Of a stretch of DNA of 64,000 nt, positions 1 through 64,000 are shown one piece after another. The stretch covers positions 14,155,771-14,219,770 of the forward strand of contig NC_057740.1 of the NCBI RefSeq assembly GCF_004010195.1. The letters run 5' to 3'. Source of the stretch: Chiloscyllium plagiosum. Taxonomy: Eukaryota. The notes under the pieces were generated by a model. That model saw only the letters and a program-made list of their open reading frames with translations. It was not told where the DNA came from and searched no databases. Every line of letters begins with the position of its first letter. The stretch's first letter is position 1. A program made the position numbers and the translations under genes.

Positions 1-620
1 CTTGGCCTGCTGCAATGTTCCAGTGAAGCTCAACGCAAACTGGAGGAACAGCATCTCATCTTCCAACTAGGCACGTTACAGCCTGCCGGTCTCAACATTC
101 AATTCAACAACTTCAGATGATTATCCCATCTTGACCCCTCTGTTTTCATTCTGCTCCGTAATTTTATTTCATTTATTTTCTTTATCCATTTTTAAAATTT
201 TTTTTCACTGTTCTGTAACTCAGATTGGCTCTCTTTCTCTCGTTCCCCACTCTCTCATCACCTTTTTCCTCTCCTCTTCCCCCTTTGCTACCCTTCTCCC
301 CTGTTTTCCATTTTGCCTCTGCTTCACCCATTCCCCCCCATCCCCCATATATTTTGTCACATAGCACTGGCTTCAGCCATGGTCATTCACAGCTCCTAAT
401 CTCCCTATAATCTCTCTATGCACTGTCATTATCACCTCTTTATTGCTACCTTTGCTTCTGGAGCCATGACTCACCTTCTCTCAGCCGCGGATAAATACCT
501 CCCTATTTCTCCCTTTTTTTAGCTTTGACAAAGGGTCAGTTAGATTTGAAATGTCAGCTCTTTTCTCTCCTTACAGATGCTGTCAGACCTGCTGAGATTT
601 TCCAGCATTTTTCTCTTTTG
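1..620 (+). mobile_element. Penelope-like element (Neptune-type) 3' end
   Basis: LGLLQCSSEAQRKLEEQHLIFQLGTLQPAGLNIQFNNFR* (GIY-YIG C-terminus), then pyrimidine-rich UTR and degenerate terminal repeat. Confidence 0.75.
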
Positions 621-1355
621 ACATCTGAGAATACATACTACTAAGCCTTCAATGAATACAACCTTAGTTTTTGTAATCTCTCACCATAAATTAACCCTTG
701 GCACCATTCTCGGAAATTTATACTGCAGTCCTGTCAAGATCAACATGTCCTTCCTAAATTGAGGTGACCAGATTTGAATATTACTTCAGGTGTGGTCTAG
801 CCAGAGCTCTGCGCAGCTATGATTTCTAACCTCTTGTTTTCTAAGGACTCTAGATGTAAAGCCAGCACTTCCTCAGAATTTTTGATTCGTCTTTGTACCT
901 GTCCAAACATTTTAATAACTTGAATGTATAGACCCTAAGTTTTTTGGAGCTTTCATTGCTTTCAGAATTTTCACCATTTAGAATGCATTCTGTTCTACTC
1001 TGTTTGAATCCAAAGAGGAGTCCTTCTATTCCATCCAGGCCCCTCATAATTTTAGACACCTCAATCAAATTAAATTAATCTCCTCAGCCTCCTCTCTCCA
1101 AAGAGAAAACATGCCCAGCCTTTCTACTCTTCCTCATGGCTAAAGTTCTCCAGCTCTGATAATGTCCTCATATATCTCCTCCAGTACAAGCACATCCTTC
1201 TGTGATCCAAACAGTGAGCTGTACTTTAGCTGTGACCGAACAAGCACTTTAAACCTCGCAAGCATCCCTGTTCTTATGTTCTATGACTTGGCTAATAAGT
1301 TAAAGTACCTTGTATGCCTTCTTAACTATTTCTTTTAACCTGCCCTAATATCTTT

Positions 1356-2600
1356 ATGAAGGGGAAATCATGCCACATAAATTTATTATTGACCTTTGAG
1401 AAGGTGACAAGCAGGATTGATAAGGGGGCATCAATAGATGCATTATATTTGGATTTCCAAAAGGCATTCAATAAGATACTGCATATTAGGCTACTTAACA
1501 AGATAAGAGCCCATGGTGTTGGAGGTAGCATATTAGCATTGCTAGAGGATTGGTTAACTAAAAGGTGTTAGAGAGTTGGGATAAAGGAAGCAATTTCAGA
1601 ATGACATCCTGTAACTGATGGAATGCCACAGAGGTTAGTTCCAGGGCCACAATTATTTACAAAATATATGAAGTATTTGGATGAGGGAAGTGAATGTACT
1701 ATTGCCACATTTGTTGATGACACATAAATAGACATAAAGACAAGAGGTGAGGATGACGCAGACTCGACAGAAGGATCCAGACAAATTAAGTGATTGGACA
1801 AAAACTTGACAGGTAAATTATAATATGTGGAAATGTGAGGTTAAGTACTTTGGCAGGAAGAAAAGAAGAGTTGAATATTATTTAAATGTGTAAAGACAAC
1901 AGACAGCAGCAGCACAGAGGAATTTGGGGTCCTAGTTCATGAATCACAAGAAGTTAGCATCCAAGTTCAGTGGATAATAGGGAAGATAAATATACTGTTG
2001 GCCCTTATTGCAAAGGGAGAAATATGAAAATAGGGAGGTCTTACTATACAGGGCACTAATCATACTACACGTGGGATACTATGAGCATTTTGGTTCCCTT
2101 ATGTATGGAAAGATATACTAGCATTGGAGGCAGTGCTAAGGTTTACTGGGTTGATTTCAGTTTTGGTGGGATTTTCTTATGAGGAAAAGTTGAGTTTATT
2201 AGGCTTATACTCATTGGACTTTAGAAGAATGACCTTACTGAAATATACAAGATTCTTGGGTCAGAGTTGAGGCGGGGGGGGGGGGGGGGCGGTGCAGCAG
2301 CGGTGAGTGTTTTGAAAGGTCTCCTCACTGATTTCAGACAGAGATGAGGATTTTTTTCTCTTAGAGGGTAATGAATCTGTGGAATTCTTCATCACTGAGG
2401 ACTGTAGGGGCTGGGTCATTAAGTATTTTCAAGGCTGTTGTAGGCAGTATTTAATCAATAAGGAAATTAAGCATTATGGGGATAAGGTAGGAAAGTAGAG
2501 TTGAGGATTATCAGATCAGCCACAATCTAACTGAGTGGTGGAGCAGACTTGATGGGCCAAAAGGCCTACTTCAGCTACTAGGCCTTACAGTCTCTTTTGA
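1356..2600 (+). mobile_element. Decayed CR1-type LINE RT and 3' end
   Basis: LYLDFQKAFNKI, RLLNKIRAHGV, FVDDT (FADDT) with stops and frameshifts; further decayed CR1 pieces on the minus strand at ~680-1350 and plus strand at ~3110-3320. Confidence 0.85.
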
Positions 2601-3616
2601 TTGAGCTTTATTTACCACTTTGTCCAACGGACCAATCAATTTATGTTTTCCTGAGGCCTGCACCTTTCTTCTTCTCCTATCTAATGGACTGTGATGTTGA
2701 ACTGGTAAATGTTCCTTTGTTTTTCTACCTTATAGTAAGAAGGATTGTAATGTTTAACTTTTTTCAAACTTTATTTTCCTTATTTTCATGCTTTGTATCT
2801 AAGATTCTGTCCCTTTATATCTTTGTACATAAGATGGTGCCTTAAGTGGCGACTTGCAAACTTTTCACTGTACTCATAAGTACATGTGACAATAAATCTA
2901 ATTTAATTCAATTAATCACTTGACTAAACTGGGATTTTCTTCGTCCATACCGCACTGATGCATTTACTTATTGAGTCAATAGTGGGCAATGGGCTGCAAA
3001 ATTATTGGCTTTATGGTTAGCTAATGTATCAGCTTGGCTCCATTGATGGCAGTCTTGAGGCAGAAAGTCATGGGTTCACGACCCACTCAAGAATATAAAG
3101 TGCAGTCTAGCCTGGCATTACTGAAAGAGGGCTTAATTAAATATGTAAAGACAACAGACAGATGCAGCACAGAGGGATTTGGTGACCTGGTGTGTGAATC
3201 ACAAAAAGTTAGCATCCAAGTTGCGTGGATAATGGGGAAGGCAAATAGACTGTTGGTTTTTATTTCAAAGGGAGAAGTATGAAAATGGGGAGGTCTTACT
3301 AAAACTATACAAGGCACTAGTCATTTGGATGAGATATTAAACTGATATTCTGTCAGCTGTTTCAAGGTACATTAAATATACCATAGGACACAGGAGTGTC
3401 CTGCAAAGCAATATTTCCATCCTCCTCCTGTACATTCCCCAAAACGAAACAACTTAGTAAGTCAGGCCTGTCATTCTTTCTTTCTATTGCGACTCCGTAT
3501 CAATGCTGTTATGTTCATTGAGACAAGATAATGTGCAATACAATACAATGGGCCTTGCTGATGTTATATAAATGTACATTGGCTGTTTAGAAAGTGACAA
3601 TGGAGTGATTGCTTAC

Positions 3617-3751
3617 CCTTAGTTTCTGCAGGCCACTCAGCCTGGTGTACAGGCACTTATCTGGATAGTCAAAATTCTTGATGGTGAAGAGGATGCTGCC
3701 TGTTTCCTCAGGGCATTCTTTGTTTGTGTGTTTGAGATCTACGTCCAAGTC
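3617..3751 (-). CDS. Paracaspase Ig3 exon (135 nt, penultimate)
   Basis: tgtag|DLDVDLKHTNKECPEETGSILFTIKNFDYPDKCLYTRLSGLQKLR|gtaagc; matches MALT1 ...PEETGS...CLYTRLSSLQKL. Confidence 0.94.
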
Positions 3752-4524
3752 CTACAATTCAAATAGTTCAAAAGGAAAATCATTTAGAGCAACAGCACTT
3801 TGCCTTTAAATGGGATCATCCCATTAATGTAGCATCAAAACATAGAAATGGCAACATTTCAGATTTGCTATTTATTGCATTTTACTCCCATCATTCTTCT
3901 GACAATGCTGACTCTCTTACTGAGGTGCAGTTAATCTGTAACTCTGTTACTTCATGGCTAATCCTCAGGACCTCAGGCACTATATTTTACTGTCAATGGG
4001 ATCAATGGATAGCAAAGAGGGGCAGAAACTCAGTCTCATATTTTCTCTGTCTAATCCAAAAGCATTGAAGCCAACAATAATCTCAGTCTGCTCCAACAGA
4101 GCAGCTACCTCGGCATAGACTATGGATCAATCTTGAATGTGGTTATCAGTGCAGCCAGGAACTATGTACCTGTTAGGCTCCTGGGAGAATGAGGAAAGTA
4201 CACGCTTCCTAAAAAAGACAGGGACTGAGGACAAATTTTCAGACTGGTAATTGTCTTTAGTCCCTCTGTACTCTGGTTCATCTCTCAGTAGCACCAAGGT
4301 AAAAAGAGGTAAAGGTCATCTCTAAATAATTATTATAGTAATTGTGCACACCTGAAAGTTGGATGCATAAGTTGTCACAAACTGTGAATACGACGTGATC
4401 ATTCTTGGTATGGAAACCTACCTCCTCACCAATATTGGAGTAACGTCCATTCTCGAAATCACCCATAACCAACAACAAAATATTTGATTTGAGCTGCCTC
4501 TTAATTCCTTCCACAGAAGTGAAG

Positions 4525-5930
4525 CGGGCTGAGATAAAAGGTAGGGGGGAGGGAATTTGGGGGAGGGGCGCTGGGAATACGATAGGTGGAAGGAGGTGAG
4601 GGTGAGGGTGATAGGCCGGAGAGGGGGTGGGGGCGGAGAGGTCGGGAAGAAGATTGCAGGTNNNNNNNNNNNNNNNNNNNNNNNNNNNNNNNNNNNNNNN
4701 NNNNNNNNNNNNNNNNNNNNNNNNNNNNNNNNNNNNNNNNNNNNNNNNNNNNNNNNNNNNNNNNNNNNNNNNNNNNNNNNNNNNNNNNNNNNNNNNNNNN
4801 NNNNNNNNNNNNNNNNNNNNNNNNNNNNNNNNNNNNNNNNNNNNNNNNNNNNNNNNNNNNNNNNNNNNNNNNNNNNNNNNNNNNNNNNNNNNNNNNNNNN
4901 NNNNNNNNNNNNNNNNNNNNNNNNNNNNNNNNNNAGCGGAGAGGTTGGGAAGAAGATTGCAGGTCAAGAGGGCGGTGCTGAATCCGGGGTTTGGGACTGA
5001 GATAAGGTGCGGGGAGGGAAATGAGGAAGCTGGAGAAATCTACATTCATCCCGTGTGGTTGGAGGGTTCCTAGGCGAAAGATGAGGCGCTCTTCCTCCAG
5101 GTGTCATGTGGCCAGGGTCTGGCGATAGAGAAGGCCAAGGGCCTGCATGTCCTTGGCGGAGGGGGAGTTAAAGTGTTCAGTCACGGGGTGGTTGGGTTGG
5201 TTGGTGCAAGTGTCCCAGAGGTGTTCCCTGAAACGTTCCACAAGTAGGCGGCCTGTCTCCCCAATGTAGAGGAGACCACATCAGGTGCAGCAGATACAGT
5301 AAATGGTGTGTGGAGGTGCAGGTGAATTTTCAACAGATATGGAAGGATCCATTGGCGCCTTGGAAGGAGGTGTGGGCACAAGTTTTGCACTTCTTGTGGT
5401 TGCAGGGGAAGGTGCCGGGAGTGGAGGTTGGGCTTGTGGGGGGTGTGGACCTGACGAGGGAGTCGCAGAGGGAGTGGTCTCTCCGGAATGCTGATAGGGG
5501 TGGGGAGGGAAATATATCCCTGGTGGTGGGGTCTGTTTGGAGGTGACGGAAATGATGGAGGATGATACGATGTATCCGGAGGTTGGTGGGGTGTAAGGTG
5601 AGGACCAGTGGGGTTCTGTCCTAGTGGCGATTGAAGGGGCGGGGCTCAAGGGCAGAGGTGAAGGAAGTGGAGGAGATGCGGTGGAGAGCATCGTCGACCA
5701 TGTCGTAGGGGAAATTGCGGTCTTTGATTTTAGTTCTTCACCTTTCCCAAGTTCCCTCCCCCCTACCTTTTATCTCAGCCCACTTGGCACACCAGCCTCA
5801 TTCCTGAAGAAGGGATTATGCCCGAAACGTCGATTCTCCTGCTCCTCGGATGCTGCCTGGCCTGCTGTGTTTTTCCAGCAACACATTTTTCAACTCTGGT
5901 CTCCAGCATCTGCAGTCCTCACTTTCTCCT
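4525..5930 (-). mobile_element. Neptune-type PLE fragment with inverted terminal copy (contains N gap 4662-4934)
   Basis: Minus-strand GIY-YIG region (IYCICCT...); plus-strand terminal repeat ~5745-5930 with CTGAAGA..GCCCGAAACGTC. Confidence 0.85.
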
Positions 5931-6161
5931 GGGCTTGAAAGGCTAAACTAACTGAAGAAAAATGGAACAAGACTCCCTTCTACTCGAGTCTGACTCTGCT
6001 TCATTCTAATACCAGGTCAGAACCTAATGGTAGATTCAGGTCACATTTACATTATTATTGACTCATCAGTAAGAAACAAAATCATTTCACACTAACAGAG
6101 TAGTTGCATTGTGAATAACCTCATAAAACAGTGCTGTGGAGTGTCCTGTAAAGTTCCTTAC

Positions 6162-6319
6162 CTCTGAAAAATCAGCCAATCTAGCTTCACATTTAGTGAT
6201 GTCCTTCTGAGTTTGCTCTATTCTGGTATAAATAATCATAATGTTTGAAAATTCAGCTGCAAATCCCAGACGAACTGTGACTCCACATTCAAAATGCACA
6301 TACCTGCTCTCAGGAAGAG
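6162..6319 (-). CDS. Paracaspase Ig3 exon (158 nt)
   Basis: ALPESRYVHFECGVTVRLGFAAEFSNIMIIYTRIEQTQKDITKCEARLADFSE; GAG|gtaagg. Confidence 0.95.
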
Positions 6320-6750
6320 CTGGAAAGAGCAGAACGATAGCATAATGAACATTCTGATCTCATTTAGTTGACATTATTTCTCCTAAATCCTCAACCTCAC
6401 CCCTTGATATCTCCCTTTGGCATTGAGACTTATTGTAATTACATCACATACGTCCAACTCTTCACCTTTCCCAAACTGAGCATCTGAGGACAGGATACTG
6501 GGGAATAAATGCTTCTTGATAGCACTGTCACCAACACCTTCCATTATTCTGAAGATTTTTAAGAGTAGGTTTGTGGGGCAGTAACTGGATTTGTCCTGCT
6601 GGGCAATGGACATACCTGAGCAATGTCCCACATTGTCAGGTCGATACTAGAGCTACAGTAGTGCTGGTACAGGATGGCTGGAGGTGCAGCATAATTTGGA
6701 GCATAGGTCGAGAGCAAAATAGCTGAAATGTTCTTAGTGCCAGTCATCTT

Positions 6751-7035
6751 GTTGTGGTTCTGTTTGCCGAGCTGGGAATTTGTGTTGCAGACGTTTCGTC
6801 CCCTGTCTAGATGATATCCTCAGTGCTTGGGAGCCTCCTGTGAAGCACTTCTGTGATGTTTCCTCCTTCACTATAAATGCCGGAGGAAACATCACAGAAG
6901 TGCTTCACAGGAGGCTCCCAAGCACTGAGGATGTCACCTAGACAGGGGATGAAACGTCTGCAACACAAATTCCCAGCTCAGCGAGCAGAACCACAATAAT
7001 GAGCACCCGAGCTACAAATCTTCTCACAAACGTTG
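6751..7035. mobile_element. Poseidon-type PLE terminal fold-back insertion
   Basis: Inverted arms centred near 6875; GCCAGTCATCTT duplicated on both flanks; hammerhead core gcaCTGAGGA...GAAACGTCtgc. Confidence 0.8.
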
Positions 7036-7542
7036 GCCAGTCATCTTACTGTAGCTGGTGTATACAGCTGCTGCCAACATTTAATTTCAAGTCAACTAGG
7101 TGTCTTAAGGGCTTTTTTGTGGAGCAGTGGTAGTGTCCCAACCCATGGACCGGGAAGTCCAGGTTCTAGTCCCACCTGCTCCAGAGGTGTGTAATAACCT
7201 CTCCCAAAAGGTTGATTAGAAAAATAGGTCAAATAGGTGTCTTTGTCGCTGGAGACATCTGGAGGGAGACTGGGATAGATCACCCACTCAGCACTACTGG
7301 CTGAAGATAGCTGTAAAATTCTCAGCCTTGTTGGATTAGACCACAAGTGGGGATAGGAATGTTCATGGAGCCTCCAATGCCTGTAATTAATTAACTGACT
7401 ATGACCATTCTTGATTGGCAGGACATTGAGCTTTGATCTGACCCATTGATTGTGTAGTTATTTACTCATCGATTGTATCCTGTGGACAGAAGCACATGCA
7501 ACACAAAATGGAGCATTAACAGGAGTAAACACTCTTTCGTAC

Positions 7543-7692
7543 CATGAGCTTTGGCCCACTGCAGGTTCCTCGCTGAATATGCGTCCTGATGTTTGGGTGG
7601 TTTAATAAGATCTCTCAATGACCGTCTCTCTGACAGACTGCTGCGGATCTCCAATGCTTGTCTCCCCTTTGTAAGTTCACACTTCCCCATAT
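7543..7692 (-). CDS. Paracaspase exon (150 nt; caspase-Ig3 junction)
   Basis: DMGKCELTKGRQALEIRSSLSERRSLRDLIKPPKHQDAYSARNLQWAKAH; ttcag| and G|gtacga. Confidence 0.96.
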
Positions 7693-8725
7693 CTGAAATC
7701 ACAGGAGAAAAAGCGATTAATTGGGAAGTAAAAAACTATGAGGTAAACAGATACAGTGAACAGGAAGTATTGTTTATTATTGCACATAGGTTTAAAGTAA
7801 TTGATAGAAGGATTAGAGGGGATTTCAGAAGTTTTTTTACTCCATCAGGAAATGGGGTCAGGAATTCATTGCTTGTTAGGGAGGGTGAGGCCAAAACACT
7901 CATCACATTTAAAAAGTACTTAGGTATGCACTTGAAATGCTGTAACCTACAATGCTCTGCACAAGGTAGAAACTGGAATTAGCCGAATGGCTCTCTTTCA
8001 ACTAGCATAAAATGATGGGCCGAATGGTCTCTTCCTATACTGTAAATTTTTTATGGTTTTCTAGATACATACACAAAAGTTCCAAAGCAGATAAAGGTCA
8101 TTGGTGTAATGGTACTGTGTTAGATTTTGCCCTTTCTGCGACCAGACAATTTGAATCAAATTTTCCACTCTGCTCTCAAGAGTTCATCATCCTCTTTATT
8201 GTCACCTAGCTACTATCTAACAGTACCTATCTAATCTCATCTTGAATACTGACATAATATGGTGGAGGGATACTAGAAGAGAGTAATGATGCCAAATGCT
8301 GCATATAGGTCAAGAAAAGAGAAATTTTGCTCTTGTCACAGTCAGTTAGGATGTCATTTGGGACTTACATAAGAACCTTCAGTAAATGCTAAACACAGTA
8401 ATCTCTCATTCATACATAAGACCAGGTCTCTGTGACCATTAGCTTTAATCTGCCTACAAGTTTTCTCAGCTTTTGATGAAAGTTACCTGATCTATCCTCT
8501 CAAGTGAGTCATTTTGCACTGAGGGGCACTAAACTTCTGCATGTGTTCTGTTATATCACACCAAGAAAATCAGTTTCAAGACTAGGATGCAGAAGATAAA
8601 ATCAATAAAAACAAAAGAAAAACCAAAATGAGGAAACATGTCTTGTTTAACATCGGGGAGAAAATTATCAATATTTGAGGGGAATGAATGTAAATTGAAG
8701 TTAAACTGAACAATTACCAGAGGAA

Positions 8726-8900
8726 CAAAAACAAAAATTGCTGGAGAAACTCAGCAAGTCTGGAAGCATCAGTGAAGAGAAAGAAGATCACTCAATTTCC
8801 AAAGTTAACTCTTCTTTCTCTCCACAGATGTTACCAGATCTACAGAGCAATTTCTCCAGCAATTTCTGTTTTTCTTTCAGATCTTTAGTTCTTTGTTTTA
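8726..8900. mobile_element. Older PLE-terminus fold-back insertion
   Basis: Arms aaattgctggagaaa / tttctccagcaattt; TSD AATTACCAGAGGAA at 8712-8725 and 8901-8914. Confidence 0.7.
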
Positions 8901-8976
8901 AATTACCAGAGGAATACAAAATTATATGAAAATGAGCAGAATGGGAATTATTTCAAGTAGAAACTGATGGCAAGAG

Positions 8977-9285
8977 TAGATTAGATTTCCTACAGTGTGG
9001 AAACAGGCCCTTTGGCCCAACAAGTCCACACCGACCCTCCAAAGAGTAACCCACCAAGACCCATTCTCCTACTCTATATTTACCCCTGATTAATGCACCT
9101 AACACATGGGCAATTTAGCATGACCAATTCACGTGACCTGTACATCTTTGTGATTGTGGGAGGAAACCAGAAGAAACCCATACAGACACAGGGAGAATGT
9201 GCAAACTCCACACAGGTGGGAATCGAACCCAGGTCCCTGGCACTGTGAGGCAGCAGTGCTTACCACTGAGCTACAGTGTCACCCT
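8977..9285 (-). mobile_element. HE1-type tRNA-derived SINE
   Basis: tRNA-like head at the right end, CR1/HER1-like tail with (TCTAA)n at the left. Confidence 0.85.
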
Positions 9286-9799
9286 AGAGAAAGAGCTTTC
9301 TCTTTGGATCATGAAGATATAGGCCTGAAGTCTAGGCTGGGGGGCACGAAAGAAGATAATGCAGGATACTGCAAAACCTTCTCAGTGTCTCCAGCACTTT
9401 CTGTTCTAATTTCACACCTCCAGCATCTGCAGTAATGTGCTTTTATTTTACCCAAACCCTCATGCAGAGAGGTAGCAGCTGACGTTACTTATAGAGACTC
9501 AAAACAGATGAGAAATTCAACCTTAAAGATATTGTAATGGGGAAAGAGAGGATGAGGTGGGCAGGTTAACCAGAGTAAGTGAAACAGTGAAGCTTCCCAA
9601 AAAAAGCAGCATTGCTGCAAAGACAGGGAAAAGGCATGTCGTGGGCACTTCCTACTAAAATGGGAAGAGTAGTATTTTGGAAGAAAAAATCATTTACTAG
9701 TTTAAAGATTCAAAACACAAAAGCTCTGCTGAATATTTAAATGGACCACACCTGCTGCTGAAGTATAAGCAGCAGGAAGCAAGCCCCAAGTGAAGAAGG

Positions 9800-10160
9800 A
9801 TGAGAAGTGACTTGATAGAGGTTTACAAGATCATGAGAGGCATAGATACAGTGAATAGTCAGAAACTAGGGTAAAAATGGCTATCACAGGGGAGCATAAT
9901 TTTAAGGTGATTGGAGGAAGGTTGAGGTGAGATGTCAGAGGTCGGTTCTTTATACAGAGTGTGGGTGCAAGGAATTCACTGCCAGCGGTGGTAGTAGAGT
10001 CAGAGACATTAGGGACATTTAAGCGACTCTTGGACAGGCACACGGATGATAGTACAATGTAGGGTATTTAGCTTAGTTTGATCTTAGAGTAGGATAAAAG
10101 GTCTGCACAAATCGGGGGCTGAAGGGCCTGTACTATGCTGTATTGTTCTATGTTCTATAA
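9800..10160 (+). mobile_element. CR1/HER1 LINE 3' fragment
   Basis: Typical DLIEVYKIMRG end of ORF2 and tail ending (TTCTATG)n. Confidence 0.8.
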
Positions 10161-10729
10161 GTGTACTCCAAATTAATATCAATCATTTGAACAAGACACA
10201 GAACCTGTATGTGTAAAACTGTACCCGGGCACAGGAGGGCACCTGTGGAGGACAGCATGGATACCACAATTCTGGAAGAAACTGCTTCTCCTTCACTACA
10301 TCAGTGTCCACAGGGACACTCCAGAATCACCTCGTGAATCCTCAAAAACCCTTTCCTTTTTGCGTGGATAGGTCAAATCTAATTCAAAATCCGATTGGAA
10401 AATAAGGTCAGTAATGTTTATTATTCCTTCCCAAACAAACACCAATAATGGGGCACATCATCCAGTATCAGAAAAATAGACAGGCAGATTGTCCGACCCA
10501 GGCCAACCGGGAGGTGAGATATAACAATCTGGATAAGTACAGCGTGATCATGAAGGACAATTAAACATAATAGTAACAGCATTACAGGAACTTTGGGAGT
10601 CTGCAGGGTGGTGAGGAGGGAGTGAAATGACAACCTATTTAAACATATCCTGCTCGGTGTGGCTCAGTATCTGGTTGAACTTTGTCCTAATTACTGGGTG
10701 ATTTAAACTTTGTGTAAATACAGACTCAC

Positions 10730-10857
10730 CTTCTGCAACTTTATCCAGCAGGACCGTGATTTTTTCATCCTCCAATAAACGCTTTTTCAGGAAGTTGATG
10801 AAAATCCCATTGGTGAGCTCACTTTGGCTGATTTCATATGCTTCTGCATCAGGACAA
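10730..10857 (-). CDS. Paracaspase exon (128 nt)
   Basis: CPDAEAYEISQSELTNGIFINFLKKRLLEDEKITVLLDKVAE; ccag| and G|gtgagt. Confidence 0.96.
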
Positions 10858-11019
10858 CTGGAAAAGTTCATCAAGTACACGGCCACAGATCATCAACAAT
10901 CTCAAATAATGAACAATTCCACAGCCTTCTCATACAGAATGAGAATCAGAAAATGTGCGGATTCGGGTCTGATTGACGCAAATCACAAGACTTCATCACT
11001 GTTGGTGCCCATTACTTGT

Positions 11020-14000
11020 CCTTGTGCCTGGAACAGAAACACCACCTGCCCTGGTGTCTGGAACAGAAACACCACCTGTCCGAGTGTCTGAGATAGAAAC
11101 ACCATCTGTCCTGGTGTCTGAGACAAAAACACCACCTATCCTGGTGTCTGAAATAAAAACACTATCTGTCCAGGCATCTGAGATAGAAACACCACCTGTC
11201 CTGGTGTTTGAGATAGAAACACCACCTGTCCTGGTGTTTGAGATAGAAACACCACCTGTCCTGAAGTCTGAGATAAAAACACCACCTGTCCTGGTGTCTG
11301 AGACAGAAACACCACCTGCTGAAAATGTGTTGCTGGAAAAGCGCAGCAGGTCAGGCAGCATCCAAGGAACAGGAGAATCGACGTTTCGGGCATAAGCCCT
11401 TCTTCAGGGCAGGTGGTGTTCCTTGAAGAAACACCACCTGCCCTGATGTCTGAGATAGAAACACCACCTGTCCTGGTGTCTGAGAGAGAAACACCACCGG
11501 TCCTTGTGTCTGAGACAAAAACACCAGCTGTCCTGGTGTCTGAGATAAAAACACCACCTGTCCAGGCATCTGAGATAGAAACACCACTTGCCCTGGTGTC
11601 TGAGATAGAAACACCATCTGCACGGGTGTCTGAGACAGAAACACCACCTGTCCAGGTGTCTGAGATAAAAACACCAACTGTCCTGTGTCTGAGACAGAAA
11701 CACCACCTGTCCTGGTGTCTGAGACAGAAACACCACCTGTCCTGGTATTTAAGATAGAAACACCACCCGTCCTGGTGTCTGAGACAGAAACACCACTTGC
11801 CCTGGTGTCTGAGATAGAAACACCACGTGCCCTGGTGTTTGTGACAGAAACACCACCTGCCCTATTGTCTGAGATAGAAACACCACTTGCCCTGGTGTCT
11901 CAGATAGCAACACCACCCGTCCTGGTGTCTGAGATAGAAACACAAAGTGCCCTGGTGTCTGAGATAGAAACACCAACTGCCCTGGTGTCTGAGACAGAAA
12001 CACCACCTGCCCTGTTGTCTGAGATAGACACACCACTTGCCCTGGTGTCTGAGATAGAAACACCACCTGTCCTGGTGTCCGAGATAGAAACACCACCCGT
12101 CCTGGTGTTTGAGATAGAACCACCACTTGCCCTGGTGTCTGAGATAGAAATACCACCTGTCCCGGTGTCAGAGATAGAAACACCACATGTCCTGGTGTCT
12201 GAGACAGAAACAGCACCTGCCCAGGTGTCTGAGACAGAACCACCACTTGCCCTGGTGTCTGAGACAGAACCACCACTTGCCCTGGTGTCTGAGATAGAAA
12301 TAACACCTGTCCTGGTGTCAGAGATAGAAACACCACATGTCCTGGTGTCTGAGACAGAAACAGCACCTGTCCTAGTGTCTGAGACAGAAACACCACTTGC
12401 CCTGGTGTTTGAGATAGAAACATCACTGTCCTGGTATCTTAAACAGAAACACCACCTGTCCTAGTGACTGAGACAGAAACACCACCTGTTCTGGTGTCTG
12501 AGATAGAAACACCACTTGCCCTGGTCTCTGAGATAGAAACCCCACGTGCCCTGATGTCTGAGATAAAAACACCACTTGCCCTGGTGTCTGAGATAGAAAC
12601 ACTACTTGCATTGATGTCTGAGATAGAAACACCACCAGCCCTGGTGTCTGAGACAGAAACACCACCTGTCCAGGTATCTGAGATAGATAACCACTTGCAC
12701 TGATGTCTGAGATAGAAACACAAACTGTCCTGGTGTCTGAGATATAAACACTACCTGCCCTGGTGTCTGAGACAGAAACACCACCTGTCCTAGTGTCTGA
12801 GATATAAACACTACCTGCCCTGGTGTCTGAGACAGAAACACCACCTGTCCTGGTGACTGAGACAGAAACAACACCTGCTCAGGTATCTGAGATCGAAACA
12901 TCACCTGCCCTGATGTCTGAGATAGAAACAACTCCTGCCCTGCTGTCTGAGATAGAAACACCACCTGTCCTGGTGTCTGAGATAGAAACACCACCTGCCC
13001 AGGTGTCTGAGATAGAAACAACATATGCCCAGGCATCGGAGATAGAAACACCACCTGCCCTGGTGTCTGAGACAAAAACATCACCTATCCTAGTGTCTGA
13101 AATAAAAACACCACCTGTCCAGGCATCTGTGATAGAAACACCACCTGCCCTGCTGTCTGAGATAGAAACACCACCTGTCCTGGTGCCTGAGATAGAAACA
13201 CCACCTGCCCTGAAGTCTGAGACAGAAACACCACACATCCTGGTGTCTGAGGTAAAAACACCACCTGACCTGGTGTCTGAGATAGAAACACCACCTGTCC
13301 TGGTGTCCAAGATGGAAACACCACCCATCCTGGTGTCTGAGATAGAAACACCACTTTCCCTGGTGTCTGAGATAGAAACACCACGTGTCCTGGTGTCTGA
13401 TATAGAAATACTACTTGCGCTGGTGTCTGAATTAGAAACACCACCCGTTCTGGTGTTTGAGATAGAAACACCACTTGCCTAGTGTCTGAGATAGAAACAT
13501 CACCTGTCCTGGTGTCAGAGATAGAAACACCACATATCCTGGTTTCTGAGACAGAAACACCACTTGCCCTGGCATCTGAGATAGAAACACCACTTGCCCT
13601 GGTGTCTGAGACAGAAACACAACCTGTCCAGGTGTAAGAGATAGAAACACAATCTGTCCAGGTGTTTGAGATAGAAACACCACCTGCCCAGGTGTCTGAG
13701 ATAGAAACACCACCTGTCCAGGTGTCTGAGATAAAAACACCAGCTGTCCAGGTGTCTGAGATAGAAACACCACCTGTCCTGTTGTCAGAGATAGAAACAC
13801 CACCTGCCCTGGTGTCTGATTTAGAAACAACACATGCCCAGGTGCCTGAGATAGAAACACCACCTGTCCTGGTGTCTGAGATAAAAACACCACCGGTCCA
13901 GGCATCTGAGATAGAAACACCACATGCCCTGGTGTCTGAGATAGAAACACCATCTGCACGGGTGTCTGAGACAGAAACACCACCTTCACTGGGTCTGAGA

Positions 14001-15320
14001 TAGAAACACCACCTGTCCTGGCATCTGAGATAGAAACACCACCTGTCCTGGTGTCAGAGATAGAAACACCACATGTCCTGGTGTCTGAGATAGAAACATC
14101 ACCTGCCCTGGTGCCTGAGATAGAAACACCATCTGCACTGATGTCTGAGATAGAAACACCACCTGCCCTGGTGTCTGAGATAGAAACACCACTTGCCCTG
14201 GTGTCTGAGACAGAAACACCACCTGTCGTGGCATCTGAGATAGAAACACCACTGTCCTGGTGTCGGAGATAAAAACACCACCTGCCCTGCTGTCTGAGAT
14301 AGAAACACCACCTGTCCTGGTGTCTGAGACAGAAACACCACCTGTCCTGGTGTCTGAGATAGAAACCCCACGTGCCCTGATGTCTGAGATAAAAACACCA
14401 CGTGTTCTGGTGTCTGAGATAAAAACACCTCCTGTCCGGGTGACTGAGACAGAAACACCACCAGTCCTGGCGTCTGAGGCAGAAACACCACCTGCCCTGG
14501 TGTCTGAGATAGAAACACCAACTGTCCTAGTGTCTGAGATAAAAACACCATCTGTCCTGGTGTCTGACACAGAAACACCACCAGTCCAGGTGCCTGAGAT
14601 AGAAACACCACCTTTCCTGGTGTTTGAGATAAAAACACCAACTGTCCTGGTGTCTGAGATAAAAACACCACCTGCCCTGGTGTCTGACACAGAAACACCA
14701 CCTGCCCTGGTGCCTGGGATAGAAACACCACCTGCCCTGGTGTCTGGGATAGAAACACCATCTGCCCTGGTGTCTGAGATAGAAACAACACATGCCCTGA
14801 TGTCTGAGATAGAAACATCACATGTCTTGGTGCCTGACATAGAGACACCACCTGTTCTGGTGTCTGAGACAGAAACACCACTTGCCCTGGTGTCTGAGAT
14901 AGAAACTCCACCTGTTCTGGTGTCTGAGATAGATGACCATATGCACGAGTGACTGAAACAGGACTACCAGCTTCCATGGCATCTGGGATAGGGCCACCAT
15001 ATGCACTGGTGTTGGTGATAGGACCACTTCATGCACACAAAATAGGACTACCACCTGATCTGGCGCCTGGGTTAGGGTTACCATCTGCACTGCTGTGCAA
15101 GATAGGACCACCACATATATTCATATAGGAGATAGGACCACCCACCTTCATTGGTGACTGGCTTAGACCTACCACCTTCACTGGTGACTGGTATACGGCC
15201 ACCACCTTCACTGGTGCCTGAGATAGGACCACTGGCAGTACTGGTACTTGGGTAGGACCACCAGCAGCACTGGTGCTGGAGATAGGATCACCAGCTGCAT
15301 TGGTGCCTGAAATAAAGCTA
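11020..15320. repeat. 30-bp intronic minisatellite, consensus CTGGTGTCTGAGATAGAAACACCACCTGTC
   Basis: Visible 30-nt periodicity; roughly 125-130 units to ~14940 (estimated from length), then ~12 diverged units (GATAGGACCACC type); occasional 29-nt units. Confidence 0.98.
11318..11409 (-). mobile_element. PLE terminal fragment inserted in the minisatellite
   Basis: Near-identical to other family-A termini; hammerhead core on the minus strand. Confidence 0.85.
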
Positions 15321-15551
15321 CAAACAGGACATCAGTCGAACAGATTATCGAAGTTTGAATCTTGCTAAGCACACGATCAGTAACCAGACTTCAAAAAGTA
15401 TTATCCATAAAACAGTTAGGAATGTCTTGAGTTTGTGAAAGGCCCTTTGACAAGTAGAGCCTGATACTGCTATATGTCTAAGAAGCAAAACTGTACACAA
15501 TTATAAAATTAGATTGGCTAAAATTAAAGAGGGCAAAGAATTACTGCTTAC

Positions 15552-15626
15552 GTGGCATAACCATAGACAATATTTGCAGTGACTCTCAAGGCTTCCATTT
15601 GCGGAATGATTTCATCATGCATGTTC
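15552..15626 (-). CDS. Paracaspase exon (75 nt)
   Basis: ttttcag|G NMHDEIIPQMEALRVTANIVYGYA AC|gtaagc. Confidence 0.95.
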
Positions 15627-16535
15627 CTGAAAAGGAAAAGTTATAAAAAAAGTTCTTATTCACAGATCTCTATTATCAGCCCCAATTTGTATTGCACCAT
15701 CATCCGTTTTCTATTTTAATCATTCCTGTCTTCTGACCTCTCATGGTCATCTGTCTTTGTTCTTTTCAATCATTGCTGTCCTCCCTCTGTCTTCCTCATA
15801 GGCCATCATCCCAAACATCTTTCTCCTAACTCTATCTGATTAAAAGTCTGCTCATTTGTCACATCTTCCAGTTCCAATGAAAGGTCGTCAGCCTGAAACG
15901 TTAACTTGCTTTTGCTGAGGGTGTTGTCTTATTGGGCGAGTATTTCTAGTATTTTCTGATTTTATTTCCTGTAGCAGTATGCCTGAAGTTGGTTTATCTT
16001 TCTTTGAGGTTTATGTTGATCAAGGTGATATTTGTGATAGGGAAATAAAACGTCTTTGCACTTCAGGCATATTCCCCAGCCAATTCCTCATGGGCATCAC
16101 AACAACTGTACCTGGGAGGCCACAGGATGAGCTGTAAGAGAACCGCAGGCTCCTGAAAATGATTGTGTTTTTAAGCTCTTTGAAGCCCAAATGTGGCTGT
16201 GAAAAAAGGCCTGTGAAATGGTGGGTGTTCAGGTTCCCCCTCCCCACCTTTCTCAAACCACCTGCTCAGGCATTCTCATAAAACCCCCCAAACATGTTCA
16301 CTTCAGGGCCTCAGGAAGTCTGAGGCAATAACATGGTGATACACAGGGGAAAGGTTTGCGAAGCACTGATCAAATCTGTATCACATCTGCCCTGGAAGTG
16401 TTTCATGGGACATTGTCTACTCTGTATCTATCCCAGCATGTATTTGCCCTGAGTAGCTGCACCATTCCCCAGTGCTGCTGAACATAGAGAAGTTTAGCAG
16501 AGGGATTCTAAGAAACAATTTCTTCTTTCCTGCAC

Positions 16536-16713
16536 CTTTTGCGACACATGTCAAGGAGGAAGACGTTTAGCCCAGTTTGCTTCTCCTGCATCAGCTGTAG
16601 AATGTTCTGGACACACAAGCAGTGTTCGGATGTGAAGGAACCTGGAGCATCAATTGGAACCATGAAGCTGTTCCCATAGTTTTCATATCCATGGCCAGCA
16701 TAATAAAGCAAAC
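16536..16713 (-). CDS. Paracaspase catalytic exon (His-Cys dyad)
   Basis: GLLYYAGHGYENYGNSFMVPIDAP...GLNVFLLDMCRK; catalytic H in YAGHG and C in LDMCR; 178 nt; donor AG|gtgcag. Confidence 0.97.
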
Positions 16714-17306
16714 CTGAGGAGAAAGCCACAAGGTCAGTTTCTCTCCATAAGAATAAACAGTCCCCTGGGTTCACAGCCAATTTCCCCACAACAAGGATAC
16801 CTTTTATCACCCTCTAATGCCTCACCTTTCCCCAGCAACAGGGCATAATGTGTCACACCCAATTAATCCCCCATCAATCACACAACAGATCTCATGATCT
16901 TTTCAGATCTCAGAAATACTGAACTAAGCTCTCCAACAAAATAGACCTCTTCTGCCACGCCCAAAACACCCCCAACAAAAGACTGCCCGAAACTCCTTAA
17001 ATGATACATAACCTGTGTCCCACCCAACTGAATCCCTCATTGCACAGACCCATATGAAACACCAACTCCTCTCACACCACCCTCGAAGTCATACAAAGTC
17101 CCTCCATCACATTTCAAGAAAGAGTTGGATAGAGCTCTTAAGGATAGTGGAATCAAGGGTTATTGGGCTAAGGCAGGAACAGGATACTGATTGAGGAGGA
17201 TCAGCCATGATCATAATGAATGGCGGCGCTGTCTCGAAGGGCAGAATGACCTACTCCTGCACCTATTGTCTATTGTCTATCCTATTCCTTTGCCAATAGT
17301 ACAGAC

Positions 17307-17463
17307 TCAAAAAGTGTGGTGCTGGCAAAGCACAGTTGGTCAGGCAGAGCTTATGCTCGAAACGTCGACTCTCCTGCTCCTCGGATGTTGCCTGACCAGT
17401 TGTGCTTTTCCAGCACCACACTTTTTGACTCTGATCTGCAGCATCTGCAGTCCTTACTTTCTC
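17307..17463. mobile_element. PLE-terminus fold-back insertion
   Basis: TSD CCAATAG(T/C)ACAGAC at 17293-17306 and 17464-17477; follows a CR1 tail at ~17110-17285. Confidence 0.8.
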
Positions 17464-17499
17464 CCAATAGCACAGACATCTTGTGTCACAGCCACCTTC

Positions 17500-18200
17500 A
17501 CTATCCTGCACCAAGACAGACTCCCTGCTAGTGTGTCAGCACCGTTGTCTGAGGAAGAGAGTGTTTCTGACTAGGATCTCAAACCCAGCAGCAAGCTCAT
17601 GGTCTACAAGGTAGCAGTGTTATCAGCCTTCCAGCTCGGGTTGAAAGTATACACCAAATACCGCAGTAATAGCACCAGCAACACCTCTGCATACTCAATG
17701 ACAGGGATAAGCATATCAATATCAGGACAACATTCCCAGCATTAAGGTCCTGGTTACTGTCTATCAGCTGCATTGGATAGGCTGCACAGTCCGTATGCCT
17801 GACACAAAACTCCAAAAACAAGTTTTCTATTGCAAACTCTGTCACAGCAAGCAGTTACAAGGAGACCAAAGGAAAGATTTTCTCAAAGTCCCCCATTGAG
17901 ACAAAGTAACCTCCCCACTGACCCATAGCAATCCCTCGCCCAAGGCCACCCAACATGCATAAGTATCAATAAAATGTTGCGTATTTGAATATTCCCAACA
18001 GGCCAGGTGAAAGGCTAGCATCAACAGCAGTGGGAGGGTTTCAAAACCCTGAGGTGACTAAACAGCCTTCCACCCCCACCCATGTCAGGGTGTCTGAATA
18101 AGACATTGGACTGTTTAGTCACCTCAGGACTCACAGCAACTAGAGAGAAAGAGGGTTTCAGGACCATAACACCAGGATCATCCTCAGACATAATGAACTT
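17500..18200 (+). mobile_element. Decayed RTE-type LINE 3' ORF
   Basis: LMVYKVAV..., RMPDTKLQKQVFYCKL...GDQRK motifs typical of the RTE ORF C-terminus. Confidence 0.65.
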
Positions 18201-19180
18201 TTCCTTATAACGTGTTTTTATAAAGAGGATGTACAGGCAAAAATGGCTGAGAATATACATTCTGAATAATGTCTGACAGATGTGAGGGAAGTTACAATGA
18301 GAAAGACTTCAAAGGGAGAAATGCCTTGCAAACTGAACTGAAATCTCCTGTGAGTTTTCTCAGATGGGAGAAAAGCTTACAGTCTAGGAATGAGGTATCT
18401 TTGTGTTCTCCCCTTTAAAGAATTCACAAAAACACACTTAAAAGCCAGTTTACATGTGCGCATGTAGACTAAGGTGTGTACTGAGGATTGTAGCAGAGAA
18501 AGCTCCTTGTCGTCCCTGCGTTGTAGATAAAAATAAATAAAATCTCTCTTCGCTAGAAGCCAGGAAGCAAATGAAACTGCAGTCTAAAGGAAATAGGGCA
18601 AAGCTATGCAGCTGACTTTCAAAGCCACAACACCCCATTGTCTAATCTACAGAAACTCAAAGACTGATTTGCATCTTTTTAAAAGAATTTTATCTTTTTT
18701 GGACTCACCTCTCATTTTTAATCTATGTGTATTGCATTACTATTTCTTCTCCCATTCATTAATATATTAACACAAGAAAGCCTGGTTAAACTGGCTCATT
18801 TTAAAACATAAATTAATTTGGGTCTGGGGGAGGGAGAAATCCACATCCCACTTTTAAATTAACTTCATTGAGACCAATGAGGGGATGGATGAATAAAGAA
18901 AGGGAGCCAGTTCATCCCTCCTCACCCCTGGAGCTTAATCATATGCCCTGGAAACGCAATAAATTGGGGAACTGAACCTAGGAGCTCTTATGACAAAAGT
19001 CACTACCAAATGACACAGCCTGTTTATCACAACTGGCTCTGAGAATTAAACTTGAGAATATTCAAAACAATATACAGTACTACAGCACTCAATTAAGAAG
19101 CATAGGATCACTATCCAACAATTCTTTTTAAAAAGTAAAGGTGTGAGCACAGGTTGAGAACAGGAATCAGTTTGCCTGCA

Positions 19181-19304
19181 TGAAGAAGGGCTTATGCCCG
19201 AAACGTCGATTCTCCTGTTCCCTGGATGCTGCCTGACCTGCTGCGCTTCTCCAGCAACACATTTTCAGCTCTGATCTCCAGCATCTGCAGACCTCACTTT
19301 CTCC
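19181..19304 (+). mobile_element. PLE terminal (single arm) insertion
   Basis: CCTGCATGA duplicated at 19175-19183 and 19303-19311; begins at the hammerhead core. Confidence 0.8.
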
Positions 19305-19346
19305 TGCATGATAAAATACTCGGGCAACACTCCAGGAATGAAGAGC

Positions 19347-19676
19347 TAGAATCATAGCATTCTCACAGGGTACACAGAGACCACTTGGCCTATCAAGTCT
19401 GCAACGTCCCTGTGTACAGCATCCCATCCAGATGCACCCCCTCACCTATCCCTGTAGCCCGCATTTACCAAGGTTAACCCACCTGGCCGACACAAACCTG
19501 GACACTATGGGGCAATTTAGTATGGCCTTTCCACCTACCTGCCCATCTTTCGACTGAGAGGAAACCCACACAGATACTGGGAGAATATGCAAACTCTATA
19601 CAGACAGTTGCCCGAGGCTAGAATTTAACCTAGGCCTCTGGTGCTGTGAGGCAGCAGTGCTAACCATTGAGCCACC
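19347..19676 (-). mobile_element. HE1-type SINE
   Basis: Same family as 8977-9285. Confidence 0.8.
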
Positions 19677-19805
19677 TTTTAACTAACTGGAATGCTCCAG
19701 GGTCCATGGAACTGTGTCTATCTTCAAGGGAAAGAATTTGCAGTTAAACTTTTGTGAAGAGGGAATTTAGTTGAATCGGATTTGGAAGCATTAATTTGTC
19801 GGTAC

Positions 19806-20009
19806 CATAAACTCCCTTGTCAAGAAGTAACAAGAATTCATTGACAGCTCTGTGCATCTCGAGTCTGGTGAGGTCGAGGAGGGACACAACTTTGAAGTCG
19901 AGCTGACGAAGGAGGTTTGTAAGCTCATGCACATCCACCATTGGAGCCTTCAACTGCTTGTGATGTAAGTAATTCATGTTCCCCATCAGCAGAGCCACCT
20001 TGTCTGTTG
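19806..20009 (-). CDS. Paracaspase caspase-like domain exon 1
   Basis: ATDKVALLMGNMNYLHHKQLKAPMVDVHELTNLLRQLDFKVVSLLDL...LDKGVY; ttcag| and G|gtaccg; 204 nt. Confidence 0.97.
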
Positions 20010-20885
20010 CTGAAAGAAACAAGGAGTGAGTGACCATTTGTACTGTCTGTACTGTCTGTAATGAGGCTGATCAGAATCAGCAGTACAACACTTCAGGCTT
20101 TCAGTGTCAGCATTGAACATTTTCAGGTCAGGTACAGCATGGGTCAGGTTCGAGAATGAAGTTCACCCTGGAGTTCCAGCCAAAACCTGATATTATAATC
20201 AACATCACAAAAAATGATGTGATTTGGTTACTATCACACTGCTGGTTGTGGAATATTGCTGCTGGCCAATTGGCTGTCATGTCTCTAACAATACAACAAT
20301 GATTAGATGTCAAAGAGAAATGCACCTCATTAACTATAAGTTGCTTCAAGCCCTTTTTTTAAAAATCAGTCCTTGTATTTATAGTGGGGGTTGGTTGACG
20401 ATGTTAACCCTTTAGTGTTTTTCCTGTGGTGTCCCATTTCTTCATCCATCTAAGCCTGAGGCTGTGCCCAGTGTAGCCACTTCCAAAGAAATATTTAAGT
20501 GTGCACCTGTCAGTACTGGCCCATTGCCTACTTGTACACCAAGGTACAGTGGGCAATGGGCAAGGTGCTAGAAAATGGGACTGGAACAGGAAAGTGCATA
20601 TTTTTGACTAGCATTGACTCTTTGGATCAAAGGACCTTTTCTGTGCTGCAGATCTCTATGACTTCCTATTGCAGCCACTCCTCAGGAACAGTCCTGGTGG
20701 TAAGACTCAAACAACTATCCAAGGGCCTACTGACCAGTAGCCATTTGTGTGACAGGATCAGGCTCAGTGTTGCCAAGGTCCAATATTCTGTTGAATCCCA
20801 CCATCCAGGTTTACCCAATAATTAGTGAGCAATGAACTTTATGGCAATAAAATATGAATCTGATTTGAAAACTATACAAGTTTAC

Positions 20886-20939
20886 CATAGAACTCGACAG
20901 GCCAATGGAAAGCGTTCAGCTGTGTTCCTGGACTGGAAC
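20886..20939 (-). CDS. Paracaspase linker micro-exon B (54 nt)
   Basis: atttcctcacag|GT TCC...TAT G|gtaaac; (G)SSPGTQLNAFHWPVEFY, joining to ATDKVALL; phase 1-1. Confidence 0.75.
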
Positions 20940-21530
20940 CTGTGAGGAAATTAACACAAAATAAACTAATCTTTTACTGAAAACAGTGCAAGAAAATGGG
21001 TCATCACTGACCAGGGATCAGACTGTCCGGATTCAGACGCTCACTGACGGTCAGACCCTTACTAACCGGAATCATTTTAAGACCATGCTTTGGTTTGGTG
21101 GAAGCTGTGCAGTAAATGTTAAGATTGGACCTAAATTCTGATCCTATGTTTCCCACTTTCATTGAGTAACTTTCATTATTGAGATTTTCAAACAGATTTC
21201 TTCTCAGTAAAACAAACTTCAAAACTTTAAAACAACCGCTTTTCCCACCTTATCAGATTCCCACCCTGTTCAATAATATGCTCCCTCCAACTTTCTGTTC
21301 CAGCCCCATCCCAACCTTATCTTTGACTTACTTCATTCCTGTCTAACCCAGGCCAACTCCAGTACCTACGTTATCTCAGTCTGTCCCATTCCATCTCCTC
21401 AATGCTCTGTTCCATCACGTTTCACTCCTGTGCTGCCCTACATGTTTTCACACAAAGATGTTATTTCAGTTATTCATGTGCTTAACAGTGTGAATGGCTG
21501 ATTTACAATTCGCCTTATGTTAATTTTCGT

Positions 21531-21848
21531 TGAATCCCTACAAGATGTAAGCAGGCCATTTGGCCCATCGAGTCCACACTGACCCTCTGAAATGCATTCC
21601 ACCTAAACCTACCCCCCTACCCTATCCTGGTAACCCTGCATTTCCCATGGCTAATCCACCTAGCCTGCACATACCTGGAAACAATGAGCAACTTAGCATG
21701 GTCAATCCAGCTAAACTGCACATCTTTAGACTGTGGGAGGAAACCAGCCAAACTGGAGGAAACCCACTGACATGGTGAGAATCCCGAGGGTGGAATCAAA
21801 CCTGGGATCCTGGCAGTGTGAGGCAGCAGTGCTGACCACTGAGCCACT
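21531..21848 (-). mobile_element. HE1-type SINE
   Basis: Head GTGGCTCAGTGGTCAGCACTGCTGCC on the minus strand. Confidence 0.8.
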
Positions 21849-22126
21849 CTGCTGTCCTATTAGTTCCAGCAAAACTCCAACAGCAAAATGACACCAGTAA
21901 ATACAAACCCAACATCAGTATTACTCAGAGGTATCACACAGAAAGCTATTCAGACAAAAACAAACCAAGGCAAGGAAAGATGTTAGGATTGGTGACTAAA
22001 GGTTTGGTCAAAATTCTCGTTTTCAAACAGAAAAGTGAGTTAAAAATTTGGGAAGCATTTCAGAGCTTGGAGATCTGAAGGCATTTCTGCCAATGGTTGG
22101 GCAAAAGAGTTTAGATGTACAAAATT

Positions 22127-22295
22127 AAATTAAGAATCACACAACACCAGGTTATAGTCCAACAGGTTTATTCAGAAGTACAAGCTTTCAGAGTGCTGCT
22201 CCTCCTGCCCCAGTAAGGTGCAGTGCTCCAAAATCTTGTACTTCTAAATAAACCTTTTGGACTATAACCTGGTGTTGTGTGAATTTTAACTTTGA
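22127..22295. mobile_element. Family-B PLE-terminus fold-back
   Basis: Arms CACACAACACCAGGTTATAGTCCAA / TTGGACTATAACCTGGTGTTGTGTG. Confidence 0.8.
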
Positions 22296-22389
22296 CCACT
22301 CCAGATGTTCTCAGCTGGTTAAGGGAAATAGTTACGTGGACAGATACAGGTTGATTAAAGTCAGTATCCATTTCTTAGGGGAAAATTAG

Positions 22390-23220
22390 GAGAAAACTAA
22401 CTTGCTGGAATTTTTATGAAGAGGCAGCAGAGAGAGCTGATGAGGGCAATACTGTTGACATGGCGTTCACTGACATCTAAAGGTATTCAGTACACAACAG
22501 ACCATGGAATACAGGTGACAGTAGCAGCAGGCTATAAATTAGCAGGAAACAGAATAACGTTAATGGATATCTTTCAGACTTGTAATAGAGTTCCCTAGGT
22601 TCAGTCTGGGGACCCTTGTTCTTCCTGTTTCATATTAATAATATTGACCTTTGTGTACAGAACACAATTTCAAAATTTGCAGATGGTGCTAAACTTGGAA
22701 GTATTCCAATCTATGAGAAGCATAACATTGAATTTCAAAAGCACATTATGAAGTTGGTAGATTGGGTGAACAGGTAGCTGATGATGTTTAATACTGAGAA
22801 ATGCAAAGTGACTCATTTTTGTAGAAAGAACATAGAGATAATTTCTGAAGCTTTATTCATAGGTACTTAAGAGTATAAGAGTAAAGAGGTTATGTTGATA
22901 TTGTGTAAGACACTAATTAGATCTCAGCTGCTGTACAGTGCCCAGTTCTGATCTCCACACTCTAGGAAGGATGTGACTGCATTGGAGAAAGTGGAGAAGA
23001 AATTTACAAGAATGATTCCAGATATAAGGAACCATTCTTATGAGGATAGAATAGAGAAGTTAGTAATATTTTCCTTGAAGAAGAGAGGATTGACAGGAGA
23101 TTTGTTACACTAATGGGGAGGAGGCAGGAGAATGGCACTACGTGAAGAGCTCATTTGGAGAGCTGGTGCAGACACAATGGGCCAAATGGCCTCCCTCTGC
23201 AATGAAATTACTTTGTAATT
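22390..23220 (+). mobile_element. Decayed CR1 LINE RT
   Basis: ISKFADGAKL-like motif and CR1 3' end. Confidence 0.75.
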
Positions 23221-23387
23221 GTGGGACGTATGAGGCTATGAAGGAATTTACACACAAAAATAAAACGCTTAATTTGGAGACCCTGTGATTCTGGGAGATA
23301 CTATCTGGTCAGTGAGCATGGCAGTTCCAGATGAGCAACATGTGATGAGAAACTGGCAACAAAATATTAGGTGAGTAAAGCCATTAC

Positions 23388-23435
23388 CTTCATCAGTGCC
23401 CATGAAAAATGCCCCATTGAAGGATGTATTAGGTC
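23388..23435 (-). CDS. Paracaspase linker micro-exon A (48 nt)
   Basis: Pyrimidine tract ttcttctttatcctttaag|GA CCT...GAA G|gtaatg; (G)PNTSFNGAFFMGTDE; phase 1-1, open frame; position matches the MALT1 linker micro-exons. Confidence 0.65.
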
Positions 23436-24607
23436 CTTAAAGGATAAAGAAGAATTTGTGACATTGGTAAATGCAGACAACAATGAAGATTATGTTAAAA
23501 TAAAACATTCTCAAATAAACACTGACATGATGGTGGTGAAAGTAAGTACAGTAACTACAAACAATCTCAACATGAAGATCACAAATTTCATTCAGGCGTT
23601 AAGCTGATAGTGAAAGAGATTTGATTTTTTCCAATCAACATTAAAATGTTATTATTTCCCCATTAAGTGCAGCATCAAATACTAAACTGTGCCACACAGA
23701 ATCCAAAGACTCTGAGGTCAAATTTGATTTTAAGAAATGTTTTTCATAATATAATCAGTTCTCAGGATGTGACTAAAGGTAAAGTCGCCATTGTCTAAGG
23801 TCCCTCTCTCAGACAGATACAACTGGTGATGGTTCAACCAAAAGGTTCACCATGCCTCAGCCGAGGCCAAAGGCAAAAGGTGGCACCTTCATGGTGACCT
23901 CAGCCAGTTTGAGAATTGAACTTGTGCTGTTGTTGACACTCTGCATTGGATACCAGCCATCCAGCCCAATGGAGCTGAGCTGCCAATTGTCATTTCTCAG
24001 GGCAACCAGTGCAGTAAATGTGGCCTTGAAGGCATTAATCACATACCAAGTATGGAAGTGAACTGGCAGTGTGAGGCAGCAGTGCTGACCACTGAGCCAC
24101 TCTGCTGTCCTATGAGTTCCAGCAAAACTCCAACACCAAAATGACACCAGTAAATACAAACCCAACATCAGTTTCATTCAGAGGTATCACACAGAAAGCT
24201 ATTCAGACAAAAAACAAACCAAGGCAAGGAAAGATGTTAGGATTGGTGACTAAAGGCTTGGTCAAAATTCTCGTTTTCAAACAGTATGGTAATGAGTTGT
24301 CACCATTTTAGAATGTCAATAGTGTCCAACGCAAAGAGAGGGCATGTCTTAAATATCTATGTATCTTCACAATACAACGTCTATCACTGCTTGATCCCTG
24401 AGCCTAATTACATGTGAAAAATGCACTTGTGTGGATAAAAGACAGAGGACACCTACTAAAGTGAGTGTATATGTTGTGGCTGAAAAAGAGGATTGAATTA
24501 TATTCTGAGTATAGGCAAAATATTATTTTTGAAGCTGAAAAATGGGGCCATCTTACACAACAGGTCAAATTATATGCCGTGATTTATTGTAATTGTGTTG
24601 AACATAC

Positions 24608-24704
24608 CTATCTCCACAGTAACAATCTTGCTCCAGGCCTCGTGATAAAGATTGAACACATGACAGCAATATTCTCCACGGTCAGCAGTTGTAACTCCAT
24701 TAAT
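24608..24704 (-). CDS. Paracaspase coding exon 6 (Ig2 C-half)
   Basis: cctag|INGVTTADRGEYCCHVFNLYHEAWSKIVTVEI, G|gtatgt; DxGxYxC motif; 97 nt. Confidence 0.93.
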
Positions 24705-25949
24705 CTAGGTTTAAAGTTAATAAGAAGGAAGTAAGTACAGTACACATTTGCCTGTTTAATTATTGATGCCACCATTGGTCATGTTCTTTCAGGCAGTCAG
24801 TCCACTATAATGGCAGAGAACCAGTTCAGTTAATCAGAAGTTTACCCCAACTCCTTCCCATGGAAAGTGGCTATCCTATGACTATCCATTGAACTATAAC
24901 ATGGAGCTAGTCATACAAAGCAGCTTACAGTACTGAGGTCCAAGACATATAAGATCGCCAACAAAAAGTTACAACTTTCCCAGGAGCCTCAGGTTTTCAA
25001 TCTTGCATTCAAGTTGGTCACTCTCATCGCAGTCTCTCTTCATGTCACTCACCATCCTGACCTGAAAGTATATTGCCTTTCCCTTCAGTGTTGCTGGGCC
25101 AAACTCCTGGAACTCCCTCCCTAACACCATTGTGGATCTAACTATACCAAATGTAATGCTCTATTCTAGAAAAAAGGGAGGCAGAAAACAGGAAATTATA
25201 GACCAGTTAGGTTGACATTTGTCATGGGGAAGGTGTTAGAATTGATGGGCAATTGGGAAATCTCAAAATAATTGAGTACAGTCAACATGGTTTCAAAAAA
25301 GGGAAATCTTGCTTAACAAACTGAAATTCTTTAAAGGATTAACTTTGTGGTGTGGATAAAGGGGGTGTACTTTACTTGAATTTTCAGAAGGCATCTGACA
25401 GGGTAGCACATAGAAGGTTACTGTGTAATTCTATACGAACACATGGATCAAGTAGAGATAAGTTAGAGAGAGAGAGAGTTCAATGAATTTTTCACTCAAA
25501 AGTATCAGGCTGTGAAATACATTACTATGGAATATATTGATAACGATATAGATGGAGGGGTACGATATAATTTGATATATTTCTGAAAGAAGAGAAGAGA
25601 GAGATTGAGGAATCTGGTGAGAAGGTGGGTTGAAGGAACCTTGTATAAAGATGAGTAGTTGGGTGAAAGTGTACCTGGTGAGAAGATGGATTAAGGCAAT
25701 TAGGTTTTTGGATCTAATGGATGCCTCTTGTTTTCCAATATGTCAGCATAATTAGTGCTGGCAACATATTGGTGCATGACTAGTCAATGATAAAACAGAC
25801 TCTTTTGCCTTTGTGAACTACCAACCTATGTACAATCTCTTTCTGGTCAAAAGTTCTTAAACATGTTGTTACTTTCCAAATCTATTCCCATCTTACTGTG
25901 AACTCAATGTCTGATTCTTTCCTCTGAGGTTTCTGACCTTATTGATCTA

Positions 25950-26890
25950 CCCTTATCAAAGTCACACATGACACCTTACATAGCTCTAACAATCGTATCC
26001 TTCCTCATTGTTTTGATATGGTTGACCATACTGTCCTCCTCTATCACCTTCACACTGTTGGCCATCTGGAGGGGACTGCATTCACCTGACAATCCATCAA
26101 AGCCAAAGAATCACCTGAAATGGCTTTGCTTTCCACTCCTGCATCATTATGTCTGATATCGCCTCAAAATTTATTCTTGGTCCTATCCTACTTCTCATTT
26201 ACATGCTTCTACTTGTCAACGTCATCTGAAAACACAGCATCAGTGTTGTCCAGCGCTACCCAGCTCTATACCGTGGCTGCTGAAACACTTATTTCTCCTT
26301 TGTTTTCTCGGGATTTGACTATTCCAATATGTCAGCGTCCAATTATCTGCTCTTTGTAAATGTGAAGTCATCCAACTTTACTCTTGCTGAAGAGTCATGT
26401 TGGATTTGAAATGTTACCTGTTTCTTTCTCCACAAATATTGTCAAGACGTGCTGATTTTCTGTTTAGAATTCACACCATATCCTGTTCAGCCATCATCTT
26501 GCTCTCTCTGACCTGCTTTGGCTAAATAACCTTGATTTTAAAATCCTTTTTTAGGCTTGCTCCCTGGCCTTGCCCTCTATAACCATCTAAACCTGTCAAT
26601 CCTTTGAGATATCCTCTATTTCTGGTCTCTGTGGTATCCCTGGTTTTAATCACTTTACCACTGGTGGCAGTGCCCTCAGCTCCCTAGGCTCTAAATTTTC
26701 CTTTTAAAGCTGGTCCACATTACCTTTCACCTTTAAGATGCTTCTTAAAACCTATTTATTTGTCCAAGTCTTGGTCTGACTGCCTTCACATCTCTATGTG
26801 TCTCACTGCTATATCTTATTTGACAACACTCCTGTGGAGTGCCTTGTGATCTTTTACTCCGCTAAAGGTTCAAATTAAATATAAGTTGCT
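25950..26890 (+). mobile_element. Decayed L2-like LINE
   Basis: AETLI...DYSN-like ORF2 remnants and an L2-type tail; preceded by CR1 remnants at ~25150-25620. Confidence 0.55.
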
Positions 26891-27041
26891 GTTTCAACAA
26901 TTAATGAATGAGTTGAATAATAGCTCAGTTCAGGCAATGCGGCAGCAGAGGAATTTATTGCTGTAATTCTTGAGAAAAGTCTCCCCTCTATCTGAGTCAT
27001 ACATTGACAACATAACCAGTCACCAGAAAATGATCACTAAC

Positions 27042-27220
27042 CTTCAGATATGGTTCATTTGCCTCAGGCAGTATCCGGTTGTTCCGAAACCACTGGTACT
27101 TTGGTGGAGGTTCACCAATGGCGTAACATGGAAGAACCATGGTATCCCCTTCCTTCAGGGTCAGGGAGCTGGGCTGCACCATAATGTGCACCCTGCTCAA
27201 AGACAAGCAAACTCCACCTG
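27042..27220 (-). CDS. Paracaspase coding exon 5 (Ig2 N-half)
   Basis: GGVCLSLSRVHIMVQPSSLTLKEGDTMVLPCYAIGEPPPKYQWFRNNRILPEANEPYLK; donor AAG|gttagt. Acceptor ambiguous: exon starts at 27232, 27220 or 27217 are all in frame; 27220 gives 179 nt. Confidence 0.9.
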
Positions 27221-27891
27221 CTGCAGGAAAAGCTAAAGAAAGATTCCATTGTGAAGGGAGATGACAGATTAACTGTGCTCAATCTCTCCTAAATCAGACA
27301 TCAGACAATGTTGCTGAGCTAGCAGGGAGAAGCACCGCTCACTTTGTTACTCAGCCACACATGTCAGAAGGCTCTGGGCTGGATACCTCATCCGTTTTGT
27401 GTTGGTTGATTTTCCCATGTTTGTGAAAGGAGCAGGGGCTGCTACAACTGGTCTCAATGCGTGAAGTGAGGGTCACTCTGCCTGCTTCTGATCACAATCA
27501 GAACCCTGTGGTCACTGGCTGAGAACCCTGTCGTCACTGGCTGTACTGGTCAGCCAGTGTACTGGTCAGAACCCTGTGGTCACTGGCTGAGAAAGGTGTG
27601 AATGCTGACCAGACTGTTGGTTTCATGTGGGGTATGATCTCTCTTCCAAAACGCCCTAATCCCAAACATTTTATATGATTTAGCAGGATATCTAATCAAG
27701 TCCGATCCCAGTCTCACCCGAAGCTCATTAAAAGGATCCTTCCATTCACTAGTGATAATTCTCATTCACTTTGATGTCCTTAAGTCCAGGTACTGCACGC
27801 CAATGGTAGTATCTAACTCGGAGCAGTCTTGTTCTTGCTACCCACTGAGAAGAACAAAGGTGCCTTCTAGAACTGATGAACCATTGATTAA

Positions 27892-28084
27892 GGAGAAAGT
27901 GAGGTCTGCAGATGCTGGAGATCAGAGCTGGAAATGTGTTGCTGGAAAAGCGCAGCAGGTCAGGCAGCATCCAGGGAACAGGAGAATCGATGTTTCCTGA
28001 AGAAGGGCTTATGCCCGAAACGTCGATTCTCCTGTTCCCTGGATGCTGCCTGACCTGCTGCACTTTTCCAGCAACACATTTCCA
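27892..28084. mobile_element. Family-A PLE-terminus fold-back insertion
   Basis: TSD GAACCATTGATTAA at 27878-27891 and 28085-28098. Confidence 0.88.
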
Positions 28085-28159
28085 GAACCATTGATTAATA
28101 CTGATCTAACACCTAATTTCATTTGGCTTGAACAGACATTTAGAAAGTGACAGCTGTGT

Positions 28160-30100
28160 ACATACATAGGCATGGGAACAGGAAAACAGTAGCAGGCCAT
28201 TCAGCCCTTTTCAGCCTGCTCTGTTATTTATGCAATCACAGCCAATCACCCACTTCAACGTCTTTTTGTTACACCATCTCCATATCCTTTTATGTCATTG
28301 ATAATAAGATATCTATCAATCTCTACCTGAAACTTTACTCTGTGACTGAGTTTCCACAGACCTCTTTGATAAAGAATTCCAAAATTCACAATTTCTGAGT
28401 TAAAAAAAAGGTTGCATCTTGGTTTAAGTGGCTTCCCAATTATTTTGAAAATATTCTCTCATCTACACTTTCCAACCAAGGTAAACATCTGATGTTTACC
28501 TGTCCTTTTAAGTATTTTTAGGTTTTGATGAGATCATGCCTCATTCTTCCAAAATCTAGAGAATGTAGGCCTGGTTTGCCTAATTTCACTTCATGGGACA
28601 GTCCTACCATCATGGGAAGAAATCTGGTGAAGCTTCCTTGTACTCCCTCAATGCCAATATTATCTTTTTCATGGCAAGGGGACCAAAATTGTATACAGTC
28701 CTTCAGGTATGGTCTAGCCAAGGTTCTATGCAATTGAAGCAAGCCTTTGCTATTTTTGTACTCAAATCATACATGATAAGCGCTCTTATATATATATTGC
28801 TTGGGCCCCAAGGACTAATCTTTGTGGTCCTCTGGTAGTCACAGCCTGCCAATGTGAAAATGACCTGCTATTCCTGTTTTCTGTTTGTCAGCCAATCCTT
28901 AATTTATACCAGTACATTACTTCTTATCTCACGTATTTTAATTTTGCCAACTAACTTCCTGTGGGGGATTTTATCAAAAGCTTTTTGTAAAATCCAAGAA
29001 TACAATGTTCACCAACTCCACTTTATCAATTCTATTAGTCACTTCCTGAAAAAAACCCCAACACATTTGTCAAATGTGATTCCCCATTCATAAATCCATA
29101 TTGATTGTGACTAATATAATTATTATTATCCAAGTTTTCATTTATTACATTCTTTATAAAAGATCAACAAATTATCTACTACTGATGTAAGGCGAACAGG
29201 TCTGCAGTTCCTTGTTTTTCCTCTCCGTCCCTTCTTAAATAGTAAGTTGACATTTATCATATTCTAATCTGCAGGAAACCATTTGGTCACCAATGCAGCC
29301 ATTATCATATTCGTTACCTCTTACAACATTCTGGGATGTAGAATACCATTTTGTGGGGAATATCAACCTTCAGTCTCACGAATATTTGCAATAATTTCTT
29401 GCTAACACTAATCTCTTTCAATTCCTCATTGTCCCGAGTAAGATCACTAATTCTGGGAGATTTCTTTTAACGTCCTCAGTGAAGCCAGACACAAAGTAAC
29501 CATTTAACTCCTCTGCCATTTCCGTGTTCTACATTATGAATTCTCCTAAGTCTGTCTGTAATGGACACACATTTGTCTTAGCCATACATTTCTTTATTTT
29601 GTATCTATAGAAGGTACAGTCTATTTTTATGATTTTTGCTAATTTATATTCATATACTATTCTCTATTACTTTATCAGTTTCTTGATCCTCTTTGGCCAT
29701 ACTCTGGAATACTCCCTATCCTCAGGTTTACTACTATTTCTTGGAACTTTATAGGCCTTTCATTTTAAACTTATACAATCCTCAACCTTCTTTGTTAGCC
29801 ACACTTATCTGGCTTTTTCGGGTTTTGATGCCTTGAAGAAATATATAGTTACTATAAAATGTAATAATCTTTACAGAATACACATTGCCTATTGCATACC
29901 CTTTAATGTGTTTTTCCAAGTCACCTCAGCCAATTTGTTTTTATTACCTTCATCTTATGTTATGTTCAAAATCAGCACACTGGTTTCAGATTGATCTACC
30001 TCACTTTCAAACTTAAGTGTAAAATTCTATCAATTTTGGTAACTCATTCCAAAAGGCTGTTTTACAACAATATTATTACTTTACCCTTTTTTATTAAATA
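28160..30100 (-). mobile_element. Decayed CR1 LINE (continues at ~31850-32140)
   Basis: ORF 28518-28742 LQLHRTLARPYLKDCIQFWSP; minus-strand LDFTKAFDK-like and RPVRLTSV motifs. Confidence 0.8.
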
Positions 30101-30109
30101 ATACTAGAT

Positions 30110-31850
30110 GTTTGGGAGTTTGGAGATTTGTAGCTCAGGTCATGGATCAGGCTGAGCTGGTGGGTTTGTTGTCAGAGGTTTCATCACCATGCTAAGTAAC
30201 GTCATCAGTGAGCCGCCAGTGAAGTGTTAGGTATTCTGTCCCACTTGATATTTATCTGTCTCAGGTTGTTGTGGTGGGTGATATTATTTCCGGTTCTGTT
30301 TCTGAGAGGTTGGTAAATGGGGTCCAAATCAATATGTTTGTTAATGGAGTTCCAGTTTGAATGCCAGGCCTCTAGGAATTCCCGTGTATGTTTTTGTTTA
30401 GCCTGTCCCAGGATGGATGTATGTCCCAGTCAAACTGATGTCCCTCTTTGTCTGTGTGTATGGATACCAGTGATAGTTGGTCATGTCTTTTTGTGGCTAG
30501 TTGGTGCTCATGTATCCTGGTGACCAGCTTCCTGCCCATTTGCCCAATTTAATGTTTGTTGCAGTCATTGCAGGGTATTTTGAATATTTGTTCATTTTGC
30601 TCATTGTTGGTACGGGGTCCTTTAAATTCATCAGGTGCTGTTTCAGTGCGGTGGTAGGTTGTGGGCTACCATGATACCTAGGGGCTGGAGTAGTCTGGTC
30701 ATCATCTCTGAGATATCTTTGATGTATGGGGGTGGCCCGAGTCTCTGGGCGCGTTGTGTCTTCCTGTTAGGTTTGTTGTGCAGGAATCAGTGGACTGCGC
30801 TTATTGGGTACTCGTTGTTCTTGAATACATTGTATAGATGGTTTTCTTCGGCTTCTCGTAGTTCCTGGGTGCTGCAGTGTGTTGTGGCTCATTTAAATAA
30901 TGTCCTGATGCAGCTCTGTTCATGGGAGTTGGGATGGATGCTCCTGTAGTTGAGTATCTGGTCAGTGTGTCTGGCTTTCCTGTAAACGCTGATGTGCAGC
31001 ACTCCATTGGCTTTGTGCTCTACCGTGATGTCTAGGAAGGGGAGTCTGATGTTGTTCTCTTCCACTTTGGTGAACTTTATACCGATAGGGATGTTGTTTA
31101 TGTGTTTGTGGGTTTCTTCTAATTGCATTTTGTGATGACAAAGGTGTCATCCAAATTCCGGACCCAAAACTTGGGCTGGATCGTGGGAAGGGCTGTTCAT
31201 TCTAACCTCTGCATAACTGCTTCTGCTAAAAGTCCTGGTATTGGTGATCCCATAGGAACCATTGATTTGTTTGTAGATCTTGTTGTTGGAGGTAAAGTGG
31301 GTTGTGAGGCACAGGTCTAAATAGTTTGAGGATGCTGTCCTTGCTGATGGAATTGGTGCTGTCAGGTTTGTGTCCTTGGTTCGTTTAGCAGTGAAGCCAG
31401 TCTTTCTTTGGCTCGGGTAATGTTTATTGATGTGAATAAGGCAGTCACATTGAAGAAAACCATGATCTCATCGTCCTCTACCTTGGTGTCTTTGATGATG
31501 TTCGGGAATTCCTGGGTCAAGTGGATGGAATGGATTGCGTCTTCTACTAGGTGTTTCAGTTTGTGTTGCAGTTCCTTTGCTAGTCTGTATGTTGGTGTGC
31601 CAGGAATTGAGACTATGGGTCTGAGGGGGGGGGCGGGGGCCTTGTTTACGTACCTTTGGTAATCTGTATAAATGGGGCATAAATCTGTATAAAAATTGGA
31701 TACTTCAGGTTTCATTGTTTGGAGGTCTGTCTTGTTCATTTCACCAGCTTTGTGTAGTTTCCTCAGGGTTTGCTGCAATGCCGTTTTCTAGCTATGGAGT
31801 CAAGTCCATCGCCACCTGTTTTACTTTTTGTCTGTCTTTCCTAAACATTG
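30110..31850 (-). mobile_element. Poseidon-type PLE with RT remnants, nested in CR1
   Basis: LRPIVSIPGTPTYRLAKEL, FNVTALFTSI, PMGSPI, FTKVEENNIRLPFLDI, VYRKARHTDQIL. Confidence 0.9.
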
Positions 31851-32815
31851 AATTTTCCATTCCCAGTCTTGGTCAGCCTGCAACCATGTTTCCATAATGG
31901 CAACTGTACCTACTTGTTTACCACTGTTTGTGCCTTTAAATCCTCTATCTTGTTAGGAATGTTGCATGCAGCCAGAGTGCCCATAATTTTATCATTTTGA
32001 CATTATTGCACATTCAAGCTTAATTGAATATTGCCTTCATTTTCCTACTTTCTAATTGTATTTGCCACTTTTCTACTCTCTATTACCAGTTTTACTTCTA
32101 TCTAATTTCAATGAGCCCTCGGGTTCCTATCCCCTGTCAAAGTACCTTAGAATCCCTTTGGAAACTCTTAGGAACAAACTTCAATGATAAGATATATCAA
32201 GCAACCATGTGTTGGAAAGAGTGGATTTCAAGTTTAAAGAAGCAGGTAGCAACTCTGATGGAAAATGACAGCATCTAGATACAGGATATGGAAAAGAGGA
32301 AGGAACCAGCAGAGCTAAGAATAGCAAGCAGCTATCACAGGTGGTGTAGTCACTTCACGGTTTCTTAAAGGGAGAACGATCTTTTACTCTTACTGAAATC
32401 AACTAAATCAGCAACAGGCAGGCACCAAAACTAGGAACCTCCATGCACCACATCAGGTACAACATTTACCCAATGAGAAAAACTTTCTCTCTGTTTGCAC
32501 ATCATTGTAGGGGGGAAATCACAATATTTTCACCGCATTGTGCACAATTCCAGTTCAACTTGAAACGAATCTGACAATCAATGCGTAAATCCCGGGCATG
32601 ATTTAATGCCTAAAACCAATCACACTTTTGCTTTCCACCATCTTTTACAGAGGTTCGATATTTAAATTTGATCAAAATAGGCCTTGTGCATAAAGTTGGC
32701 CATGGCTGGTCAACATTGTGAGATTGCAACAATTGTGCTAGTTTGGAAAGGCTCTTCAAATTGAGTTTGCTTACTTGAGAGACAGACATGGCAAGTACAT
32801 TTGAAAGCGTTTTCT

Positions 32816-34444
32816 CATAGACGGCCCCTCATTAAGCTAAAGAAGCTACAGCTTCCACAGGCAAGGGGAGGATTGGACTTCCCAGATTTTAGGAAATATT
32901 AGTTAAGTTTCCTATTAAGTAACATAGCTGATTGGGTCTTGTCTGATCCGCAATCAATCTGGCTGGACATTGAGGCTTCTCAAGTAAAATGCCCACTTTT
33001 TAACCTTTTATTTTCAGACAAGAGGAAAATCATTACGGATCACTGTAAAAACCCTATAATACTAAACAAAATTAAAGCTTGGAATATAATGAGGCAAAAT
33101 GAGGGCAACTCACATAAAACATCCCTCTATGCGCCGATAGTGGGAGCATGGGGATTCCAACCGGGGTTTACAGGTGCCACTTTTAAACTCCGGGGATCCA
33201 GGGGTATCTCATGTGTAGGGGATCTATTTAAAGATGGGGTCCTGATGTCTTTTGAACAGCTGCGTCAGAAATTCGGATTACCTAATGGAGACCTCTTTCG
33301 ATAATTCAAAATTCGAGATTATATACAGAAGAAGACTACGTTATTAGATAGTCTTTATAAATCAGATAGAGAATGTAGAGTACTACGACCAATGGGGGTA
33401 TCTTTCGTCAGTGCTATTTATCATTTACTACATGATGAAGTATCGGGAGATATGGACAATCTGCTTAAAACATGGGATCAGGATTTGGGACTAGAAATCT
33501 CTATAGAAACGTGGAATGACATTTGGGAAAATGCCAGAAGAATCACCATCTGTAACAGAACTTAGGCTATCCAGCTGAAGATACTTCATAGGGCCCATAT
33601 AGCACCAGATCGATTGGCAAAATTTAAGGCAGGAGCATCTCAAATGTGTCCCAAATGTAAAATAGAGGTGGGCACTTTTATACATTGCCTATCGACCTGT
33701 CATAAGATTCGTAGATACTGGACTAAAGTAGCAAGTACCCTGACAGAAATTTTAGGAGCGGAAATTAAAGTGGACCCTGTGTCTCTCCTTTTGGGTTTTT
33801 CGAACTTACCCTCCCTGGATATGCATGGGAAGAGATTATTTTCTATTCTCTCTTTCTGTGCAAGGAAAAATATTTTGGTAAACCAGGTGGCTGAGGGCCC
33901 CCCTGGACTTTCAAATTGGCACAGATTAATTATGGAATGTATTTCCCTTGACTTCCTTACAAATATGGTGCACCGAAAGACCGAATTATTTCATAAAATA
34001 TGGCAGCCCTTCTTGAATTATATGAATACAGATATTCCGGCTATCCTAACAAGGGCTTTTATTTAATTGAGATTACGAATCCGGCTGGTCCGGGGCCCCT
34101 TGGGAGAGGAATCCCGCACGAATACAGGTTTTGTTACATTTGATGTTAACACATTCCGAGCATGTATCTGACTACCCAATTTCTGTGTTATCCATTGGGT
34201 TTTTTTTTCTTTCTCTTATTTGAATAATGTAAGAGACTTAATTATATACTCTGGTTAGTTGTAGGTTAGATCAGTAGTTAATTGAGTTCTATTTTTTTTC
34301 TTTCTCAGTATTTTTCTTTTGTTAAATTTTGGTTATTATTTATTTAAGATTTGATTGTATATCAATGTTTGTACTTGAGAGTTTTGTTTATTTTTGTAAA
34401 CTTGTAAAAATGTTAAATTTCTAATAAAAATATCTATAAAAAAA
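32816..34444 (+). mobile_element. 5'-truncated L1-clade LINE
   Basis: ORF2 C-terminus with CPKCKIEVGTFIHCLSTC zinc knuckle, AATAAA and A tail, TSD GAAAGCGTTTTCT at 32803-32815 and 34445-34457. Confidence 0.92.
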
Positions 34445-35337
34445 GAAAGCGTTTTCTGTGAAATGATAATTAATGTACAACAAAACTTAATATATGTCAA
34501 TGGAATTAATTAATAAATGTTTTAGTTTAGTTTTTATTTAATTTGCCTTTACATTAAATTGCTCACAGGTAAAGAATTGGGAACACTTATTAAAATGTTT
34601 ATTTTTGGTGATAAACCAATTTTCAGTTGTCTAAATAAAATGGTCTCAAGTTTCAATAGATAAATGCATCAAGACCTTCTAAGTAATGGAAAAAAATTAC
34701 CGTCTTTAATGCTGCCTGATGGAAGATTTAACTTTTGATTATGGAAAAGAATTTTAATGGAAATGAAAATGGAACCTAGCCAGAAAAATTTCAAGTATAT
34801 TTTTGATACATTGGGTGGAATCTTTTGTTTTCATCAGGTGTCTTGTTTGCTTGCTCAAAAGGTAGTGAGACACCTGACCTGATTTTTCAGAGAAAGCCCC
34901 AATGTATCTTCCTCCAAATGGGCACTTTTGACGGCAGTTGTGGACCTCTCTCCAAAATCACATCCCCGGGGCAGGAAATCCTGCCAATGAGAGGCTGGTA
35001 CCTCTTGTACTTGGCAGCACATTTGAGAAGGCCATGGCTGTTACGGGAGGTCAGCCAACATCATGAAGACCAAGAGGTCGGGCAAGTGTCTTTTTAGGAG
35101 GATTGTGTTTCAGGGATTGGGGATTGTGGAGAGAGGAGCAGAGAAGTTGGAAGCAAGGGAAAAGGTGGCTCACAGTGGCCACATAGTGATTTGTATCCAC
35201 TCCCCTCAACTATGCACAAATTAGTGCAGACTGAAGGAAATGCCACTCCACCAATTAGCAGCCTGCCTGCACTGGTTTACCAGTCATGGGGGCCAACTCT
35301 TTATCGTCTCAACTGGAACTGGGGTAATTGAAACCCT

Positions 35338-35550
35338 CGAGGAGAAGGTGAGGGCTGCAGATGCTGGAGATCAGAGCTGAAAATGTGTTGCTTGAAAAGC
35401 GCAGCAGGTCAGGCAGCATCCAAGGAACAGGAGAATCGACGTTTCGGGCATAAGGACGTTTCCTGAAGAAGGGCTTATGCCCAAAACGTCGATTCTCCTG
35501 TTCCTTGGATGCTGCCTGACCTGCTGCGCTTTTCCAGCAACACATTTTCA
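35338..35550. mobile_element. Family-A PLE-terminus fold-back insertion
   Basis: TSD GTAATTGAAACCCT at 35324-35337 and 35551-35564. Confidence 0.88.
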
Positions 35551-35787
35551 GTAATTGAAACCCTGGCAGGATTAGGAACTTAACTAATCCTTAAGTGGTC
35601 ATTATTAGATCACCCAAGGGCGTCAACTGGCGATGGGCAAGAAGGTTGACCTTGGGCTTTCCTAATCAGAACATGATTTGGGCAGAGGGATTCTGGGATG
35701 CTATCAGACTTGCTGCCTTTCGGACTGGAAGATTCCACACAATTTCCCCATTGTGGAAACTCTGCCCCCAGAAAATTTTGAACCTAC

Positions 35788-35932
35788 CTGTTGTTGGACT
35801 GCTGGCAACTCGGATTTGGACCCATTTGGAATATGAATACTGGGTTCCACAGTGAACCCTACAGACATACCAGTCATTATCATCAAGGTCAACACAGTTA
35901 AAGAGAAGCTTTGAGGAGTTTCCACCCTTGAC
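35788..35932 (-). CDS. Paracaspase coding exon 4 (Ig1 C-half)
   Basis: gtctag|VKGGNSSKLLFNCVDLDDNDWYVCRVHCGTQYSYSKWVQIRVASSPTT, G|gtaggt; Ig F-strand YxC motif; 145 nt. Confidence 0.92.
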
Positions 35933-36159
35933 CTAGACAAAACAATTAAAATTTGGAATGATATTGAATTTTGTAACAATTAATATGACAGCTGAGTGCA
36001 AGAAGAGAAATATGAGAATAGTCATCTACTGATTGATCCTATTCCTCCCATAGCCTTGATGTAATCCACCACATCACAGATGCTATCCCCACCATTTAAC
36101 GTCCTCACCATGCCCCATACTTGACTTGTGCATAATGTCTTTTATCTTATCCACTGCCC

Positions 36160-37060
36160 ATATACAACAAAAGTTTGCATTTATTATCTCAAGTATAAAA
36201 AAAACCTAATGAACTGCACATCACAAAATAAAATATGGCACCAAACTACATGAGGAGATACAAGGGCAGAAGGCTAATTAATTAAACAGGTAACTTTTAA
36301 GGAGGGCTTTGAAGGATGAAAGTGAGATAGAGAGATGCAGAAATTGAAATGGGGGTTTTATAAATGATGCCAATCAATGCTCCTTCTGATTATTTTCCTG
36401 TGTGCTGACCTCTGAGATCAAAAAAGCCATTTCATCAGCATGCATGGGACATCCAAGTAACAGTGGTCGCACAGCTCAGAAGGATCACTGGTGCTGATGG
36501 AAGCTCATCTTGATATCAGATGTATCATACATGCAAACAGTCTAATTTAGTCTCAGACAGTCACCAGGATGAGAGGAGGAGTCATTGGCGAGCGAATTGG
36601 TGGCAGCAAGAACCAAAGAAATGCCTTCAGTCTTCACAATATTTAATCAGAGGAAATCCCTATTTATCCAGCACAGATAAGCAATCTGACAATTTAGAGA
36701 TAGTGGAGGTGGAGAGGTAGAATTGGATCTCATACATGTATATATGGAAATTAAGGCTGCGTCTTTGAACAATGTTGCTAGCAGCACGTAAATGAAAAAT
36801 TGGACTGAGCCAAAGTTAGAGAGTGGGAACAGAAGTCAGTGCAGGTGATTTCCTGGATTCAATTCGATAAGAATGGAATTTAGTGAGTACATTCCCAGCT
36901 GGATGCCAGTAGAGAAGCATTGGAAATGATGGTGTGATCAGTTATGTTAAAGGCCGCACACATGTTAAGGAGAGGCTTGGGCTATTTGCCAGTCCCACTT
37001 TTGTGATCTTGTGATCTTCAATGATGTTGCAAGCCAGAAACCTGATGGAGGTACTGAAAC
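36160..37060 (-). mobile_element. Decayed L2-like LINE
   Basis: Reverse-strand L2-type 3' end and RT remnants. Confidence 0.5.
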
Positions 37061-37159
37061 ATAAACCACATCACCATGGACTTTACCTCACCCATATCAC
37101 ATCGGACCAATCTCTTTTTATTGCTTGTAGAATAAAGGCCAATGTCTCATAATAATCTC

Positions 37160-38627
37160 AAAGTTAAAAATCACACCACACCAGGTTATAGTCCAACAAG
37201 TTTATTTGGAAGCATTAGCTTTCGGTGCACTGCTCCTTCATCAAGTAGTTGTGGAGCAGCATAAGACACAGAATTTATAGCAAAAAGTTACAGTGTCATG
37301 TGGCTGAAATGATATATTGAACAAACCATATATTGTTGTTAAGTCTTTCATCTTTTAGAATGGGTTGCAGGTTTCGGTTCATTAATATGTAAATCCAAGA
37401 ACTTCATTTAAGTCACATTCTCAAAATAACTTAAGGTTTTATAAAAAAAGTGACATCTTAGCTCAGACAATGCATTAAAGGTGTGAGGTTAGAGTCTGTC
37501 TGTATCCCAAGCTTGCACACACACAAACACATACTCTCTCATGTACACTCACACTCACAGGCACACAGACTCTCTCTCTCTCTCTCTCTCTCATGTAAGC
37601 ACACACACATATAAGTCTATGGGGTGAATTTGTACTTGCAGAATTATATTTGCAGATACATTCTATTTTGCTCAAACATTGCACAATCTGCAAGCAGTCA
37701 ATACATATAATATTTTGTAAATTCCACTTTGGAAATAGAACCAGTCTGACTCAAGATTGGGATACAGACAGACTCTAACCTCACACCTTTAATGCACTAT
37801 CTGAGCTAAGATGTCACTTTTCTTTTATAAAACCTTAGGTTATGGATGTAGGTTTGCTCACTGAGCTGGAAGGTTCATTTCTAGATGTTTCGCCACCCTA
37901 CTAGGTAACATGTTCAGTGGGCCTCAGGACACCACTTTGACTGGGACAACACATCCATCCTAGGACAAGCCAAACAAAGACATGCACGAGAATTCCTAGA
38001 AGCATGGCATTCCAACCGGAACTCTGTCAACAAACACATTGAGTTAGACCTCATCTACCACCCCTGAGAAAAAGAACAGGAAGTGATTTCACCACAGGAA
38101 ATGACATCACCACAGGAAATTACATCACCAACCCAAAGAAACACAAACATATAAATAGAAAGCAGGAATTATCAGCAGTGCTTCGTCTGAGGCCCACTGA
38201 AGATGTTACTTAGTAGGGTGTTGAAACGTCTGGAAATGAACCTTCCAGCTCAGCAAGCAAACCTATATCCAGAACCTCAACCTGAGCTACAAATCTTCTC
38301 AAAACTCGCTAAGACCTTAGGTTATCTTGAGAATGTTACTTAAAATAAATTCTGGGATTTACATATTAATGAATTGAAACCTGCAACCCATTCTAAAAGA
38401 TGAAAGACCTAACAACAATCTGTGGTTTGTTCGATATATCATTTTAGTTGCATGACACCGTAATCTTTTACTACAAGTTCTGTGTCTTATGGTGCTGCTT
38501 CACAACCACCTGATGAAGGAGCAGCGCTCTGAAAGCTAGTGATTCCAAATAAACCTGTTGGACTGTAACATGGTGTTGTGTGATTTTTAACTTTGTCCAC
38601 CCCAGTCCAACACCGGCACCTCCACAT
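37160..38627. mobile_element. Family-B PLE with long inverted arms, with a nested Poseidon-type piece (~37844-38313)
   Basis: Outer TSD TCATAATAATC(T/A)CAA; inner TSD ACCTTAGGTTAT; CA/CT microsatellite at ~37515-37610. Confidence 0.85.
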
Positions 38628-38819
38628 CATAATAATCACAAGTGATTATCTTCAGCTGAACCTTTACAAGTCTAGAATTTTTAAAAATAAGATATATCTC
38701 TGTCCCGTAGGTTATTAAAAGGATCTTGCATATTCCAAACAATATGAAAGACTTACTTTGGCAGAATGTCCTGTGAGTTTCTACATTGAATAAAAGATGG
38801 CTGAGATTATCACTCTTAC

Positions 38820-38977
38820 CTCATGCTTTCCTCGAAACCATTGATAGCCAAGACCTGGAGGCCCGATAGCTTGGCAGCAGAGAGAAACCCTGTCTCCTAC
38901 AATAGCACTTTGCTGTTTGGGCTGTACGATGATTTGAAGAGTGTCCGGGGTTGTGGTAAGGCCAGGCATCAGCAACC
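38820..38977 (-). CDS. Paracaspase coding exon 3 (Ig1 N-half)
   Basis: tttttag|GG: LLMPGLTTTPDTLQIIVQPKQQSAIVGDRVSLCCQAIGPPGLGYQWFRGKHE; donor GAG|gtaaga; 158 nt. Confidence 0.93.
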
Positions 38978-39189
38978 CTAAAAAAAAAAGAAGCAGTCCT
39001 TGCTTTCACCATATCTCACTTACTTCAATGAGCTCCGCTTAAAGCATTTCTTTAGTCAATTTAGCAGCAGCTAATTCAGTTTGGATTAATCCATAAATTC
39101 TGCCTCTGCTTTCCTGGCTGACAAATTATTCCAAATATTTCTCATTCTTTGGCTGGCAGATCTATACCAAAGTGTATATATTGTTGAGT

Positions 39190-39522
39190 TGTTGAGATTT
39201 CACCAGTGTCCTCATTTCCCCTTCCACCACGTCATCCCAGTCCTAAGCCTCCAACTCAGCACCGCCCTCTTTACCTGCCCATCTTCTTTCCAATCTATCT
39301 CCTCTACCCTCCTCTCCGACCTATCACCTTCTCCCCGACTTTCATCCACCAACTGCATTCTCAGCTACCTTTCCTCCAGCCACATCCCCCTTCCATTTAT
39401 CTCTCAGCACCCTGGCCCTACAAGCCTCATACCTAATGAACAGCTTATGCCCAAAACGTCGATTCTCCTGCTCCTCGGGTGCTGCCTGACCTGCTATGCT
39501 TTTTCAGCACCACACTCTTGAC
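39190..39522 (+). mobile_element. Neptune-type PLE 3' terminus
   Basis: C/T-rich UTR and degenerate core CTAATGA..GCCCAAAACGTC. Confidence 0.75.
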
Positions 39523-40329
39523 CCATGACACGTTCATGGCAAGTTTTAATTTCTTCCCATCATGACTTGCAAAAGTTGAGGGGTGACCTTACAGAGGTTT
39601 ATAAAATCTTGAGGGGTATAAATAAGGTGAATAACAGGTGTCTTGCAGGTGGTGGACTGCATTCTTAAACCAGTTTTGGTAAAACACAACGGCTTTCTTG
39701 ACCAGTTCGTACATCCGTTAAGAGTTTGATGGAAGTCAGACTACAACTACACATAGTCTAGACTGATAGGTTTCCCTCCGCAATTAATGCAACAGTTTTG
39801 CAACAATTTCAAAGCCAGTCTTACCAACATTGAGCTTCTATTTCTAAACATTTAAAATTCTGATTCAAGTTCTCAAACTGTCACTGTGGGACATGAACTC
39901 TTTATTCTGGAGTATGAGTCCAATCTTCTATGTTAGGCCAGTAACATGACAACGACACACCTGTGACTATCTAGATGAAGGGCAAGGAGCAGACAGATGA
40001 CCCAGGAGTACTCAGCAGCTAGAACATATCATCAGACAGGTTGCTGAGGCCGAAGTTCAAGCGATTTAAGAAATAGTTCTCTGTTGTACAGGGGTACTCT
40101 TGGAAGGATATGATAAAATGGGGTTAATGGCTTTCATCTGAACTGATCTCACATTGTCTTCTGGCTGTCGTGTCTTGATTCACTTTAACAATATCCCACA
40201 TGGCGCAATGTATGCCCATGAAAAAAAGTTTCAATTCCTAGTTTCAAGGGAATAAGCTTGCAGAATATTTCTTGATGCTCTTTCAATTCCTCTATTTGTC
40301 TTTACTTTTCCACTTGTAATGCTCTGATT

Positions 40330-41070
40330 TTGTCTATCATACGCCCGGCATGGGATGGGGCGCTGTTGTAGAACAGAGACACTTAGGGCCTCAGGTACAT
40401 AATTCTTGAAGTTTGCATCATAAGTAGACAGGGTAGTTAAGAAGGCAATTAGCATGCTTGCCTTCATTGCTCAGATGTTTGATTATAGGAGCTGGGACAT
40501 TGTGTTGAGCTTTACAGGACGTTAGTGAGACCTTTTCTAGAGTACTGATCGTCCTGTTATAGGAAAGATATTATTAAGCTGGAGAGGGTTCAGAAAAGAT
40601 TTACCAGGATGGTATCAGGAATGGAGGGTTTGAATTATAAGGAATGGGTGGATAGACTGGGGCTTTTTTTTGGTTAGAGCATAGGAGGCCGAGGGGCGAA
40701 CTTACAGAAGTTTATAAAATCGTGAGGGGTATAAATAAGATGAATAGCCGATGTCTTTTCACCAGGCTGTGGGACTTCAAGACTAGGGGGCATACCTTTA
40801 AGTTGAGAGGAGAAAAATTTTAAAGACATGTGCAGCAATTTTTTACACAGAGGGTGGTTCGTGTGTGGAATGAATTTTCAGAGGAATTGGTGGATGTGGG
40901 TACAGTTACAACTTTCAAAAGGCATTTAGATAAGTACATGAATAAGAAATGTTTGGAGGGATACGGGCCAAGCACAGGAGGGCGGGACTAGTTTAATTTG
41001 GGATTATGGTCAGCACGGACTGGTAGCACTGGAGGGTCTGTTTCCGTGCTATATGACTCTATAAAATCTA
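40330..41070 (+). mobile_element. CR1/HER1 LINE 3' part
   Basis: ORF2 end motifs (LVRPFLEY, LERVQKRFTRM) and tail GCTATATGACTCTAT. Confidence 0.85.
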
Positions 41071-42528
41071 TCTATCTATATATATTTTTGTATTTAGAGA
41101 GTGAAAGAGGGAGCTATGACTCAGCAACGAATTGCCTTCAGGCAGAGAACTCATGCTGTTGACGATATCTGGCACATAGAGCAACCTACGAGTGTTTAGA
41201 TTAGACTCTAAGGAAACTTACTCAGCTAGAGATTATGACTTTCTGATGAACTAATCTTTCCACTTATCCCTATGAAGAAAAGCTTGGATTTACACACTGT
41301 TTATAGCCACAGGACATACCAAACAGCTTCACAGCCAATGAAGCATGTTTAAAAAAAATCTGTAGCCCCCACAACAAGAAGGGAATGCTACATTTGTTGC
41401 CACCTCAACTGTGGGTGACGAGGGTTTACAATTCAGCAATGACATCACTGCCACCAACTTCCTATTTGAGTGTGCTGGCAGGAAATAGTGGTGTGGGTAA
41501 TGGACAAATCTGAGCACAAGCTCCCTCAGAAAACAATGTAACAGTAACCAGATAATTGTAGACAGAATGGGTACAGGTTCACAAAATCTAGGCTTTGGGG
41601 TGCATTGTTGACTGGGGTTCAACTAGAAAAGATGATTTATTATTGTTTCCTGTCGTTTCCTGTCGTTTCCCCTGCTTTACATATTAGAGCTTGAGCCAGT
41701 AGAGTTATCCGCAGCCACATGGGAAGCATTGCAGTCCTCAGTTCTACACTTGCTAACTGCTTACTAATCAGAAACCTTGGAGTACTAGGTGTCAATTAAT
41801 AAGTGTGTTACAGATTTTTGGTTTGGTTCCAGGTGTTATCTTGGAGGTACTGAACCCAAAGAGAAGTTGTTTATCATGTTCATCTCTCGTAGAGACATTC
41901 ACGCTCAGCATCAAGTAAGAGCAATATTGCATTTATCTGTTGATAAGGTGGAGATGAATCGATTTCAATCTAACAGACACAGGAGCAGGTCATCCATTGT
42001 CTTGAGTCACTTCCACCTTTCAATTAAATCTTGGCTGACCTACATCTTAATTCCAACTGCCTGTTTTGACTCCATAACCTTTCGTTGACTTAATCATGAA
42101 GTAAACAGAATTTACCGTTAGACAGAGTTTAACAGACATGAACATGTTCTTCAATTTAATTGTAGCAAAGAAAAGCACCCAATATTATGAGACTTTGTAT
42201 CTGTAAAAACTGAGGTAATTTTACCCAAAAATTGCCCATAGTGTTAGGTGCATTAGTCAGAGGGAAATGGGTCTGGGTGGGTTACTCTTCGGAGGGTCGG
42301 TGTGGACTTGTTGGGCCGAAGGGCTTGTTTCGACACTGTAGGGAATCTAATCTAATCTGAAAAGATAGCATTAGTCTGCTAAGTATTGGTTTCCCTTTAA
42401 GGGTGTAAGGTGTCTTTCAACAAATAGTGGAGTAAGAATGAACTGCTGCATCTGATGACTGCTGCCTCCAAGTTCCCACACTCTGCTCCAAATGTTTCAT
42501 TTTGTGTTATCTCCATTATCTGACTCAC

Positions 42529-42695
42529 CCGTTGATATTATGCACTGTACTGCTTCTGTATGGTCCATCTTATGTAGACAACTGATTAGATGGCTCACTG
42601 AGCAGCCACGATCAGCCAGTAACTGGATAAAGTAGCGGCTTGGGCTTCCATCTGGCTCAAGAACCTTCAGTGAGCAGATCTCCAACTCCTTCTCA
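42529..42695 (-). CDS. Paracaspase coding exon 2 (death domain C-half)
   Basis: aacag|T GAG...: EKELEICSLKVLEPDGSPSRYFIQLLADRGCSVSHLISCLHKMDHTEAVQCIIST; donor G|gtgagt; 167 nt. Confidence 0.95.
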
Positions 42696-43169
42696 CTGTT
42701 AATAGAGTTTCACACAAATCATCAGTCAAATAGTCTAATTCTATGCTGTAATATTCTATGATATAAATATAACTAGAAAACATTCAGGATAGGAAAAGCA
42801 AACCCTATCCCTTTTTTAAAAAGATTTGAATCCCATCAACCAATCACATCCTTTAATTCCATCTTTCTGCCATGTTCTTCAGCCCCATAGACTCAGCACA
42901 ATTCATTAGTTTTAATTCAATTGCTATTTAAACTGTCCATTTCAAAGTCCTTCCTGATAAATTGCATTACGTTTTGTAAGAAGGAATTTCCCTTTCTTTT
43001 AGTATCACATTTGTATTCAGTGTCCTAATATTTTATCCTTTCAATACACTGATAAGTTAATTTGGAGGTGGAGGTGTGGTGGAGTGGTAATGTTGCTTGC
43101 TCTAGGCTCAAAGCTCTGGGTTTCAGCCCACACCACAGCTTGTCGGCCATGGAAGGTGAGCTTGTAATA

Positions 43170-43290
43170 TGAGGAGAAAGTGAGGTCTGCAGATGTTGGA
43201 GATCAGAGATGGAAATGTGTTGCTGGAAAAGCGCAGCAGGTCAGGCAGCATCGAGGGAACAGGAGAATCGACGTTTCGGGCATTAGCCCT
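43170..43290 (-). mobile_element. Family-A PLE terminal fragment
   Basis: Near-identical to 48580-48700. Confidence 0.8.
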
Positions 43291-43641
43291 TTGTCGACCT
43301 GATGGCAGGCTCTGAGAGTGGGACAATATCCTTGTCAGCTATCCTGCAGTAGGTGATGACAAACCTTTGCAGCACTTTGCCCATAAGAATAGTCCAATCT
43401 GACGGAAGTCCATAGCCCAAACCTCGGAAATGAGGATAGGAAAAACACAGAGAAGGCGGAACCTACATTGATAACCAGAAAAAGTGAGCAATATGGGCAG
43501 ATCATTCAGCTGCATCAGCCCAGGCTCCAACCTTTGCTCGAAACCCTCAACTTGATAACCCTCCTTACTCCTTTATAATCCTCAGAAACTACCTCTTTGG
43601 TCATACTTTCAGTCAGTACACATCACCCAATGTGGGCTTAC

Positions 43642-43781
43642 CTGCACTTAAACCGTCTGTCTGTGCCAATAACTTCAGCCAGTTTCCTCCATCCCTTCTT
43701 GGTGCAGTTGTCCAGAAATATGCTGAGCCTCCTCAGTGTCTGTTCTCCAAGACCACTTAATAGTAAACTCTGGTGGTCCAT
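43642..43781 (-). CDS. Paracaspase coding exon 1 (start, death domain N-half)
   Basis: gaaaccATGG Kozak with in-frame stop upstream; MDHQSLLLSGLGEQTLRRLSIFLDNCTKKGWRKLAEVIGTDRRFKC; donor AG|gtaagc, phase 2. Likely acceptor at 43860/43861 adds 5'UTR. Confidence 0.9.
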
Positions 43782-45835
43782 GGTTTCACCTTCAAATTTT
43801 CAACAGAATGGCAAGGATTGTTGGAAACGCATTGAAGAGGCAATCATGATAACTATGTCACTGTCCAAACAAGTACAAGTAAGGGATAAAGAAAGAAACT
43901 TGAAGCACATACTGAGCAGGACTATTCTGTCCTATTAGTGTCATCAAATCTAAGCTATGAAAGAGTGGACAGGGAAACATTATTTTCCTTGGTGCATTAC
44001 TCAGGATTTTTAGAAATAAGGAGTGAAGTTAGAAGTATCATTTCTCAAGATAGAGTGTGCTTGTTCACAATAGGATATTCATGCAGAGTTATCTAAAAGA
44101 TAATGTAATTTGGATCACACAGGAATAATATAGAAGAATATGGGGCAAAGGGGAGACAAATGTGTATTACTTGAAGGATCAGCGTAAGCAGCTTCCTAAT
44201 TTACTAATTTGATGGGTCTATCATTCTTGAGGTAATAACTTATAGACATTTGTACAACACAAGTTCAAAAGATACAAATGGATCGTTGGAAATAAAGGAC
44301 ATGTCACCTATAAACAATGAGAATTGCATGCTCAATATTAAACAGGACGGCATTTTGAATTTAGAAATCTAAAAATAACAACCAGAAATATTTTAAACAA
44401 CAACTGGCTTCAACTTGCAAAATGCAAATATAAAATACATCAATTACACATCCAAACCTTTCAGACTGACACCAAAAACCAGGGAGCTGTTCTTCTTTAA
44501 CTGAGTATTTCTAGCAATTACAAACTACAAAAAAAGATTTTAAAACGTGTACCTAGTTAACTGGTCTGAAAGCTGTCAAGATCCTGGTACAGAGGGTCCC
44601 CATGAAGGCCTATGGCTGGTTCAGCTCCACATCAGTTATAAATTATTCACAGGATCACAACTTGTCGCTGTATTGAAAAAGAGCTGCTCGCTACACAAAA
44701 AGGAGAAGTGTATACAGGCATACAAACATGCAGGCATCTGCGGATGTGAAACTCAGTTACAGATATAAAAACACTCACTTCTGCATTTCCATTTAAATGT
44801 TCCCCAAATTCACATGCTGCGCAGCAATCTGCTTCCCATAAAGCAGGTACTGTACTAAGGTAACAGAATCAAATCTTCCATGATGCTTTTACACGCTTTG
44901 TCTTTATTCTTTCATGGGGTGTGGCCAACATCCCTAATTGACCTTGAACTAAACTGAGTCAACCATATTTCAGAGGATCTGGTGTCATACGTAGGCCAGA
45001 CCAGATAAGGATGGCAGATTTCCTTCCCTAAAGGACATTAATGAATCAGATGATTAGTGAACGGACACAATTATTTAGACTACTTTTGATTTAGACTTTG
45101 TTCATTGACTTTCATTTGTGGTGTGATTTGAATCCATGTCCCCTCACATTAGCCTGAACTATTGGATCACTAGTCTAGTGACATTGTCATTACTCCACCA
45201 TCTCCCCAAACATGCAAATAATAGATTTAATCGCTGTTTCTAATTGAATTAGCTGATCTCATTCCAGGGCAGAGTGGACAGGGGAGGCAAGACATGTCAA
45301 ACTCAATATCCCATTGAGCAGGATTGGAAGCGTCTGAATTTGATCCCTGTTCTGTCAGGCACGCATGTTGAGGATAGTGGTTTCATTTTGAATGATGTCC
45401 TGACTGAGATAATCTAAGTTGGCACAGGACATCCTCTGATCTATATAGCTCAGCACAGCATTAACCAGTTGAGTTTCTGTAGACAGATGGAAAATGAATA
45501 ATAATAACCAATTTCAGAGAAAGTTAATACAGGCAGAATGAATCAGGAGCTCTCAAGCACAGTTCCTTCATTACACAATTGTGAAAAACTCAGAAATGTG
45601 GAAAAAAAACAACTGTAACTTGTCCATTCATTTCAGGCACTCCAATTGGCTGATAATTTGCAAGTCCAATATGACTAAACCACAAGTTAAAACAGAACAC
45701 TTTGGATAGCAAACTTTAGGAAGTTTGTTAAAGAAAAAAGTATAACTAAACTTGGAAAGATGACTTTACCAGCTTCAACCGGTTTCTCAGTTTGTTGAAA
45801 TGTAGGTCACGTTCACACACTCAAGTTGTTGGTTA

Positions 45836-48013
45836 ATAGAATAGAATCCCTACAATGTTGAAACAGGCCATTCAGCCCAACAAATCCACACTGACACTCT
45901 GAAGAGTAACCCAACCAGACCCATTTCCCTGTGTTTACCCCTGACTAATTTACCTAACCTACATATCCCTCAACACTATGGACACTTTAGCATGGCCAAT
46001 TCACCTCATCTGCACATCTTTGGATTGCAGGAGGAAACCAGAGCAAATGAGGAGAATGTGCAAACTCCACACAGACCGTCACCCAAGGCTGGAATCAAAC
46101 CCAGGTCACTGGCACTTTGATTCTGGATCAGTGGTGCTGGAAGAGCACAGCAGTTCAGGCAGCATCCGAGGACTGGCAAAATCCGAGGACAGGCAAAATC
46201 GACGTTTCGGGCAAAAGCCCTTCATCAGGATTAAAGGCAGAGAGCCTGAAGCGTGGAGAGATAAGCTAGAGGAGGGTGGGGGTGGGGAGAGAGTAGCATA
46301 GAGTACAATAGGTCAATNNNNNNNNNNNNNNNNNNNNNNNNNNNNNNNNNNNNNNNNNNNNNNNNNNNNNNNNNNNNNNNNNNNNNNNNNNNNNNNNNNN
46401 NNNNNNNNNNNNNNNNNNNNNNNNNNNNNNNNNNNNNNNNNNNNNNNNNNNNNNNNNNNNNNNNNNNNNNNNNNNNNNNNNNNNNNNNNNNNNNNNNNNN
46501 NNNNNNNNNNNNNNNNNNNNNNNNNNNNNNNNNNNNNNNNNNNNNNNNNNNNNNNNNNNNNNNNNNNNNNNNNNNNNNNNNNNNNNNNNNNNNNNNNNNN
46601 NNNNNNNNNNNNNNNNNNNNNNNNNNNNNNNNNNNNNNNNNNNNNNNNNNNNNNNNNNNNNNNNNNNNNNNNNNNNNNNNNNNNNNNNNNNNNNNNNNNN
46701 NNNNNNNNNNNNNNNNNNNNNNNNNNNNNNNNNNNNNNNNNNNNNNNNNNNNNNNNNNNNNNNNNNNNNNNNNNNNNNNNNNNNNNNNNNNNNNNNNNNN
46801 NNNNNNNNNNNNNNNNNNNNNNNNNNNNNNNNNNNNNNNNNNNNNNNNNNNNNNNNNNNNNNNNNNNNNNNNNNNNNNNNNNNNNNNNNNNNNNNNNNNN
46901 NNNNNNNNNNNNNNNNNNNNNNNNNNNNNNNNNNNNNNNNNNNNNNNNNNNNNNNNNNNNNNNNNNNNNNNNNNNNNNNNNNNNNNNNNNNNNNNNNNNN
47001 NNNNNNNNNNNNNNNNNNNNNNNNNNNNNNNNNNNNNNNNNNNNNNNNNNNNNNNNNNNNNNNNNNNNNNNNNNNNNNNNNNNNNNNNNNNNNNNNNNNN
47101 NNNNNNNNNNNNNNNNNNNNNNNNNNNNNNNNNNNNNNNNNNNNNNNNNNNNNNNNNNNNNNNNNNNNNNNNNNNNNNNNNNNNNNNNNNNNNNNNNNNN
47201 NNNNNNNNNNNNNNNNNNNNNNNNNNNNNNNNNNNNNNNNNNNNNNNNNNNNTGGACTGTTCTACGTAGCCAACAAAGAGACAGGCATTGCTGGGGCCCA
47301 TACGTGTGCCCATGGCTACCCCTTTGGTCTGGAGGAAGTGGGAGGATTCAAAGGAGAAATTGTTAAGGGTGAGGACCAGTTCGGCCAAACGAATGAGAGT
47401 GTCGGTGGAAGGGTACTGTTGGGAACGTCTGGAGAGGAAAAAATGGAGGGCTTGGAGGCCCTAGTCATGGCGGATGGAGGTATAGAGGGATTGGATATCC
47501 ATGGTGAAGATGAGGCGTTGGGGGCCGGGGAAACGGAAGTCTTGGAGGAGGTGGAGGGCGTGGGTGGTGTCTCGAACGTATGTGGGGAGTTCCTGGACTA
47601 GAGGGGATAGGACAGTGTCGACGTAGGTAGAGATGAGTTCAGTGGGGCAGGAGCATGCTGAGACACTGTCCCCTTGACTTGTCTGGACTTGTTCGATCTG
47701 CCTAGCTCCTTTTCCACCTATCCACTCCACCCTCTCCTCCCCCACTGACCTATTGTACTCTATGCTACTCCCTCCCCATCCCCACCCTCCTCTAGCTTAT
47801 CTCTCCACGCTTCAGGCTCTCTGCCTTTATTCCTGATGAAGGGCTTTTGCCCGAAACGTCGATTTTGCCTGTCCTCGGATTTTGCCTGTCCTCGGATGCT
47901 GCCTGAACTGCTGTGCTCTTCCAGCACCACTGATCCAGAATCTGGTTTCCAGCATCTGCAGTCATTGTTTTTACCCTGGCACTTTGAGGCAGCAGTACTA
48001 ACCACTGTGCCAC
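45836..48013 (-). mobile_element. HE1 SINE interrupted by a Neptune-type PLE (46121-47975; N gap 46318-47252)
   Basis: TSD CTGGCACTTTGA at 46109-46120 and 47976-47987; RT motifs FTMDIQSLYTSI and GVAMGTRMGPS; terminal repeats in inverted orientation. Confidence 0.88.
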
Positions 48014-48579
48014 CCACCAATGATCTTGATGTTGAGTGGAGATTTACAGGTGGTTCATACTGCAGAGTCTTCAATGTCTGACTAATCACAAAACTTAACT
48101 TTAACCTATGGTGGGCCTTTATGGCAGATCAGAGTCAAGCCAGATACTTTCTAATAAAATCATTCAGAGATGCTATTACACACTTTTGGAGCAAGTGGGA
48201 CTTGAACCCAGGTCTCCTTGTCCAGAGGTAGGGACACTACCACTGTATCACAAGATGCCACAGAGTCAGGTGAATGTTGACTTAATAATTGATTCTAGCT
48301 GTTGTTATGAGGAATTTTTTTTTAATAAATAGATGATCTGGTTATCAGCATATTGCTGTATTTGGGAACTTGCAGTGTGGAAATTGCCTGCTTGCTTTTC
48401 CGATAACATATTTCTGAATTATCTTGGTCAGAGATGTTATTTACACACCTCTGGAATAAATGTGACTTGAACTCAAATTTCCTGGCTCAGAGATAGAGAC
48501 ATTACTCACCTACCCCCCACCCTCCGATTTTTAAAAAATCAACCTAATGGAGATGCTAATGACATATGGCTGGGACAGG

Positions 48580-48806
48580 AGAAAGTGAGGTCTGCAGATG
48601 CTGGAGATCAGAGCTGGAAATGTGTTGCTGGAAAAGCGCAGCAGGTCAGGCAGCATCCAGGGAACAGGAGAATCGACGTTTCGGGCACAAGCCCTTCTTC
48701 AGGAATGAGCTCATTCCTGAAGAAGGGCTTGTGCCCGAAACGTCGATTCTCCTGTTCCCTGGAAGCTGCCTGACCTGCTGCGCTTTTCCAGCAACACATT
48801 TCCAGC
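48580..48806. mobile_element. Family-A PLE-terminus near-perfect palindrome
   Basis: 98-bp arms 48612-48709 and 48710-48807 with one mismatch; TSD TATGGCTGGGACAGG at 48565-48579 and 48807-48821. Confidence 0.92.
48717..48744 (+). ncRNA. Minimal hammerhead ribozyme core (PLE type); mirror copy on the minus strand at 48675-48702
   Basis: CTGAAGA-A-GGGC-TTGT-GCCC-GAA-ACGT-C: conserved CUGANGA and GAAA boxes, stem II, GUC triplet, palindromic ACGU in place of stem III. Stem I is weak. Confidence 0.6.
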
Positions 48807-50246
48807 TATGGCTGGGACAGGTTGGACTTGAAGCCAGATTCAGAGGTAAGAACTCTATCACTGCGCCACAACAGTGCAATGATTCTAATCAACCTGCGCT
48901 GGCATGTTAAAACACAACCCAGGTGCAGGTGGAACTTGATCTGAGATGTCGTGGCTCAGAGGTAGGGACCCCACAACTGCGTCACAGAAGCCCAAAGATT
49001 CAGGCGATTGCTGACTTAATTTTTTTTTGTACTTCACTCATAGCACATGTGTGTAGCTGGCTGACCAGCATTTACTGACCCCTGCCTAATTGCCCTTGAG
49101 CTGCCTTCTTGAAACACTGTAGTCTTGAACCTTCTGTGGACTGACCCACAATGCCATTAAGGGAGGGAACTCCAGGATTTTCACCCAGTAACAGTCAAGG
49201 AACTACAAAATATTTTCAAGTCAAGGATGCTGAGTGCCTTGGAGGGGAACTTGCAGGTGGTGTACCCTCATATCTGCTGCCCTTTTCCTTCCAGATGGAA
49301 GATGCCATGGGTTTGGAAGGTTCTGTGTGAGGATCTTTGGTGAACTTCTACAGTGTATCTTCTAGATAGTACACACTGCTGCTACTCAACATAGGCGGTG
49401 GAAGGTGTGGATGCTTATGAATGTAGAGTCGATCAAGCAGAACTGAATGGTTTCAAGCTTCTTGAGTGTTGTTGCAGCTGCATTCGTCCAGACAAGTGGG
49501 GAGTATTCGATCATACTCCTGACTTGGGCCATCCCTGGAGGGGTGGGGGAGGGAGAATAGCTCGGAATGCGATAGGTAAGATGAGCGTTGTGGGGTGATG
49601 GTGATAGGCTGGAGCAGATAGGTGGGAAGGAAGATGGACGGGTAGGACAGTTCAAGAAGGCGGTGCCAGTTTTAGTGTTGGCAGGTGCTGCCATCAAGGG
49701 TGCCCTCTCTCGCCACTACTATTTACATTGGTGATCCAGCCACAGGTGGAAGCCATTCAGAAAGATCCCAATATAACTGCCCCAGAGGTAGGGTCAGGCA
49801 GGAATAGAATTATCCTCTATGCAGATGATGTCCTTCTCTTTTTAACTGATTCAATGACATCGTGCCCTGCTTAATACAACTGATTAATCTATTTGGTTTG
49901 TTTTCAGGGTATAAAATTAATTTCATGAAATCAGAGGCCACGCCTGTGTGGGGTCTTACTAGTATATCCACCTTTGGGAATGCAACCTGTTTCCCCTTCC
50001 ACTGGTCACAGGGAGGTTTTCTGTATTTAGTCATTTTTATTACCCCGGTTTTTGATCAATTATATAGAGCCAATTACGATCAGCTACTAGAGAAAATCAG
50101 GCAGGATCTTCGGCGTTGGGAAGATCTTCCGAAATCTTGGTTGGGCAGGATAGCTCTGGTTAAGATAAATGTTCTTCCTTGCTTGTTATATCCCATGAGA
50201 ATGCTCCCTTTGTTGCTGCCAAAGCAAATACTGTGCAGGTTTTACA

Positions 50247-50449
50247 GCTGAAAATGTGTTGTTGGAAAAGCGCAGCAGGTCAGGCAGCATCCAAGAAGCA
50301 GGAGAATCAACGTTTCGGGCATGAGCCCTTCTTCATGCCCGAAACGTCGATTCTCCTGCTCCTTGGATGCTGCCTGACCTGCTGCGCTTTTCCAGCAACA
50401 CATTTTCAGCTCTGATCTCCAGCATCTGCAGTCCTCACTTTCACCTAGA
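50247..50449. mobile_element. Family-A PLE fold-back nested in the L1
   Basis: TSD AGG(T/C)TTTACAGCTG at 50237-50250 and 50450-50463. Confidence 0.85.
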
Positions 50450-50480
50450 AGGCTTTACAGCTGTTTTGGATCTTTTATTT

Positions 50481-50899
50481 TTTAAAATTTTTTTTTCACT
50501 CATGTTGCGTGCGTGCAGGTGTGAGACACAGTGAAAGATAACAGGTGTACAAATCTTTATTCAAATTTCTACCACTAGGAAGAAAGGAAACACCAGGGTG
50601 GCCAGTCACAAGCAGTGCCCTTCTCAGAGGGCATTGCTGCGTGATCAAACAGTGAAGGGGAAGGCAGGGATTAAATCACAATAGAGTTGGAGGGGGAAAT
50701 AATACACTCCACCAACTGCGGTGCCCACCTTTCCCTGAAAATCTCAAAGGTGTTAGCGGACCCCACGTGCTCCTTCTCCAGGGTCACCTGGGCTCTGACA
50801 TAACCATGGAAGAGGGGCAGGCAGTTGGCCATAATGACCCCCTCCACAGCCCACTGCCTGGACCTGTTTATGGCCAGTTTGGCCAGGCCCAGGGCTTGA
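50481..50899 (-). mobile_element. Tx1-like LINE 3' end nested in the L1
   Basis: LGLAKLAINRSRQWAVEG...EKEH...FRERWAPQ; minus-strand AATAAA and A tail; TSD ATCTTTTATTT at 50470-50480 and 50900-50910. Confidence 0.75.
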
Positions 50900-53495
50900 A
50901 TCTTTTATTTGGCATCATAGATGGTCTCTTATTAAGCTGGATAAATTGCAGCTTCCGCAGGAGAGGGAGGGTCTAGATTTTTTGGATTTTAGGAAGTACC
51001 AATTGAGTTCCTTGTTATCCTATGTGACTGAATGGGCCTGTCACGATCCACAATCAATTTGGCTCAACATTGAGGCCTCCCAGACAAAATGCCCCCTCAT
51101 TAATTTGTTGTTTATGGACAAGATGAGAACTGTTATGGATCACTGGTAAAAACCAATTGTCCTAAACACAGTTAAAGCATGGAGAATGATGCAGCAGAGC
51201 AATTTACAAAAAACTTCCCCTTTCACTCCCAAAGCAGGAATGTCTGGATTCCCACCGGGTTCGATGGACTCTGGCTTTAAGCTCTGTGAGTCCAGAGGAA
51301 TCTCCTGTTTGGGAGATCTATTTGAAGAAGAGATCATGATGTCCTTGAACAGCTGAGTCAGAAGTTCGAGCTTCGTAGGAAGGATCTCTTTTGTTATTTC
51401 CAGGTTAGACACTTCATACAAAAAAACACTACATTGATGGTTAATCCCTACAAATTGGACATGGAGAGGACAGTGCTCCAGTCTATGGGTGCCCTCTCGA
51501 TTAGCACACTCTATCAATTGTTAGGTAGCAATGTTGCGAAGGACATTGAACAGTTATATAAAACCTAGACTTGAACTGAAGGTGGAAATCTCCTCTGATA
51601 TGTGGAAGGATATCTGGAAAAATGTTAGGAAGATCTCGATTTGTAATAGGACCCAGGCTGTTCAACTCAAGGTACTCCATCGGGCTCACCTGGCACCAGA
51701 ACAGCTTGCGAAATTCAAGACAGGAGTGTCCCCAATGTGCCCCAAGTGCAAAATGGAGGCTGGTACTCATACTCACTGCTCGTGTTCATGCCACAAGATC
51801 CATAGGTATTGGGATGACATAGCGAGTGCATTTGGTAAAGGTTTTGGGAACTGACGTTCACTTGGATCCGATATCCCTCCTTTTGGGTCTACTAAATCTC
51901 CCCTCCCTGGATGTACATGGGAAGAAATTGTTTAATATTCATTCTTTCTGCGCATGGAAGAACAACATTCTAATGAGATGGGTGTCAGAGAATCCCCCAG
52001 GACCCTCGAGTTGGCGTAGGATAGTCATGGAACACATCCCCCTGGACTTCCTTACGAATACGGTGCCCAAGAAAACAAAATTGTTTTACAAACCATGGCG
52101 GCCCTTTTTGAATTATATTGATGTAGATATATTGGCTATATTATCCAAAGCCTTTGTTTAGCCGTGAGGACTGTGTCTGTCAGATTGGGTGCCCCAGGAA
52201 GGATCCCTAACAAATACAGGTCTACTTGCTATTGCACCCAGTGGTGGGCACCTGTAATGAGATTGCGCTGAGTGCAGTAATTTAATTGAATATCATTTAA
52301 GTTACCTTGTTATAACTTGGTTTAATTTTATTTCATCTGTGTGTTTTTTGTTCTTTCTCCTTGGTTATTTATTGAACTTTTAGTTTTTATAGGGTTTTTT
52401 GTGTTTCTGTAGTCTGGAGTAATAGTTTGTTTCCTATTATTATAAAGTTGTCATACTATTTTGTATTGGATTAGTAAAAAACCCAAAATATTTTTTCAAT
52501 AAAAAAATGCAGTGCCAAGTTGTAGGGTTGGATCTGGGATAAGGTGCGGGGAAGGGAGATAAGGAAACTGGTAAAATGGACATTGATCTCGTGTGGTTGT
52601 TGGGTCTCAAAGTGGAAGGTGAGGTGTTCTTCCTTCAGGCATCGGGTGGCTAGAATTTGGCAGTGGAGGCGACCCAGGACTTGCGTGTCCTTGAAGTGGG
52701 AGGGGGAGTTGAAGTGTTCAGCCACAGGGTGATAGGGTTCTTTGGTGTGCGTCCCAGAGATGCTCTCTGAAATTTGTAGTGGTAGGGGAATGGGTCTGGG
52801 TGGGATACTCTTCGGAAGGTTTGTGTCGACTTGTTGGACCAAATGGCCTGTTTCAATACTGTAGGGATTCTATGATAACCCAAACTGGACATTGTTGAGC
52901 AAGTTATTTCCCAACAGTCAACAATGATTAGATTCTTAACTGTTTTCAATTCCACATATATTGTTGAATTTATTTGCCATGGTGGGCTTCAAAAATGCCA
53001 CCCTGACCTGGTCTGGTCTAAATGTGACTCCAAGCCCCCAGCAATGCAGTTGACTCTTAATGCAGTCTGAACGAGTCAGTTCAAGCAGCAATTAGGAATG
53101 GCCAATGAAATCTGACTCAGCCAGCCAAGCCCTCATTCCATGAACAAGAAAAGACTAAGTCAGATTCTTGTGGTAGTTGTAGTATCTATATGTCTAAGCC
53201 AGGGGCCAGGTCAAGTCCCACCTGCTACAGAGGTCTGAAATGACATCCCTGAACAGGGTGATTAGAAAATATCTAAAATAAAGCTAACCTCTCTGAGGGT
53301 CAATGCCCAAAGACCCTGCACTCTTCTCAGGGTTAAAATCCAGAGTTTGTACCCTTTTGAGGGTCAAGGCCAAAAGAAACTGTACCTCAGATCATCAGAA
53401 CCTGTCAGCACAAGGGTTCATGCCCTATGAGAGTCAGGGCTATTGGGATTGGAAATAAGAAAATAAGAGAAAAAATATTTTTGTAAATTGCTATT

Positions 53496-53501
53496 TTTAT
53501 T
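53496..53501 (-). terminator. Putative MRPL54 polyadenylation signal AATAAA
   Basis: Minus-strand AATAAA ~410 nt after the stop, followed by U-rich downstream sequence. Confidence 0.55.
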
Positions 53502-53671
53502 CTGCATCATTTATCAGTAAATGGAAAATGTGAAGCACATTTTTCCCAAGTGTCACTGTCTGAATCACATCACCCATGTTCAAGGAACACAGACACAATT
53601 CCTTTGGAACACAGACAATTCCTTCACAATACACTCCTGTGTGTTTGATTGTTGGTTTCAGTGCAAGTAGC

Positions 53672-53803
53672 TTAAAAATGTGTTGCTGGAAAAGCGCAGG
53701 TCAGGCAGCATCAAAGGAACAGGAGAATCGATGTTTCGGGCATAAGTCCGTCCAGCAACACATTTTTAAGCTCTGATCCCCAGCATCTGCAGTGCTCACT
53801 TTC
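53672..53803. mobile_element. Family-A PLE fold-back in the putative MRPL54 3'UTR
   Basis: TSD TTCAGTG(C/T)AAGTAGC at 53657-53671 and 53804-53818. Confidence 0.82.
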
Positions 53804-53909
53804 TTCAGTGTAAGTAGCACAGGATGTCCGTGATTTGAATTCTCTCCTTCAGACTGCAATCCTCATTGTCGAGAAATGGATCTCCGAGTCCAATATCCTT
53901 AAGATTTTT

Positions 53910-54042
53910 CTAGAATGCCTTTCCTTTGTGAACTTTGTTGTGTTGCCACATGTGCTGTTTTCTAATCAGTTTCCAGTATTCCCAAGATTCCGGGTCTAGT
54001 TCATCCAAACTCTTTGGTGGACCAAGGTGCAACCTAAACAAC
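53910..54042 (-). CDS. MRPL54: Mitochondrial ribosomal protein mL54, exon 3 (stop)
   Basis: ttgtag|[44 protein letters not shown]; total protein 130 aa. Confidence 0.95.
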
Positions 54043-55014
54043 CTACAAAACATTCATTTATTAAATAAATCCATTTATTGTCTGTGCAAGGCAATCACAA
54101 TAAACCAATGCCAGCTCAGGGGCTCCCCCTGATGGGGTAAAGAGGAGATTCATTGCAGCAAGGAGCTGAAGAAGTCAGCAAGACTAAAATTAAATACACA
54201 CTGAATTAGATGATGTCAGAAAAAACAACTTCTCAGCGGAGAGAAGATATTTTTTCAAAAATCTAGATTGTTTATCTGCCCCTGATCAGGGTCATGGTCC
54301 CTATAATCTGGCAAAGGTTCCCTGAATGTTCTCAGGGTGCTGGAAATTCCATAACTGTTGCCAATCCCAAGATGTAAGCAAACTGAGTGACATTGTGGAT
54401 CCCTACACAGGACTCGAGAGGCAACCAAAGAAGGTAGGGGTTGTGTAAGGGACCACATTTCTTTGAGTGAATGACATCAGTCAATCCATTGAATCTTTTT
54501 CGTTCCCTTGATAATTAGCAGGTTTTAAGATTAACTTGATTGACTGAATTCAGGACCCAGATTCAAGTCCCATCTGCTCCAGAAGTGTATTTTTAATCAA
54601 CCTTTCAGAGATGGTAAATGCAATACCCTAGCAGTTCTCTCACCAACCTCCTGTAAAATTCAAATTAATTGTGTAAGATCATAAATAGAAGTATGCTATT
54701 CAGTCCATTACATGGCATTTGATGACTGATCTAAGTGTGGGTTTAATGCCATTATTTTGTCTGTCCCCATGCAGTTCCCCTAGTGAACTGGAGCCCACAA
54801 AAGCCAGGTTACTCTTCAAATAACATAATCACTAAGCTACCATATCTGTTGAAACACAAATATCAATAGATATTACAGAAAATATCAATATCACATTCTT
54901 ACAAATTATATTCACATTCATGTTTCTTGGCACTGTGAGGGATATTTAACACTGACAGAAACTGACAAACTAATCAGGGTCAACTTGATATATTATAAAG
55001 GCACCTACAAGAAT

Positions 55015-55650
55015 TTTTAGTTATGAAGAGAGGTGGATTAGACTGGGGTTATTTGCTTTGGAGTAGAGGAGACTGAGGGGAAACCTGGTTTTGATATTTA
55101 AAATTAAATAAGGCATAGATTGGGGTAGACAGGAAGAAACATTTCCCCTTGGTGGAGGGGGACACAAAAGTAAGGGAAGGGGCAGGATGTTTCGAATTCA
55201 TTTTATCGTACTCACAGGAGTATGATAACTTAATGGCACCATCTTAGGTACAAAGGTACCTAGCTACAGAATCTAAGGTACAAAACAGAAAAATAAAGAA
55301 AACAAAGGTTAAAAAGATAAACATTCTAACTCTTCTAACCAAAAGAGAGAAAAACAAAGAAGCCCTGTTAACAGTTCAACATCACAGTCCATAATTATCT
55401 GTGAGAGGGGACGTGAGGAAAATAGTTTTCACTTAGAGGGTGGTAGGAATCTGAAATTCTCTGGGTATAAGTATTTTAGAGGCAGAGACCCTCTTAACAT
55501 TTAATAAGTATTTGGATGTGCACTTGCGATTGCAAAGTGCACAAAGCTATGGGCCAAGCGCTGGAAAACAGGATTAGAATAATTAGATGGTTGGTTTTCA
55601 GCAGAACAGACTCGATGGGCCAGAAGGCCTTCGTCTGCTGTATAGATCTT
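55015..55650 (+). mobile_element. CR1 3' fragment interrupted by a short minus-strand LINE tail (~55195-55400)
   Basis: CR1 ORF2 end; the insert resembles the reverse complement of 2740-2910. Confidence 0.65.
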
Positions 55651-56873
55651 GATGATTCCAGGGGGGCAGAATCTGAATTAGGCCAATTAAAAATTGGGAA
55701 AAACTTTTCCACATAAAGGGTTAATAGAGTCTGGAAATCACTGCATTAAATCAGCCATTTAACTGAAGAGCTTAAAGACGAAAGATACACAAACAATAAC
55801 AAAAGAAGCACGAGCAGGAACTGGTCAGTTGGTATTTTCAGTCCGCTCTGACATTCAACACAATAATGGCTAACCTTCTACCTCAATTCTGCCTGCCACA
55901 CTGTCCCCATTATTGTCCTTAGTATCTAAAAACCCATCAGCCTCTGTCTTGAATCTACTCAAAAATTGAGTATTTCTGGAAATGAGAATTCCAAAGGGTC
56001 ACAAATCATTTACTGATGTCTCATTTCAGTTCTACTCTGGAGATAATGGCCTTATGAATCCCTAATTGGGGAAACATTTTCTTAGTACTGACCCTGTCAA
56101 TCCTCTGAGATATTACGTTTCCATTAGAAGAACTCTCAAATATATTCTTCCATAACTGTACACATCACACCAGTGGCCTCATCAACATCTTATATAAGTG
56201 CTGGCCACATCCATATCCCATAAATTAATTTTAAAAATATGGACTTTAACCCAAACCTTCCAACTCAGAGACAGAGATACTATCACTGCATCATAAAACC
56301 CTAAACTTCGAAAAGGTGCTGCAGAGCTGCTTCTTTCATGGAAGTGAATAACTCCCGGGACCATTTCAGACTATTTAAGATTTAAGACCATCCAATGTGG
56401 AACCACAAAAGCAGGATTGGACGAGGATTGCAGATTTCCTTCCCAAGAGGACATTAGTGAGCCAAAAACGTTTTACTACAATTCGATCGTCACAGCTACT
56501 GATGCGAGCATTTTAACTGAACTTAAATTGCATGACTGCTACAAAAGAGGATTTCAACTCGTGTCTTTGGATTGTTAGTTCAGACCTCAGGGTGATGAGT
56601 CCCTAAGATAACCAATATGTTGTATTTCTCACTTTGTTGAACATATTCAAGTATACATATGGAGAAAGAACAGGGACTGGATTAACAAAATGAAGTTATC
56701 ATGACTAATAACAATGAATATCCCCTACAGACAATTATTGGACAAGAGGACAATAACCCCAAAACCATGACTATGGGCTATTACTACAGTTAGGTACCCA
56801 TACGTCCACTCGATCAAGGGCAAAAGGAAGTAAAGGAAGCACAACAAGTATCCAGGTAAGTGACAAAACTCAC

Positions 56874-57030
56874 CACTCAGGGTATTCTGCGTCTGGCCGC
56901 AGTTCTGGATCTTTGCCTTGTTTATAAATATTGACTCCCACAGCATGCGTGGTCAAAATTTCAGGATCCTTACAAACCTCTGGACCTTGCAGAACTTCTT
57001 TAACTCCCATCTTTCCTTTCCCCTTGACAG
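56874..57030 (-). CDS. MRPL54: Mitochondrial ribosomal protein mL54, exon 2
   Basis: ttgcag|[54 protein letters not shown]|gtgagt; matches the MRPL54 motif GVNIYK...PDAEYPEWL. Confidence 0.95.
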
Positions 57031-57179
57031 CTGCAATGATACAAAGGAAATATCAAGACAGGACTTAGCATCTTCAGGACCTTCTGAAGTATGAATGAAG
57101 TTAATGCACTAAGCTAGTCATTTGTTATGAAGTGGGGAGACATGGATAACATCATTACACGTGGGGACACAACCCACCA

Positions 57180-57490
57180 CTGTCTGAGCTATCACTTTAG
57201 CTTATAAACCCTTAAGTTATCTCAAGCATGTGACTTAATAGTAGTTCTGGGATTTACATATTAAATGAACCAAAACTTGCAACCCATTCTAAAAGATGAA
57301 AGACTTAACAGCAATCTAGATTTGTTCAATATATCGTTTCAGTTGCATGACACTAATTTTTTTGCTATAAACTGTGTCTTATGATCCTGCTCCACAGCAA
57401 CGTGATGAAGGAGCAGCGCTCCAAAAGCTAGTGCTTCCAAATAAACCTGTTGGACTATAACCTGGTGTTGTGTGATTTTTAAATTTAAAT
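57180..57490 (+). mobile_element. Family-B PLE terminus
   Basis: TGATGAAGGAGCAGCGCTCCAAAAGCTA core; similar to 38320-38590. Confidence 0.8.
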
Positions 57491-58161
57491 TTATTATGAA
57501 AGTTGTGCATTCAAGTTGGATGGGGATTGCTTTCACCAATACATGAATGACCCAGACGGGAAAAAGGCAGAGAGAGAAATCGGTGGGCCTGCTTGGTGTC
57601 GGGTGTCTAATGATTCTGTGCAGTCTTGGGACTGCTCAGAATGTGGGGACATGGAGAAGTTAGGCTTTGAGGCTTCATGAGGTGCTCCTGCCATGTGTTT
57701 TTAGTTGGCTGGGTGGCGGGGGAGTGGGGGAAGGTCTGTGGGCTACGTAGCCCATTGTGCTGGAAGGGGTGGGCACTCTGTACCCAAATAATACCCAGTC
57801 TGCAGAAAGTATGATGCTTGCTCCAACACTGTGCACCCTGGGGCAAGGCGTGAAGATGGATAACAGCAACACTGCCCAGCCCTATGGGACTGAGAGAGAA
57901 CCCGGCACCGACCACCCGGGGGGGGGTTGCAGGAGCATTCACGCTGTCTGAGGCCTGCTCTAGACGCTATGGAGTGTTAGCTGACCCCGGCTGACTGCTG
58001 GCGGGCGGGGGGGGTCCGGGGCCCGCTTACATTGCCCGGTCCGGGGTCGGTAACCTGCAGCCTCGCCTCAGGACAGGCCGATATTCAGGCCCTGCAGGCT
58101 CACAGCCGGGATCTACAGCCTTACCACAGCTTCAACAGAGGACTGCGCCTCCTCTACTCAC

Positions 58162-58264
58162 CCGCCTTCTTGGCATATCCACGAGCCACGACCGGACACG
58201 CTCGGACCGACTGCAACGCGAGCCTCACCGAGCAACACCGCCCTAACCCAGCACAGGTGGCCAT
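58162..58264 (-). CDS. MRPL54: Mitochondrial ribosomal protein mL54, exon 1 (targeting presequence)
   Basis: MATCAGLGRCCSVRLALQSVRACPVVARGYAKKA, G|gtgagt; Arg-rich, acid-free presequence ending RGYAKK; lies in CpG island. Confidence 0.88.
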
Positions 58265-58269
58265 TACTC

Positions 58270-58440
58270 TCCACCACCTCCCCGTCAATCACTCACCGTC
58301 CCGCCCCCTCTCCGTCAATCACTCACTGCCCCACCCCTTCCCCGTCAATCGCTCCTACCCCGCCCCCTCCCCGTCAATCACTCACCGTCCCGCCCCCTCT
58401 CCGTCAATCACTCACTGCCCCCACCCAGTTCCCATCACTC
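58270..58440. repeat. ~29-30 bp tandem repeat just upstream of the MRPL54 ATG
   Basis: About 5-6 copies of CCCCTCCCCGTCAATCACTCACCGTCCCGC-like units. Confidence 0.85.
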
Positions 58441-60915
58441 ACTTAAACTTCACCAACACATTCCACCCTGACCTTAAATTCACTTGGAACATCTCTGACA
58501 CCTCCCTCTCCTTCCTGGAACTCTTCATCTCCACTAATGACGATCGACTTGACACTGACATTTTTTACAAACCCACTGACTCCCACAGCTACCTTCTGCC
58601 TTACACCTTCTGCCACTCTACCTCGTGCAAAAATGTTATTCCTGTATTCGCAATTCCTCCGCCTCCGCTCCCAGGAGGACCAGTACCACCACAGAACACA
58701 CGAGATGGCCTCCTTCTTTCAAGACCACAATTTCCCTTCCCAGGTGGTTGAAGATACCCTCCAATGCATCTTGTCCACATCCTGCACCTCTGCTCTCAAA
58801 CCCCACCCCACCAACCATAATTGAGCCCCCACTCCTCACGTGCCACCCTACCAACCTTCGCATAAACCACATCATCTGCTGACATTCCTGTCACCTCCAA
58901 ACGGACCCTACCACCAGAGATATAGTTCCCTTTCCACCCCTTTCCGTAAAGAACATTCCCTGACTACCTGGTCAGGTCCACACCCCCCAACAAACCACCC
59001 TCCCCTGCCAACGCAGGAATTGCAAAACCTGCACCCACACCTCCTCCCTCACCTCTATCCAAGGCCCCAAAGGAGTCTTCCACATCCATCAAAGTTCCAC
59101 CTGCACATCCACCAATGTCCTTTATTATATCCGTTGCTCCCAATGCCATCTCCTCTGTAGAGCGTTTTAGGGAACATCTCCAGGACACGCACCAATCAAC
59201 TCCACTGGCCTGTAGCCCAACATTTCAACTTTCCCTCCCACACTGTCGAGGACATGCAGGTCCTGGGCCTCCTCCACCGCCGCTCCCTTACCACCTGACG
59301 CCTGGAGGAAGAACGCCTCATCTTCCACCTCAGAACACTTCAACCCAGGGCAGCAATGTGGACTTCACCAGTTTCCTCATTTCCTCAGTCCCTTTACGTA
59401 AGAACTGATCCTCATCCTTAACAACTTTTCCTTTGAATTCTCCCTCTTCCTTCAAACCAGAGGGGTGGCGATAGCTCGGACCTATGCAGGTACCTATGAC
59501 TGCATCTTTGTAGGATATGTGGAACAGTCCCTCTTCCGCAGCTACACCGGCACCATTCTCCACCACATTGATGACTGTATCTGCATTGCCTCGTACTCAG
59601 AGGAGGAGCTCAAACAGTTCATCAACTTCACCCACACCTTCCACCCAGACTTCAAATTCACCTGGACCATCTCTGACACCTGTCCCCTTCTTGGACCTCT
59701 CCATTTCTATCACTTGCAACCAGCAACTGACTTAGCACCAACATCTATTACAAACCCACTGACTCTCACAGCTACGTCGACTACATCTCTACCCACCCCC
59801 ATCTACAAAAATGCAATCCCATATTCCCAATTCCTCGATCTCCACTGTACCTGCTCCCAGGATGAGCAATTCCACTGCAGAACATCCCAGATGTCCTCCT
59901 ACTTCAAGGACCATAATTTTCCTCCTCAGTGATCAACAATGCCCTCAACCGCACCTCTTCCATCTCCCACACCTCGGACCTCAAAGCCCTCCATACAATC
60001 ACAAGAACAGAATCCCCTGGTCCTCACATTCCAGTCTACTGATCTCCAAATCCAGTGCATCATCCTCTACCATTTTCACCCCCATGCAGACTGACCCCAC
60101 CACCGCTATTTCCTTCCCTCCCCTATCTGCTTTCTGTAGGGACTGTTCCCTCTGCGACGCCTTCATTAGGTCCACACTCCACAATAACATCTCCTCCACA
60201 CCTGGCCCTCTCCCTGCAGATGCAGGAAGTGCAACAACTGCCCTCACACCTCACCCTCACCTCCATCCAAGGCCCCAAAGAATCATTCTAAGTCCAGCAG
60301 AGATTCACGTGCATATCCTCTAATCTGATTTACTGCACCCATTGCTCCCAATGTGGTCACCTCTATTTTAGAGAGACAGTGTGAAATTTTGGGGACCGGT
60401 TCAAGTAACATCTATGCTCTGTACTCTCCAATCAACTCCACATCCTGGTTGCCAGCCATTTCAACTTCCCCTCCTACACCCCCAACATGTCTATCCTGGG
60501 CCTCCCACACTGTCAAAATAAGGCCACACACAAACTGGAGGAACAATACCTCATCTTCCACGTTGGAAGTTTACAACCTTATGACCTCAATATAAAATTC
60601 ACCAGCTTCCAAATCTCTCTACCCCACACCTGATCCCAGGGTCAGTCCTCCCTCTCCACCCTGACCCTTTGAACTGACCTAACCTGTCCATCTTCCTTCC
60701 CAAGTATCTGCTGCACGCTTCCCACTGAGCAATGTCATTCATCTCCTACCCATATCCACCTATCACCACCGCACCAACCTTCCCCAGCCCCACACCCCTC
60801 CTTCTATTTATTTCTCAGCCCCCTTGTCAGTCCTGCCCGAAATATCGACTCTACTGCTCTTCTGATGCTGCTTGACCTGCTGTGCTTCTTGCAGCTCCAC
60901 ATTTTATCGACTCTA
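58441..60915 (+). mobile_element. Two tandem decayed Neptune-type PLE copies
   Basis: FTNTFHPDLKFTW, FYKPTDSHSY, FVGYVEQSLF, HIDDCI, KLEEQYLIFHVGSLQP motifs. Confidence 0.88.
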
Positions 60916-61036
60916 CCCCAGTCCACCTCCCCAGGCCTTCACCTGTCAATCATTCCTTGCCTCGCCCTGTGTCATAAAGCTACACACTCCACTGATGTCA
61001 GCAGCCCTCTTGCCACTTTGCTATTAGCAGGTGATC

Positions 61037-61360
61037 ATAGAATAGAATCCCTAGTGTGGAAACACACCATTTGGCTGAACAAGTCCGCATCGACCCACCG
61101 AAGAGCATCCAACCCAAACTCACTTTATCCATGTAACCCTGTATTTTCCATGGCTAATCAACCTAACCTACACATCCCAGGACAACTTAGCATAGCTATT
61201 CCACCTAACCTGTACATCTTTTGGACTGTAGGAGGAAGTCAGAGCACTTGGAAGAAACCCACGCAGATGCAGAGAAAATATGCAAAATCCAAATAGACAG
61301 TCAGCAGAGGTTGGAATTGAACCTGGGTCCCTAGTGCTGAGGCAGTAGTGCTAACCACAG
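61037..61360 (-). mobile_element. HE1-type SINE
   Basis: Same family as the other HE1 copies; further 3' pieces on the plus strand at ~42234-42358 and ~52776-52875. Confidence 0.8.
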
Positions 61361-61994
61361 AGGTGACATTGCAGTGCCTCCTAGAGACAGTTTCTATACA
61401 TTGCAGCATTGATTAGGACAGCCACCTTAGGTCAAGAGTATAAACAGTTTGGAGAGCACAAGGGCTGCTTCCCTAACTTACTCATTCCTTTGTCTGCTTA
61501 ACTTTCTTTCTCTAGGCACCATCTCCATCTATTTGCTAGCTTTCCCCCATCCACCATAAAATACCACCTTCCCTAGATCCTGTCACATCTGAAGAACAGT
61601 CACTGGCTTAAAATCGTAACTCTACTTCCTCTCCACAGATGCTGCTGAGCTTCTCCAGCAATTTGTTTTTGCTTGAGACTATTCCATTTTTCATGGCTGT
61701 AAAAGAGGCTCTTGTGGGAGTCAGAAATTCTAACTAAAAGTCTTACTCACCTTCCCTAAAGGTGTTATAATCTTTAAAAGATCATTGACGTTCACTGTGA
61801 CTATTAAAGTGCGACTTATGATAATGTTGGGAGAGTGAATTTGGGGAATAAAGGAAAGTATGCTGTTCCTTGTGCTCTGAACTGTTTTAACATCCAGGAA
61901 CTGATCCCTATTCTTCTACAGAAGCTAATTATTCAGTTAGTATCTGGTAAATGAAGATAAAATCTATTCCTAAGGTTTATATTACAGCAACTAG

Positions 61995-62789
61995 CGAGTT
62001 TGGAGAAGATTTGTAGCTCAGGTTGAGATTCTGGATGTAAGTTTGCTCACTGAGCTGGAAAGTTCAGTTTCAGATGCTTTATCACCATATTAGGTAACAT
62101 CATCAGTGAACCTCCAGTGAAGCACTGATGGTATGGTCTGCTTTTGGTGTGTTTAGGTTTCCTTCAGTTGATGTCATTTCCTGTTTTTTTTCCCCTCAGA
62201 GGGTGATAGATGGGGTCAAAGTCAATGTTTGTTGGTAGAGTTCTGGTCAGAATGCCATGCTTCTAGCAATTCTTGTGTGTCTCTGTGTTTGGTTTGTCCT
62301 AGAATGGATGTGTTGACCCAGTTAAAGTAGTGCCCTTGTATGTAAGGATATTAGTGATAGTGGGTCATGTCTTTTTGTGGCTAGTTTTCTGCCTGTTTGT
62401 CAAATATAGTGTCTGTTACAGTTCTTGCGAGGTATTTTGTAAATGACGTTCGTTTTGTTTGTTGTTTGTATAGGATCTTTGATGTTCATTAGCTGCTGTT
62501 TTAGTTTGGTTGGTTTGTTGGCTACCATGGTGCCAAGACATCAGAGTAGTTTGGCAATCATTTCCAAGATGTCTTTGATTTAGGGGAGAGTGACTAGGGT
62601 TTCTGGGCACGTTTTGTTTGCTTGTTTGGGTTTGTTGCTGAGAAAGCGACATTCTGAGGATACCTGAACACAAATAGAAAGCAGGTCATAACACAAGTAC
62701 TTCACCAGAGGCACACTGATGTTATCTAGTATGTTGATGAAAAATCTGAAAATGAACCTTCCAGCTCAGCAAGCAAACTTACATTGAGG
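61995..62789 (-). mobile_element. Poseidon-type PLE fragment with inverted terminal copy
   Basis: Similar to 30110-30800; TSD ACAG(C/T)AACTAG at 61984-61994 and 62790-62800. Confidence 0.8.
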
Positions 62790-63149
62790 ACAGTAACTAG
62801 TGGTAAAGTTAATAAATATGTAAACTCATTTTATTCAGTTACATATTTATGAAGGTAATAGAAACATTAAGGGCGGATCTGGCTGATGTGGCACAGCTGC
62901 AGTATTCGAGAGTTCCTAGATGACAGTTTGGTGCAAGGCAAAATGTTAACAGTAAATCAGAGTCATAGAAAAGTATTTTAACATCGAGCAGTTTGGACTC
63001 ACTTTATGAGCTCAAGGCTTCAGTGTGACAACAGGTAGAGAGAGTTATTTGGATACTTTATATCAGGAGACAGCCACGCCTCATGATTGGGTCATCTGGT
63101 TTAATAGGTTTTCAGGGACAAGACAGTGTGACTGAAATAGTTAAGAGTC

Positions 63150-64000
63150 TCCAAAGGGCAAGAGTCCCAGCCTTTGTAATTGTCCAAATGATTTGAGCTT
63201 CTTTCTGTGTGGATGAGCGGGGGCTATATGGTAAAGGAGCTAACTAACTATGGCACTGTGGTACAGGAAGCTATTTAAGTGGGGGAAGGGAAAAAGAAGA
63301 AATAGAAGGAAAAAAGCAGGTGTGGGGAAGTAGGTCTGGGAACATGGGATCAATCCCACCGTTACAATTGGTGTAATTTGAATAAAAAATCTCAAATAAG
63401 TACATGTAACCAATGTCATTAAGCAAAAGATTTGACTCACCAATGTCCTTTAGGGGAGAAAATCTGCCATCCTTACCTGGTCTGGCTGACATATTACTCC
63501 AGACCCATAGCAATGCCCACCAAGCAATTAGGAATGGGCAAAAATGAAACATTGGGAAAACAAAGATAGCCGGGAAGAGTATAGTCAGAGGGATTGACAC
63601 TTTTTTCTTGCAGCAAAGTGCTTGAATCCAGATGGCTACATTACCTACCCAGTGAGAGGGTTGAAGACATCTGCTCAGGGCTGGACAGGAACTTGAGGTG
63701 GAAGAGGATCCAATCATTGTAGTCCATATAAGTACTGACATAGGCAGAACAAAAGGTCATTTTGAATAATTACTGATGGAAGAGGCTCCACCTCAATTAT
63801 ACGGAGGTCAGTGATTTCGTCAGCTGCATAAGTAGGTAAGTAGAGTGGATTTTGAACTAAATCATGGGGATAAGGGATCAAATTTGGAAAGATGTCAGAG
63901 TAGAACCAAGGACAATGAGAAAGGTATTAAAATAGGAAATGATAAAAAGACAGCAACATTAAGGGATAGAGCAGAAATCTACAAGTACACAAACAGTAAA
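63150..64000 (+). mobile_element. Decayed CR1 LINE ORF1 (SGNH-esterase-like) region with SINE inserts
   Basis: G-x-SIVRGID and IVVHI-STDIG-like remnants at ~63570-63750. Confidence 0.55.

What the first reader, a model, noticed from the sequence alone, without database searches (positions are those of the whole stretch)
48565..48821. Family of short, TSD-flanked, fold-back Penelope termini with hammerhead ribozyme cores
Seen in sequence: many 120-290 bp insertions consist only of a PLE terminal repeat, usually joined to its own inverted copy, each with a 9-15 bp target duplication (6751, 8726, 17307, 19181, 27892, 35338, 48580, 50247, 53672; 22127 is a fold-back where I found no TSD). The 48.6 kb copy is a 196-bp palindrome with no loop and one mismatch, with a hammerhead core in each arm. 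Turn-around points differ between copies but cluster at or beside the hammerhead core. Established: PLE terminal repeats carry minimal hammerheads and often insert with inverted ends. Inference: these are ORF-less products of fold-back or template switching near the ribozyme. In transcripts they would form long dsRNA that also masks the ribozyme, so they behave like a MITE-shaped class of retro-derived hairpins.
Basis: partly seen in the sequence, partly recalled or inferred. Interest (0 to 1): 0.7.

Follow-up and report, generated by a model that had tools for sequence, protein, structure and literature searches.

The report
Double-primed Penelope leader palindromes
These mirror-image DNA stubs are real and very common insertions of a Penelope-type jumping gene in a layout already described; their ends suggest that both cut DNA strands likely copy the short front end of the element's RNA up to its predicted start, rather than folding back at the ribozyme's cut site.

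Summary
In detail: a 196-bp loop-less palindrome with one mismatch, a 15-bp TSD, and a minimal hammerhead core in each arm. The genome holds at least 9,531 similar fold-backs. They are ORF-less forms of the known 'inverted pLTR plus one-sided tail' insertion of endonuclease-bearing Penelope-like elements (PLEs), not MITEs.

Arms seldom end at the GUC cut (8 of 110). They stop about 32 nt upstream, at an initiator-like site 31 nt behind a conserved TATA-position motif, often with an extra G. A second family also stops 31 nt behind its TATA box. One outer end is the element end; the other lies 33-37 nt inside. In 57 of 100 fold-backs each arm holds sequence the other lacks, so neither is a plain copy of the other.

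Best reading (0.6): both nicked strands prime reverse transcription at the two tail-bounding sites of the mRNA leader. Both cDNAs run to the capped 5' end and join by microhomology. RNA reads did not show that start.

The scan's earlier notes reached this reading on other DNA, including this genome.

The parts
48565..48579 (.). Left target-site duplication (15 bp)
   Evidence: identical to 48807-48821
48578..48611 (-). One-sided 34-nt tail (3' end of the tailed arm; its last 2 nt overlap the TSD)
   Evidence: first row
48612..48709 (-). Palindromic part of the tailed arm (element-sense on the - strand)
48675..48702 (-). Minimal hammerhead core of the tailed arm; predicted cut after 48675
   Evidence: activity untested
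48710..48807 (+). Tail-less arm (element-sense on +), ending at the inner, tail-bounding site
48711..48717 (+). Initiator-like motif; A at 48713 is the predicted +1 where most short copies of the family stop (this copy runs 3 nt further)
   Evidence: initiator consensus recalled
48717..48744 (+). Minimal hammerhead core of the tail-less arm; predicted cut after 48744
   Evidence: activity untested
48807..48821 (.). Right target-site duplication (15 bp)
27878..28098 (-). Same-family fold-back, 14-bp TSD; tail-less arm reaches 23 nt further 5' than the tailed arm
35324..35564 (-). Same-family fold-back, 14-bp TSD, short filler at the centre
50237..50463 (+). Same-family fold-back, 14-bp TSD (1 mismatch)
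53657..53818 (+). Same-family fold-back with very unequal arms, 15-bp TSD (1 mismatch); lies in a host 3' UTR
17293..17477 (+). Older related fold-back, 14-bp TSD (1 mismatch)
19175..19311 (+). Single-arm tailed copy, 9-bp TSD; not a fold-back
6739..7047 (+). Fold-back of another PLE family, 12-bp TSD, 118-bp arms with a core in each, one-sided tail
8712..8914 (+). Decayed fold-back of a third family, 14-bp TSD, no intact core
22127..22292 (+). Decayed fold-back of a fourth family (family Q), no TSD found
46109..47987 (-). Long form of the same layout: tail-less arm collinear with an RT fragment, inverted tailed arm, 12-bp TSD, assembly gap inside
4935..5930 (.). Decayed ORF end (CX4CxxC linker and GIY-YIG motif, - strand) joined to an inverted tailed terminus (+ strand); 5731-5930 served as the coordinate reference

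Best explanation
These are dead-end insertions of a Penelope-like retroelement, likely made when both ends of a staggered DNA cut prime reverse transcription on the roughly 130-nt leader of the element's mRNA, and the two cDNAs likely run off its predicted capped 5' end and join each other. SHOWN: head-to-head arms, a TSD of about 15 bp, one outer end at the element end and the other 33-37 nt inside, arms from the same sequence subfamily, a sharp 5' limit 4 nt before the hammerhead's C3, and an ORF start 37 nt after the tail. FROM THE LITERATURE: a purified PLE protein cuts and extends both strands, starts at the two sites that bound the tail, and does not need ribozyme cleavage. INFERRED: (1) one strand starts at the outer site and the other at the inner site; (2) the 5' limit is the transcription start; (3) the extra G is a copy of the cap; (4) the two cDNA 3' ends anneal through 1-5 nt of inverted microhomology, with trimming of one arm or a short filler; (5) initiation at the downstream pLTR gives the long, ORF-bearing forms of the same layout. 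The hammerhead is a passenger at the front of the RNA.
For: Two fixed outer ends: the tail-less end lies 33-37 nt inside in 40 of 52 young fold-backs. Both outer ends overlap the target by 2 nt or more in 22 and 21 of 52, against 16% in a shuffle null. Tail-less ends also occur on copies without an inverted partner nearby.

Arms are not copies of each other: the tail-less arm reaches at least 4 nt further 5' in 57 of 100, the tailed arm in 27, and 16 are within 3 nt. At common variant sites both arms agree 45 times and differ 3 times in 62 young copies.

5' limit: of 134 short arms the mode is at C3-4 (33), and only 2 pass -12. 721 loop-less palindromes are centred exactly there, against 20 for the 48.6-kb centre (a longer pattern).

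Promoter geometry: TTTATCT lies at -31 to -33 from that A in 27 of 33 long copies. Family Q has TATAAAT mostly at -40 from C3 (7 of 13), and 11 of 36 other arms end at -8 to -10, beyond its helix I.

Extra G: where the template C is replaced, the base before the A is G 3,444, A 1,634, T 646 times genome-wide. In fold-back junctions the complementary C occurs 277 times against 130 for A plus T.

The ORF's ATG is 166 nt after the predicted +1 in L141. In vitro precedent: PMC11167929.
Against: RNA reads showed no pile-up of starts or ends at the predicted +1. 94% of laid reads run on into unlike sequence, so they are mostly host-embedded copies; about 2% of one poly(A) single-cell run was read.

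Family Q shows no G excess: 1 of 8 at -9. In the 6751 family none of 11 hits ends at a TATA+31 position.

Many G or C cases can also come from the other arm or from templated slips (rows), and no matched control at another end position was run.

Which arm leads is nearly even in the unbiased set (29 against 22, p=0.40), so a fixed lead-and-follow order on one RNA is not shown. 16 of 55 unbiased fold-backs have neither arm near the 5' limit. The 48.6-kb copy itself runs 3 nt past the predicted +1. Trimming of a hairpin centre after insertion could mimic unequal arms. The in vitro precedent is a Poseidon element from a lizard, not this family.
Confidence: 0.6

Rival explanations
1. Self-primed hairpin: one cDNA (or an antisense RNA) folds back and copies itself. 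The endonuclease then resolves the hairpin, leaving the tail on one side, and later trimming of the centre makes the arms unequal.
For: Self-priming is proposed in print for PLE head-to-head palindromes (PMC3846280), and the tail is ascribed to endonuclease resolution (PMC8557442). It explains the arms' shared variants and the central microhomology (31 of 50 targeted copies overlap at the junction).
Against: It needs an extra deletion step for the 57 of 100 copies in which each arm has unique sequence. An intramolecular fold should leave a loop, yet 721 plus 20 centres are loop-less. In vitro the tail's bounds are RT start sites.
Confidence: 0.2
2. The ribozyme sets the junction: cleavage at GUC, or the folded hammerhead, stops or redirects the RT.
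For: In this family the limit coincides with the 5' edge of helix I. Many junctions lie inside the core. In Drosophila Penelope an intron end maps to the same edge (PMC4209133), so another RNA-processing event there is possible.
Against: Only 8 of 110 arm ends lie within 3 nt of the cut and 44 lie at ref 67-76, so the copied RNAs were mostly uncleaved. In family Q the stop is about 6 nt beyond helix I. No AG precedes the stop in two of three young subfamilies. Cleavage is not needed in vitro.
Confidence: 0.1
3. A MITE-like or SINE-like unit: a few master palindromes are amplified whole.
For: High copy number and recurrent identical centres. 11 of the 20 copies with the 48.6-kb centre belong to one subfamily.
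Against: That centre occurs in three subfamilies (11, 6, 3) with different tail-less ends. Other junctions recur across loop variants. The ends are asymmetric and TSD length varies from 11 to 20 bp.
Confidence: 0.07
4. Assembly artefact.
For: The assembly has gaps inside long PLE copies. No read spans this palindrome.
Against: Perfect TSDs, a one-sided tail, 79 rare variants on one arm only, and an opposite-strand joint in raw reads.
Confidence: 0.03

Closest known systems
Inverted 5'-truncated copy plus one-sided 30-40 bp tail of EN+ PLE insertions (PMC8557442; Adineta vaga Pen2a_Av, PMC3846280)
   Same: Head-to-head inverted pLTR, tail on one end, short TSD, palindromes at the inverted junction, TATA and initiator-like motifs in the pLTR.
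   Different: Here there is no ORF, both arms are 130 nt or shorter, the order is 10^4-10^5 copies, and the centres have a sharp 5' limit. Those papers explain the layout by self-priming or endonuclease resolution.
Poseidon of Anolis carolinensis in vitro (PMC11167929)
   Same: Two internal RT start sites bound the tail; both strands are cut and extended; uncleaved RNA is the template.
   Different: The text read does not link two-strand extension to palindromic insertions. Its ORF starts in stem II, whereas here the ORF starts 37 nt after the tail. The family here has a Neptune-type linker.
Minimal type I PLE hammerheads (PMC4209133)
   Same: Conserved core, extra base between 9 and 10.1, G10.1-C11.1 pair, palindromic 15.2-16.2 with no helix III.
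   Different: Helix I is 3-4 bp with a U-U mismatch in this subfamily. In the fold-back the two cores are complementary, not tandem, so the dimer form would not be expected.
LINE-1 twin priming (recalled, not read)
   Same: Both target strands prime on RNA; the cDNAs are joined by microhomology.
   Different: L1 inversions flip adjacent, mostly non-overlapping segments. Here the same segment is copied twice and the second start site is fixed.
MITEs; non-LTR retrozymes (bioRxiv 10.64898/2026.07.22.740005, passages)
   Same: Short and non-coding; hairpin-shaped (MITE) or linked to PLEs and bearing a hammerhead (retrozyme).
   Different: No symmetric termini or fixed TSD; not tandem arrays; no sign of amplification as a unit.

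Membership tests
EN+ Penelope-like element | Terminus belongs to an element with RT and C-terminal GIY-YIG | tested here: met
   Terminus is collinear with the ORF end (L057; window 46.1-47.7 kb) and the ORF start (L141). Related ORF pieces hit PF00078 at E 2.6e-8 and PF01541 weakly (E 0.005, below cut-off); 3 of the 5 pieces had no hit. No intact full-length copy was retrieved.
EN+ Penelope-like element | pLTR in tandem or inverted arrangement | tested here: met
   Inverted. Partial tandems: L140, L141, L147, L148.
EN+ Penelope-like element | 30-40 bp tail on one end | tested here: met
   33-37 nt in 40 of 52, range 30-45.
Neptune clade | CX2-5CxxC linker upstream of GIY-YIG | tested here: met
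   CX4CxxC in the window ORF fragment; definition from PMC8557442. The motif is shared with Nematis.
Neptune clade | RT phylogeny | not tested
   No tree was built.
Minimal PLE hammerhead | Core, helix II and palindromic 15.2-16.2 | tested here: met
   Rfam gave no hammerhead match at E up to 1.
Minimal PLE hammerhead | Helix I pairing | tested here: inconclusive
   Pairs 1, 2 and 4 hold in 92%, 88% and 78% of 165 cores, pair 3 in 46%; truncated copies are included. Other families show compensating pairs.
Minimal PLE hammerhead | Self-cleavage as a dimer | not testable with these tools
   No read-end pile-up at the cut.
MITE | Symmetric terminal inverted repeats at both ends | tested here: not met
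   One-sided tail.
MITE | Fixed-length TSD and amplification as one unit | tested here: not met
   TSD 11-20 bp; the same centre in three subfamilies.
Non-LTR retrozyme | Tandem head-to-tail hammerhead units | tested here: not met
   The 48.6-kb copy is head-to-head and single.

The most novel reading that the evidence does not exclude
PLEs integrate by a symmetric, dimer-driven double TPRT: each half of the staggered cut starts its own cDNA at one of the two tail-bounding sites, and the element never primes a classical second strand. About 10^5 mini-palindromes in this genome record the reaction, map the capped mRNA start to the base, and explain the inverted pLTR and the one-sided tail together.
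Probability: 0.45. Interest if true: 0.65.

Novelty: new variant of a known kind. Interest (0 to 1): 0.45.

Why it matters
How PLEs make their inverted ends and one-sided tail is still open; PMC11167929 leaves the later steps unvalidated. These copies give a large natural record with sharp predictions for the existing in vitro system: two primed strands, one start site each, run-off at the cap, and microhomology joining. They are also a large potential source of host hairpin RNA (about 34 per Mb) and can be misread as MITEs or miRNA precursors (all but one of 20 weak Rfam matches were miRNA families). The layout itself is known and the 48.6-kb copy has no sign of function.

Tried and rejected
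Rfam found no hammerhead; only sub-threshold miRNA-family matches and one tRNA match.

A fixed 'tail-less arm leads' order was not supported in the unbiased set (29:22) and only weakly in the targeted set (33:17, p=0.03).

A splice acceptor as the cause of the stop was rejected for two of three young subfamilies, which lack an AG there.

Run search: no holder is on record as RNA. Laying reads showed no start or end pile-up; X20 laid nothing.

A-to-I editing: T>C was listed at 9 places in RNA reads against 3 in contigs of X15, and was strand-biased at some. A G>A change was also strand-biased, and one expressed locus could explain both, so this is inconclusive.

The TATA+31 test was uninformative in the 6751 and 38.2-kb families (11 and 10 hits).

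A link to human Eulor/UCON hairpin repeats got no support from the passages read in PMC5753468. PMC13000458 gave nothing on cap copying.

No intact autonomous copy appeared among ORFs of 250 aa or more in the loci held.

Full report
OBSERVATION. The window is G000:C31:14155771-14219770 in a 3.56-Gb genome. That it is a shark rests on my recall of its repeats and on the scan's notes. At 48.6 kb two 98-bp arms meet with no spacer and one mismatch, between perfect 15-bp TSDs. Each arm has a CTGAAGA-helix II-GAAACGTC core. One arm carries 34 extra nt at its outer end. Nine of the ten listed loci are fold-backs and nine have TSDs. They fall into at least four terminus families, and only two have a complete core in both arms.

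ABUNDANCE. 9,531 loci have the two arm anchors head-to-head (control 0). I fetched 120 stretches of about 10 kb: 50 centred on the first hits and 70 at regular places. With the window and 19 junction loci, parsing gave 289 clusters, of which 135 were fold-backs. The 70 regular stretches hold 23 tailed fold-backs in 679 kb, about 34 per Mb or roughly 1.2 x 10^5 per genome (a rough extrapolation).

WHAT THE TERMINUS IS. It follows the GIY-YIG-type ORF end (L057) and precedes the ORF start: an ATG lies 37 nt after the tail in L141. Related ORF pieces hit RT (E 2.6e-8) and, weakly, GIY-YIG; 3 of 5 pieces had no hit. A CX4CxxC linker points to Neptune or Nematis. The window also holds long forms of the same layout with ORF pieces inside (46109-47987, 12-bp TSD). 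So the minis are the short end of the known inverted-pLTR-plus-tail insertion.

OUTER ENDS. Among 71 young fold-backs with both ends near their usual places (44 targeted, 13 junction-selected, 14 unbiased), 52 had an exact TSD of 10 bp or more and could be anchored. TSDs were 11-20 bp (38 of 52 were 14-16). The tail-less end lay 33-37 nt inside in 40 of 52. Both ends overlapped the target by 2 nt or more in about 40%, against 16% in a null. The element continues past the tailed end into the ORF, so initiation is internal. This matches a purified PLE that extends both strands and starts at the two sites bounding the tail (PMC11167929).

CENTRES. 55 of the 66 unbiased fold-backs passed the filter (tail present, filler 45 nt or less). 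In 38 of them at least one arm reaches ref 64-76, the 5' edge of the hammerhead; 1 goes beyond and 16 fall short. Only 8 of 110 arm ends are within 3 nt of the cut. With long copies removed, 134 short arms peak at 4 nt before C3 and only 2 pass -12. Genome-wide, 5,724 copies have a non-template base right before that A (G 3,444, A 1,634, T 646), while 10,669 read through. 721 loop-less palindromes are centred on it. The 48.6-kb centre, 3 nt further, occurs 20 times in three subfamilies with different outer ends.

WHY THERE. The stop fits an initiator consensus (recalled). A TTTATCT motif sits at -31 to -33 in 27 of 33 long copies while much of the spacer varies. Family Q gives a partly independent test. 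Its TATAAAT lies mostly 40 nt before C3, and 11 of 36 other arms end at -8 to -10, again about 31 nt behind the box and beyond its helix I. About six of those 36 are long copies missed by the filter. PLE pLTRs with TATA and initiator motifs are reported, and Drosophila Penelope has an internal promoter with an initiator. The G excess (26 of 33 at the mode; C 277 against A+T 130 in junctions) would fit copying of the cap (recalled RT behaviour). Many cases can also come from the other arm or from slips, and family Q lacks the excess. RNA reads showed no start pile-up and were mostly host-embedded copies, so the start is predicted, not seen.

TWO cDNAs OR ONE HAIRPIN. In 62 young copies the arms share subfamily variants 45 times and differ 3 times. 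They mismatch each other at 1.8% against 3.9% between loci, with 79 rare one-arm changes against 15 shared. That means one source template and little later conversion. Yet in 57 of 100 fold-backs the tail-less arm reaches at least 4 nt further 5' while the other arm alone has the tail (27 the reverse, 16 level). In those 57 neither arm can be a plain copy of the other. Loop-less centres fit two identical cDNA ends annealing by a self-complementary tip. Junctions show 1-5 nt overlaps in 31 of 50 targeted copies and fillers in 18. A hairpin trimmed later remains possible.

MECHANISM (0.6). A staggered cut of about 15 nt is made. Each strand likely primes at one tail-bounding site in the mRNA leader, both cDNAs likely run to the 5' end, and they join by microhomology. 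Initiation at the downstream pLTR would give the long forms. Rivals: self-primed hairpin with endonuclease resolution (0.2), ribozyme-set junction (0.1), unit amplification (0.07), artefact (0.03).

RNA CONSEQUENCES. A transcript across the 48.6-kb copy is predicted to form one long hairpin. Unique flank next to it appeared only as one low-depth contig in a run guessed to be RNA. Editing is inconclusive.

LITERATURE SEEN. PMC11167929: parts 1-2 of 4 (abstract, main text, start of methods); its supplementary figures were not seen and may bear on the ends. Passages only: PMC8557442, PMC3846280, PMC4209133, PMC2377424, PMC5753468, PMC13000458, bioRxiv 10.64898/2026.07.22.740005. Searches listed no paper that, by listing or passages read, ties PLE palindromes to double priming or to the transcription start. 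The library is incomplete, and Arkhipova 2006 and Evgen'ev and Arkhipova 2005 were not read. L1 twin priming, core-promoter consensus and cap copying are recalled.

EARLIER SCAN NOTES. 57 findings in at least 10 genomes hold the same words; several give double priming and one, from this genome, the capped start. I had written this reading before the look-up (note); their agreement is not independent evidence.

VERDICT. Real and abundant, in a known layout, with a testable mechanistic signal. Interest 0.45.

Noticed in passing
window 53.5-58.3 kb (- strand): Spliced host gene (exons 58162-58264, 56872-57030, and about 53.5-54040); exon 2 hits PF08561, so it is MRPL54-like (name recalled). The 53672 fold-back lies between its stop codon and an AATAAA near 53501, so likely inside its 3' UTR.
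   Followed up: partly
window 37426-38315: A fold-back of a further family (about 37426-37843) abuts an inverted PLE insertion with a short tail-less arm and a long tailed arm; a 12-bp TSD was read by eye.
   Followed up: partly
window 11318-11408: A tail-less single arm of the family sits inside a 30-bp tandem array that spans roughly 10.9-15 kb.
   Followed up: no
L140, L141, L147, L148: Partial tandems in which leader copies that run into the ORF start are joined head to tail; two units in L141 begin with an extra G at the predicted +1.
   Followed up: partly
L024, L026, L056, L065: A minority of fold-backs have the tail on both arms, as if both strands used the outer start site; no TSD was found for these.
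   Followed up: no
L112, L113, L063: Long low-complexity arrays in fetched stretches; some translated frames of L112 resemble the terminus, so it may be a satellite with PLE pieces.
   Followed up: no
window 57.3-57.5 kb: A repeat with 93 RNA reads ending in poly(A) at 57460, inside the host gene's intron; likely another expressed repeat family.
   Followed up: no
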